A DNA stretch of 64,000 nucleotides from Bigelowiella natans CCMP2755 (GCA_000320545.1 ADNK01000875.1:310001-374000), one strand, 5' to 3'. Positions 1 through 64,000 are shown, numbered from the stretch's first letter. The notes: generated by a model from the letters alone, not told the origin. Numbers and translations are program-made.

Positions 1-734
1 CCCCGCCTCCTCGTCCTCTACCATCACCTTCTCGGCTGTTATCATATCGTCGTCGCCTAGTTTCTCTTCGATATGTCACCCTACTGCTGCTTCTTCTGCG
101 GCGCTGGAAACCGCCATTATTATTTCGGGAACTATGGTATGAGCTTGGCCCTCTCCGCCGGTCTACATGATCAAAATCTGAAAACAACATAATGTAGCGG
201 TTCGATCACATACATGTAGCTCTGCTGTCATTCAATAATAGCAAAGCTTTTGTTGGTCTTTCTCTCCCTCTTCACCACCTCTTTCGCGGTAGCCCTCTTG
301 CCCAGGAGTTGCTATTAATTGTTACAGATTTTTGACGCAACATTAAATCATATGAAATCACTCACTCTCAATCGTAGGCAAATGAAATCGAGAACAATTA
401 ACCACTACTACAAGTACTACTACTTCACACAGTACTAAGGAATGTGTTGATCGTGGCCAGGTCAGTCGCCGATGTCCTGCCGCGACATTTCCAATATGAA
501 AGAAAATACAAGGAAACAAAGAAAGAACATCAGAGATCGATAATAGAAGAAGCTCTAAAGCATGCACATCGATTCTCCCCCCTCTGGACTATTTCTTTTT
601 TACCTTCCGTGCAGGTATCGTTGGATGGAGCGCGCTGCTGCATAGTTGTTCCTGCACGTAATTAGTTATCAACGTTTAATCGTTCATTTAATTTTTTTAA
701 ATGATTCTCTCTCTCTCTCTTTCAAACTGTGTGT

Positions 735-772
<38 letters not shown>

Positions 773-1370
773 TTAGCCAATACCAACTAACCGTCCCCAC
801 TCCCCAGCCGCTAAATACTACCTGCCGATGATGCACAGTTTCATGCAGCCATCTGTCGTAGCCTTTTAGTAGATGAGAGGATGTGATAAAATAGTCGGAT
901 GTTACTGTGGGCGCGCGCGCGCGCGCTTGTGTGTCCCTGAACCATCATCCCAAATATATACGCACAGGCACTTCAAAACCAACTGCTGTTGTAACCATGA
1001 CAACCCGGTTTCAAAAATCATTAGTTCCAAACATCGAAGAAAAAAATATCTTTGCTGCTGAACAAATATACGACGGGTGGCGCGTGATAAGCAATCCATA
1101 TTGTACTACATTGGACGGGAAGAAGGAGAAGACTCTGAATCTACAAAACAACGTCAAAATCACGACAAAACCAACAGGGGAAAAGTGAATATAATGGAAT
1201 TAAGGTGCTTGGGTAGTACAAAAATGATGATATACAAATTCTAAAATACGCAATTATCACCTTTGGTCGAGGTCAATGAGATTCCTCGACTTCTTCCCCT
1301 TCACCAGGCCAACTGTAAGAATATAGTAACCAAAACGTACTTTGCGTTATTACACGAAGAGACAAGATAT

Positions 1371-1436
<66 letters not shown>

Positions 1437-1674
1437 TCTGTGTGGTGATGTAAATAGAGCATGCATACTGTCGTACTGTTGACTTCTAATATGCATTGCG
1501 GAGAACACAATACGACAACCTAGATCCGTAGGCACGTCCATCATCATAGACACTTCTTTTTCCGGAAGCTTCTCTAAACAGCTATTGAGGGGAAGGAACA
1601 GCATACATGCCGCCAGAAATTGCAAATAATAATCAGGAAGGAGAGTTCATAAATTAATGTTTACAATATAACAT

Positions 1675-1714
<40 letters not shown>

Positions 1715-3179
1715 GTGTGTGCGTGTGTGTGTGTAATAGCGTATATGCAAGATATTTATACTATCTTTGGTGCTCTCGAACAAAATTAGTGATAAGATTA
1801 TATCCCTTCCTTCAACACCGTAATCTGATAGTGTACCACGGTCTTACTCTAAATTGAAGCTAGCTGTGGGGACTTGCTTCAGGATTTCCATCAGAGCCTA
1901 ATTTGCATAGGACAGGTAGTTTTGAAGGGAGGAGGACGGAAATGAGTAGGCGGTCGGTTCTATGGTAAGAACAGAAAATGTATTATTTTAAAAATGGTGG
2001 TTCAGTACTCTTGATTTTTAATTTGGGCATAAGTGCGGATCTTTCTTGAAATATAACACGAGTTGCGCATGCATATTCGCACTGCCTGTTATTGTGCATG
2101 ATAGTAGGTGTAGTTACAACGACCTTAGCAACTTCGCGTTCGAGATAGTTCCCTTTTAGGGTCACATCACGATTTTCAATCGATAACGTGCAGCCGCTGC
2201 CATGAGAAATACACAAGTACAGTGTTAATATTCAACGCACATTCCATATGGTTGTAGGTAGGTGTATTATGAAGAAGATCCAAAGCTGATCAGTAAGGAG
2301 CAGCCAGTCAAGGGGAGAGGATGGTAACATTCTCAATACAACACCTTGCCCGCATTACGCGTCGCTTGGTATTCCCTGCCTTCCCGATGATATTTGCAAT
2401 TTCATAATCGCTCTTAAGTGTTACCTAGTGATTTTGCGATTCATAATCGTTCTTTGGTGTTACCCGGCATATATGAGAACGTAGAGATCGGAATTGATAG
2501 AGAGAAACGACTTTCCGATATATATATAGTACGAACGTACACATGTTGAGATATCGTTACATGGTGAAGGACAAGAGGATGGGAAAGTGTACAAAGGCAC
2601 CTACCGTCTCCAGATTATCTCGTTTGTTCCTACCTGAGTGATGAAGTGGAGGGGAAGATTTACATCGAAAATTTAACATTTAACTCTTGTTGCTTGGGCA
2701 CGCAACATTCCCCCAAAAGAATATTTGTCTGGAATGAAGGGAGAATTTGGCGTAATTTGTGTAACTATGAAATACTGCCACACAGCGTATAAGTTAAGAG
2801 GCTGCTACTACTACTGCTACTGCTGCTGCTGCTGCAATAGTTACCACCATCACTACTATTACTACTACTGTTGTTGTTATTATACCTTCGAACTGCTGTC
2901 CTGGCTGACCGCCGCTGGTATTGTCGTCGAGCAATGCGGCGCCTCCTTTCTGAGACCCAACATCAACGCCCACTCCAGAACCCAAAAAATCTTGAGTAAA
3001 TCCATGGTATATCTGGAAACGATGCGAGCGGAACTTCCCGTGGCCAGATCGATGATGCAGGCAGCACATTGAACCACCCAGAATAATGCCGGCCGCTGTG
3101 ATGACCCCTGATTAGCCAATATAGAGGCGAACAAGAGAAGGATAATGTGAAGTAGTGGATAGATGTATGGTTTCTCCAT
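1..3179 (-). CDS. Multi-exon KH-domain RNA-binding protein with N-terminal signal peptide and Arg/Gly/Ser-rich C-terminal region; 3' end runs off the window
   Basis: Exon 1 MEKPYIYPLLHIILLLFASILANQG has a hydrophobic leader. Later exons give NIIGKAGNTKRRV (KH GxxG loop), SGCTLSIENRDVTLKGNYLEREVAK and VGLVKGKKSRNLIDL (second, degenerate KH). The exon at 1-178 reads ...RRRRSSSRVTYRRETRRRRYDNSREGDGRGRGGG. Confidence 0.55.
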
Positions 3180-4269
3180 TTCAAGCTATTCTTTTCGCCA
3201 GAACCTAAAACGAGCCGCTGTCTCTGTGAAGGTCTCATAGTTGCATGAGGGTCCCGACCAACATTCTCGTTAAAGTGTTGCTTTTGTTTTTCCGCTTAGT
3301 AGCATCTGGCAAGAAAATACTATATAATTCCGACAATCAGCAAACATCTTCCCGAACATCTAACTGGTCATTTACGGCAAGGCTGAAGTTATGTCTTCAT
3401 CATATAAAATCATATAATTTTAAATTTTATTCAGTTTTCATTGGAAAAAGGCCAATTAAGTGGCCCATTGCAATTCTCGAATTCGTTTCGTTGCTAAAAC
3501 GGAGAAAATCTATTTTTGGATGTTGTACGTGTCATTATTTTAAGTTTCATTTGTTACTTAACAAATTTACTTCGACCTTTAATATTGTTAAAGACAAGAG
3601 AATTGGGAATATTATTATCAAAATTATAACATTATTTATCAAATTAGGTTCTATCATTGCATTATTCAGATATGAAAAAAGCTTATCCATCCACGAGAAA
3701 ACCGGATAAAACAGCAAAGGATTTGCGATTTTGTGAAAGATTGAATAAGCTTTAAATGAACTATACTTGGGATGAACAAATAATTTTGAAATATGTTTTA
3801 ACTGGTTATTTGAAAAAAAGATATCCTTAATCTTGTTTTTCATGATTTTTTAGGAGAATTATTCTTCGTAGATGATCAAGAATAAACCTTATTCACTTTT
3901 ATTCTTGTGATCACCATGGCAGGCGACGTCTGCAAAGAGTCGTCTGTGGTGCGGGTGAATCAGTAGTTAAATCAAAACTTCCATGCATATTTTTCACGAA
4001 TATGTCTCTTGAATCATGTCGTTATATTATAATTAACTTAAATTCCAAAATAAAACAGTAAAGGCAAACATATCGGGATTTATCGTTTTCATACTGACAG
4101 TTGGAGAAAGTTGAGACATAAATCCAATGATTTCCATTGATTTTAGGAAACTTCCATTATTATTCTTTGTCGTTGTCTAAATTTAGAAGATATCTTAGTC
4201 TTAGAGTAAAAAAACTACATCTGATATTGCGCACTCGTACCGACGAGACACGCAAAACCCAAACACAAA

Positions 4270-5505
4270 ATGAGTGAGGAGAAGAAGACCGACGCAGTTG
4301 TGCCTCGTAAAATCTGGTATGCCCCAAACAAGTTTGAGGCTTACGGAGAGGAGGAAATTAAGGCAGTTACTGATTGCCTACGAGCTGGATGGCTTGCACC
4401 TGGTCCAAGAACGGCTGAGTTTGAGGAAAAGGTATCCACGTTCTTTGGCAAAAAATTCGGTGTCTTCGTGAATAGTGGTTCCTCTGCGAATGTACTGGCC
4501 ATGCACATGGCAGGATGTAAAGAAGGAGATGAGGTTATTACCCCTTCTTGCACTTTCTCCACAGTTGTTGCACCAATGAAGCAGATGCGCATTAAGCCTG
4601 TGTTCTGCGATGTCGAGCTCTCTACCTTCGTCCCAACTGTTGATGCGGTACTGGCTTGCATTACGGAGAAGACCAAAGCTATTATGCTTCCCAACCTTGC
4701 AGGAAGCAAGCCTGACTGGAAGGCTCTCCGAGAACGTCTCCCTCGTCAGGACATTGTATTGATCGAAGACTCTTGCGACACCATGACCTACACTAAAGAA
4801 TCCGACATCTCCGTTATTAGCTTTTACGCAAGCCACGTTATGACCGCTGGTGGCGGTGGCGGAATGGTGATGTGTAACACCAAAAAGCAGAAAGATATGG
4901 CACTAATGTACCGTGACTGGGGCCGCATTGGAAACAACAGCGAAGACATGAGCAAGCGCTTCGCTCACGATGTCGATGGAATCAAATACGACTTCAAATT
5001 TCTTTACGGAGTTGTGGGTTACAACTTCAAGTCCACGGAAATGAACGCGGCTTTTGGTTTGGTGCAATTGAAGAAGCTGCCAAAATTCCTGGAGATCAGG
5101 CGTAAAAATGTGGCGCGATACTTGGAGAACCTCAAGGATACGCCACTCCGCCTCCCTAAAGATACCGAAGAAATTAACTGGCTCGCACTTCCTCTTCTTG
5201 CTCCTCCTGGAGAGCGTGTTGCTATCATGAACCACCTTGAAGATAACGGAGTTCAGACTCGTGTCTTCTTCGCTGGTAACATTACTCGTCACCCAGCTTA
5301 CCGTGAGTATTTGATCGAAACCCACAAAAACGCTGATATTATCATGCGTGACGTCTTCATGCTTGGCGCTCACCACGGTATTGGTCTGAAGCAAGTAGAC
5401 TACGTTTGCGATGTATTGAAGAGCTACTTCCAAAAGAAGAAGGATGGCACCCTCAAGACCTCGGCCCCAACTGGTGGCAACAAGGATGATGCTTGCGATT
5501 TCTAA
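4270..5505 (+). CDS. DegT/DnrJ/EryC1/StrS-family PLP-dependent enzyme, RfbH/DdhC/ColD-like NDP-4-keto-6-deoxyhexose 3-dehydratase; intronless, 411 aa
   Basis: Motifs VNSGSSANVLA, GDEVITPSCTFSTVVAP, LIEDSCD, SFYASHVMTAGGGGG, RDWGR, GYNFKSTEMNAAFGLVQLKKL and GVQTRVFFAGNITRHPAY. Confidence 0.92.
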   Translation: MSEEKKTDAVVPRKIWYAPNKFEAYGEEEIKAVTDCLRAGWLAPGPRTAEFEEKVSTFFGKKFGVFVNSGSSANVLAMHMAGCKEGDEVITPSCTFSTVVAPMKQMRIKPVFCDVELSTFVPTVDAVLACITEKTKAIMLPNLAGSKPDWKALRERLPRQDIVLIEDSCDTMTYTKESDISVISFYASHVMTAGGGGGMVMCNTKKQKDMALMYRDWGRIGNNSEDMSKRFAHDVDGIKYDFKFLYGVVGYNFKSTEMNAAFGLVQLKKLPKFLEIRRKNVARYLENLKDTPLRLPKDTEEINWLALPLLAPPGERVAIMNHLEDNGVQTRVFFAGNITRHPAYREYLIETHKNADIIMRDVFMLGAHHGIGLKQVDYVCDVLKSYFQKKKDGTLKTSAPTGGNKDDACDF

Positions 5506-6342
5506 TTCTCATACCCTTTTCGCCACTGCCAAGAAGAAGAAGAGAACAATGAAATCCTTCCTATGAAATCGAATAAGCATTTAAAGTTAAAATTTGATAG
5601 GACTGGATGTCAATGAAACTACGCGTTGTACTTTTATAGATACTTTTTAAATAGTTTGGTATGCATGATATGCAAAAGATAAGCTCATAAGTGAACACCA
5701 TGTTTCTCATTATTGCCAGCTAGCCAGCAATAACATGATGATCTAGAGATTTTGAGCTTCTTGTGCGAAAAATTGTAGCTTGACATCATAATATGGCATT
5801 TCGGAATCGTGTCACTGTCAATCGCTACAGCGCACGGTTGCAAGCTCGCTCTGTAGCTTAGATAGCTCGCTCGCACAAGTTTGGATAAAACTCATGAGGG
5901 CCGCTCGATCACATCTACGTACACATGCTAGCTAGCTAGTTGCATAGCATGTGAAGTTTTAGCATGCTATTACAATTTAGCTATCGATCTAGCTACATAT
6001 GCGCACGCAAAATTTATCTACAGCTCTTGTATACACATAGGCTATCTGTATAGCTCTAGATCTTATTTATATTGACATGCTGGAGCATTATTGCATGCAT
6101 CGCTGAAAACATCGATCTGTTTCGAAATCGAAGCTATAGCTCCATGCAATTTGATGGGGTCATATGATGTGCTTCTATACGATACATGTCTACGTACACG
6201 TGGTAATTGCTGTGCGTGTTTATATATCTTCTGCTATCTGCACGTACGTAAATGCAGCAGGTACGTATATCCATCGCGCATTATATGTCTAAAGAGATGA
6301 TCGAGAATTTTATGAACGATTGACGCGTGGCGGTGCTGTTGA

Positions 6343-6900
6343 TCATTTCCCTGCTCGTTTCTTTTTTGCATGTTCGGCGGCCAAATCGTCAAGCGATATT
6401 GCCCGTTGAGAAATGTTCTCAAACCCTAACAAACGAAATAGCATCATCAGGAACTGCATCAACACGGTAGATAGTGCACGCGCTTCATCAGTAATCAGCA
6501 ATAAGGATCTGAAGGCTTCTCGATACCAATATTCAAGCGAAGCAAGATTTTGTCAGCTTGTATTCGTTATTGTTATGAAAGAAGTATATTCCCCGAAACT
6601 AGTGCTCGATACTTGCAGGCGATGGAGAGGTGTTGCTATCCTCTCATCTATTGGATTTTGCTACCACTCACTCAAATGTGATCGATCGTCGTCTTAATAC
6701 TACTACTACTCCTTCAACTACTACCTGGTAGCCCCTTTTCTGCCAGTAGGCCCGCAGCAGAACCGAAACCACACAACCGAATATACTCTGCAGACTGCAA
6801 TGACAACAACAACAACAACAACAACAATTACAATTGTCGTCATGAAGATGGCGGTGTGGGAGGAGGAGGAGGAGGAGGAAAAGGGTAGATATGGCACATA

Positions 6901-6938
<38 letters not shown>

Positions 6939-9015
6939 TTGGTTGAGTAAATATGTTAAGTAATGTTGGGGATATAATATAATATATATATATATATATA
7001 TATATACGTAATTACTGAACATATATATACAAATATATATAATATTTCCCCATAGCAACCCCGCCCCTCTAGACAGGAGTTGTGGGGCTATCGAAGGAGA
7101 AAATTGGTTGAAAGGTAGCAGCAAGCAATTCTTTGATTCGTGGCGTTTACTTTTTTTTAATATCTCCCCCTCCACCCCTACCCCCACTTCATCCATCGAT
7201 CATTGTGCTGGCACTCACATCCTCGCCGCTCAAGATAAAGAGCAATTCTGACAAACATCTTTTAAGGTCCATACTGAACGAACAGACGTGCCTAACGATT
7301 ATGACAACGACAACGACGACGACGATGATGATGATGATGATGATGATGATGATAATGAAGGGGACAGTTTAAGGAAAGTCTATTTGTATATGGATAAAGA
7401 TGTATGCTTCTTATCACCACGAGCAACAACTTTCTCATCACATCGATGGAACTCCTCCACATGGCTGCTCAATACTACTTGTAATAACTGCAATGTGAAT
7501 GTGACTACTTTGTAAGAATGGATCGAAGATCCCACTCGCCTTCCGTATTCTTCAATGTCCTGGTAAAACTTATCATCACCATACGCCGCCGCAAAAAGAG
7601 ACTCCCAAAAACTAGTTGCAAGTAAATAAATTTAATAGGCGGAGAAATTAGATGCCAAGATTGAAATGACGAAACGCTTCATCATAACATCTCCCAACAA
7701 AGTGTATTCATCCCTCCTGAAGTCTGGAACAATAATGCTAAAGTGAAGAAGACAGCAGCATGCTGAATACTAAATTTCATCCTTAGCATAGAATCACCAC
7801 AATTCACTCACAACAACACCACCGGTGCAATCACTCTCAAACGTCAATATTTAATTCCGTTGATAGTTACCATCACTATACTTATTAAAATTAGTTATGT
7901 AATATATAATATTGATGGTGTTGTTGTTGTTAGTGTTGTCATTGCTGTTGCTGCTGATTAACCAACTACACCATACTTGAGATTCACGTAAGGAGGTGGT
8001 TCCATGTTTTTCTTCTTTTTCGATGACGATGATGACGAAGTATAGGTGCTAATGATAATGGAGGGGGAGGGAGGGGAAGAGAGGTAGACAAGGAAGGAGT
8101 AGGAGAACAACCCTTTATTCGTGCTCTCTTCTTTATATTCTATCCTTTCACCTCGATCATTTTCATTCTCACTACCATTATCCATTTTAATCGTGCATCT
8201 TCTGCTCATCATCGCAACATATCTCCCTCCCCCCGCCCCCCACTCCAACACCCTCACACTCACCTGGTCTCCTTACTCGCGTCTTTACCGAAGATGAATC
8301 GTTTCATGTGCCATCGTGCTGCTGCTGACTTCTTGCATAACTGTAGGATGATGATAGTGGTGAGTTGATGATGATGATGATGATGATGATCCTGCTGCTG
8401 ATGATGATAAACGATGATGATGATGATGATGATGACGATGATGATGGTCTTTCTTTAAGAGAGAAAATGACAAAACGAGCCGCTGTATTTGAACCGCCTT
8501 CGTGCATACCCAAAATATTATAGGAAAACAACATAAAATGCGCCCGCTGAACACAACGCAATAAGCTTATCGTCTCGTTCCTTTCTCCATCACCCCTCAG
8601 GAGGGTACAACATCTGCTGCTACTTATCATCATGCTGTTACTGTTTTGCCCTGCAGCTACTAGAAGCTTAGGCCATACAACTTAGAAGCTTAGGCCATAC
8701 AACATTAAACACCATCATTTTTACCACCACTACTACTACTAATTGTGCCCCGGCCTTCATCACTATCACGTCACTTTGTAGCATCAGCATTAGCAGCAGG
8801 AGCAACACCTTGAGTAGCGCAGTGAGGATTGGAAGCAGATGAGTCCGTGGGTTGGTAGGGTTGATCTTCGCCTAGAATATACAACAATATCACGCATTCG
8901 TATGCAGCATGTGCCATGATAACGTACGATTGCTACTGCTACTGCTACTACTACTACTACTACCTGCACGTCGAGCACTTGACAAAGTCCTTCAAATACC
9001 TTCGTGGTAGCCGTG

Positions 9016-9059
<44 letters not shown>

Positions 9060-9976
9060 CACATTATCATTCAGAGAAATATAGCAGCATGATGTACCTC
9101 TAAATACGTGATTCAAAGCTTCTGACATCTTACTCATGCTGCTTTCATTTTTGCCCCAGTCTCCCCCCCACCACCGTCACCCTCCCTTCTTTCTCTCTCT
9201 CTCGCTGCATATGTGTGTGTGTGTGTGTGTGTGTGTGTTTGTGTTTTGATGTAAGTATAGGCGCTTTGGTGTTGTTGTTGTTGTCGTTGTTGCCTGAGGG
9301 GATCCTGGAATTGGAAGCAGCCTTTCAGCCTAAAGAAGATGATGATAATTATGACGATAGTGATGATGTTGATGATAGCCGACTATTTACCAAACACCAA
9401 CGATGATGCACATGGTGCATACCAGCCAGCCAATGCAGTGTGAGCATAGCTACTATTGACTCTATTGTATATGCTGCAATCCGAACCTACCCCGCTGACG
9501 ATGAACATTTTCACGATATGTAGCTTGATGTCCTTGAGATCATCCCTATGTGGTTGGTTTGTATGAGATAATTATTGATGATTGATGATGATTAATGATG
9601 ATGATGATGATGGAGAAGAGGTCAAACGTGTGTGTGTATTTGTGTGTTTTGTGCGTGTTTGTGTATTTTTCGCACAAGCTTAAATATTGATATGAGGACG
9701 GCAAGGCAGGAGGATATGATGGAAGGGCGGGGGATGAAATCACGAAAAAAGAGAAGCAACAGTTTGGGTGCTGCTGCCTATTTCATGATATTATAATTAT
9801 TATTCTTATTCTTCAACTCTCTACACCGTACTACTTACAGGGGTCGTGGTTGTTTTGGCATCTCCCGCTAGAATGAGTGCCGCGGACGATGAGCAAGGTA
9901 AGAAGAATCACATGATGGCAATGACAATGACATTGATGATGATGATGATGCTATGATGATGATGATGATAATGATT

Positions 9977-10010
<34 letters not shown>

Positions 10011-10241
10011 GAGCATAATGTGGAGAATAATGCTTGCGTGCTTCCGACAATTTCTCTTTTTTTGGTGTTATTCCCTTCAATATATTCTTTTTTAATATCT
10101 AAATTCGACTGCAAACATCGATGCCTGATGATGATGTCTCACCTTCTTGCCTTCTTTCTTGATAGACGTTCCTTTCTGTAAGCAAGAGCATGATTAGAAA
10201 CACTGATCAAACCAAAGGCTCTCATCATTCCTCCCCACCCA

Positions 10242-10296
<55 letters not shown>

Positions 10297-10744
10297 TGCA
10301 TGCATGCATGCATATGAAGGGATAGGCGGAGGTTGTCTTGTTGCATTTCTTTCTCATCGATTGATCTTTGGGAATCTGCTAGCAATGATGCGCGTAGGAG
10401 CAATATAACAGCTACCTCCACGCGCTTCATTGCCTCATCCCACTCCCTTTCGTCTTCTTTGGTCAATTTACCTAGTACCAAGCAAGTAGTAAATCAAGCA
10501 GATGAGACACGACGCTCATGATGATAAACGAACACGACAAAGGCGAGGAGGACGGCATTGCACAATCACAGATTAAAATGCCAGCCTTGTGTTTGGATGA
10601 AGGTACACACAGCAGCGATGATAAATATCTGGAATGCGTCGTACGTGTTTTAGATGATGCCTGCGTTGTCTTTCCCTTCTTCCTTTCCTCTATTTTCTTA
10701 CGCTCTGCCTATTTATTTAGTAATATTTATATTCATATTTTTGT

Positions 10745-10779
<35 letters not shown>

Positions 10780-10871
10780 ACTCACATTCATTTACATCGA
10801 TCTGACGAAGATGTATTTGCATTAACGTGGTCTTACCACAACATAACAAAGAATTGAGGAGGAAATATTCA

Positions 10872-10914
<43 letters not shown>

Positions 10915-10942
10915 TAAGCCGGTGCGCACGGTTCGGTAAATA

Positions 10943-10983
<41 letters not shown>

Positions 10984-11372
10984 AAATTAGTATCAGAAAG
11001 AAAATAAAATTATGCACGCAGGGGGCGGACAGACAAACAGACAGGCAGCCATTGATGCATTCCCAACCCTTTTTCGCTGATATGATGATGATGATGAAGA
11101 AGAAGAAGAAGAGGAAGATGATGATGAAGATGAAGATGAAGATCATTATCCCCTTATTCCTCATCCGCCTTCTTTTTCTTCTTCTTTTCTTCTTCTTCTT
11201 CTTCTCTTCTTCTTCTTCTTCTTGCTTTTGTTGCTTTTCTTCTTTTCACCACCCTCCTCTTTCCTTCCTTCCTACTACCTCTAAGATGCTCTTGACTTCG
11301 CTCACAAGCTCGGGGTCCACTACTAATGCGAACTCCTTTTCCTAATTTTGCATCGTCGTGGCCCATACGTGC

Positions 11373-11413
<41 letters not shown>

Positions 11414-11866
11414 CACATTAAACTCGCAACACACATACCATCATCGTTCCAAAGGCAGGAGATTCACAATCATCGAATACGATTTTGAGCACAGATCGTT
11501 CAATTTTTACACCATCATCACTCACCTACCAAGCGAGGCGCTACATACGGAAGAATTGCATGATAAAATTGTTTGTATCCTTCTAGCTATGTGTTTGAGT
11601 GTGTTCCACCCACCCACCTCGTTATTGCTTTCAGCTTTCTGAGCGATGGCTAAGATGGGGGCAGCTTCCTCCTCAAAATCTTTCTCCTTGGCCCTTAAAG
11701 GTAGTAAGTAGTAATTGTGGTATAAGTAGTAGTAATAAGTAGTAGAAGTAGTAGTAGTAGTAGTAGGAAGAGGAGGAGGAGGAGGGTGAGAAATGAAAGA
11801 ATAACGATAGTAATTATGCTAGGAGCAGGAGAAGCAATAGTGAGTGAGTGGGGCAATATCTTCATA

Positions 11867-11928
<62 letters not shown>

Positions 11929-13556
11929 TTTCTCTCACTTTCTCTCTCTAACACCAAAGATAGGGCAGTAAACTTACAAGTCGCCAAAAGGGTCCTCAGC
12001 TGCACCCATTGCTAAGATCTCTGAGAAACGCTCCTTCAACATGCTTGGTGGTGGCCGAAGCAACCAAAGCAGGACCGGAGTATCAAGAGTCGGAGGAGGA
12101 GGAGGAGTATAAAAACACACAAAGAAATCGCATTCGCTCAGGGATCGCTTCGATTTGTGCCCGATACTCAACGTGTTGTCGCCCATGATTGCTTGCTATT
12201 GCTGGCGGTGTATTGATGTCATCATCATGTGATCTTCGGGTGCGGTGTCGTGTATATAAAGAAGGCGGTCGTTGCTTGTGCGGGAAACGACGTACAGAAA
12301 GGTAGCGGACGGCACAGCATCCTGCAAGTGGATATCCGGGCAGATGTAGCTCAGATTGAACAATGTCCGCAGGATTTCCGTGCACAGCATCCGAGTCATC
12401 TAGTTGTTCGTTGCAGCACAAAGCGGCATTGATGTTATCAACAGGTCGGAGCAGCATCTAATACAGCGGATTGCTATTTTGGGTGTAGTCGAATGAAAGG
12501 AGGAAGAAATGATGAGGAGTTGGTTCTTCAGTTTGTTCTCGCGAGCACCACCTTCTTGTCTTCGCTTCCATCTTCCATCACCGAACTAGGGGAGAGGCTC
12601 TGTAGCAGCTGCTCGGAGAGCATGGTGTACAGACAGGAGCTCCTGCCGCACATTAGCGATAGAAATCAAGGTGATATCATCGATATGAATACAAATTGTC
12701 ACAAAAGGTTGCCCCCCCCCATCATCACATACGACATCGCTCGATTGGCGGGCAACCACCGCAAAAACACGACTCCGCTGCATGATAAAGTACACAACAA
12801 TGAAACTTAGAACTAAGCGGGACATTCCCTCTGAACCTTCACACAAGACACGGCAATGATAAGAAGAATACTCCGCAATTTTTGGAATAATGACGATGTA
12901 CATGTACGATATCTGAATATGTTCAAGTACTTGTCCGAGGGCTGAAGCTTGCTCGACACGCTCTTGACGAGTACAAGGTAGAAGAGAATACGCATTAAAC
13001 AGTAATGCGCCCGTAACTGCTTCGACTTCGCATGGCTGCAATGATATGCAATATTAGCAAGGGGGGGAACATATGCTGACGATGATAATGATGATGGTGG
13101 TGGTGGTGATAATGGATGATCACATGCACGCAAGCAACAGGATAGCATGAGAATGATAGCTTCTCAAAAAAGGGGAGGGTAAGCTTCTACATGCCACTTA
13201 CTAAATAAGGTTCCTGATGAGAAAAGACACATTGACTGCTGCATCCTCCATGAGTTTGTTTGTTTTCAGCCGATCCACAACGAACATGTTGACCGTCAGA
13301 GCGTACGCCTTCCGATAGTTTAGAAGACATATCATCAGTTAAGTCTTGTTGCCAGCGATAGCATCATCATCAGCAACTGCTAAATGAGGTTTCGACCTGC
13401 TCTGTAGCTTCAAGAACTTTCTTGCTTTCTGGAGCGACTTTGAACACTGACATCAACGCCTCTACCGTCTTCTCGCATACAAGAACATACGTATTAGCTG
13501 CTCTAGCTACTTTGGATTATACCAATATCATTCAGTAAGTGACATTGTCCTAGATG

Positions 13557-13604
<48 letters not shown>

Positions 13605-14728
13605 TCTCATAATTTTCATCTTGCTTCCACCAGACCTTCGTCGTAAGCAAAGCGTCCAATCCTCTCATCTCGCGCGTTAAGATCTTCAAGGTGCTCAAGT
13701 GTAACTCTGTCAACAATTGTCCACAACCATCATACCGATGTGTTATGGGTCAGCGGAGAACACGGAGAAGAAGATCGTAAAGAAGAGGAGGAGGAGGAGT
13801 AGGAAGAGGACAAGGAGGAAGTGGGGAGGAGGAGGAGGAGGAGGAGGAGGAGGAGGAGGAGAAGGAAGAAGAAATGAGAGGGGTCTGACTTATATATTCC
13901 CAATCAGGTTTGGCTTGGGTGGTAGAATCCAGGATCTCCTTGACAATAGCCGGTATGACAAGGTTCTTGTCCTTCAAACTGTATTGATTTTGCTGAGTGT
14001 CGCCTGAAACATGCAGCAGACAGATATTTTCAGAGCATTAATTTTCGGTGTCCCCCCTCATTCTCCAAATGTCTCTCACTAATGGAAGCATTCGTCAGTA
14101 AGGCAGAGGCAAAAAAGTTTATCATCGTCGAAAATTTCATCTTTGTCGATGCAATGGTGGATTCCGGAAGCTACACCTTGATGCTTTGAGATGAATTCGC
14201 TGAGTAGGCCAGCCCATCGTTTCCGGTTGGCCACGGCATCTTTGCTATCACCTGCTGTCTCATTGGCCAGCTGGACAAAGGATTCCATTGTCTCGTCGAC
14301 CCCTTCGTTAGTGTACGTGGAGCGCAGAGAGATAGGGCTGTGTAGTGCTTCTCTCCTCCTTCGAGTTCCTCGATTCTGTCTGTATTGCACGTCTGCTGCG
14401 ACTACCTGCACAAGAGGAAATTGGTACAAAACGGAGGGCTTTCTTCCCATACGTCTGCACATTTCTTGGTGCTCTCGCTTTTTTCGAAGTCCGGACACGA
14501 ACGCCGACAGGCCCATGCATGGTCAAGAATTCATCCTATTTCTGTACAGGCTGTACATACTTCAATAATGTCGATTAGATCTAATGCAACTCTCTCGCTG
14601 TGAGAAAGCAGAGCTCCAAACAGAGGTAGTCGGAGCTGAAACGGTCTCTTCTCTGCATCTTACTCAGTTTCCAAAGTGATTTGTTCTGCAAGGTCTGCTC
14701 CCCCCATCAGATATTTAATCCTACCCAT
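6343..14728 (-). CDS. Large multi-exon hypothetical protein, predicted helical (ARM/HEAT-like); ends approximate
   Basis: Many short coding-like exons with GT/AG flanks between microsatellite-filled introns, e.g. MGRIKYLMGGADLAEQITLET, DETMESFVQLANETAGDSKDAVANRKRWAGLLSEFISKH, KDKNLVIPAIVKEILDSTTQAKPDWE, LTELHLSTLKILTREMRGLDALLTTK, MLCTEILRTLFNLSYICPD, LGKLTKEDEREWDEAMKRVE. No family recognised with confidence, and it could be two genes. Confidence 0.5.
8661..8703. repeat. 22-bp tandem duplication in an intron
   Basis: tagaagcttaggccatacaac occurs twice. Confidence 0.9.
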
Positions 14729-14838
14729 CGCCTTGCTTTGCATAGATCTATCACGTGCCTCAATACGAGTAGAATTTGATTGTACGATGAAGTTGAGAGT
14801 TACTTTTCTGAATTTATGCACAGGTAAAGACGAAAAGC
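14729..14838. promoter_or_regulatory. Very short (~110 bp ATG-to-ATG) divergent, probably bidirectional promoter
   Basis: The minus-strand ATG at 14728 (alternative 14743) and the plus-strand ATG at 14839 face away from each other. Confidence 0.5.
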
Positions 14839-16236
14839 ATGCTCGGACGTATTTGTGCAAAGTTCCTTAAAAAGACCGGCGCTCGTGCTGCTGTGACTGC
14901 TGGTTTGTGCACTGGGGCTGCTGCTTACGCATACGTTGCTGAGGCCAAACAGACCACTATCGACATCAACCAGGCCATCGCGTAAGTTAAGGGAGGGTAA
15001 AGGGGTAGAGTTGTCAACCTGATAAGAAATTATGTGTGTGACACTTCAACGTGAAGCAATTGGTGCAAATCTAAGAGGTTGTGGTGCTATGCCAGGTACC
15101 CTTCCATCCTCGACGTTGTTGGATACCCTTGTCCTCCTAAGGATGTCCTCGGAGATCTTTCTCTTCTGGATGCTCAGCCAGTCAATCCTAAGGGAACTGT
15201 GTACCTGCTTGAGGTACGTGGGGGACGTGATAAACGTCCAGCTGGTCTCGGCCACCGCCCAGATTCAGTCCCAATCTGCAACGCTATCATTGCAGAAGGA
15301 TATAAGTGCGTTCCCATCTTCTATTCCGATGTGAACTATGACAAGGTCGAAGCACTTCTCAAAGATGCAGACGGCGTCGTTGTCCGCATCAACCCTGGCG
15401 AAGTCCAGGGAGTTACTAATGCCAAGGTTGAGGGACTTCTGCGTCGACTTTCGAAGATGGGAGTTCCATGTATGGCCCAGCCTGAAGTCCAGCTTCGCAT
15501 GGGAGCGAAGGATTCTCTGGTTTCTATTCGCAACCTATCCTGCGGTATGCCAGACACCTATGCATACTACGAGATCCCAAATATGTGGAAAACCTTCCCA
15601 GAAACCATCAAAGATGGTCCTCGTGTTATGAAACAGAACCGTGGCTCCCAAGGTGAAGGAATCTGGATCTGCAAACGTGCTGACGGAAAGTACGGAGCTC
15701 CTATTACTCTCGATACAGAGCTCGATCTAATGGAAGCAGTCGACAACCATACGGAGCGCAAAACGCTTAGGGAATTTCTGAAATTCTGCGAGCAGTACAT
15801 TGTTGGAGAGAATGGGCAGATCGTTGATCAGCGCTTCCTTCCTCGTATCGTAGAGGGGGAAGTACGCTGTCTCAATATCTTAGATGAGACCGTTGAGCTT
15901 ATCCACAAGAAGCCAGCTGAAGGAGGCCTCTCCGCCACGCTTGGATCTGGTGCTACGTACACCACATACAAGCCTGATGCTCCTGAATTTTCGAACCTGA
16001 TTGAAGCATTCGAAGCAGATAAGCCAAAGATCATGGCTTCTTTCGGTCTTCCAAATGAACCGTTCCCGCTGATCTGGACTGCAGACTTCATTTTTGGCCC
16101 GAAAAATGCTGAGGGTAAAGATACATTCTTTGTTGGTGAATTCAACTGCTCTTGTGTTGGTATTTCTAGGCAGTTGTATCTTGCCCCTAAGGTGGCTAAG
16201 GCTGTTGATCGCGTCATTACCTCTTCCAAGAAGTAA
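14839..16236 (+). CDS. Cj0069-family ATP-grasp protein with mitochondrial-type presequence; exons 14839-14981 and 15096-16236
   Basis: Exon 1 MLGRICAKFLKKTGARAAVTAGLCTGAAAYAYVAEAKQTTIDINQAIA joins in frame through a phase-2 intron (GTAAGT at 14982 ... CCAG at 15095). Core motifs EVRGGRDK...GHRPDSVPICNAII, VVRINPG, MGAKDSLV, RVMKQNRGSQGEGIW, FLPRIVEGEVR, PLIWTADF and VGEFNCSCVGI. Confidence 0.85.
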
Positions 16237-16475
16237 TAAACATGTCTTCTCGATCTACAACAGACTGAACAATAGCTCTGCAGTTGCTCACAGTCTTTGA
16301 TATACTCATTGCAACGACGCATCGATCACGCACCTCATTTGTTTGTTAGCGATGTGCACATATCTAGAAAAGGACTCAAGAACTGCTGCGCGCAGCGCGC
16401 GACAACATCGGTCGCATGAGGACGCTTTCAAATGCATGAAGCACGTGGTGGCAGAAACCAACAGACACAACATTA

Positions 16476-16554
16476 GCGCTGTAGCCGCTGCATTGCACAG
16501 CTACATCAGGATGACCATTGAAAAAATTTAATTCTTCATTACATCCGTCTCACA
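16476..16554 (+). repeat. Dispersed ~80-bp element, copy 1 (TGTAGC...GCTACA hairpin + ATGACCATTGAA + TTCATTACATCCGTCTCACA)
   Basis: Aligns by eye with 26224-26308 along its full length and with 49998-50025 at the 3' end. Confidence 0.85.
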
Positions 16555-16858
16555 TATCTAGATGAATGCGATACTAATCATTGAATTTTTTAAGTTGCTG
16601 TTGCATGTGTATTTGTCATTCATCATAAAATGTATTCGCAAAGAGCACATGCGGCGCCATTATGGCGCAGCTAATGAACAAATCTAGACGAACGGTAATA
16701 CATGTATGCTTACATAGCATGTTGTACATAGCTGCGAGTAGCGAATGGCGCATTCCAATTATGCTCATCATATAATAATAAATTTATTGGATTTTGAATT
16801 ATAAATATTTTTCTCCAGTCATTTCTTATCATGTACAACGATACTCCGCAGTGTCGCT

Positions 16859-19800
16859 TCACTTGTCATGAACGATGCACACAAGAATTCGAACGGGAGA
16901 TATGTAGCCAGGCAGCCTGTGAATCTTGGCAGCGACACAGAATCTAGGATTCCTGTCTGATCTAACCTTCAGCATGCGGTCAATACTCCCGATCACCTTG
17001 TCAGAGATTCGGCTAGCGTCGGCATGCTTGAAGAAGAACATCCTCTCCTCGTACTTCTGGGCGCTGGGGATGGATTCTAAAATTTCACTTAACCAGATTT
17101 CCTTGTACCTTTCAATGTCGCGATATCCATTTACCTCGCCATTGGCATCTACGCCTACAACCTCGTTATTCTCTAGCTGGTACTCACGTATCTCTTTTTT
17201 GATAAGGTTGGAGTCCCGTGGAATGCCATGCTTACATTCCTCCTCTAGGCGCTTCTTAAGATATACGTGGGCAGTGTCGTCCTCACCCTGGAGCTGCTCC
17301 TGGAAGGGGAACTTCTGCAGAAACTTGGTTTCTTCGCTCTTGAACTCCCGGTAGCTCTGGATGGCGTCCTCGACGACGTGCCTCATAGTTCTCTCTTTTA
17401 TGTCCACAACCTGCTCACGGGCTTTGGTGCCTACCATTGTCTTATCCGGATAGAAGGGCTTAATAATGCTGTCTTGCCCTTGCCAGAAGTACTTCTCCCC
17501 GTCATCCCGAAGCTTGCCTTCCTTGTTCTTATTTTCATATCGGCCCTTGAAAGAGCGCCAACCATACTCGTTGGTGAAGTCATAGGAGATTAACCCTGGA
17601 TCGGGGGTCTGAAGGTTGGCGTACACGTTCTTGTTGTTGAAAACAACGTCGATCACTGTGTACGGAAGGTCGCTCTGACCTTCCTCATTGTCGTGGTTCC
17701 TCTCTTGTTTGTTAAGCCACACCTCTTCTTCCTTCTCGTCATTCACAAGCCGGGACTTCGCATCTTCACGCAGCTTATACTGGAAACGCTTTCGCTCCCG
17801 GATTGCCTTAATCCTAGACACATGCTGGGAGTGATGGATGTCGATCTCCTCAGCGTCGTCGTCCTCATCAAAATCATCTTCAGCATCCTGGTATTTGAGG
17901 TTCTGTTCGATATACTCTCCATCCGTGAGGTTGGGTGCGGGAAGCTGCTGCTTCTTTCCTTGCTTGAGGCGGCGGTTCAGACGCACATATGTTTTCCCCT
18001 TGGAGCACTCCCAGAACCGGATGGTCCTAGGGAAGTTATTATCGTTACTGTCCGGATCCTCCCTCGTCATTACCCACACGTGCTCCTCCTCCCCGTGTTT
18101 AGTGCGTGCCCTGCCCACACACACGTATGCGTCGAGTTGGCGACCGAGCAGAAAATTGCACAAAAGGATGGCATGGTCTCTGTGATCGCCACGGCGCTTA
18201 TCCAAAAAGTACCACGGATCAGACCACACACGGAGGCCTGGAGCAGTCTCGTCGAGCTCATCCTGGCGCTTTTTGGCCTGGATATAATTGTCTGTCGTTT
18301 TGCGTAGCACAGTTTCGATCGATGTGACATAGTAAAGGAGTGAGCTGAGCGTCTTAATCTCTGCAGGAGGCACCATAACCGACAAGAACGTGGGCAGATA
18401 ATATATACCGCCTGAGAATTCGTCGATACCGCAAAATGCAAACGTACGCTTTTTGAACTCTGGCACGGAATCGAGCGCTTGGAGCCAAAAAGCACGCGCT
18501 TGCTTGAGCTTAGGCGGTTTAACTCCCTCATCGCGCACAAGTTTCTTGTTGTGCTCGCGGTTACCCCTCTTTTTCTTGTTCTTGCGAGGCTTCTCCTTCA
18601 TCTTTCTGGCGGGCCCAACGCGCTTACCGTTGCCCATCTCGAAGTAAAGCTTAAGCTCGATATGGCGATCGGGTGCTTCGTGGTTGGCAACTGGTGACTT
18701 GAGCTTCTGCTTGGTAGAATACACGTACCGGCTTACGAGTCCTGACTTGCCAAAGCTCGACTCAATGAGCTCGGGTTTACGGTTGTTGAAGATCTGCTTG
18801 AAGTCAATCTCACAGTAGCCAAGAGGTGCCTTGGAGAAACCGGTGCTGTCCCAGACATTGATCATGACCTTGGAGCCGACCCACTTGATAAAGTTATTCA
18901 AGTCAAGATTGACGCTATCGAGAGCCCCTTCCGGGCAATCGACTTTGAAGAAAACGGTTTCGTTCCAGAAGGGGTCCGGGTTGTCCTCCTTCATGTCGAT
19001 CTCCCGCCGAATCTGCGCCCAGTCTACGGTCACACTAGGATTCAGCGATTCCTTGTACTCAGTGAGGCTTTGTAGCCCCTTGGCACGAATGATATTGACG
19101 GCGAGATATAGTGTGTTCTTTTCGAATGAGAACCATTTATTGCCACCAGAAGGCTTCCCAACGTTACCGAGCTGACGATACCGAGGCTCGTTCAGAGTTT
19201 CTATCACTCCCTTAACGTTGGTAGCTTTCGCCTCGTCAAACTCGTTGCAAATTTCGAACGGGTCGCAGAACCAGAGGATTGGACAAAATGACTTGCGATC
19301 AAGGATGACGTCGTAGAGGATAAGATAACCATAGTCAAGCTTGCCCTGCAGGACGTCCTTAGCAGAGCCGATTTGCGGCCCATGGATGCAGTTGAAGCAT
19401 GTCCATGACCACATCCAATTGGACAATCGTTGAGTGCATCCCGGATACAAGTTGCAACAGCAGCAATTTAGGCATGCCGAACCCTTCCAGAAGTAAATCT
19501 GGATGTGTTCATCCTCGAGTGCTGAGCGAGTTCCATAGTAAGTGATGGTCTGTGAGGTACTCCCTTTTTCATACTCAGGAACGGATGTGTAAAGTAACCC
19601 GCCACCATCCTGATAACATACGGATAAAAGTTAAAGACGACGATGAGGAGGAATCTAAGGATGAGTCCCCACCAATTATACGGCGAGAGAATTGGAATTT
19701 TGCAAAATAAATTCATTTACATGTGCGGATGTGGGCATCGCCTCAATCAAATGACATGCTCAATCATCACTCCAACAAAAATGGTCACCACAACTTGACC

Positions 19801-21383
19801 TCAAGCAAGAGAAACGAGATAAAGGATAGAGGAGACTGACTGCTTGTTGCTTTTAAAAGCTGGTATTCGCTAGTGATGATAGTGGTAATTGTGCATCTGT
19901 TCGAGTTCTAGTTACCGGAGTTGTGAAGGCGTGGGTGTCAACGGAAAGCCATGGGCATTTCCATCCACAAAAGCAAACATCACAGCACCAAGCAATAGGG
20001 GCTAAGTCGCAACATCGTAGATCTTTGTAGGGTATACAATGATACGTTAGTGCTTGAGAAACCTCACTATCACATATTTGTGCGAGCGAGCCGCACAGCT
20101 TGGATGTGTTGTCCATATGGAAGCCAAGGACTAGAGGGGGGTTCGCTGGGAACCCTGAACAGCCTAAAGAATTGGAATCTAGAGAATCTCCGTCTTCCAG
20201 TTCAATTTTCCATCTGTACAATCATACAATTGATCTGAGTATATTGTTATGATAATGCAATACGTGCTCGCTCCGATACCCGGAAGTGAAACGTGCAGGG
20301 TATTTGATCACAGGTTTTTGTTCAAAAATTGCGAAAGTTTACTGGTTAGGTAGAAAAGATGAATAGAGAGCAGATATTCTATCGAAAATTCTTTGTTCTT
20401 GTATACTTTGAAAACTTGATCTGGAAGTTAAAGATCTCCTCCAATTCGAATTTGAAGTTGCATATAGCAAAAGCTTCCTCACGAACAAGTTTGCTCTCTT
20501 GCCACCGAAATATTATTTCCTCTCGCTCGATCTGCGACTGTGCAACATCAGCCAAATTTAGCTCATGAACGCCTAACCACTGGTTGGGCCTAAAAGAATC
20601 GGCAATATGCCAGATTCGAATTGTCAAGTATTCGTTTGCTAATGCCGGGTAGCTGCCGTGCCAAAGCCCCTCAACTTCCTGATCCCCGAATTTTATAATG
20701 ATTTCATCAGTGGACTGTGATCCCTCCACTGGCATCAAGCGTGTGTACCACCGGTCTGCTGCTTTCGAGAATATTCTTGTTTCTGTAGTCTTTTTGGGAA
20801 TAGCTATTTCTGTCTTTTCGCCGCCCTTAGACTCTTTCTTTACAGTTTTACTTTCTGCTAGGTTAATTTCTACGTCTTCGCGCTTGCCACCTATAACAAA
20901 TTCCATGAAGATTGAGGAAAGACCCTGTTTTTTGCCAGTAAGCTTCAAGCGAATGTTTGAAATGCGGAATCTAAATGTCCTGCCTTTCTGCTGCGTCTTT
21001 GCTTTTTCTTCTTTATCTGCCAGGTCGTCAATCTCTTCTCTTTCTTCTTTAATTTTCGTTGCTTCTTCCTTCTCCAATTCATCTTCGTTCCCCTTTTCAG
21101 ATGCTCTTCTCTTTTTCTTCGCTTTAGATTTCTTTGATTTTGATTTAAAGCCAAAAAGCGTCCTTGGTTTATTTTCCTTCTTTTCTTCTTCTTTGCGCAT
21201 GTTCGTCATTTCAACATCTTCCTTCCCCTCTCTTGATGGTGAAGACTCTCGCCCGATCACTTGGTCATCATCATCTTTGGACATGTCACTTTCATCGTCC
21301 TTGTGCTCTAATGGTGCCAGTTCATTATCATCGTCGTCAAAATCATCGCTTTCGAGACCGCCACCATGCTTATAATCCGCCAT
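16859..21383 (-). CDS. C2-domain protein with CEP76/CC2D2A-type transglutaminase-like domain (centriolar/ciliary type); acidic N-terminus, Cys-rich linker, several introns
   Basis: C2 segment YLAVNIIRAKGLQ...NPSVTVDW...DPFWNETVFF...INVWD...PLGYCEIDF; CEP76-like segment WSDPWYFLDKRRGDHRDHAILLCNFLLG...DAYVCVG...HVWVMTR...FWE and LPYTVIDVVFNNKNVYANLQ. Upstream ORF 20379-21425 supplies the N-terminus (MADYKHGG at 21383) and a further C2-like region. Confidence 0.8.
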
Positions 21384-22333
21384 CTTCAATAGGCCCCGTG
21401 TGGATTTAAGTCTGCATATGGACATAAATTATTATGAATCTAAAATTGCAATGGCACAAGCACAGACATATCTCGCCAAAGATTGTTGGGAAATTTATGA
21501 GACATCGAAATGCTTCAGTGAAAACTTGTTTCGAAAATGTACAAGAGCTATTTCTTCAACAGACAATTTAGCTTTTGTGGCAGATAGCCAACGGCTCCGC
21601 ACACGTCCCAAATTTTGAGTGAGAATCCCCTCCTTGGGATAATACTCGATACACTTAGTTTGATATCATTTGAACCATTACCAAAGAAGGGAGGCCGTGA
21701 CGATGGTCCCACGTAAAGCCTGCGCTGAAGCCGATGTCTACTATTGTAACTAATAGCTTCACTCACTCCTGAGGGGCTGAATTGGCGGAAATAAACACTT
21801 TCTCTGGATGATAGTTGCCGCACATTTTCAGCTGAGACAATCTTTAAAATATGTCGAAAGGAGAGTTATCTCTGCATTATTTCTAGAATTCTGATCAAAT
21901 TAATTTGTGTGTTCGTGTCTTTCAGACTCATCCACGAGAACACAAGATATTTTCCTTCCAAAAAAGGAAATTCAAGTCTCTCTTTACGAAAAACGTCCTG
22001 AATTCCTGCATGTTTTTGATATCACTGATGTCGATCCATGTTTGTTGGCTCGCCGAAATGGAAATGTAGGCCAGAGACATGAGGAAAATGTTGCTTTCGC
22101 TTTGCTTTGAGGCTGTCGTAATTTACAAGTGCATGGACAATCTATGACATTTCGCGTCTGCAGACCCATTTATTTGAAAACCAAAGCTCGCCCAGCCTAC
22201 GTGATCGATCACCATGGATCATCTTCATTTCACTTTATAAATCGAAAATCGGGAAAACCCGATGTTCGCAATATGGGTCCATTTAAGGTGAAACCGAAAC
22301 CATCTAAGAATGTTTGCTATACACATATACACA

Positions 22334-22367
22334 GTAGTCCTTAAGGTGTAAACACCTTAAGGACTAC
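22334..22367. repeat. Perfect inverted repeat, 16-bp arms with a 2-nt spacer
   Basis: GTAGTCCTTAAGGTGT-AA-ACACCTTAAGGACTAC. Confidence 0.95.
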
Positions 22368-23073
22368 CGTGCCATAAAGCAACGTATTTTTCGAATGAGT
22401 AACAGTGTGCACAGCAAGACGTCAATCAAAAATGGCCAGCCAGAAATCGAAAATGAACATGAGAGAACATCTTGAAATGAAGTGCATTTTCCTTCTCTCT
22501 TCTCTCGGCAACAATCTCAAAAACGGCGCTTTTAGAAGTGGAATTATTTTCCTTCGATGTTTTGGGGGCAGAAAGTATTGAGATGAAATCGAATGAAGAA
22601 GGGAGCCGGGGCGCCACCTTCCGTAATCAACAGACAAGAGATAAAAACGTGTCTGTTGATAGATATATCTCCTGTATAATTTATACTAAAACGGTAAATC
22701 CATAAACGGGTAATCCTAAACTACAGGAGGCACTACTCCATCCGTGGGTGTGGGTTCTTCGTGTAGCTCCAAGATTCCTCGATCGAGGCTTGAAGCGTAC
22801 CCATCAATTTTCTTGGAGTTAGAAGAAAGGTTACTTTCCCTTTTCCGTTAAGTAGGACGTCTTTGGCAACAGTTCGGTCGTGTTTCCCTGTAAAACATTT
22901 TGTTGCTTTATTACCCGATCCTCCGATTGGTACCGAGAGCACTGGCATTCTCGCCCGTTGGCATCATTGAAGAATGGCTGCAGCCATTTGGTTTGTTTAC
23001 TTAGGTAAGCCACCAAAGAGAAAACTGGTAGTCCTTCTCCCTTCTCGAGTAGCACAGTTAATCACGAGGATTC

Positions 23074-24490
23074 ATGGCTGTTGTCTCGGCTAAACCCGTG
23101 GGAGTCTGGTGGATCATTCTGTCGGTATCATTGGCTGTGGAAGCTCGACAGGGATCTAATAAACTTGCTTCGTCGGAGAAATTGAGGGCTCGGCTCCCAT
23201 CACAGCGACATCGTCCAAATGTAAAAGGTAGCGGGGTTCTTGAATAGGCACCTACTCTTGCTGAGTGCCTTTCCACTTAACGTTCCATAGGCCATATGAG
23301 AAAAGATCTTTCTCTATCCGAAGTCAAGAAACGGAGCATACAGCGACCTAACTGTGATTCTGGGTTCTATGAGAACAGAAGGCGGGCACTCTGCAAACCT
23401 ACCTCAGCTGCATCATCCCGTCCGCTGTGTCTAGAAGGTAACGCAAGTCCGGAAACGCTATCCTCAGTAAAGAACTCAAGAGGAATATCGAGAGACATAT
23501 CTCGGGTAGATATTTATTCGAAAGGAGTTTCTCGGGCGGCGCTCACAGACTATGAGCACCTGAATCGCGTCATGGATCGAGGGTCTATGTCGCTATTCAA
23601 TAATGATAAAGCATCAGTTCTTGCTCTTATGGTGGCTACAACGGCCACTTTGGGTGTTGTGCTGGCAGCAAATGCGGCACGAGAAGGTGGGGGGTTGGAT
23701 ATCCTAAACTTCAATCCAGTGTGTCCAGCTGCAGATGGACTTTTTCGGTGAGTAGCATGATACCTAGATGTGTGTTGACTGAAATCAAATCTGGCAAAAA
23801 GGGGGGGGGGTGGGGCGTGGTTACGTACGGTGGATGGATATCTCGAGTCGGCACGAAAATGATTATGTTCAAAGAAACTTATATATACATACAGCGTAGA
23901 CACGAATATGCCATACAGAATTATTTATTTGTGAACATTTTACGTAATCGCGTGAGGAAGTCTGGGCCAAAGGGCAGCTGTTACGGTTGCAGGGGACCAG
24001 AACGTGGATGACTACAGGCCCTTGATCAATGACGGTTTGTCTTTCGTTAGCAACAACAAAATCTATATATCCCATGCATGATGAGTAAATTTTGGAAAAA
24101 AGTTCTGATCCGTGTCCGTACCGAGATCTGCGTCCTGGAGTCTTTCGCGAGAGAAACTGCACTGCCGTTCATACAGAAGAAGGGCCTTGGGTACACCATT
24201 CGTAACCACTATAGTAATTGTATCAACACGATCGATTTTGTCGAGTCTGTTCAATTTGCGATACCCGTACGTCAAGATTATTGATCGGTCGGCGAAATAA
24301 ATCTTTGCATTTGATAATAAGCTGGATTCTCCCGGCCCGTGAATCATCGGAAACGTACGTCGCAGGAGTGGTCTTTGTAGTGGGCGCGAACTTCATTCTT
24401 CTCGGTTCCACAAAGGTATTTACTCTCTCGCTGACGGGTTGATTACAGTGATTGTCTTCTATTAACCTCTTTATTTGTGTAGATTTATGT

Positions 24491-24527
<37 letters not shown>

Positions 24528-25603
24528 TCTATATGTGTGTGTATAAATATATACATATACATATATATTTATATATTTTTTTTATTTATATATTTATATC
24601 ACAAATTTGAGAAGTCTTCTTTATTATTATTCTTTAGGTTTTAGCGATTTTGGCTATTTACCACGACATCCTCCTCGGATTACCGAGCCGGGCGATCGGT
24701 GGTACCTTGGACCTGATTGCCAAAGGGTAAGAGATTGAGTAGAATTGCCCCCCTCTCCCTCACCGTCCATCGGAAGGGAGGGGAGGGTTGATGTTCGGTA
24801 CTAATAATCGCGGTGCTCCCTTTTTAAAGTGGAAATTCGGCTGAACGCGACGAGAAGCAGCTCAAGAAAATTATGGATGAGCAATTCAAGGAAGTGAAAA
24901 AGGTCTAGGCATGCATTCATCCATGTACTTACTCCTCGTTGGGGTTGAACCAGCTCTGTTTCTTTTGAAAGATAATGAAAAGTAATCCAAATGATTCTGC
25001 GGAGCAAGTCACTAAAGTGAACGCCAAGTAAGTGTCATTCATTCATTTGGGTTGCGGACCACAAAAGGGAGGTGCTAGAATCACATTGGTGCGCCGCCGC
25101 CTTTATGACGCATTCTGTCAGGTTCGCGGATAAAATTGAGAAAATGAGGGCAGACCAAGCCCAGCGGCGCGAAAAGGTTAGCAGCCCATCATCGACATCA
25201 TTTCAGAAGTTTGTTGTGGTTTTTTGTGGTTCTGCAAAATAAAACTTACCTACATCAGGCCAAAGAAAAGGGCCTCGGGCAAGCTCAGAAGGTCACACTT
25301 ACATATCTTCAGATATACTAGAAGTCGCTCAATACATCTGGTTCATTGCTTTTCAGTGATGATGATGGTAGTGGCCAGAAAACATAGGAACTTTGAGGGC
25401 CTATGGACAAGTTAGCCTTGGTGCAAAAAGAATTCTTGAGGCCTTTGACACGTTCTGTTCTCGGTAGAGCTTCGGATTTAATTGATGTGTCTCAATGCTG
25501 ACATTCTTGTCTTTTGTGCGATTTCAGATACCTGGTTGCCACAACGGTTCTTTACACCTTGATCAAATCGGTACATTTCTGGATTCTGAAAGATTTTCCA
25601 TAA
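23074..25603 (+). CDS. Probable plastid-targeted membrane protein of unknown function (bipartite leader), about 9-10 exons
   Basis: Signal peptide MAVVSAKPVGVWWIILSVSLAVEA followed by an S/R-rich transit-like segment. Spliced core NFNPVCPAADGLFR-LGQRAAVTVAGDQNVDDYRPLIND-VLIRVRTEICVLESFARETALPFIQKKGLG-WILPARESSETYVAGVVFVVGANFILLGSTK-VLAILAIYHDILLGLPSR; ends YTLIKSVHFWILKDFP* (TAA at 25601-25603). The intron phases checked are consistent. Confidence 0.7.
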
Positions 25604-26223
25604 AGTTTCTCAAGGTGACAGAGCCAGTGAAGCTGGCAGTGTTTTCCAAGTCAGACCCTAAAATCAAAGCTTCTAATGGCAGCATCTTTCGATGGTATGC
25701 AAGTCCGTCCACAAAAGCGTATACAACATGATGAGCATTGTCGAGTCCTAGTCCGTTTTGAATTGCTTAGCTAGCAAGTTTGACAGAACAATGACTGATG
25801 CCGTTTGTAATCGTAATCCGCACGAACACCACAATGCAATATGCAACTGAGCAAATGATGCGATGCGACGTGCGTCTAGACTTGGCTAGATAGCGGCCAA
25901 GCGTAAGTAATTAGGGAAAGTCAGCACCGGAAACAGGAAATGCATCGCATCGGCAATGTGGCCTATGAGACACCACAATATATGCGTGCGTGCTAGCGTG
26001 TCTTGACGTGCGTTTGCAACCGACAGTCCTGTGACTGATGATGCTACATGCTAGCATGGAATAGAGTGAATAACGCCATCGCGCTAGCTGGCTAGCTTGC
26101 TTGCTTGCATTCCCACATCGGGTGCATGCTTTTCGCGCTGAGTCATCTCAATATAACCAGCACTGGCCATGGACAATACAAGCTATATGCGTATATGCGC
26201 ATGATGACAAGCACGTACAGCAT

Positions 26224-26308
26224 GCGCTGTAGCCTCTGCTTTGCGCAGCTACATTAGGATCGAATGACCATTGAACACATTTAATTACTTCATTACATCC
26301 GTCTCACA
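26224..26308 (+). repeat. Dispersed ~80-bp element, copy 2
   Basis: gcgctgtagcctctgctttgcgcagctacattaggatcgaatgaccattgaacacatttaattacttcattacatccgtctcaca; the terminal 20-mer is identical to copy 1. Confidence 0.85.
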
Positions 26309-26568
26309 GCATGCACAACAACATGAAGCCACGCAATTTTCAATCAGATCAATAGCTAAGCTTTCGATCAGATGGGAAAAGCGTTGCAATTGAGTGCCCT
26401 TTCTCATTTGCAAGCGAGGCATTTTGAAAAACATCTTTCGGCAAGCGTTTTGATAGGAATTGAAACAAAGCATTTGAAAATCATTTGTGTTCACTTAAAA
26501 TATTTGATTTTTGTTGCTGTCAAAGATCATTACTCGCTCATTTTTTGCTAAAGTCACATGATCTCAGC

Positions 26569-27639
26569 TTACGGGGTGTTATCACCATCCATAAATCTTG
26601 ACATGAAGCGTGAGACTTTCTTTTTCGGCCCTTTACTTTTCGCTTGTTTGGTGCTCGTGCTTCCTGGAAATTAAACCGTTTTGCTTTCAACAGGTAAAAG
26701 GGAAAAACAAAAAGAAAAAGAAAACCTAGATTTCTATCAAATTATATCGCTCAGGTACATTCTTTCGTTTAGAGAATTATCCTTTTAAATTTTCGACAGA
26801 ATCATCATCATACCTCCTTCGGCCACGATTCCACGTGTACCTTTGATAAATGGTTTCTCACGCTCACCGGCGGTAGCTACAGATCCCTGGAATCTCTCCA
26901 CTATTTCACCGGTAAACGCATGCGTTGTCTTCCTGGCCAATTTTGCACTCCCCTCCACCGATTTAGCTTGAAGTTGCTTTTTCTTCCCGGTTGAAGGTTG
27001 TTGCCTTGCTGTTATCTTCTTCTCGATAATGCCGTAAGATCTCCTGCATTCCTCCACAAATTGAGCCCGGGCTTCAGGCGAGTCTATAGGCTCTGCAGGA
27101 AGCTGTTTTATTTCTGATCTGTCAGCCTCATTTGCCTTGCTGACGACAGGCTTAGCGTGGGTAGCCCCCCCCCGCTCCTCCGCCCTCCTAGGCAGCACCG
27201 CTATCTCCGCTGGCGTCTGCAGAATTCTAATAGCTTTTAGAGTGTCGTTCTCATCGAGACCGATCCCTGGACTAGTTTTCACGCAGTATTTCTTTATATG
27301 CTTTTTGTACCTTCCATAGAAGGGGGAAGGGGGAGAGGGGGGGTTGAAGTTGTACACTGAGCGCTCAGGCGTGGTTTACGGTTGGGAGTAGGGAAAGAGG
27401 ACCTGAAATGCCTCGAGACGTCTATGTCGTCAATCACGACGTAGCTTCGTACTTCGTCCTTTTATGTACACATGATGAGTGCACGGTAAGATAGAGTTAT
27501 TGATTCCAAGTCCTCTGCTGAGGTAGAGAGTACTCACTCACCCTATGATTTATGAGCCATTCGTATATTTGCTCTTGTCTGAATGGGCTTTCGTCGCTGG
27601 TGACGTCACGGAAACCCTCATGAATCCCGATCTAAAAGA

Positions 27640-27674
<35 letters not shown>

Positions 27675-28025
27675 ATGAAGAGGAGAAGGGGAGGAGGAGG
27701 AAGAGATAACGTGACGAAGTTCTACCAAGCCGCCCACCGCAGGAGAGGGGAAGATAGCATCTATGTGGAAAGTGTGCTGAAATCTTGTTGGGTTTGCAGC
27801 TAACTCACCTTGTTCAGTTCTTCGGTTACCCTGCTTCGGTGTGCAAATGTGCGCTTCCAATTTGATGAAAGCACTATCTCGCCTGAGAAAGAACGAAAAA
27901 CACCAATTATTGGACCATATTCACCTACTTCTGCGACCACACTATTGCGATTACAAGGGGCGCACTCGGTCACGATGCGAGCTAAGAGCGTGAGGGCCTG
28001 AGGAGAGCAACACCCACAAGTACGC

Positions 28026-28104
<79 letters not shown>

Positions 28105-28358
28105 CAAAAAAGGATAATGTAAAGGAGAGGAGGAGACAGCCAAGGGGATATGAAGAAGAAGACAAAGAAGAAAAAGAAGCCGGAGGACGAGAAGGAAGAT
28201 CGATGACCTTCTCTGAGAAGCGGGGCCCTTTGGAGGTGTTTGCACGGTAGATGTTGCTGGTGCTGATGGGTACCTGAAAGACGAGCATATATTATGAACC
28301 ATGAAATAACATCCTGCGCATCGTCATGTCACTACATATTCTTTTACCAATAAATAAT

Positions 28359-28398
<40 letters not shown>

Positions 28399-28956
28399 AT
28401 GCGTCTTGTGTGTATGCTTGATGAACGTATCCAGTGTCGGAGGAGCGTGTCTCAACAGATAATATCATCATGCCAAGGATGATGAGAATGTGTCTCAACA
28501 GATAATATCATCATGCCAAGGATGATGAGAATAGAACTGTTCCATAAAAGTCTTCACAACTCATAAGAATATGTTATGCACACAGTAGCAAACACTGCAA
28601 TCATAGAGTAGTAGTGGTAGTAGTAGCAGTACCAAAACCCCGTCCACGTCAAGGAAGATAATATTCACTCGCTTCTTTCTCATTGAACCATTATTTCGCC
28701 TCTCACTTTTCGGCAGCTGCGCGCTGCTGGCATCCTATATGCACATACAAAATTCCAAAGCGTATAAGTTGTACCCTGTTACGTGGGATGATGATGACAA
28801 GGCAAATGGTGGTGAAGATGATGAGGATGATGATTCCATAGGACTCAACGCCCAAACGCCTAGTGCTGCTGTGTGTTTCATCGTGGTTAGCAGCTCATAA
28901 TTCGATGAGGGATACAGTATATATTCTATCCTTCCCTTTCATCTTCCGTATATGTG

Positions 28957-28990
<34 letters not shown>

Positions 28991-29885
28991 TTTATTTATA
29001 TACACACATATATATAATATGAATTGCCTCCTCAAGGATGTGGTTGTACTACCCCATTGCCCCCCATTGTCGTCATCAAATTGTAAATGTCTGCGGGAGA
29101 GCTTATTTTCTTTGATCCTCCTCCCCTCTCCTTGTTGCTGTGCTTCTCTTCCGTCTCTTCCGTATCATCCTTGGTCTCTTCATCATCAATTTCTCCAAGG
29201 GCATCCCAAAATTCACCAAATTCCCTATCTTCTTCGCTTTGCAAAGTACCATCGCCTTTCTCGTCCTCTCCTGAATCGAGACCTGTCTGCTGTTTCTTCG
29301 TATGCTTTTTTTCTTTCTCATCCTCCTCATCCTCCTCATATGGTTCTCTGATTTCCATGATTCCTAGGTCGTCGTTATTCAGACTATTAATGGAATCAGA
29401 GCCAACATGCAAAGGCAAGCACACATCGGCAAGACAAGCAAGCTCGTGTGAGTAAATACCGCCGCCAACATCGAAAACTCCCATCTGCCCTTTATCGCCA
29501 TCATCACCTTTCCAAGTGGATAAATTAGGAGATTCCTTGTAGCACATTAAAAGAACATCGTCTTGCAACAAACGCATTCAATTTTTTTTTAAATTAGCAA
29601 ACAAAAACGTAAATACAATTCTTTCTTGTATTAGAAGATCATCGGTACATCATCATTTATTTGCATTGGAACATGAAGAGTCACTGCAATTTGTGCTTTT
29701 ACTACATTTTTTTGCTGCGAACAGTTGCTCCGTGACTTCCTTCTGCTCGTTTATAGAGGTTCTCCGCTTAATCATCCTAATTATTGCAATCAATAATACG
29801 TTTGCCGTAGTCGCTCGTTTTGTGATATGAATACATGTTCAGTCAGTCTTAGATGTAGATGAACATGTAACATACGTGTGTGTGT

Positions 29886-29923
<38 letters not shown>

Positions 29924-30718
29924 TTGACGAACACGGGAAGAAGTTGTGATGCTATATTTAGGGATGATTGATGATAGTAAACTACCCTTCGAGTTTCTCC
30001 TTATTCCATTCGATTCTGCGCGAAATAATCCCGCATGCCTTCCCAAATAACGGTGGATTAATCTCAAAATTGTGACATCCATCCGGAGAATATCGTCGAG
30101 CTAGCCAGCAAAACGTATATATACATACGATATTTGAATAATTACTTGTTTGGCACTTCGTTCCACATAGTAGTTCGCACCGAGGAGAGCCATAATTTCG
30201 TTTGTGTGCTGAAAGTTTTTGGCAAGGTCAATTTTAGAACAATATCTGGATATAGCTCGTGGTAAGTGTTGTATTGAAGAGGAGGATGATTGGACCTGGA
30301 GATGGCCATTAAAAAATGCTTTCTTACCGAAAGGAACCATCACCTAAGAAAAATGGATGTAAGGGATTCGATTGCATTTCGTCTGAATCAGCAAGCGCTT
30401 AAAAAGATCCTCCAGCGCTTCTTAATTTTGCTCTACCGGATATCGAACTTGGTCCGGCAGGTTCTTTATGGTATCATGAAGCCCTTTCAATTCCAATTCA
30501 TACTCTTCAAGTGCATTGATAGACGCACTCACCTTCTCCAGCTCGTAGTTCAGCCTTACAAGAAACATTGATTGGTATGCTCATCGAGGAAAGAATAAGT
30601 AATTAGGCATTATAACTTACAGAGTCCGAGTTCGATCTGCCGCATCCGCCTTATTCTTCTCGTTGATATCCCCTGTGCCAGTCGAAGAAGACGGGTTGGG
30701 GCGGGCAGCAGACGCCAT
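26569..30718 (-). CDS. URI1: Unconventional prefoldin RPB5 interactor URI1/Bud27 homologue, multi-exon
   Basis: Alpha-prefoldin motif VMVPFGKKAFFNGHLQ / HTNEIMALLGANYYVERSAKQ; acidic region with IMEIREPYEEDEEDE; AFTGEIVER motif; C-terminal URI box KKKVSRFMSRF before the stop at 26569. Confidence 0.85.
28447..28531. repeat. Intronic tandem duplication of about 43 bp
   Basis: gtgtctcaacagataatatcatcatgccaaggatgatgagaa occurs twice in tandem. Confidence 0.9.
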
Positions 30719-30954
30719 CGCCTGTTGGGGACAGTGCACTCGTACGAACTGCCTTCTAATATTGATTCGTATAGAGTTGTTGGTTTGGTTGTTGTTAGGT
30801 TGACCAAAAATCACCGAGAATTGATCATGAGAACCACGAGGACGAAGACAGCAAGAATAAACAACAGCAACAGCGTTCTCCAAATCCGATCACCGCCGGT
30901 AACACATGCCGTCAAAGTTTAGTTTCGATAGTCTTTCTCCATGCTCCTGACAAC

Positions 30955-31068
30955 AGCGAAGAACAGCAAGAAGAACAGCAAGAAGAATAACAAGAAGAAC
31001 AGCAAGAAGAATAACAAGAAGAACAGCAAGAAGAATAAGCAGAAGAACAGCAAGAAGAACAGCGAAGA
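30955..31068. repeat. 12-bp minisatellite (AAGAAGAACAGC-like, about 9 degenerate units) in the divergent URI1 / Tudor-gene spacer
   Basis: Directly visible: gaacagcaagaagaacagcaagaagaataacaagaagaacagc... Confidence 0.85.
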
Positions 31069-31336
31069 ATTCGTGAGAAACCCTGAAACCCCGAGAAACG
31101 AGAAGACAGAAGAGGAAGCGCTGCCATCAATTCGCCATCATTCTGGAAAGTTACGATGATGATGGAGTAGCAGCTATCACCAACGAAGAAGGATCACCTC
31201 TCTCTCGTCCTTCCTTCCACATAGATCTACGCAGTCTTGTGTCTTAAAAATCCGGTTTTAGTGGATACTCGAAACACGCAAGTACCTTGGTACAAGGAGC
31301 AAGCGGTTTGGTGTTTCAAGTCCAGCTTTTATCATC

Positions 31337-32946
31337 ATGAGGCGCCGCTCTTCGCGAATTGAAGATCGAAGAAGGAAGTTGATGGAAAGCAAAAATATAA
31401 ACAGGCAGTTACGACGCTCAAGGCGTCGCCGAGCTGAGGTTTCTCCCACGTTGTCCACATGCAGGTCTCTCCTGGTAGCGAGGAAAGCCAAACGACAGAA
31501 ACTTGAGCCCAAATCTTCATCTTCAGAATTGAAAAAAATGGCTGCTGTTTCAAAACATAGCCCTGGAAAAAAAAATCAGCCTAAACAGCACCGTGATACT
31601 ACGATGGACATAGGAGCCATGAGTGTGAACTCTATCATTGGCTACCTGGATAACACTAACTTTGGGAAGGAGTGTGCCTACAAAGAAATGGCTCTACAAC
31701 TCAAAAAATTATCTGACCGTTTCAATCAAAAAAGAACACGGTTCCATTTTCTCACCGCATTGCGAAATACGTCTTGTTTTGAGCCATGCCTTGAGTATCT
31801 TTCGGGACGTGATCTAGTCAACCTAACCAGTTGTTCGAGGGACTACAATAGAATTGTTCGCCATTTTGCAAAGAGAAAGATCAAGAAGGTAATTACCTTG
31901 TCTTGCTCTCATGTGAGCTCTAAATAATACCTGGTGGATATTCTGTTCATAATTTCCTCAGATTATAGGCGAACCGAGAGGTAGAACATTCAGGGTCGTC
32001 CATTATGTCAAAGGAAAGGACGTCGATGTCCGAAAAGAGGTAGGTCATTCATTTCGGGTTTCTTACGGGAACAACAGAACTTGTGATCAATCTAAACTGC
32101 TGGAATATAACAGAAAAGGAGCGCGGAGGAAGCCCTGAGGAATTCATATAAGAAAATGAAGATGCAAGCCATTCAAAGAAAATTGAGGCAACGTGGGATC
32201 AAACGGCGAAGAGGGAAAAAAATTGATCTTATCGAGTAAAACTCCCGCTTCCTTCGACTTCGTAAATGTAATAAATATCTGAATTATTCTCAGGAAACTC
32301 ATATACCATGACAGCAAGGAAGCCATGGGCAACGAGATACCCACTCTGCAATATCTATGGGAACGCGAAAGCTTTCTTCCTTTCTACGTAATAATATATG
32401 AACGAGGAGCATAAGCTTTTTGTTTGTTAATACAGTATTAACTTTGTATTAGGTTGACCAGTGGCTGGATGCGAAAGACACCACTAATAAATGGCTGGAA
32501 GCACAGATCAAGGAAGTGCAAGGGACCAGTGTTGCAATCCATTACAAAGGATGGAAGAAAAAGTAACTGCCACTGCTTTTTTTAATATTTACAACGTCAC
32601 CCATCACGTCGCCCATCCATCCAGCCTTATATATCATATAATATAGGTACGATGAATGGCTAGACCTTAGCAAAGGCTCCTCAGATTGGAATAGGTAGTA
32701 GAATATTGTATGTGTTTCTGTCCTCCGAATGAAGCATTCAATGGTATGGCTTAGGGTTGCTCGACCTCTGTCACGATTCCATGAACACCCGGATGTTATT
32801 CCGCATCACGCCAAGTTTCGCAAATGGGTAATGAAGAAGGAAGCAATATTTAAAATCCCTCTTAGCATACCGGCGCATTGTGCTCTTACGATAAAATATC
32901 TACCTCGCATAGAGTGCATCGATGTAGACAGATGTACAATAATAAA

Positions 32947-32981
<35 letters not shown>

Positions 32982-33443
32982 TCATCATCATCAATCAGCT
33001 TACGACCGGATTCCTCTACAATTTCTCAAAAGTGGTTATAATGGCGCACGACACCACCGAAAAGTGGGTTGAGGCATCAATCATTGGGTACAGGAATTGT
33101 GGATCAAATTGTGCACAGGTAAGATAACAGTGTTCAATATCCTGGTATGCGACAAAACTCCTTGTAGTTATGTTATTATGATAATAATTGCTAGGTTCGG
33201 GTGACCTATCATGGGTGGGATTCGAAGTATAATGAATGGATCGACGTAGATTCATATAGACTTGCGCCAAGGCTCAACTTTCCACCTCCCGAATTCCCAG
33301 CAAGCTCCAGATTCAACTTCCCGCCTCCCCAGCGTGTGCAAGCTGATCATCCTGGGGCGGCGGACATTGGAATGAGGAGGCACGTGGATCCTAGTGCTCC
33401 AGTGTGGCACATTCCCACAAGAACTGCGCCAGGCTTTGAGTAG
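31337..33443 (+). CDS. Multi-exon protein with F-box-like motif and two Tudor-knot/chromo-barrel domains; start uncertain
   Basis: CLEYLSGRDLVNLTSCSRDYNRIV (F-box-like); VDQWLDAKDTTNKWLEAQIKEVQGTSVAIHYKGWKKK-YDEWLDL; MAHDTTEKWVEASIIG...VRVTYHGWDSKYNEWIDVDSYRLAPR. Confidence 0.7.
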
Positions 33444-34371
33444 CTGGAGAAGCGCCGTGCATATGTAAAGTGGACGCACGATCTATGAACACATACTCGA
33501 AGCATTACATGCGCAAGATCTGTTAGTTTCGCAAATATAGAACCACTGCTAGAAGCAGTACCACTGCTAAAAGCTTCAATGGATGTACAATGTCTAATTA
33601 GATGTATATAATCATTGCGTTGCATGAATTATCATTAACAGACTAAGCGCAGTGTGATCGCATGAGAATATTGTCATTATGGATCATTTACGTACGTAAT
33701 ATTTGTACGTTTATCATTCCGATGGTTGTACTGCTTACGTAATCTCTAGATCTGTACACAAGCTAAGCATGCTAGATTAGCCACGAACCTGTTCACCGGC
33801 GGCTTATGTGTACAGCGTATACTTTGTTTGCGTGCAAGCAGGTCACTTCTGTTCTCACTTCAACACATGATATGCGCCAGTGCGCGCGCAGCATGCATAC
33901 ATTGCTAGATTGACTTATCAGTTGTGCGCAGCACATCTTACTAGCTTTGCTAGTTATTAGTACCCCGGTAGATATATTCGCTTGCATCCCTAGATTTTAT
34001 AGTGCATGCTATGTACAAGCATGCTAGCATGCACATCTACACAAAAATAGCCGAGCTATGTCTCATCCACGCTAGCCATGTCGTGTGAGGCAATATAGCT
34101 GCATTTCGCATTGTGTACTCTGCTCATCGATCATTGCACAGTTCTAACGTAACGACAACTACACCTGACTCCTGCAGTTGTGTAATGGCGCTAAACGCAT
34201 CACACATACCGTTAGTAATCCATATGTATACCCTCTAAATTCGCAGCCAATGTATAGTCTAGGATTCTTGCACAGCTGTCCTTCGTGTAAAGTTGTCGGG
34301 CCAGTCTAGTATCACCAGCTTCTGCTCGCCTTGCTTTATGTTGTTTCTGCTTCATGAGACAACTGAAGGTA

Positions 34372-41287
<6,916 letters not shown>

Positions 41288-42134
41288 CCTAAATGAACAG
41301 AAAATCAGGTACACATTCGGGAAAACATCGATCGTGCGTCGTCGCAAGGAAAACATATTTGCTGAAGACCAGCCCCCTCTATGGCTATCTTCTTCATGCT
41401 GAGGCTGACCTATCGTACGCGGACGTATGATCACACCTGAATTTACATTATGAATATCGAGGGGGGAGGGGGGCATGCATGGCTCGGGAGGTGGACCTGT
41501 TCCAACGGGGTGGTGGGGTCCTGCTTTCGGTCGGTTGCAGGAAGGCCTTTGTGTTGGGCCGATTTTTCGAAGTAGAAATACGTTGTCGTAGGGAGAAAAT
41601 CGCATCCTTTTTCTTTGCTCGCGAGCCTCCGCCGATGATGTCGATCTCAGTGCGAGGCCTTCTCGTGAGCGCGCTCCCGGTAAGTTTATTTAGGATATCT
41701 TCGTGTAAAACAATTTCAGATCTCACCTGGGAGAAGATGGGTACCATCCAAGTGACCGTCTTCGAGCGACGAAAAGCATAGGAGTGTTTTAGATATTTTT
41801 GGTATATATTGTTTCCCAAAATCCACTTTGGAACTCTGGAATTCGAACGTCATCTCAATCAGCACACACCCACCACCCGTGGCTGCGACTCCTGTGAGAG
41901 GGGAAGAAGCGGTAGTGCCCTCCAAAAAGCTTTCCTCTGCAGACTGATCCGCCTCTCCGGCTGAATTCTTCGCGCGGACATCCAACATATACAGCATTGC
42001 GTGATGCCAGAGAGGCAAACTGCACAGGTCGACGATCTTTTTCCATGAACCAATTCATCATCATCCATGACCCTTTTTATATCGATCACATACACAGGGC
42101 AACCCACCGCCAGAAGACCTCCCCTTTCATCCAA

Positions 42135-42736
42135 ATGCTACAATCCACGATGTCCTCAAGGTGATAAATCGGCTATGAATTGTTCCTTGTCCGAAATTCG
42201 AAGCTGCTGAGTATGAATTTGTGGTCTGAAGACGTTGTATGTAATCGATTCCTCTCACACCTCCTGCGACCACACAGCAAATACAAGTATGCGTGGAAGA
42301 GGATCATGAAATTGAAAAGGAGCTTGAGGGCCTTCTGGGTAAGGAGTAACGTCACAAAGGAGATAGAATCGTAGAACTGACGGCCACGCACAACTACAAA
42401 CACGCATCGCTCTCTCATGTGCACACATCCCCGTCCGTGCCGTCCTTTTGCTCATTTCCCACCGCCCCCCGTCCGCTCTCCCCCCTCCCCCCTTCCCCCG
42501 TACAGCCGAACGCGAAACACTCGAGTCTCAGATTGACCGTATCATGTACCCCGCCGAAGCTCACTCCCTTAAACAAAACATGGGTTCTCTCACAAACAAA
42601 ATCAGAGACACGGCGGTTACTGCATACAGGTTAACTACTATTACTACTCCTCATCATCACAAACGACCCTACTCTGATAGTGCTGCTGGCTTTGTACTTT
42701 GACTGTTCCCCCGCTCCGCCTTTTCCTTTGCTGTCA

Positions 42737-42772
<36 letters not shown>

Positions 42773-43345
42773 CCTTTCGTCCAAAGTCCGCCGGTTAGAC
42801 GTTGCTCAAGCCCGCCTCGAAGAAGCTATTCACAGAGTGGACACGATTGTCAATCTCAAAACTACTATAGACAAGTACTAGTAGTAGCAGCAGTTATGGC
42901 ACGACGCACCCCCCCCCCTCATGGGATAAGCTATGTGGAAGACAGTAGGGTGGTAATAGCTCCTCATTCATTTTCCACTTCTCCTCAGGGTCAATGCAAT
43001 GATAGAGAAGAGACAGTACGACCAAGCGGCGAAGTAATAGAACTACTGAAGAAGATGACGGGGAAGAAGAAGAAACAGAGATAGAAGAGGGATACGGAGA
43101 GGAGGGAGGGAAGATGGGGATATTGATTCGTCTTCCCTTTGAATGCCCTGCACGTTGTTGTATTTTATTTTTTTGTTTTCATTATATTCCTCCCTCTATT
43201 GACCACCATCCCCTTGTTCAACAATCACGTAATGATAATGATAGTGATGATAATGATGATAATGATGATGATAATCTTCACCAGGCTCACACATGGAGTG
43301 CTACATTCCCGCGATTCGAAGGCTCTTCCTAACGACTCGTACGCT

Positions 43346-43393
<48 letters not shown>

Positions 43394-43481
43394 CCCTTCT
43401 CCACAGCTTTGTAGTAAATCAGAAAAATCATCGTCGTTGTTTTCTGAACAAGTAGCCACAACTTCATTGCGTGTCTTCCAG

Positions 43482-43516
<35 letters not shown>

Positions 43517-45264
43517 CCGTTATTAGCATTTGATGGCATGTGATAGATTTCTCTCTCCCACCCCCTCCCTCCTCTGCCACCATCATCCCTGAAGTTCCTT
43601 CGAGGTGATTGCGGATTTGGAGAGGAAGTTGTTCAAGCTCGTCGTTAAGGTCCGACCGTAAACTAGCACATAGAACTCACGCTGCTGCTTCTGATCTTTA
43701 GTAATACTCTCATCCATCCCCTCCCTCACTTTGCAGGAGTGCGATCGCGCTGCTGTGAAGGCGTCGGAAGCAGCAAAGAGGAAGGTCAGAAGACCAAGGC
43801 GGCTTGTTTGTTGCCAACAACTCCTTTGTTCTCAGCTGCTCATGCTCATGATTTGACTCGTTTCTTGGGACTCCTCACCTCACTTAGTCCCCCCCCCCCC
43901 CTTTCTTGTTCTTCTTCTTCCCCCCCCAAGATACGATCTGCCGCATCGTCATCGTCAGGCAGTGATGACACCTCTACGAAGTCAGATCCTTTTGGCCTCC
44001 AAGACTCCAAAGATGGCGAATCCGGTGTGGTAGGGAGTGGTAGGGAGATGATCAAAATTAGGGAAGGGAAGGCGTTGTGGGGGTAATAGATCGAGAGTGG
44101 TCATCATTCACGTGCGTCGGTGAGAGGTAGAAATGGATGGCGTTAGATAATAGTTAATTATCTTGTAGGCGCTACTACAAAGGCGGAGCAAGTATCGCCC
44201 GAGTTCCGCAAAGTGTTCGACCTGTGCTTGATTCTCGCTTTGCTGGATAAGAAGCACCAGGGGCTAGGAAGATACTGCTTTGCTGCCCGAACGATGGTAT
44301 TGACAGGAGAGAAGCAGTTGTACAATGTCCTTCATTATGATGAATTTGCCGAAGAGTAATAAGAACCATCAGCAGCAGTTGCCTCATTGCTGATGAGGCC
44401 AGTTGTTGGAAGCACTCACACTCGACTTCTTCTTCTGCGTGCGTTTGCTTTCCCCCCTTAGCTTGTTCTGGGCTCCAAAAAGCTCCAGATTGGGAGCAAT
44501 CCGGTATTTGCACAACCCTCTTGTTTGTTGGGATGAACCTCATCTTCTTCATCATCATCACCATTATCATCATCATCATCATCATCATTACCACCACCAC
44601 CAACACCAACACCAACATCGACGACAACATATGTGCCGGTATGTTATTGAGTGGTCTGTATTTATTGATCTTGCTCATCCTCCTCCTCATCCTCATCCTT
44701 CTTCTTCTTCCCTTCAGGGGTCTGTCAAATACCCCGACCGGCTGTCCGAGATGTTAGACGCCATTGCGTTTTGCATACAGCTCCATATGGATCCACTCAG
44801 GGTCTCTCTCTCCCTCTCTCCCTCCCTCACCCCTTTTATATCTTGTCATCGTGCCTATTGTGCCTAACGTGCCTTTCGTTTGGTCATCTTCAAATTGCTG
44901 CCTCTCTCAGCTAGCAGCTTCTCTTTCCTTTGCCCTCCACCACCACCACCACCATCATCATTATCATCTTCATCCTGCTAACGATGCTGCTGCTGATGGT
45001 ACACCGCTTGGTAGGAGAGATTTGGCCCGGGCTCAGAGCTGCGATTAATTCAAGAACTAGTGGAGGAATGCGACAGCAAGGTAGTAGTCGCCACTATTTC
45101 CCGCCCCCCCCTCCTCCTTCCTTCTTCCTTCCCTGATGCTGCTGCTGCTGCTGCTACTGCCACGCACACGATCATTGCGAGAGCACGGATAAAACAACGA
45201 CGATGATGCTGTGAGCGGCCATCATTGCAGTACCGACATAGCAGCAGCACATAACACGACGACA

Positions 45265-45296
<32 letters not shown>

Positions 45297-45829
45297 CATC
45301 ATCATCATCATCATCATCATCCTCTCCTCCCTCTCCCCCTCAGATCCACCAGCTCGTGAAGCAGTTTATCGACACGAAAAAGATAGGAAAGATCGTCAAA
45401 GGTGTGCAGAAGCTGCGGCATGCACGCCATACCAACCGAAGGAGGGGAGGGGGCGGCGTAGGAGGAGGAGGAGACTCCAAGAACAGCCAAACTCAAGACA
45501 AAGGTGATGATGGTGCACTATATAGGAGAAGTAGTATGTACTATACAACTGTAGCCGTGAGGAGGCGGACAAGGAGAAGGAGGATGAGAGGGGGGGGGGA
45601 GCGTATGACTTGTGTGTGCGTTTGCACGGGGCAAATAAGCGGCTAGCGATGAGTGACAACGACCCTTAAGTAAAAAGTGATGAAATGTTGTTTATCTACC
45701 TACTAGGAGGGGGGAACAACAAGGGATTAGGAGGCCATTCTGGAGGTGGTGCGAGTGGTGGTGCGAGTGGTGGTGGGAGTGGTGGCTATGAACCCAAAAT
45801 GCTCGATGGACTGTTGGAAGAGGTTTGTG

Positions 45830-45863
<34 letters not shown>

Positions 45864-46706
45864 AAGCATCCATCCTCATCACCATCGTATTGTCGTCGTC
45901 GATGGGCCTCGTTACTGCTCCACCATCCGTTTTATCACTCGCTAATCTTGTCTTCTTCTTCTTCTTCTTCTTCTTCTTCTTCTTCTTCTCTTCCAGATTG
46001 CATATATTCTGAGAGAAATACAGATCTTCGACTACAACATAAGGTTTGCTTCGACTACTTTCTACGCGCGCGCGCGCGCGTGTGTGTGTAAATGATGTGG
46101 TATTGGTTGTGGTGGTGGTGGTTTTCTCCCCAACGAATCTCTCGCTATCTCTTGATGTCCGCTTCTTCACGATAGTCGTCGTTATGATCAACCATCACAG
46201 GCAAAGAGGTGATGCAGCTCGTAAGGAGCTGAAAGAAGCCCAATCCCAGGTTGTGATGAGCATTGAGAGAAGGAAGGAGGGGGAAACACCAAAAAGGAGG
46301 AAGAAGAACGAGATACGACGATGATGATAATGATGATTAATTACCTACCACTCGACTGCCCACGTATTCAAAGCAAATATACCCGCTCCCCCCCCCCTTC
46401 TTTAGCAAGCACTATGGAAGGCAATGTGTGAAGACCGGCTGAAGGACTCCCTACCGAGAACAACCAAGGTAGTAGTCCTGTGCAAAACCGCTGGGAAGCA
46501 TCCTGCTAATGCGTTGATACAATGGCTCATTTTTCGATGTTTTGCATATGTTAATGTTGTTACGTGTTGCTTGCAGGTCAATCAACTGCAGCAAGAACTA
46601 AGCGGCCACTACATCGTCATTGAGGTGAGCGAGCGCGCGTGCGCGTGCATGCGTGCGCGCTCGAGTTATGTCGTCATCATAATAATCCTCCTGCTCTCTC
46701 CCTCTC

Positions 46707-46743
<37 letters not shown>

Positions 46744-46753
46744 GTGCGCGCGC

Positions 46754-46795
<42 letters not shown>

Positions 46796-47329
46796 AGGAG
46801 TACTTCATGAACCAAGACGTGCAGACGGCAATAGAGCTTGACGACAACTCTGATAACGCGCAGACCACCTCGATGGTGAAGAATAACAAGATGATGATGA
46901 TGATGATGATGATGATGATATGACGATGGTGATGACGATGATTAGATGATGAAGATTATTATTTTTAGTATTGCTCTGCTTGAGTTCTGTCTGTACATAT
47001 CTGATAGCTGATGCGCGCTGCATATCCATACCCAGGTGGACGACGTGTTTTATATCCTGAAGAAATGCTCCGAGCGGGCGTTCTCCACGTGCGACATGAA
47101 CTCCGCTTGTGCAATCGTCAACCTGCTCAACAGCATGCTGCAAACCCTCTACAAAGATCAGGTGGTGGAGAAGGAGAGAGAGAGAGATTGGGGTCAAGAA
47201 ATGAGAGTTCTGTCCTATCGAACGACCTACTCTCTCCTTTACGTCTGGCTGTGGAGGATACATTTTGTGGTGTGATGTGTGACGTGTATGCGCATACTTT
47301 CACTTTCACGAACAACGATATTGCGTGTG

Positions 47330-47361
<32 letters not shown>

Positions 47362-47501
47362 ATACAATAGCTCTCGTCGAAGCTAGCGGTGTGCTGGGAG
47401 AAGACGCAACATCTTACGCAGCTCCTCTTTGCACAAGACCAGGGCAATCAAGAGAAGGTGCTACCACCGTGTGGGCATGATGATAGTAGTGGCGTTTCAA
47501 G

Positions 47502-47535
<34 letters not shown>

Positions 47536-47754
47536 AAAGATAAAGATGATGATGATGGTGATGGTGATGACACGTTGAGCATTCGAAAAACCAATGCTAC
47601 AGCAGGGTAGTACCTCCGAAAAACCTGCTGCTGGAAATGTGAAATCATCATCATCATCATCATCATCGTTTTTAGGTTGAATCTAGCATCATCACTGCTC
47701 TAAATAACATCCAAGTCAGCGCGGCACATATTGGAACCCTCAAGTAAGAAGCAG

Positions 47755-47794
<40 letters not shown>

Positions 47795-49420
47795 CCTCCT
47801 ATATACCTAGACAGCTGGGGAAGGGCTATGCAATAGTTCCTTGCCAAAAACATCAACTACCAAATCGTTTGACGATGATAAAAATAATGAACTACCAAAT
47901 CGTTTGACGATGATAAAAAAAATGATGATGATGATGACGATGATGCAGAAACCACCTGATGGCGCACACAATGGACGTGTTCGAGCATGTTCCAGCTGCC
48001 ATTAAGATGGCCACGCACTGCCTGGATGGCCTTGGCGACACGAGGGACTCCTACATGCGGATAGTGCACCAGTACATTGCTAAGTTCGTCAAGGATCAGG
48101 TATAATACGAATCCCTCCCCACCACCACAACTGCCACTACCACTACCATAGCGGAGGAAGCATTAGAGTCAGATTTTTCGTCAAGAACACAGCGTACTAG
48201 CATGCAACACAGCAGCGGCAGCGGCAGCAGCATCACACTGATAGATAGACGACCTGAAAAATAGGGTAGCTGTATTGTGCTGTCGGAGTAGTAGAGGAAT
48301 CGGGTCAGGTGTGTTGTTTTTGCTGATGGTGATTTATGGGCGTTCTCTTCCAACCACTAGGTAAGTAAGGTCAGTGGCCCCAAAGCCCTCGGAACTCTTC
48401 TCGAAAGGTGAAGAAACAGCAGCAGCACCAACAGTAGTAGGAATAGCCGCAGACCTGACCGCAAGCATTAGTTGTGGTAGGAGAAGCTTAGAAGGCCGAT
48501 ATTATAGCAGCGCATCTTGTTGACGTGCCCACCACCAACAAACAGGTTCGGACAGCAGAATTATGAGCTGAAGGAGGGGGACTACCTCACTAGGGAGGCC
48601 AACGACAGCTACATCCCCACTCTGCTTCTTGCACTTGAATCGCAACACAAAGTAAGAGGCGGCCTCAAGACCCCTCCCCTCCCCTCCCCTCCTGCCTTCG
48701 TCACCTCCGGTTCCATCCCGTGCTCATCTTCCATGTGTTGTTGTTGTTGTTGTTGTGTGTAAGGCGATGAATGGTCGATTGACGCAAAGCAACTTGGAGC
48801 TGATGCTGAGCGCCCTCGCCAACCATATTGTCAACGTGCGTCTGTCTTCTACGAAAACAAGCAATCATCTTCGTAGCTGTTGTAGCATTTGTAGTAATGC
48901 GTGGTGGTTTTGATAACACACACAGTATCCCCCTCTTCCTCCTCCTCCTCTTCTCACCTCTCGCTGAAGAATGTCTGTCTTTTGCCCCCTTTCCTCCACG
49001 CTGTTTCCCTGTGTTCTCCCTCTATCGATATACAGTCGATCGAGACCTATGCGATGCGCAAGAGATTCACGTTTTGGGGGGGGCTGCAGTTTGATAAAGA
49101 CGTGCGAAAAATCTCGAGTTTGTTCAACAAGTTGTCCACCAAGCCAATCCGAGATAAGTTTTCCCGTCTGTTGCAAATCGCCTCCTTGCTGCAAGTTGAT
49201 AAGGTGAAGTCGGTTATTAGCTGCGTGCGCGCCGTTCTTGGCGGCATGTACTGAGATGTGTTCTGTGTTGTTGCAAATTATCGAACTAAAGGTGGAGGAG
49301 ATCTTAGATTATTGGACCAGTGATGCACAAGTGTGGCGCTTATCGCCAATGGACGTCAAAGCTGTTCTGGGACTACGAGTCGAATTTTCAAAAGCAGCAA
49401 TCAATAAGATACAATTATAA
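42135..49420 (+). CDS. COG4: Conserved oligomeric Golgi complex subunit 4, many exons; start approximate
   Basis: SLSSKVRRLDVAQARLEEAIHRVDTIVNLK; QELSGHYIVIE-EYFMNQDVQTAIELD...TTSMVDDVFYILKKCSERAFST; RFTFWGGLQFDKDVRKISSLF...IRDKFSRLLQIASLLQVDKVEEILDYW...WRLSPMDVKAVLGLRVEF. Confidence 0.95.
47855..47919. repeat. Intronic tandem duplication of about 35 bp in COG4
   Basis: aactaccaaatcgtttgacgatgataaaaa occurs twice. Confidence 0.9.
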
Positions 49421-49969
49421 AATCTAGAAATTACTATCTGGTCAAAGTGAGCTAGATAGTGATAACTGAAAACTGCAATTCTGCATGCAATTTCTCCATC
49501 TGGATGATCATTGTTTTTGGACACGATTACTTACGTCTAGCTAGCTAGCTAGACGTCCAGCTCGATCCACATCACATGCGTACCTGATTGCACAGCAGTC
49601 TAGCAGTCGACTAAGCTAGCAAGACTAGTAGACGAATTGCATTGCTGGATTGATGTGAATTGCTCTCTTGTGTACGTGAGCGCTAGGCTAGTAGGGAGCA
49701 TCTACATGGAGATGACAATGCTCGCCACCAAAGCTGTGCATTTGATTTTTGTGCACTTGTGCTCATTTCTTTATTCGCGTGCTGAACTGCTAGACTGCAA
49801 CTTGCACATCCATTGTGTTTCTTGATGCATGTGCCTGCACTAAATCTGATCTAGATAGACATGACTCGCATTAAGTTCTGCTGCTAGCTAGCTAGGCAGC
49901 AAGATAAGCGCAAAAGTTTTCACACGGCGGCGGTGCGAGCGAGTGCGGCCAAATCGTCGCCAGTTTGTA

Positions 49970-50025
49970 ACAATTGAAACACATGCGTGGGACTCTTTTA
50001 ATTGATTCATTACATCCGTCTTACA
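49970..50025 (+). repeat. Dispersed element, partial copy 3
   Basis: acaattgaaacacat...ttaattgattcattacatccgtcttaca (1 mismatch in the terminal 20-mer); the core is bracketed by a 10-bp direct repeat TGGGACTCTT. Confidence 0.75.
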
Positions 50026-50196
50026 AATGGGACTCTTATAGAGCGAATAAATTATGAGTCATGAGGCTTGTGTACCTCTCAAATACATATTAGCCGCCTG
50101 GCGGTCTACATAAATCTAGGTAGACAGAATAATTGTCATTTGTTACAGCACGCATGCAAGCTAGATGCACTGTATCTGTGTAAACGTTGTCAGTGA

Positions 50197-53135
50197 TCAA
50201 TCTGATTTTGCGCGCAGAACTCGGTATTTGGATGCAGGGCCTTTATCATCGCCGCTAATAATAGACCCGTCATCGTCTACTCGAAGAAATTTACCGGGAA
50301 CTTTTACGGATTCTAAGGCAACAAGCTGTCCTGGATTTTTTCGCTTGTTATGAATTCTGAAATGACAAGCCTTTCCTCCCTTACCATTAATGGTGACTCT
50401 ATCTTTTTTAGCGTTCACCTTCAAGTACTTCTCCTTGTTTAGATGGAGAAATTTGACTTCGTTATTCCCAATATAGAACATAGCCCACTTAGTTGCCCTC
50501 CCAAAACCACCCAGAGCGTCTGCTTTCTTTTTGTTACATCTGATATTTTTATGAGTCTTCGACGTTATGTGAATCTCCATTCTCTCACCTTTCTCCCCAT
50601 TGAGCTTGCATATCCCATGGTATTTGTCCTTATTACCGATAAGCTGGAAGAATTTTTTACTCTCTTTTTCAACTTTGGTCTCATCATCCTCTTTCTCGAT
50701 TTCGGTAACGAGGAAGAGCTCCCAGCCACGACAATGAGGTTGGGTAGTGTAGCCTTTTCCGTCCATTAGCGAGCATAGATAACTCTCATGGATAGTCTTG
50801 AATCCAATCTTTCCCCATTTAGATATTGGCGTGAAGAGTGCATTAGGAGAGCATTTTTTATTAACGCCTATCGTTCTGTTCTTACGGGCGACAAGATAGG
50901 TTCCCTGAGAGCTTTTCAGAGCTACTTTACCTCTCGAGATCTCCACTGTAAATACAGAGGAAGAGTCGCCTTCTTTTGCAACTTGAGAGATGACGCCATC
51001 GCTGTCCACAGACATGGTAGAGTTGTGCATGTCCCTTAGACTTACTTTATCTCCGCTCTCGAATCCAAGGGCCTGTAATGGGCCGTGTGGAACAATACTG
51101 AACAGTTCCCAGCCTTTGCAGTGAGGATTGCAGCAAAATCCAATGTTGTCATTCATGGCACAGATGAACGTTTTGTGGGCCGAGCGAAGTCCGAGTTTCT
51201 GGCCTTGAAAAACCGGATCAAACATCTCCCACGCCTTGCAATAAGGCTCAAGCTTGACACTGTTGTCTTTGCGGGCGCTGAGATAAGTTCCATGGTGGCT
51301 GAAGAAAGCACACATTGAGGTGAATAATGTTAATAACGGGACTGTGAAATTGAATAATAAATTCTGCATCGAATTGTAATCAAAATTATTGCTACCTCCT
51401 GAAAGCAACCTTTGCTTCCTTGATCTCTACTGTAAAGATCTCCCAAGCTTTGGCTTGTCCCATTTGCCTTACAGAGAGATTCCTTCTTGCGGAAATGTAG
51501 GTGTTGTGGTGGGTGAGCAGCGCAATCTTCGTTCCATCGAGATTAGCAAATTCTCCCTGAGGTGTCGAGCTGATGTCTTTCTCAGTGATCTTTATCTTCT
51601 TACTCTTCACATCCTGCAGGGTCTGGTCAACCTCTTTAGCTTTAGCTTCGGCCTTTTCGCGACTCCTTTTCTCCTCATCTAGTTTCTTCCGGAGCTGCTC
51701 GTCTGTTTCTTTTGTATCACTGTCGTCCTGTTGAGTGAACTCCTTCAAGTCATCATCAATGTCGTCGTCATCATCATCATCATCGCTATCCTCATTATCC
51801 TGCCCAGATCCGCCAAGTTTTTCCAGCAGCTCTTGCTCCCTTGCCTTGGCTGCAGCGATTTGAGCTTCAAGTTTGAGCTTCATTTCCTGTTCACGTCGAA
51901 TGAAAAGTTCTTCGATCGACTCCTGAGAGTCAATAACTTAGGCATTCTCGTAAGGATTTGACCCAATCACTTCTATCACCTTTTCGCGAATTTGGGCCTC
52001 CTTTGCGGCCTTGAGCTCTGCCTCTAGTTGCTCCGCACGTGCTTTCGCTTCTCGCTCCCTTTGCTTGAGAAGCGCCTCCTTGGCTTCCGCTGCTTTGTTC
52101 GATAGATCCTCCTGCAGAGGTAGGAAGAAGTAGAATGAATCCATGAGACTGAAATTCAGTCAAGTTGTGCCTTCTCCTACTAACCAGCTGGATGATGGTA
52201 TCTTTGTGCTTTTCACCGATGACAGTAGCCACAGCTTTCCCTAAACGTTGAAATGTTGTTTAGGATCTACATCACATGACCTTTTGGAAAAGAAATGTAT
52301 CCCTCACCGCCTTTCATGTAGGTCAGATTCAATTCCTTGCCGCTGATGTGGTTACTTAATGGGTCAAAGCCGAAATAGCTGCTCAGATCCTTAGAGCTTT
52401 CGAACTTGAGGGAGAATCCAGCTACCTTTAGTTTATTTGTATGCTCAGGACTAGTTCGTGACCAACAATGACGCAGCACACCTTCTTTTCAAGGAGACCG
52501 CGGACGTCAGTCCTAATCTTATCTGTTCCATACATAGCAGAAATGATACCGTAGCGTGATGGATTTGGGGCGGGGGGCAGCCCTCCACTCCCTTCGAACT
52601 GAGTTTTGAAGAGGATCTTTCCAGATTCACGTCTGTGGGATTCTTCCTAAAGAAAAATAGTTATAATAAACGATTCACAATTTGCGAGAACTTTCGCTAA
52701 TTATAGGGCATACATGAATAAAGAATTACCTTATAGAGAGGAATCCATGTCTCCGGTTCACTCAGAAGTGAGAATATCGGAATTCTCACCATGCAACATT
52801 CGCCGTCCAGGCCAAAATTTTCATTCATGATTTTTACCTGAATGTGTCTGTCATCGCAGCCTTTGAGATCGAAATCGAGAGTTTGGTTCCATTGAGGATG
52901 ACGATCCCCGTCTTTATGCACCTTGAGTAGGGTAAGTTTGATTCTGTGTGACAAACACTGTCAGCATATGCTCGTAACTCGTAACCTTAGTTTTCTTCTT
53001 CTGCTTTCCAAATTCGAGGACGCAATAAGGATCTTGCTTTCCCATGAGTTGCTTCTTCGGAACGTCGCTCGCTCGGACGCACGTGATTGACAGCTTGCCA
53101 GTCAAAGGTTCGATGTCGTCAAATACTGTCCCCAT
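50197..53135 (-). CDS. C2 domain + coiled coil + acidic linker + fascin-like (actin-crosslinking beta-trefoil) repeats, multi-exon
   Basis: GKLSITCVRASDVPKKQLMGKQDPYCVLEFG...VHKDGDRHPQWNQTLDF (C2); EK-rich coiled coil at 51600-52110; repeated fascin-type units IALLTHHNTYISAR...AWEIF, VALKSSQGTYLVAR and IGFKTIHESYLCS...CRGWELF. Confidence 0.8.
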
Positions 53136-54095
53136 GGTGAAATGTCTGACAAAATTAGAAAACATGTAAAACTCTCCGTATCCATAGAATTCTTCATCTG
53201 AATTTGATCTGATGCTAGGAACTAAGAACTAAGAACAAGAAATAATCGAGAAATTGCGCAGATTCGGTACGAATCCCACTCCGTTCTCATTGAGAATTTT
53301 CATCACAAAGATTCAATGCGAACCATTCGGTTCATCCTCACTAAGGACTTTCCAACAATAGATTCAAGTCTTTTCAACTTTTCAAAGCTCATTAAAGCTC
53401 ATTGGTGGAAACACGAGTGAAGAAAGGCATCCTTCTTACGTCAGCTATGTCGGTCACTTCAGTTGTGGGTTTGCGGAGGACGAGAACTTGGATGTGTTTG
53501 ATTCTCGCAACCTACGTGTTGATATTTCCACATCATGACGCGCACACTTGTGCTGCTGATGCTGCTGTTACTACGACCGTACTTCTTCCCAGACGCGAGC
53601 ACAAAATGCAACCGAATTCCTAGAAAGTGTTCGGTGTTCAGTTCGTTTATCCCATGTGTGATTTTTCGTAGTAGCAGCACAATCGTCGTCGGTGAGCTAT
53701 TCCTGGAACATTGTGTTGTTAGGCGAAATTACCTGGTTGAGGCTGTTCTCGAAATAGATACATCTCCGTAGGTAATTTCGCCTTGTAACAAACGTATCAC
53801 CGAATGACAATAAAACACAGGCTTTTCCTTAGCGTCGACATGGAAGTTTCTTCTTCTTCTTCTTACCAGCTACAACCAACCGCAACGCAGATTCGCTCGT
53901 CCTCGTACCCCCAGTCCTTCGGAACCAGGAGGATGGATACCGGTTGAGGACGCACCCGAATGACCACAATGTTTCTGAGACAGTGCAGCTACCTACAATA
54001 TTCTCAACTCGTAGGTCCCCCATGGGAAACAATAACACAAGTTGAATCAGAGCCCGCACAGCAGCCATTAACGCGAGCTTGGGTGCTTGCCGAGC

Positions 54096-55662
54096 ATGCC
54101 ACGTAGACGGGAGGGGCAGAGGGCGTCACCTCTGCAGCGCAGTTTAAATGTTCGTTGCATAGGTTTGGTGTTTTTGATGACAAAACTATCGAGCGTTCAC
54201 TGTAATGGTGGGGAGGAGGACATCACAGATATAACAGGGAGCTTCCCTTCCTCACATCGCCGCAGAACTGGTGTGCTCATTGACGATACAGAATCGAGGC
54301 CTCGAAGGTATGTATAATGCTAGGGACGTGTAAGCTACCATACAGAGCTATTCTTTCTCCGTGGTAGATTCAATGAAAGAATGAGTGTTCGACATTCTGT
54401 TGATTCACTTGCCAGGATGCACCGCGTAAAGGCATCAAGGAAGTCTGTGGTTGGAAGTCGTTCAAGGCGAAAGAGACTGCGGCGGCAGAGGGGGAAAAGC
54501 AGGAATCCTTCTGGGCGTGACTGGTCGCTCAACTCAGCGATCATTGGGAAGGAGGATGGGGGGGGGATGCCCAAAGGCGTGATGAACATTATCTGGCCTC
54601 CTGCAGAGCTGCACAGGCAGGCAAGGATCAGAAGGTTGATCTCTGCACGATGTTTGGTGGTTATAAGCGCAGTTTATTTGCATTTATCACTATCCCTCTC
54701 AGCCTGTATAGCACTGATCGTTTTAAATCGATGTACATAAATAAATAAATAAATAAATCACCATATCGTTCAGATCTGTATCGCGTTCAAGTACGAAAAG
54801 GGGCCTGGGAACATACAATCAGAGACATGAATGGAGGTGGGACTCGTACGCCGACGCCGAAAATGCTGTCCCGATTCGTAGAGAGGTATATAGTCTTCCG
54901 GAGATGGAGGATCAGGCTACGATTTTGGAGCTTTCGACCCAAATCCAAAACGAGGTGAATAATAGTTAGTTGACAGCCTGGCACTGGAACCATCATCTTG
55001 ACAGAAAACTAACGTGCTGCTGCTGCTCCTACTGACCCTTGACCCTATGACTGCATTGTACTCCTATATTGTTGTTTGAGCTTGGCTGCACACGATCAGG
55101 CCGAATGGTATATGAGCGGATATCACATCATGCACAATGCTTCCCGCCTCAGAGCCATGATACAACAAACACCGGTAGTACTAGTTAAGAAATACTATTC
55201 CGCAGCAGTAGCAGTAGCAGCAGCATGTGGTCCTGGATATCTATTATAGAGGGGGCAGGCAACACTGAAAAGTCTCTATCTAAGCTTACTAAAAGAGAAG
55301 AAGTAGAGCAGCCTGATTTCCCAATGTAGGGAGTAGTTGTTTATTAATACTCTGCTATCGATTCTTCAGGGAGGGTGGGTTCCTCTAAACAACATCGTTA
55401 CGCGTACACGAATCAAGGCCATTACCCGTACCCCCCCCCCACCCCCCCCCCCTTCCTAAACTAGGCTTAAATTAGCCACCGATACACCATTAATTTTATG
55501 CTTCGACTGCTGCTAGTTGCATGTAGGAGGGCACGGAATTTTGAACTTTTGTTATTTTCTTTAAAATAGTATATGTTGGTCCTTGTCCAACCGTCCTCCT
55601 CCCTCTCTGGCGTGAGCATTGCATGTTGTTGCCCTCTTCCGTTTCAGACATACTGCATGTGT

Positions 55663-55703
<41 letters not shown>

Positions 55704-56374
55704 TGTCGTATGCCTTTCTCAATCTCACCACTACATTTCTGAGAGATATTCTCATTGTTCGTGGATGGCGGTTGCTTTCAACGAGACAAGGAGACTCAGA
55801 ACTTGTGGTCACGGCCCTGAAGTTGAAATCGATGAGCTCAAAAGTGCTCGAGATCCACGAAAATGGGCAGTTACGGACCGATCCCTCTCTCCTGTGCAAT
55901 CTTTTTGCACCAATAGATTTGACTATGCTTTGCCTTCCTTACAAACGATTTGAGTAGTAAAAGATACGTTTCGTATATGCATCATCGTTATCATCATCAT
56001 CATCATCATCATCACTATCATCATCAAGTAGCTGAACAACACACAAATCTGATGATGATAGGTTTGTCCGGAGGAGGGAACCTCTGCCCGAAGGTGGGGG
56101 TCGTCAGTTTGCAGCGTATTCACATCGTTGGGGGTGGGGCGCGCTAACGATATTTGTTGGGAGTAGGCGTGGCTTCGAGGGGAGAGGCCAGGATACAGGA
56201 GAAGGTTGTGCCGTCTTAATGACAACAACAATAACAACAACAACAACAACAATAACAATAATATAACAATAATGACACTTAAAAGCTGTTTCAGACAGAG
56301 AAATAGGCTCGAGACACCAACAAACATTATGAGCAGCTGCACGACGGCCAATACCGATGGGGAGATCGTCATGG

Positions 56375-56413
<39 letters not shown>

Positions 56414-56564
56414 ACATACCTCTCTTCATTCTAGGTGGAGTACATGTTCGGTGACCAATATCTGCTTTCGCATACACAATATTTATCAAGACTCCAGTAA
56501 TAATAAATAAATAAATAAATAAATAATGAAGAGTGCCATTCATGACTGCTATACTTTGAACCAA

Positions 56565-56618
<54 letters not shown>

Positions 56619-58590
56619 GTCTTCCTTATCATATTCCAAATTCATCTGCCACCATCGGTTTTCCTTCCACAGTGCAAATTGCCGATTTTGCTTTATTCAT
56701 TGGCGTGAGGAGAGACAGGCTGTCGTTGGAACGACGATGACGGCATCAAAGCCATGATGAATTTACTTAGCTATATATAGAGCACTCTTTTCGATCCTCC
56801 TGCTGCTGCTGCAGCACACAAAATGTAGTAGAGCAGCCGTTATTTATTGCCGTTTGCAAATAGGCGCGATGGAGGATGGGTGGGCCTGAAATCTCTGGTA
56901 GGGAAGCTGCCACCAAGGTTGTGTCGCATGCTGTTACACATGTGTACACACACACAAACACACACGCGCGCGCGCGCGCGCCAATGTGCGTGGAGGGGAG
57001 AAGAAAAGCGGAGGATCCCCATGATCAGTTGTATCAAGTGATAGTACACTACCACAGATAATGATGATACTGAAAATAGGATTACCATTTCCTCGCAGGT
57101 TGCGCTGCTTACGGGGGTCATCAAAGATTCTCCAACGAGTCGTCAATCGCTCGGTGAGTGTAGCAGACAATAGCTCAAATTTTGTACACGTTTTGACTAA
57201 CGTCTATCTGTTACTGCTGCTAGAAACTGGTGGAGATGGACGATAGTGGTAAATACGCTCGGAGGAGGCAGCCTTTACCTCACTCGCGAGGAGAGGTTTC
57301 CAAACGGTGATGAGAGAACGATAAAATGGTGAACCAGTCGTTTTGGGAGGATAATTACGATGATGACTGTTGCGTAGGTCCTACACAGCTTCTCACTTGA
57401 ACCCCTCAGAGGCTGCTGCTTATAAGGTAGAGAGCTACTATTGCTTATCACCCCCATTCCCGCATTAGTCTACTACTTGGCGGATATCATTCGCATTATC
57501 AGTTTCTTCCTTTTTCCATGTATGTCTCTGCATCACCCCCCCTCCTTTCAGTCCCAGTCACTCACTCACTCATTCTCTCACTCACTCACAACCTTATCAT
57601 CAAGGCTGCCGGGGTTCTCGCATGGAGGATTTACGGAGGTTGGTTAGCAGTAGTGGGGGCAAGGAAGCAATGGCAATGGGTGACAGCCTCCCGTGCTGTA
57701 AAGCAGTGATGTGGTTTTATGATTATCATTATCTTGTTTGTTGTCAGGAGAGCTTCAGGTTTTGATGGGGATTGACAAGGTAGTGGTGGTGGATGCGGTG
57801 GTAATCCTTGTTGCATCTGCTGTTGTACTACCGCTTTTGCAACCCGTTTCTGCTTCACGATTCTCTCCAATAATATCAAAGGTTGGGGGGAGACGACTCA
57901 ACTTTCTCGGCGGTATCAGAGACCGAACCGATGTAAAATTCTCATCATTAAACACGCGCCACAAACACACAGATGTCCTTCATGAATGGTTCTGGCCAGG
58001 TTGATGTTGCGTACACGGCCGTGAGGGAATTCGTGGAGGAATCGGTTAGCCGTGGATCTGTTTGTGTTACTGTTGGCCCCCAAAGGGGAAGGAGTGAAGC
58101 AAAAATGTGATATGCGTGCTTTCTTGCCATTATTCCGTGGTAGGGCGGGTTCCTCACCGAGGAGATGAAATCGAAGATGCTTGGCGAGTTCAGGCGGTAG
58201 GCGTTATTATCACAATAGAGCCAACCCTCAAAAAAAAAGAAACAATTTTTGAAAAAGCACATCACCAGATTCGGGCTTGCAGTGTAGCGTATTTAACGAG
58301 ATAGTTGTCGTAGTAAACGTATGGCTACGAATTACTTGAAATCGTGCAGAACAACGCCCAGAAAAGTGTATGTAGCAGGAGAGGTCACCATCATACCACA
58401 TTACTACCAATATTCACCGGAAGTTTCTATCTCAGGGGGGGGGGAAGCTCGGAAAATTCAACGGGTAAGAAAGGAAGCGGGAGATAACGATGACAGTGCA
58501 GCCATCCTTCGCTCTCCTTCCTAGTTTGAGCATGCTGCTGTTCGTAACATCGCCATTTCTTTCTACATTATTATGCTTTCTTTGGTCCAA

Positions 58591-58625
<35 letters not shown>

Positions 58626-59354
58626 AACTTACTCTCACAGCAGCAGAAAGCAGTAACTTGAAGAGGGTTCTCTGGTTCGCGGAGTCCAGGTACTACTACT
58701 ACAACTATACTACTACCTCTGCTACTATTTGCATCCCTACTACAGCTACCAAACTATATATATGATGGTGGCTTAGGTAACAAAATGACCCCTTTCTTTC
58801 CCTGAAATTTGCACCTTTTAATCTCTCGAAAAACACCGCCTTGATGATGTCACTACTGCTTATTACTACAACATCGTAGATACGCTCTCTATTTTTATCG
58901 ATGGCCTTACTTTGATCTGACGCCGTATTTCAACCGGAGACCAAGGGGGGAAATGGAGGTAGCGACGTTCGAGAATATGGCATTTCTCGCCTTTCACATT
59001 ATATTGATCTCTATGAATTCCAAAAAATGTAGGAGCTCATGTGGGTGTCTCTCTCCGAACTTGTATCCTCACCAACAACGGTAAAGATTAAAGAAAGAAT
59101 TTTGCCTCTCAGGTCGTTTTGGAAATGCTTAAAAAAATAGCACTTGCATAGCTAGCAAGAACAGACCTTGATTATGGTCCACTTTTTTGGTTCACAGAGG
59201 GTTTTCTGTGGATATTCTACGAGATGAAAAAATGAAGTCACAGCTAGCCGGACTTGTATCACTAACACCAATGGATGATACACATCGTTACAAAGGCCGG
59301 AAAGCTACTCACCCGAAGTTGTTACCACAGAACCACTGTTCACTTGCCCTCTAG
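54096..59354 (+). CDS. Tandem La-motif (LAM x2) + Nudix hydrolase protein encoded by roughly 20 small exons
   Basis: Spliced by hand with consistent phases. LAM1: LSTQIQNEAEWYMSGYHIMHNASRLRAMIQQTPGGWVPLNNIVTRTRIKAITRDSELVVTALKLKSMSSKVLEIHENGQFVRRREPLP. LAM2: IQEKVEYMFGDQYLLSHTQYLSRLQRDGGWVGLKSL...RLRCL...KLVEMDDSGKYARRRQPLP. Nudix: AAGVLAWRIYGGELQVLMGIDK...LNFLGGIRDRTDVDVAYTAVREFVEESGG...ELMWVSLSEL. Confidence 0.8.
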
Positions 59355-60512
59355 TATATATAAATTGATAGAGATGTAACAGCTGGAGATGGTGAGTATA
59401 TCCGACGCCGTGTTATATGCATAAAGCTAAGCTTTGTCTCAGGCAATATCAACTTTAAAATAGTATCATCTAAAAAGAAAAGTTTGGTTCCCGACGTATT
59501 TACAAATCATTTTTTAAATCGCGTACTTTCCACAGCGATGTGTGAGGCAGGATTTCGCTTCTGCTCTGATTCTGTATCCGCGATTGATCGCGCAACAGCG
59601 CCCATATCACAAGATTGAGTGAGATAGACAAGCATCACGATTTTGTTCCTATTTCGGGACGCACGCTTGCTTATGATACGCTCGGTGTCGATATAATCCT
59701 GCGGCTCAGGCATACGTTCGCATGATGGTAGCATGACTTTGACTTACATGCTGTTACGCATACGAGATGTGGGTTGTAGCTTCTTTCATAGCTTACACAA
59801 CGTAACCGTTCTAGCGTTGCTGCGCATGAGTCACGCACGAGCACAAAATTTATGCATGATGGCATCTAAAGCAGATTAACTGTGTTGGTCTGTACTGCAA
59901 ATAATGTGGTGTATGTGTGTGTGTGTGTGTGTAGATATCTAGATTTCAGTCATGGCGCCATATGAATAATTAATAGCCGGTGTATTTTATTTCAATACCA
60001 AGAAAATATCTACGAATAACCCACAATTATGTTCGCATTTTGGTATTTATATGCAGTCTGCTGCTACATGCTCAATATTTTATTGTTGGGGCGTGGCATT
60101 CATGGATGCGGCATTATTTATGTAAAGCTAGCAGCTGTTATGCGCAACGTATTTCAATGTACCTACATAGAAGCACACGATGTGCACACAAATCGCAATA
60201 CACTCGTCATATTTTTTGTGCGGAAGATATATTTAATTTATGTTCTATTCAAATTACATTCAAGTTGGAGCTATTCAGAAGGAACGGCTGACTGGACTGA
60301 TAATATTACCTCTAATTTGTATTATTCTGCGGTACAGGATATTTACGCTTAAATGTTATAGACAAGGATTTGGACTACAGAAGCCAAGGTACACCCTAGC
60401 TATAGGATACTTGTTCACATAAGAAGGCAATAGTCTCCAAGAGTTAATAATAAAGATCTCATTCGGTGATCATGTACTCGGGAATAAAGAGATGCTTACG
60501 GTAGGACCGTAT

Positions 60513-61568
60513 CTAAAAAAGACTTACGGTGGTGAGTGAGTTGTAAGCTCGCTTGGTTCCCATTCGATAAGGTAACGAGCTAGAATTAGTTCCTCCCATA
60601 ATACCGCCGGTAGCCATGCTTATTGGTAAGGCCCTGTTAGCACGCCCATCGGGGCGTTTCATGTGAGAGCTTTGAATACTTGACAAGCCTAATTCCTCAA
60701 ATTCTTTTCCACTGGAGAGCCTAGGAAAGTTTCTTGGGTTTCGTAGGGCAATGCGGCACCAAGGGGCTTGCTTCCATTGATCACTGTCGTCGTACACAAC
60801 ATGACAGGTTCTGTCTCTCTTGTTCACGGCAACCACCCGGGCCGGAAACAGGGTATTTCGTGTTTCCATGGTGTTGTAAGGAGCAGCCACGAAGTCGCCT
60901 ACCTGTAAACCCCCTCCATGCTGTCGCCTTCTGGGCGTGCTAGTTTCTGTCGTCTTCGAATTACACCTGCTAGCCGTAAGTGTACGGTTCCGATCATCTT
61001 CGATTTCCTCTCGAATGCTTTCACCTTCGGCCTCATTATGGGTTAACATCGCGTCCATCGTAAAGCGGTGATCTAGCCAAAGACGCAGTCTAGCTACGAA
61101 GTCATTAGATATTCTGCGCGCTTGGGTACCAGTTGTAGCCAGGGGCGGCATCGCGTTAAGCACTGCCGCGTCGTGTGAGTACTGCCCATTGAGGTTCAAA
61201 GCTGACCGGTTCAATTCAGTTTTCAGTGCAAGTATGGTGGAACCGTCAAGGACTAAACCGCTCCACTCTCGTTTCAGTTGCCCGCCGTTGTAGCTATTAT
61301 TCAAATATCTAACGAGCGCTCCTATAGTGGCCGTGTCCATCCGTCCTGTTACCGAGGGAATTGCAGTAAGAAATTGCGCACTTGGCTCGCATTGATCGCA
61401 CTTATCATCATCCTCATTGCTGATCCTCCAGAATTTTTTCCGGCAAAGCCAGGTCATGGGTGGATGTTGGTCTCCGAAGGCACGATGTGTGGGATTGAGA
61501 GCGCGAGTGAATAGAACGTACTGCAGGTTCCGTATGATTGTTGGTGAGAGGACAAAGCTGTAATCCAA
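60513..61568 (-). CDS. Intronless ORF with C-terminal Tudor/Agenet-like SH3-fold domain; possibly cargo of an inserted element
   Basis: 351-codon open frame (first ATG near 61457); LQVGDFVAAPY...LFPARVVAVNKRDRTCHVVYDDSDQW matches the Tudor pattern VGDxVxA...YPAxV...VxYDDGD. Confidence 0.55.
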   Translation of the reverse strand: MDYSFVLSPTIIRNLQYVLFTRALNPTHRAFGDQHPPMTWLCRKKFWRISNEDDDKCDQCEPSAQFLTAIPSVTGRMDTATIGALVRYLNNSYNGGQLKREWSGLVLDGSTILALKTELNRSALNLNGQYSHDAAVLNAMPPLATTGTQARRISNDFVARLRLWLDHRFTMDAMLTHNEAEGESIREEIEDDRNRTLTASRCNSKTTETSTPRRRQHGGGLQVGDFVAAPYNTMETRNTLFPARVVAVNKRDRTCHVVYDDSDQWKQAPWCRIALRNPRNFPRLSSGKEFEELGLSSIQSSHMKRPDGRANRALPISMATGGIMGGTNSSSLPYRMGTKRAYNSLTTVSLF

Positions 61569-62199
61569 TATTATTGCAGCAAGATCGGAACTTAGCCTTT
61601 GTCGCAGTATCTTGTGTGCTTCTTGTGTGGCGTCCGGACACCTTCAAAATGTAAAAGTTTAATTCAAACCAGTCACTCTGTATTCGTCAAAATTGAATCA
61701 TTTCGGAATCCCCAGCATGTGAAAGACGCAAAATTTGTCATAGGAGATAGTGGAGTCGTAGAAGTAGGTTACCAGAGCCATTCATCAGTTGGTTCGTCGC
61801 TGTGACTCATCGAACGTGTGCGCAATTCGTGTTTCGACCCCAAGACTTTGGTCCGATAATGGTGGTGGGCGGGTTTCTAGGTTTCAACAGGGTCACTAGC
61901 CCAAGAGAGCAACACGAGACGGAAATCATAGGATGTTTACTTCGTGCGCCTTGATTTCGAAATTTGTCGCAGTAGAAAAATTGGCAGAAATTAAAGAAAT
62001 TCCGGACGGACCGAAACTTGATATCACTGTTCCGCTCCCTTCCGGGGGGATGTAGTGCGCCAACTAGGGTATCCAAGAGGACTTCCGGGGAAACACCAAA
62101 AATATTATTCTTAGATTCCGAAATGACATGACGGTGCCCAAAGGCCTTCCACTCTCTAAGACAACACCCAGAACAAGACGCAACATTAAATTAGACATG

Positions 62200-63167
62200 A
62201 TTTAACTTAAACTGTGTTCCAAATTGCATTAGAAATGTCATTGGTGTGTCTGAAAGAGCGTCTCGTGCAATTTTGCATGAAGAGCCAGATTATGGTATTT
62301 TCAGCATGTTCTAGCTTTTCAGTGATCTCATTGCAACTAAGGGAAATTCTCCCAAACAACAAACAATGGGAAATGTGGGTATGTTCAGGTACCGTACTCA
62401 TCATTCGTGTCGGACTTGAAACTAATGAAAAGTGATCGTGACAAGCGCGTGCGAAGCGAACCCTGGCACACGACGTGCACCAGTGCGTGCAACGTGCACA
62501 CTGTTTGTTGTTCAGCTGTGTCCGTGCTGGCATGGTGGAGGTTTCCAAGTGCACACACACACACACACACACACACACGTCTAGACGCACAGAGATGGAT
62601 GCACGTCACTGACTTGTTGCAACACGCACTCCAGCTGGTCCACTGTGTGTGCGCGACGTGCTGGCAGGCGGTATCAACCTTTGATCGTGCACTTTGTGTG
62701 TGTGTGCACAGAGCATGTGTCAAAGGTCTCGTGCGATGTGGCACCACGCACGTGCACGTCGGGTGCCACTGCTTGAGCCAGCCTTGTGAGCATCAGAACA
62801 AACAATGTGATTGCTGTGCACATGCACATTGCTGTTGACAATCATTGCTCCAGTCCAGCAGTGCTGGTGGTGGGAGTCAGAGCGATCGAGATGTCGTTTC
62901 AAGGGAAACACGTGCAGAGACAGACAGAGCACACATTGCAACAAGCGCAGTCAGTGACACGTGCACGTCTCCATGATGTGCGTCATGGCGTCCGTGCACA
63001 TGCGTGCATGTGTGCGCGTCCAGCGAAAACAGACAAGACACGTGCGCATGCTGGCATGCGTGAAAACGAACCCAACCATCATTTGCGCGATTTGTTTGCG
63101 TTGTCACGGCATGCACACGCGCACTGCCACATAGATTGTCTCCGTGTCCACGCGCCAGCACGGTCCA

Positions 63168-63202
<35 letters not shown>

Positions 63203-63460
63203 ATGTGTGTGTGCAGTCTGCAGCAGACACGCTAGCACGCACACGCGTCGAACGTCCACCACGGAGGTTCAGCGTGACAGCATGACAGCATAACATCCTT
63301 AGTTTGTGCTTGCTTGTACAACACTGAAACACGCTGGCACGTGCGTGCTGTTGCCCACACACCTAGACATGTGTGAGCCAGAATCATCGCAAGCTGGGAC
63401 GACGCCATTCATGCGGCAGGCACATAGGCATCACGCAGATGGTGGTGCGGTGTGTGTCTA
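62200..63460. other. TpA-depleted, TG/CA-rich degenerate tract, probably a mutationally eroded repeat or transposon relic
   Basis: Very few TA dinucleotides (about ten counted by eye over ~1 kb from 62420) and dense gtgc/gcac/acgt. Translations there are Tyr-free and His/Cys-rich. Confidence 0.55.
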
Positions 63461-63494
63461 GCTCAGAGGCAGTTTCATTGTCATGCTGAAGACA

Positions 63495-63821
63495 TCATGT
63501 GCTTCCATGGTTGGAGGTCAGAGACTCTCGCTGATGTCTTTGCTGGCGTCTTCTTTCCTCCCTAGCTTTTCGTCTCATTTCCACAGCAGCTGCTCTTGAG
63601 CTGGCTTCTGCAGGTTCATTTTCCTTCTCAATCTTCTTGCTTTTGCCACTCATTGAACTTCTAGGCATCCCATTCGATTCTATCTTTGCTTCTTCACTTG
63701 GTGGTTGAGTTTTCTTTTTCTCTATGCTTTCACTCTCACATTGAGCTTGAAGCTCTGCTAGCGTAGGCGTCTCTTTCGGCTGGGTCTGATCCTTTGACAG
63801 TATTTCTGATACATGTCCGAC
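63495..63821 (-). CDS. Probable terminal exon of a minus-strand gene continuing beyond the window (charged, low-complexity C-terminus)
   Basis: CAG acceptor at 63824-63822, then about 108 open codons VGHVSEILSKDQTQPKETPTLAELQAQ...EMRRKAREERRRQQRHQRESLTSNHGST* (TGA at 63495-63497). Confidence 0.5.
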   Translation of the reverse strand, partial: VGHVSEILSKDQTQPKETPTLAELQAQCESESIEKKKTQPPSEEAKIESNGMPRSSMSGKSKKIEKENEPAEASSRAAAVEMRRKAREERRRQQRHQRESLTSNHGST

Positions 63822-63951
63822 CTGTTGTTATCTAAATTAATGGTTACAGAGGGAAAAATTGGCATATGATTCTTACGAGTTTATCCAGCTTAGTAAGCAT
63901 AGATTCCGAATCTGACCCTTCATTCTGAAATATTAAGTCAATTGAAGTTGA

Positions 63952-63995
<44 letters not shown>

Positions 63996-64000
63996 GCTGC

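What the first reader, a model, noticed from the sequence alone, without database searches (positions are those of the whole stretch)
54096..59354. Hidden tandem La-motif + Nudix hydrolase gene, a candidate RNA-end-sensing decapping/pyrophosphatase that may be organelle-targeted
Seen: roughly 20 micro-exons, invisible in the ORF track, splice in frame to two La motifs (I-x-x-x-x-E-W/Y-Y/M...GGWVxL...R...L-E-x-x-x-x-G-x-x-x-RRRxPLP; about 54930-56093 and 56167-57280), followed by a Nudix fold (AAGVLAWR...LQVLMG...FLGGIRDRTDVDVAYTAVREFVEESGG; about 57605-58196) that retains the metal-binding RExxEE glutamates. Known: La motifs bind RNA ends (UUU-3'OH, poly(A)) and normally occur singly, paired with an RRM (La, LARP1/4/6/7); Nudix enzymes such as Dcp2, Nudt12/16 and RppH remove caps or 5' pyrophosphates. 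I do not know a LARP family with two LAMs, no RRM and a fused Nudix domain. Inference: one polypeptide could couple 3'-end recognition to 5'-end cleavage. The N-terminus (RCIGLVFLMTKLSSVHC, then an R/S-rich stretch) looks weakly like a signal plus transit leader; if real, it could send this eukaryote-type RNA factor to the plastid or periplastid/nucleomorph compartment.
Basis: partly seen in the sequence, partly recalled or inferred. Interest (0 to 1): 0.85.

Follow-up and report, generated by a model that had tools for sequence, protein, structure and literature searches.

The report
Two La motifs fused to Nudix
The alga Bigelowiella natans expresses one gene of 23 small exons whose protein joins two divergent La-type RNA-binding motifs to a probable Nudix hydrolase, a pairing I found described nowhere and whose function is untested.

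Summary
RNA contigs from three studies show GT..AG splice joints on the + strand. One 1183-nt contig runs from exon 6 to exon 23, so the second half of La motif 1, La motif 2 and the Nudix part are on one mRNA.

A local La profile hits the spliced model twice (33.8 and 14.7 bits; best of 999 shuffles 3.9). Both motifs have lost most of the six residues of the RNA 3'-end pocket, including D33, and no RRM follows.

The Nudix part is probable, not proven. It keeps RE-U-x-EE-x-G, which occurs in 10 of 20,000 shuffles. Generic Nudix profiles score it above all 20,000 shuffles. It fails the canonical G-x5-E-x7 spacing. Its spacing instead matches the published numbering of human NUDT16, an RNA-decapping Nudix.

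The leader is weak. A very basic stretch suggests nucleus or nucleolus rather than plastid.

No paralogue, orthologue or published description was found, but those searches were insensitive. The scan had noted this stretch once before (s1-759487), without follow-up.

The parts
53880..54307 (+). Exon 1: 5'UTR of 216 nt with 4 upstream ATGs, then start codon at 54096 and aa 1-70 (basic head, short hydrophobic stretch at aa 21-29)
   Evidence: Contigs of three runs begin at 53880-53886 and are spliced at 54307/54416. Frame and upstream ATGs.
54416..54634 (+). Exon 2: aa 72-143, very basic (21 K/R in 73 aa)
   Evidence: Joints seen. Composition.
54774..54954 (+). Exon 3: aa 145-204, ending in the first helix of La motif 1
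   Evidence: Contig pieces and joint 54954/55100.
55100..55174 (+). Exon 4: La motif 1, the E-W-Y segment
   Evidence: Joints on both sides seen. Aligns by reference to the E-Y-Y-F segment of two B. natans La proteins.
55370..55427 (+). Exon 5: La motif 1, the GGWVPL segment
   Evidence: Joint 55174/55370 seen. Pfam La hit at E 0.057, profile positions 28-48, on the open stretch that holds it.
55791..55869 (+). Exon 6: La motif 1, third segment
   Evidence: The 5' joint is inferred from AG, frame and an unbroken La alignment. The exon end at 55869 is a contig piece end. The 1183-nt contig starts at 55794.
56062..56093 (+). Exon 7: end of La motif 1 (V-R-R-R-x-P-L-P)
   Evidence: Joint 56093/56167 seen, with 30 nt on the short side.
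56167..56207 (+). Exon 8: linker and start of La motif 2
   Evidence: Joint seen on the 5' side.
56435..56496 (+). Exon 9: La motif 2, the E-Y-M-F segment
   Evidence: AG..GT, frame and contig arithmetic. Aligns by reference to E-Y-Y-F.
56864..56917 (+). Exon 10: La motif 2, the GGWVGL segment
   Evidence: Joint 56917/57099 seen, with 52 nt on the short side.
57099..57153 (+). Exon 11: La motif 2, third segment
   Evidence: Joints seen on both sides.
57224..57306 (+). Exon 12: end of La motif 2 (A-R-R-R-x-P-L-P) and linker
   Evidence: Joints seen. Anchor piece of the 1183-nt contig.
57378..57426 (+). Exon 13: about 25-aa linker between La motif 2 and the Nudix part, too short for an RRM
   Evidence: Joints seen. 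Layout.
57605..57638 (+). Exon 14: first strand of the Nudix-like domain
   Evidence: Joints seen.
57748..57779 (+). Exon 15: second strand of the Nudix-like domain
   Evidence: Joints seen.
57882..57932 (+). Exon 16: the F-x-G-G loop that opens the Nudix box
   Evidence: Joints seen. Aligned to the W-x-F-P-x-G segment of Nudix profiles.
58000..58044 (+). Exon 17: Nudix helix with R-E-F-V-E-E
   Evidence: Joints seen. Motif statistics.
58144..58196 (+). Exon 18: end of the Nudix box (G-G). If intron 18 is kept, a TAG stop follows at once
   Evidence: Joint 58044/58144 seen. Sequence. A lower-depth contig at 58168-58464 shows partial retention.
58436..58464 (+). Exon 19: 29-nt micro-exon (Gly/Ser-rich loop)
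   Evidence: Needed for both frame and length. Among five candidate 29-32-nt exons that keep the frame open, it is the one whose two ends coincide with contig ends in other runs.
58641..58689 (+). Exon 20: Nudix-like domain
   Evidence: Joint 58689/58880 seen, with 48 nt on the short side.
58880..58958 (+). Exon 21: Nudix-like domain, aromatic strand
   Evidence: Joints seen. Single copy in the genome.
59033..59112 (+). Exon 22: the E-x-x-E-x-x-W-V-x-L segment
   Evidence: Joints seen. Collinear second match to the Nudix profile.
59198..59700 (+). Exon 23: aa 552-602, TAG at 59352-59354, and a 3'UTR that runs beyond 59700
   Evidence: Joint seen. Raw RNA reads of run X21 pile up at 59123-59700. 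Single copy in the genome.

Best explanation
Shown: one expressed nuclear gene of Bigelowiella natans has 23 exons. Its 21 internal exons average 69 nt. It encodes a 602-aa protein with four parts.
1. A basic, low-complexity N-terminal region of about 195 aa.
2. Two tandem, divergent La motifs (winged helices) at aa 197-285 and 292-375. Each ends in R-R-R-x-P-L-P, and no RRM follows.
3. A linker of about 25 aa.
4. A C-terminal domain of about 200 aa with a Nudix box that keeps the catalytic R-E-x-x-E-E helix.

Inferred: the C-terminal domain is an active Nudix pyrophosphohydrolase of the NUDT16-like kind. The two La-type motifs and the basic N-terminus hold it on RNA. It would then cut a diphosphate link at RNA 5' ends (m7G, NAD/FAD-type caps, or triphosphate). 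It probably works in the nucleus or nucleolus, beside the canonical Dcp2 that the genome also has. The La motifs probably do not read a UUU-3'OH end, because the pocket residues are replaced.
For: - Gene and transcript: covering the joints, a single 610-codon frame and exact contig arithmetic.
- La motifs: a profile built here from 15 rows (P0001 counted twice) representing 13 distinct Pfam-La proteins hits aa 197-280 at 33.8 bits and aa 298-371 at 14.7 bits. The best of 999 shuffles scores 3.9. Exon by exon, by reference, the pieces line up in order on the La motif of two B. natans La proteins, and Pfam La gives E 0.057 on exon 5.
- Nudix motif: RE-U-x-EE-x-G occurs once, at aa 448. It appears in 10 of 20,000 shuffles, and the relaxed full box in 1 of 20,000.
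- Nudix profiles: two generic Nudix profiles score the last 210 aa at 12.9 and 10.6 bits. The maxima of 20,000 shuffles are 9.6 and 5.7. A second collinear match falls on the E..E..W element.
- NUDT16 spacing: F430, G432 and E449/E452/E453 sit at the same distances as Phe57, Gly59 and Glu76/79/80 of human NUDT16 (PMC4485890).
- Known biology: NUDT16 is a nuclear, RNA-binding decapping enzyme (PMC2566886) that also removes metabolite caps (PMC7337524).
- Canonical Dcp2 is encoded elsewhere in the genome.
Against: - No curated model reaches its cut-off exon by exon.
- Six-frame Pfam scans of the whole genome with La, NUDIX and Nudt16-like find nothing at this locus.
- Against the whole 602-aa protein, the Nudix profiles beat the best of 999 shuffles only narrowly: 10.8 against 10.0 bits, and 7.4 against 6.1.
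- tblastn and phmmer find no likeness to the 15 other Nudix loci of this genome.
- The canonical G-x5-E-x7 part of the box is not met.
- The match to NUDT16 beyond the numbered residues rests on my memory of its sequence.
- No orthologue was found, so conservation of the fusion is unknown.
- No activity, RNA-binding or localisation data exist.
Confidence: 0.5

Rival explanations
1. The Nudix domain is real, but it works on small molecules (IDP/ITP, ADP-ribose, dinucleotides), as NUDT16 also does. The La-type motifs only place it in a compartment or complex, or bind protein. It is then not an RNA-end enzyme.
For: NUDT16 is described as a housecleaning (deoxy)inosine diphosphatase as well as a decapping enzyme (PMC4485890). 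Both La motifs have lost the RNA 3'-end pocket.
Against: Fusion to two nucleic-acid-binding folds and a very basic N-terminus (41 K/R in 196 aa) is most simply read as tethering to RNA. The aligned position of NUDT16's base-reading His24 seems not to be kept, but that rests on an alignment from memory and was not tested.
Confidence: 0.2
2. The C-terminal part is not a working Nudix hydrolase. It is either a chance motif in an unrelated fold or an inactive pseudo-enzyme of the NUDT16L1/TIRR kind. The protein is then only an RNA- or protein-binding factor.
For: No curated model passes. Generic profiles give only 10-13 bits, confined to about 34 + 26 residues. The strict box is not met. The protein is rich in R and E, and one whole-protein shuffle reached 10.0 bits against 10.8.
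Against: The full RE-U-x-EE-x-G helix is kept, which inactive relatives usually lose (my knowledge). 0 of 20,000 shuffles of the domain reach its score with either profile. The strand, strand, F-x-G-G, helix, aromatic strand and E..E..W elements come in the Nudix order.
Confidence: 0.2
3. The protein is imported into the complex plastid (periplastidial compartment or nucleomorph, or stroma) by a signal peptide plus a transit-peptide-like leader.
For: The most hydrophobic stretch of the whole protein is aa 21-29 (Kyte-Doolittle 2.49 over 9 residues). B. natans proteins bound for plastid, nucleomorph and PPC need such bipartite leaders (PMC3542566).
Against: The hydrophobic core is short and lies behind a 20-residue head with 6 K/R. 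What follows is first acidic, then an R/K-rich run typical of nuclear or nucleolar signals. The words Nudix and La domain do not occur in the main text of the plastid/PPC proteome paper (weak). No predictor could be run here.
Confidence: 0.12
4. Two neighbouring genes (a La gene and a Nudix gene), or a chimeric assembly, rather than one protein.
For: Contigs across two genes do not by themselves prove one transcript (caveat printed). The exon 5/6 joint is not among the printed joints.
Against: One contig covers exons 6-23 with only spliced sequence. It has the same depth in each run across La2 and Nudix joints (119.2, 105.2 and 51.2). A single stop-free frame of 610 codons crosses all 22 joints. 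La motif 1 itself spans the one unprinted joint without a gap.
Confidence: 0.02

Closest known systems
La-related proteins (LARP superfamily: La, LARP1, 4, 6, 7)
   Same: Carries La motifs that a La profile recognises over their full length (E-[YW]-[YM], G-W-V, and the L-E-v-x-x-x-G-x-x-v-R-R end).
   Different: Two La motifs in tandem instead of one. No RRM1 behind either, so there is no La module. Four of the six pocket residues are replaced non-conservatively in each, including D33. An enzyme domain is fused at the C-terminus.
NUDT16 / X29 (Pfam Nudt16-like, PF22327), nuclear RNA-decapping and (d)IDP-hydrolysing Nudix
   Same: The same non-canonical spacing, F-x-G-G, then 14 residues, then R-E-x-x-E-E-x-G. 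This matches the published positions Phe57, Gly59 and Glu76/79/80. An RNA-linked role is plausible.
   Different: NUDT16 is a stand-alone protein of about 195 aa, known from animals. Here the domain is the tail of a 602-aa protein of a rhizarian alga. The Pfam model could not be scored on the spliced protein. Equivalents of Arg50 and His24 are not evident.
Dcp2, the canonical mRNA-decapping Nudix
   Same: A Nudix catalytic domain preceded by an N-terminal regulatory or RNA-related region. A possible 5'-cap substrate.
   Different: No Box A domain. B. natans has a separate canonical Dcp2 with Box A plus NUDIX (locus L004), and it shows no detectable likeness to this protein.

Membership tests
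LARP superfamily | A La motif recognisable by profile | tested here: met
   A local profile of 15 rows (P0001 counted twice), representing 13 distinct Pfam-La proteins, scores 33.8 bits (aa 197-280) and 14.7 bits (aa 298-371). The best of 999 shuffles is 3.9. This was run on the spliced model in a script only.
LARP superfamily | Pfam PF05383 gathering score (37.1 bits) | tested here: inconclusive
   Exon by exon, only 13.7 bits, E 0.057, on exon 5. The other exons give nothing. The whole-genome six-frame scan finds 9 La matches elsewhere and none here. The spliced protein was not submitted.
LARP superfamily | La module: an RRM1 directly after the La motif | tested here: not met
   La1 is followed after about 10 residues by La2. 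La2 is followed after about 25 residues by the Nudix-like domain. There is no room for an RRM of about 80 aa.
LARP superfamily | Six conserved pocket residues Q20, Y23, Y24, D33, F35, F55 (PMC7928032) | tested here: not met
   La1 reads E, W, Y, A, R, R. La2 reads V, Y, M, T, Y, K in the profile alignment, where the 13 distinct reference proteins mostly keep them.
Nudix hydrolase superfamily | Catalytic half of the Nudix box, R-E-U-x-E-E-x-G | tested here: met
   One match at aa 448, found in 10 of 20,000 composition-preserving shuffles.
Nudix hydrolase superfamily | Full canonical box G-x5-E-x7-R-E-U-x-E-E-x-G-U | tested here: not met
   No match. The protein has G-x5-D-x8-RE..., and the last position is G rather than a bulky hydrophobic residue.
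Nudix hydrolase superfamily | Profile match (Pfam PF00293) over the domain | tested here: inconclusive
   Pfam exon by exon gives nothing, and there is no hit at the locus in the six-frame genome scan. Home-made profiles of 11 and 89 Nudix sequences give 12.9 and 10.6 bits on the last 210 aa, above all 20,000 shuffles, but they cover only the box and one later element.
Nudix hydrolase superfamily | Alpha/beta/alpha Nudix fold | not testable with these tools
Structure prediction needs the spliced sequence, which has no reference.
Nudt16-like (PF22327) | Spacing of Phe57, Gly59 and Glu76/79/80 as in human NUDT16 | tested here: met
   F430, G432 and E449/E452/E453 give the same distances of 2, 17, 20 and 21 from the Phe/Gly (against the residue numbers in PMC4485890).
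Nudt16-like (PF22327) | Pfam model score (cut-off 27 bits) | tested here: inconclusive
   The six-frame scan of the genome gives one weak hit elsewhere and none here. The exons are too short, and the spliced protein was not submitted.
Dcp2 | Box A domain (PF05026) before the Nudix domain | tested here: not met
   La motifs occupy that place. The true Dcp2 of this genome is at G000:C192, with Box A at 75.6 bits plus NUDIX at 59.9 bits.

The most novel reading that the evidence does not exclude
This is the first La-motif protein in which the RNA-binding unit is fused to an enzyme. Two re-tooled La winged helices deliver a NUDT16-type Nudix hydrolase to particular RNAs. One polypeptide then selects an RNA and removes its 5' cap or cap-like group. 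It would be a decapping route separate from Dcp2, and NUDT16-type decapping enzymes would be far older than animals.
Probability: 0.3. Interest if true: 0.75.

Novelty: new variant of a known kind. Interest (0 to 1): 0.55.

Why it matters
La motifs are known as one half of the La module (LaM + RRM), and they sit in proteins that bind RNA but do not cut it. A protein with two La motifs, no RRM, a rebuilt binding pocket and a hydrolase tail would widen what a La motif can do. It would give RNA-decay workers a natural "binder plus enzyme" fusion to test.

If the Nudix part is NUDT16-like, that family, so far traced only from humans to cnidarians (PMC2566886), would reach a rhizarian alga.

The locus also shows how genes made of 29-83-nt exons escape ORF-based and six-frame annotation. 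No protein containing the exons I searched with (1-3 and 23) turned up in the protein collections searched here.

Tried and rejected
Pfam exon by exon and on open stretches gave only La at E 0.057. PDB sequence search with two open stretches that hold Nudix exons gave noise only.

Six-frame scans of the whole genome with PF05383, PF00293 and PF22327 found nothing at this locus.

HMMER of exon 23 against 1.84 billion representative proteins gave 0 hits.

Word-based homologue searches:
- With a B. natans La protein, only the protein itself came back.
- With an alignment of La exons on two La proteins, 13 La proteins came back and none has a Nudix domain.
- With exons 1-3 on a scaffold, no model of this gene came back.
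- The last two scored only the 8000 candidates with most shared words and see only proteins of 315-1003 aa, so the blanks are weak.

Own-genome protein searches with exons 21 and 23 found only the locus itself, so there is no paralogue. tblastn and phmmer of the C-terminal domain against 15 other Nudix loci of the genome found nothing. hhalign against 89 Nudix sequences aligned 26 columns, P 0.011.

The metagenome scan with the stretch holding exon 17 was blank. A 15-aa query was too short.

My attempt to collect bacterial Nudt16-like members failed: 0 of 401 Bacillota genomes.

Loose ends at 53847/53864, 55220/55225 and 56799 do not occur in the window. They lie at simple repeats, so I take them for unrelated transcripts.

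Left out by rule: any database, Pfam, PDB, atlas or structure job with the spliced 602-aa model. It was used only inside scripts that read window.fa.


Full report
**Organism and place.** The window is G000:C2862:310001-374000. An ORF on another contig of the same assembly is 100% identical to the EukProt entry jgi/Bigna1/146675. The genome is therefore Bigelowiella natans, as earlier notes of the scan say.

**Observation.** ORF lists show nothing longer than 138 codons in 54.0-59.5 kb. I laid one raw RNA run and Logan contigs of three other studies on 53750-59700.

- The tool listed 15 joints, all GT..AG on the + strand. Each has the same depth within a run.
- A further joint, 54634/54774, follows from the contig pieces.
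- I placed the remaining exons by GT..AG, reading frame and contig length.
- The result is 23 exons. All 22 introns are GT..AG (67-367 nt, mean 157). The 21 internal exons run from 29 to 219 nt, mean 69.
- The published averages for this genome are 8.8 exons of 159 bp per gene (PMC12730881).
- The joined exons hold one frame of 610 codons between stops. The first ATG is at 54096 and the TAG ends at 59354, giving 602 aa.

**One transcript.** Run X4 has a contig of 1183 nt.

- Its two printed anchors are contig position 320 at 57223 and position 902 at 59195.
- Both fit my exon lengths to the base if the contig starts at 55794, 3 nt inside exon 6, and ends at 59476.
- That fixes the unlisted joints of exons 8-10 and 18-20.
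- It also fixes the 29-nt micro-exon 58436-58464. The ends of that exon are also the ends of separate, lower-depth contigs that carry the flanking introns.
- The second half of La1, all of La2, the Nudix part and the 3'UTR are therefore on one spliced molecule.
- A second contig covers exons 1-5 in all three runs.
- Only the exon 5/6 joint is inferred. Frame, splice sites and an ungapped La alignment across it support it.
- Lower-depth contigs inside introns 5, 6, 9, 18 and 19 show some intron retention. Retention of intron 18 gives a stop right after the Nudix box.

**La motifs.** Curated models do not see them in pieces. Pfam gives only La at E 0.057 on exon 5, and the six-frame genome scan misses the locus.

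- By reference, the exons line up in the right order on the La motif of two B. natans La proteins.
- In a script I built a La profile from 15 rows, with P0001 counted twice. They represent 13 distinct proteins that carry Pfam La: 12 returned by the homologue search and one ORF from this genome.
- I ran it on the spliced model with 999 shuffles. It scores aa 197-280 at 33.8 bits and aa 298-371 at 14.7 bits. The best shuffle scores 3.9.
- There are therefore two La motifs. The second is much more divergent.
- They share 17 of 71 aligned positions. Each ends in R-R-R-x-P-L-P.

- The six pocket residues that define RNA binding by La motifs are Q20, Y23, Y24, D33, F35 and F55. D33 reads the 3'-OH (PMC7928032).
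- La1 reads E, W, Y, A, R, R at these positions. La2 reads V, Y, M, T, Y, K.
- No RRM can follow either motif. The gaps are about 10 and 25 residues.
- This is not a La module, and canonical UUU-3'OH or poly(A) 3'-end reading is unlikely.

**Nudix part.** The evidence here is weaker than for La.

- Neither Pfam on the exons, nor PDB sequence search on the open stretches that hold exons 15-17, nor the six-frame genome scans with PF00293 and PF22327 gives anything at this locus.
- The domain shows no pairwise likeness to the 15 other Nudix loci of the genome.

The following evidence speaks for a Nudix domain.

- The catalytic half of the box, R-E-U-x-E-E-x-G, occurs once, at aa 448. It appears in 10 of 20,000 shuffles, and a relaxed full box in 1 of 20,000.
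- Two home-made Nudix profiles were used: 11 B. natans segments, and those plus 78 bacterial genes.
- They score the last 210 aa at 12.9 and 10.6 bits. No shuffle out of 20,000 passes 9.6 and 5.7.
- Against shuffles of the whole R/E-rich protein the margin is thin: 10.8 against 10.0, and 7.4 against 6.1.
- The matches cover the box and, collinearly, the later E..E..W..L element.

The strict box is not met. The protein has G-x5-D-x8-R-E, not G-x5-E-x7-R-E.

- That same longer spacing follows from the published residue numbers of human NUDT16: Phe57 in a G-F-P motif, Gly59, Glu76, Glu79 and Glu80 (PMC4485890).
- Here F430, G432, E449, E452 and E453 keep all those distances.
- My recollection of the NUDT16 sequence suggests about 40% identity over the 30 residues around the box. 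That is a lead from memory, not a test.
- I could not bring a NUDT16 sequence into the session, and a search for bacterial Nudt16-like members found none in 401 genomes.
- I put the Nudix fold at about 0.75 and the NUDT16-like assignment at about 0.45.

**N-terminus.** The first 196 residues hold 41 K/R and 30 S/T.

- The only hydrophobic stretch is aa 21-29, behind a 20-residue head with 6 K/R. An acidic patch follows, then 21 K/R in 73 residues.
- That is a poor signal peptide and a good nuclear or nucleolar signal.
- I could run no predictor. I give organelle import about 0.12.
- The 216-nt 5'UTR has four upstream ATGs.

**Mechanism proposed.** The shown facts are the anatomy and the expression. 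The rest is inferred.

- Active Nudix chemistry is inferred from the three glutamates.
- Tethering to RNA is inferred from two winged helices plus a basic tail.
- A substrate at RNA 5' ends is inferred by analogy with NUDT16, which binds RNA, removes m7G/m227G caps (PMC2566886) and cleaves NAD, FAD and dpCoA caps (PMC7337524).
- The genome has an ordinary Dcp2 elsewhere, so this would be an extra, specialised enzyme.

**Novelty.**

- Full-text searches for La motif with Nudix found nothing relevant.
- None of the 13 La proteins retrieved carries a Nudix domain.
- I found no paralogue, no orthologue and no gene model of this locus in the protein collections.
- Those searches were limited by exon size and length filters. 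"Undescribed" therefore means "not found here".

It was never sent to a database, Pfam, PDB, atlas or structure tool. All work on the joined model was done in scripts that read window.fa.

**Verdict.** This is a real, expressed, previously hidden gene. The tandem La motifs are confirmed, the Nudix domain is probable, the 3'-end-sensing and organelle readings are not supported, and the function is untested.

Noticed in passing
window 58436-58464: A 29-nt micro-exon that keeps the frame. Without it, or with intron 18 retained, the protein ends 18 residues after the Nudix box (stop at 58198-58200). Lower-depth contigs show that intron-18- and intron-19-containing forms exist, which may be unproductive splicing.
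   Followed up: partly
window 55658-55700, 55980-56026, 56218-56258, 56377-56410, 56571-56614, 58591-58624: Six of the introns of this gene carry pure microsatellites: (TG)21, (CAT)15, (ACA)12, (TA)17, (AG)22 and (TAC)11. RNA contigs break at them.
   Followed up: no
window 55100 and 56435 (exon starts): The intron just before the E-[WY]-[YM] segment lies at the same aligned position and phase (0) in La motif 1 and La motif 2. The other intron positions differ. This fits an old tandem duplication of the motif.
   Followed up: partly
window 50197-51405 and 52914-53162, minus strand: The upstream neighbour on the other strand has exons with a fascin/beta-trefoil domain (E 1e-14) and a C2 domain (E 1e-7). 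There is no evident link to the La-Nudix gene.
   Followed up: partly
L001:1113-2933 (+) and L002:1097-2707 (-): The two clear La-motif genes of B. natans found in single long exons also lack a Pfam-detectable RRM. One carries weak TPR matches. La proteins without an obvious RRM may be usual in this alga.
   Followed up: partly
window 54037, 54239, 54828, 55836, 59071, 59379: Six single-base differences are seen only in the contigs of run X2 (study P2). This is probably a strain or allele difference rather than editing.
   Followed up: no
window 53880-54095: The 5'UTR holds four upstream ATGs, all out of frame with the main ORF. One opens a 48-codon uORF.
   Followed up: no
L013:350-1177 (-), G000:C2006: Another B. 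natans Nudix gene has a box reading A-R-E-F-x-E-E-S, like the one here. It shows no wider likeness to this protein.
   Followed up: partly
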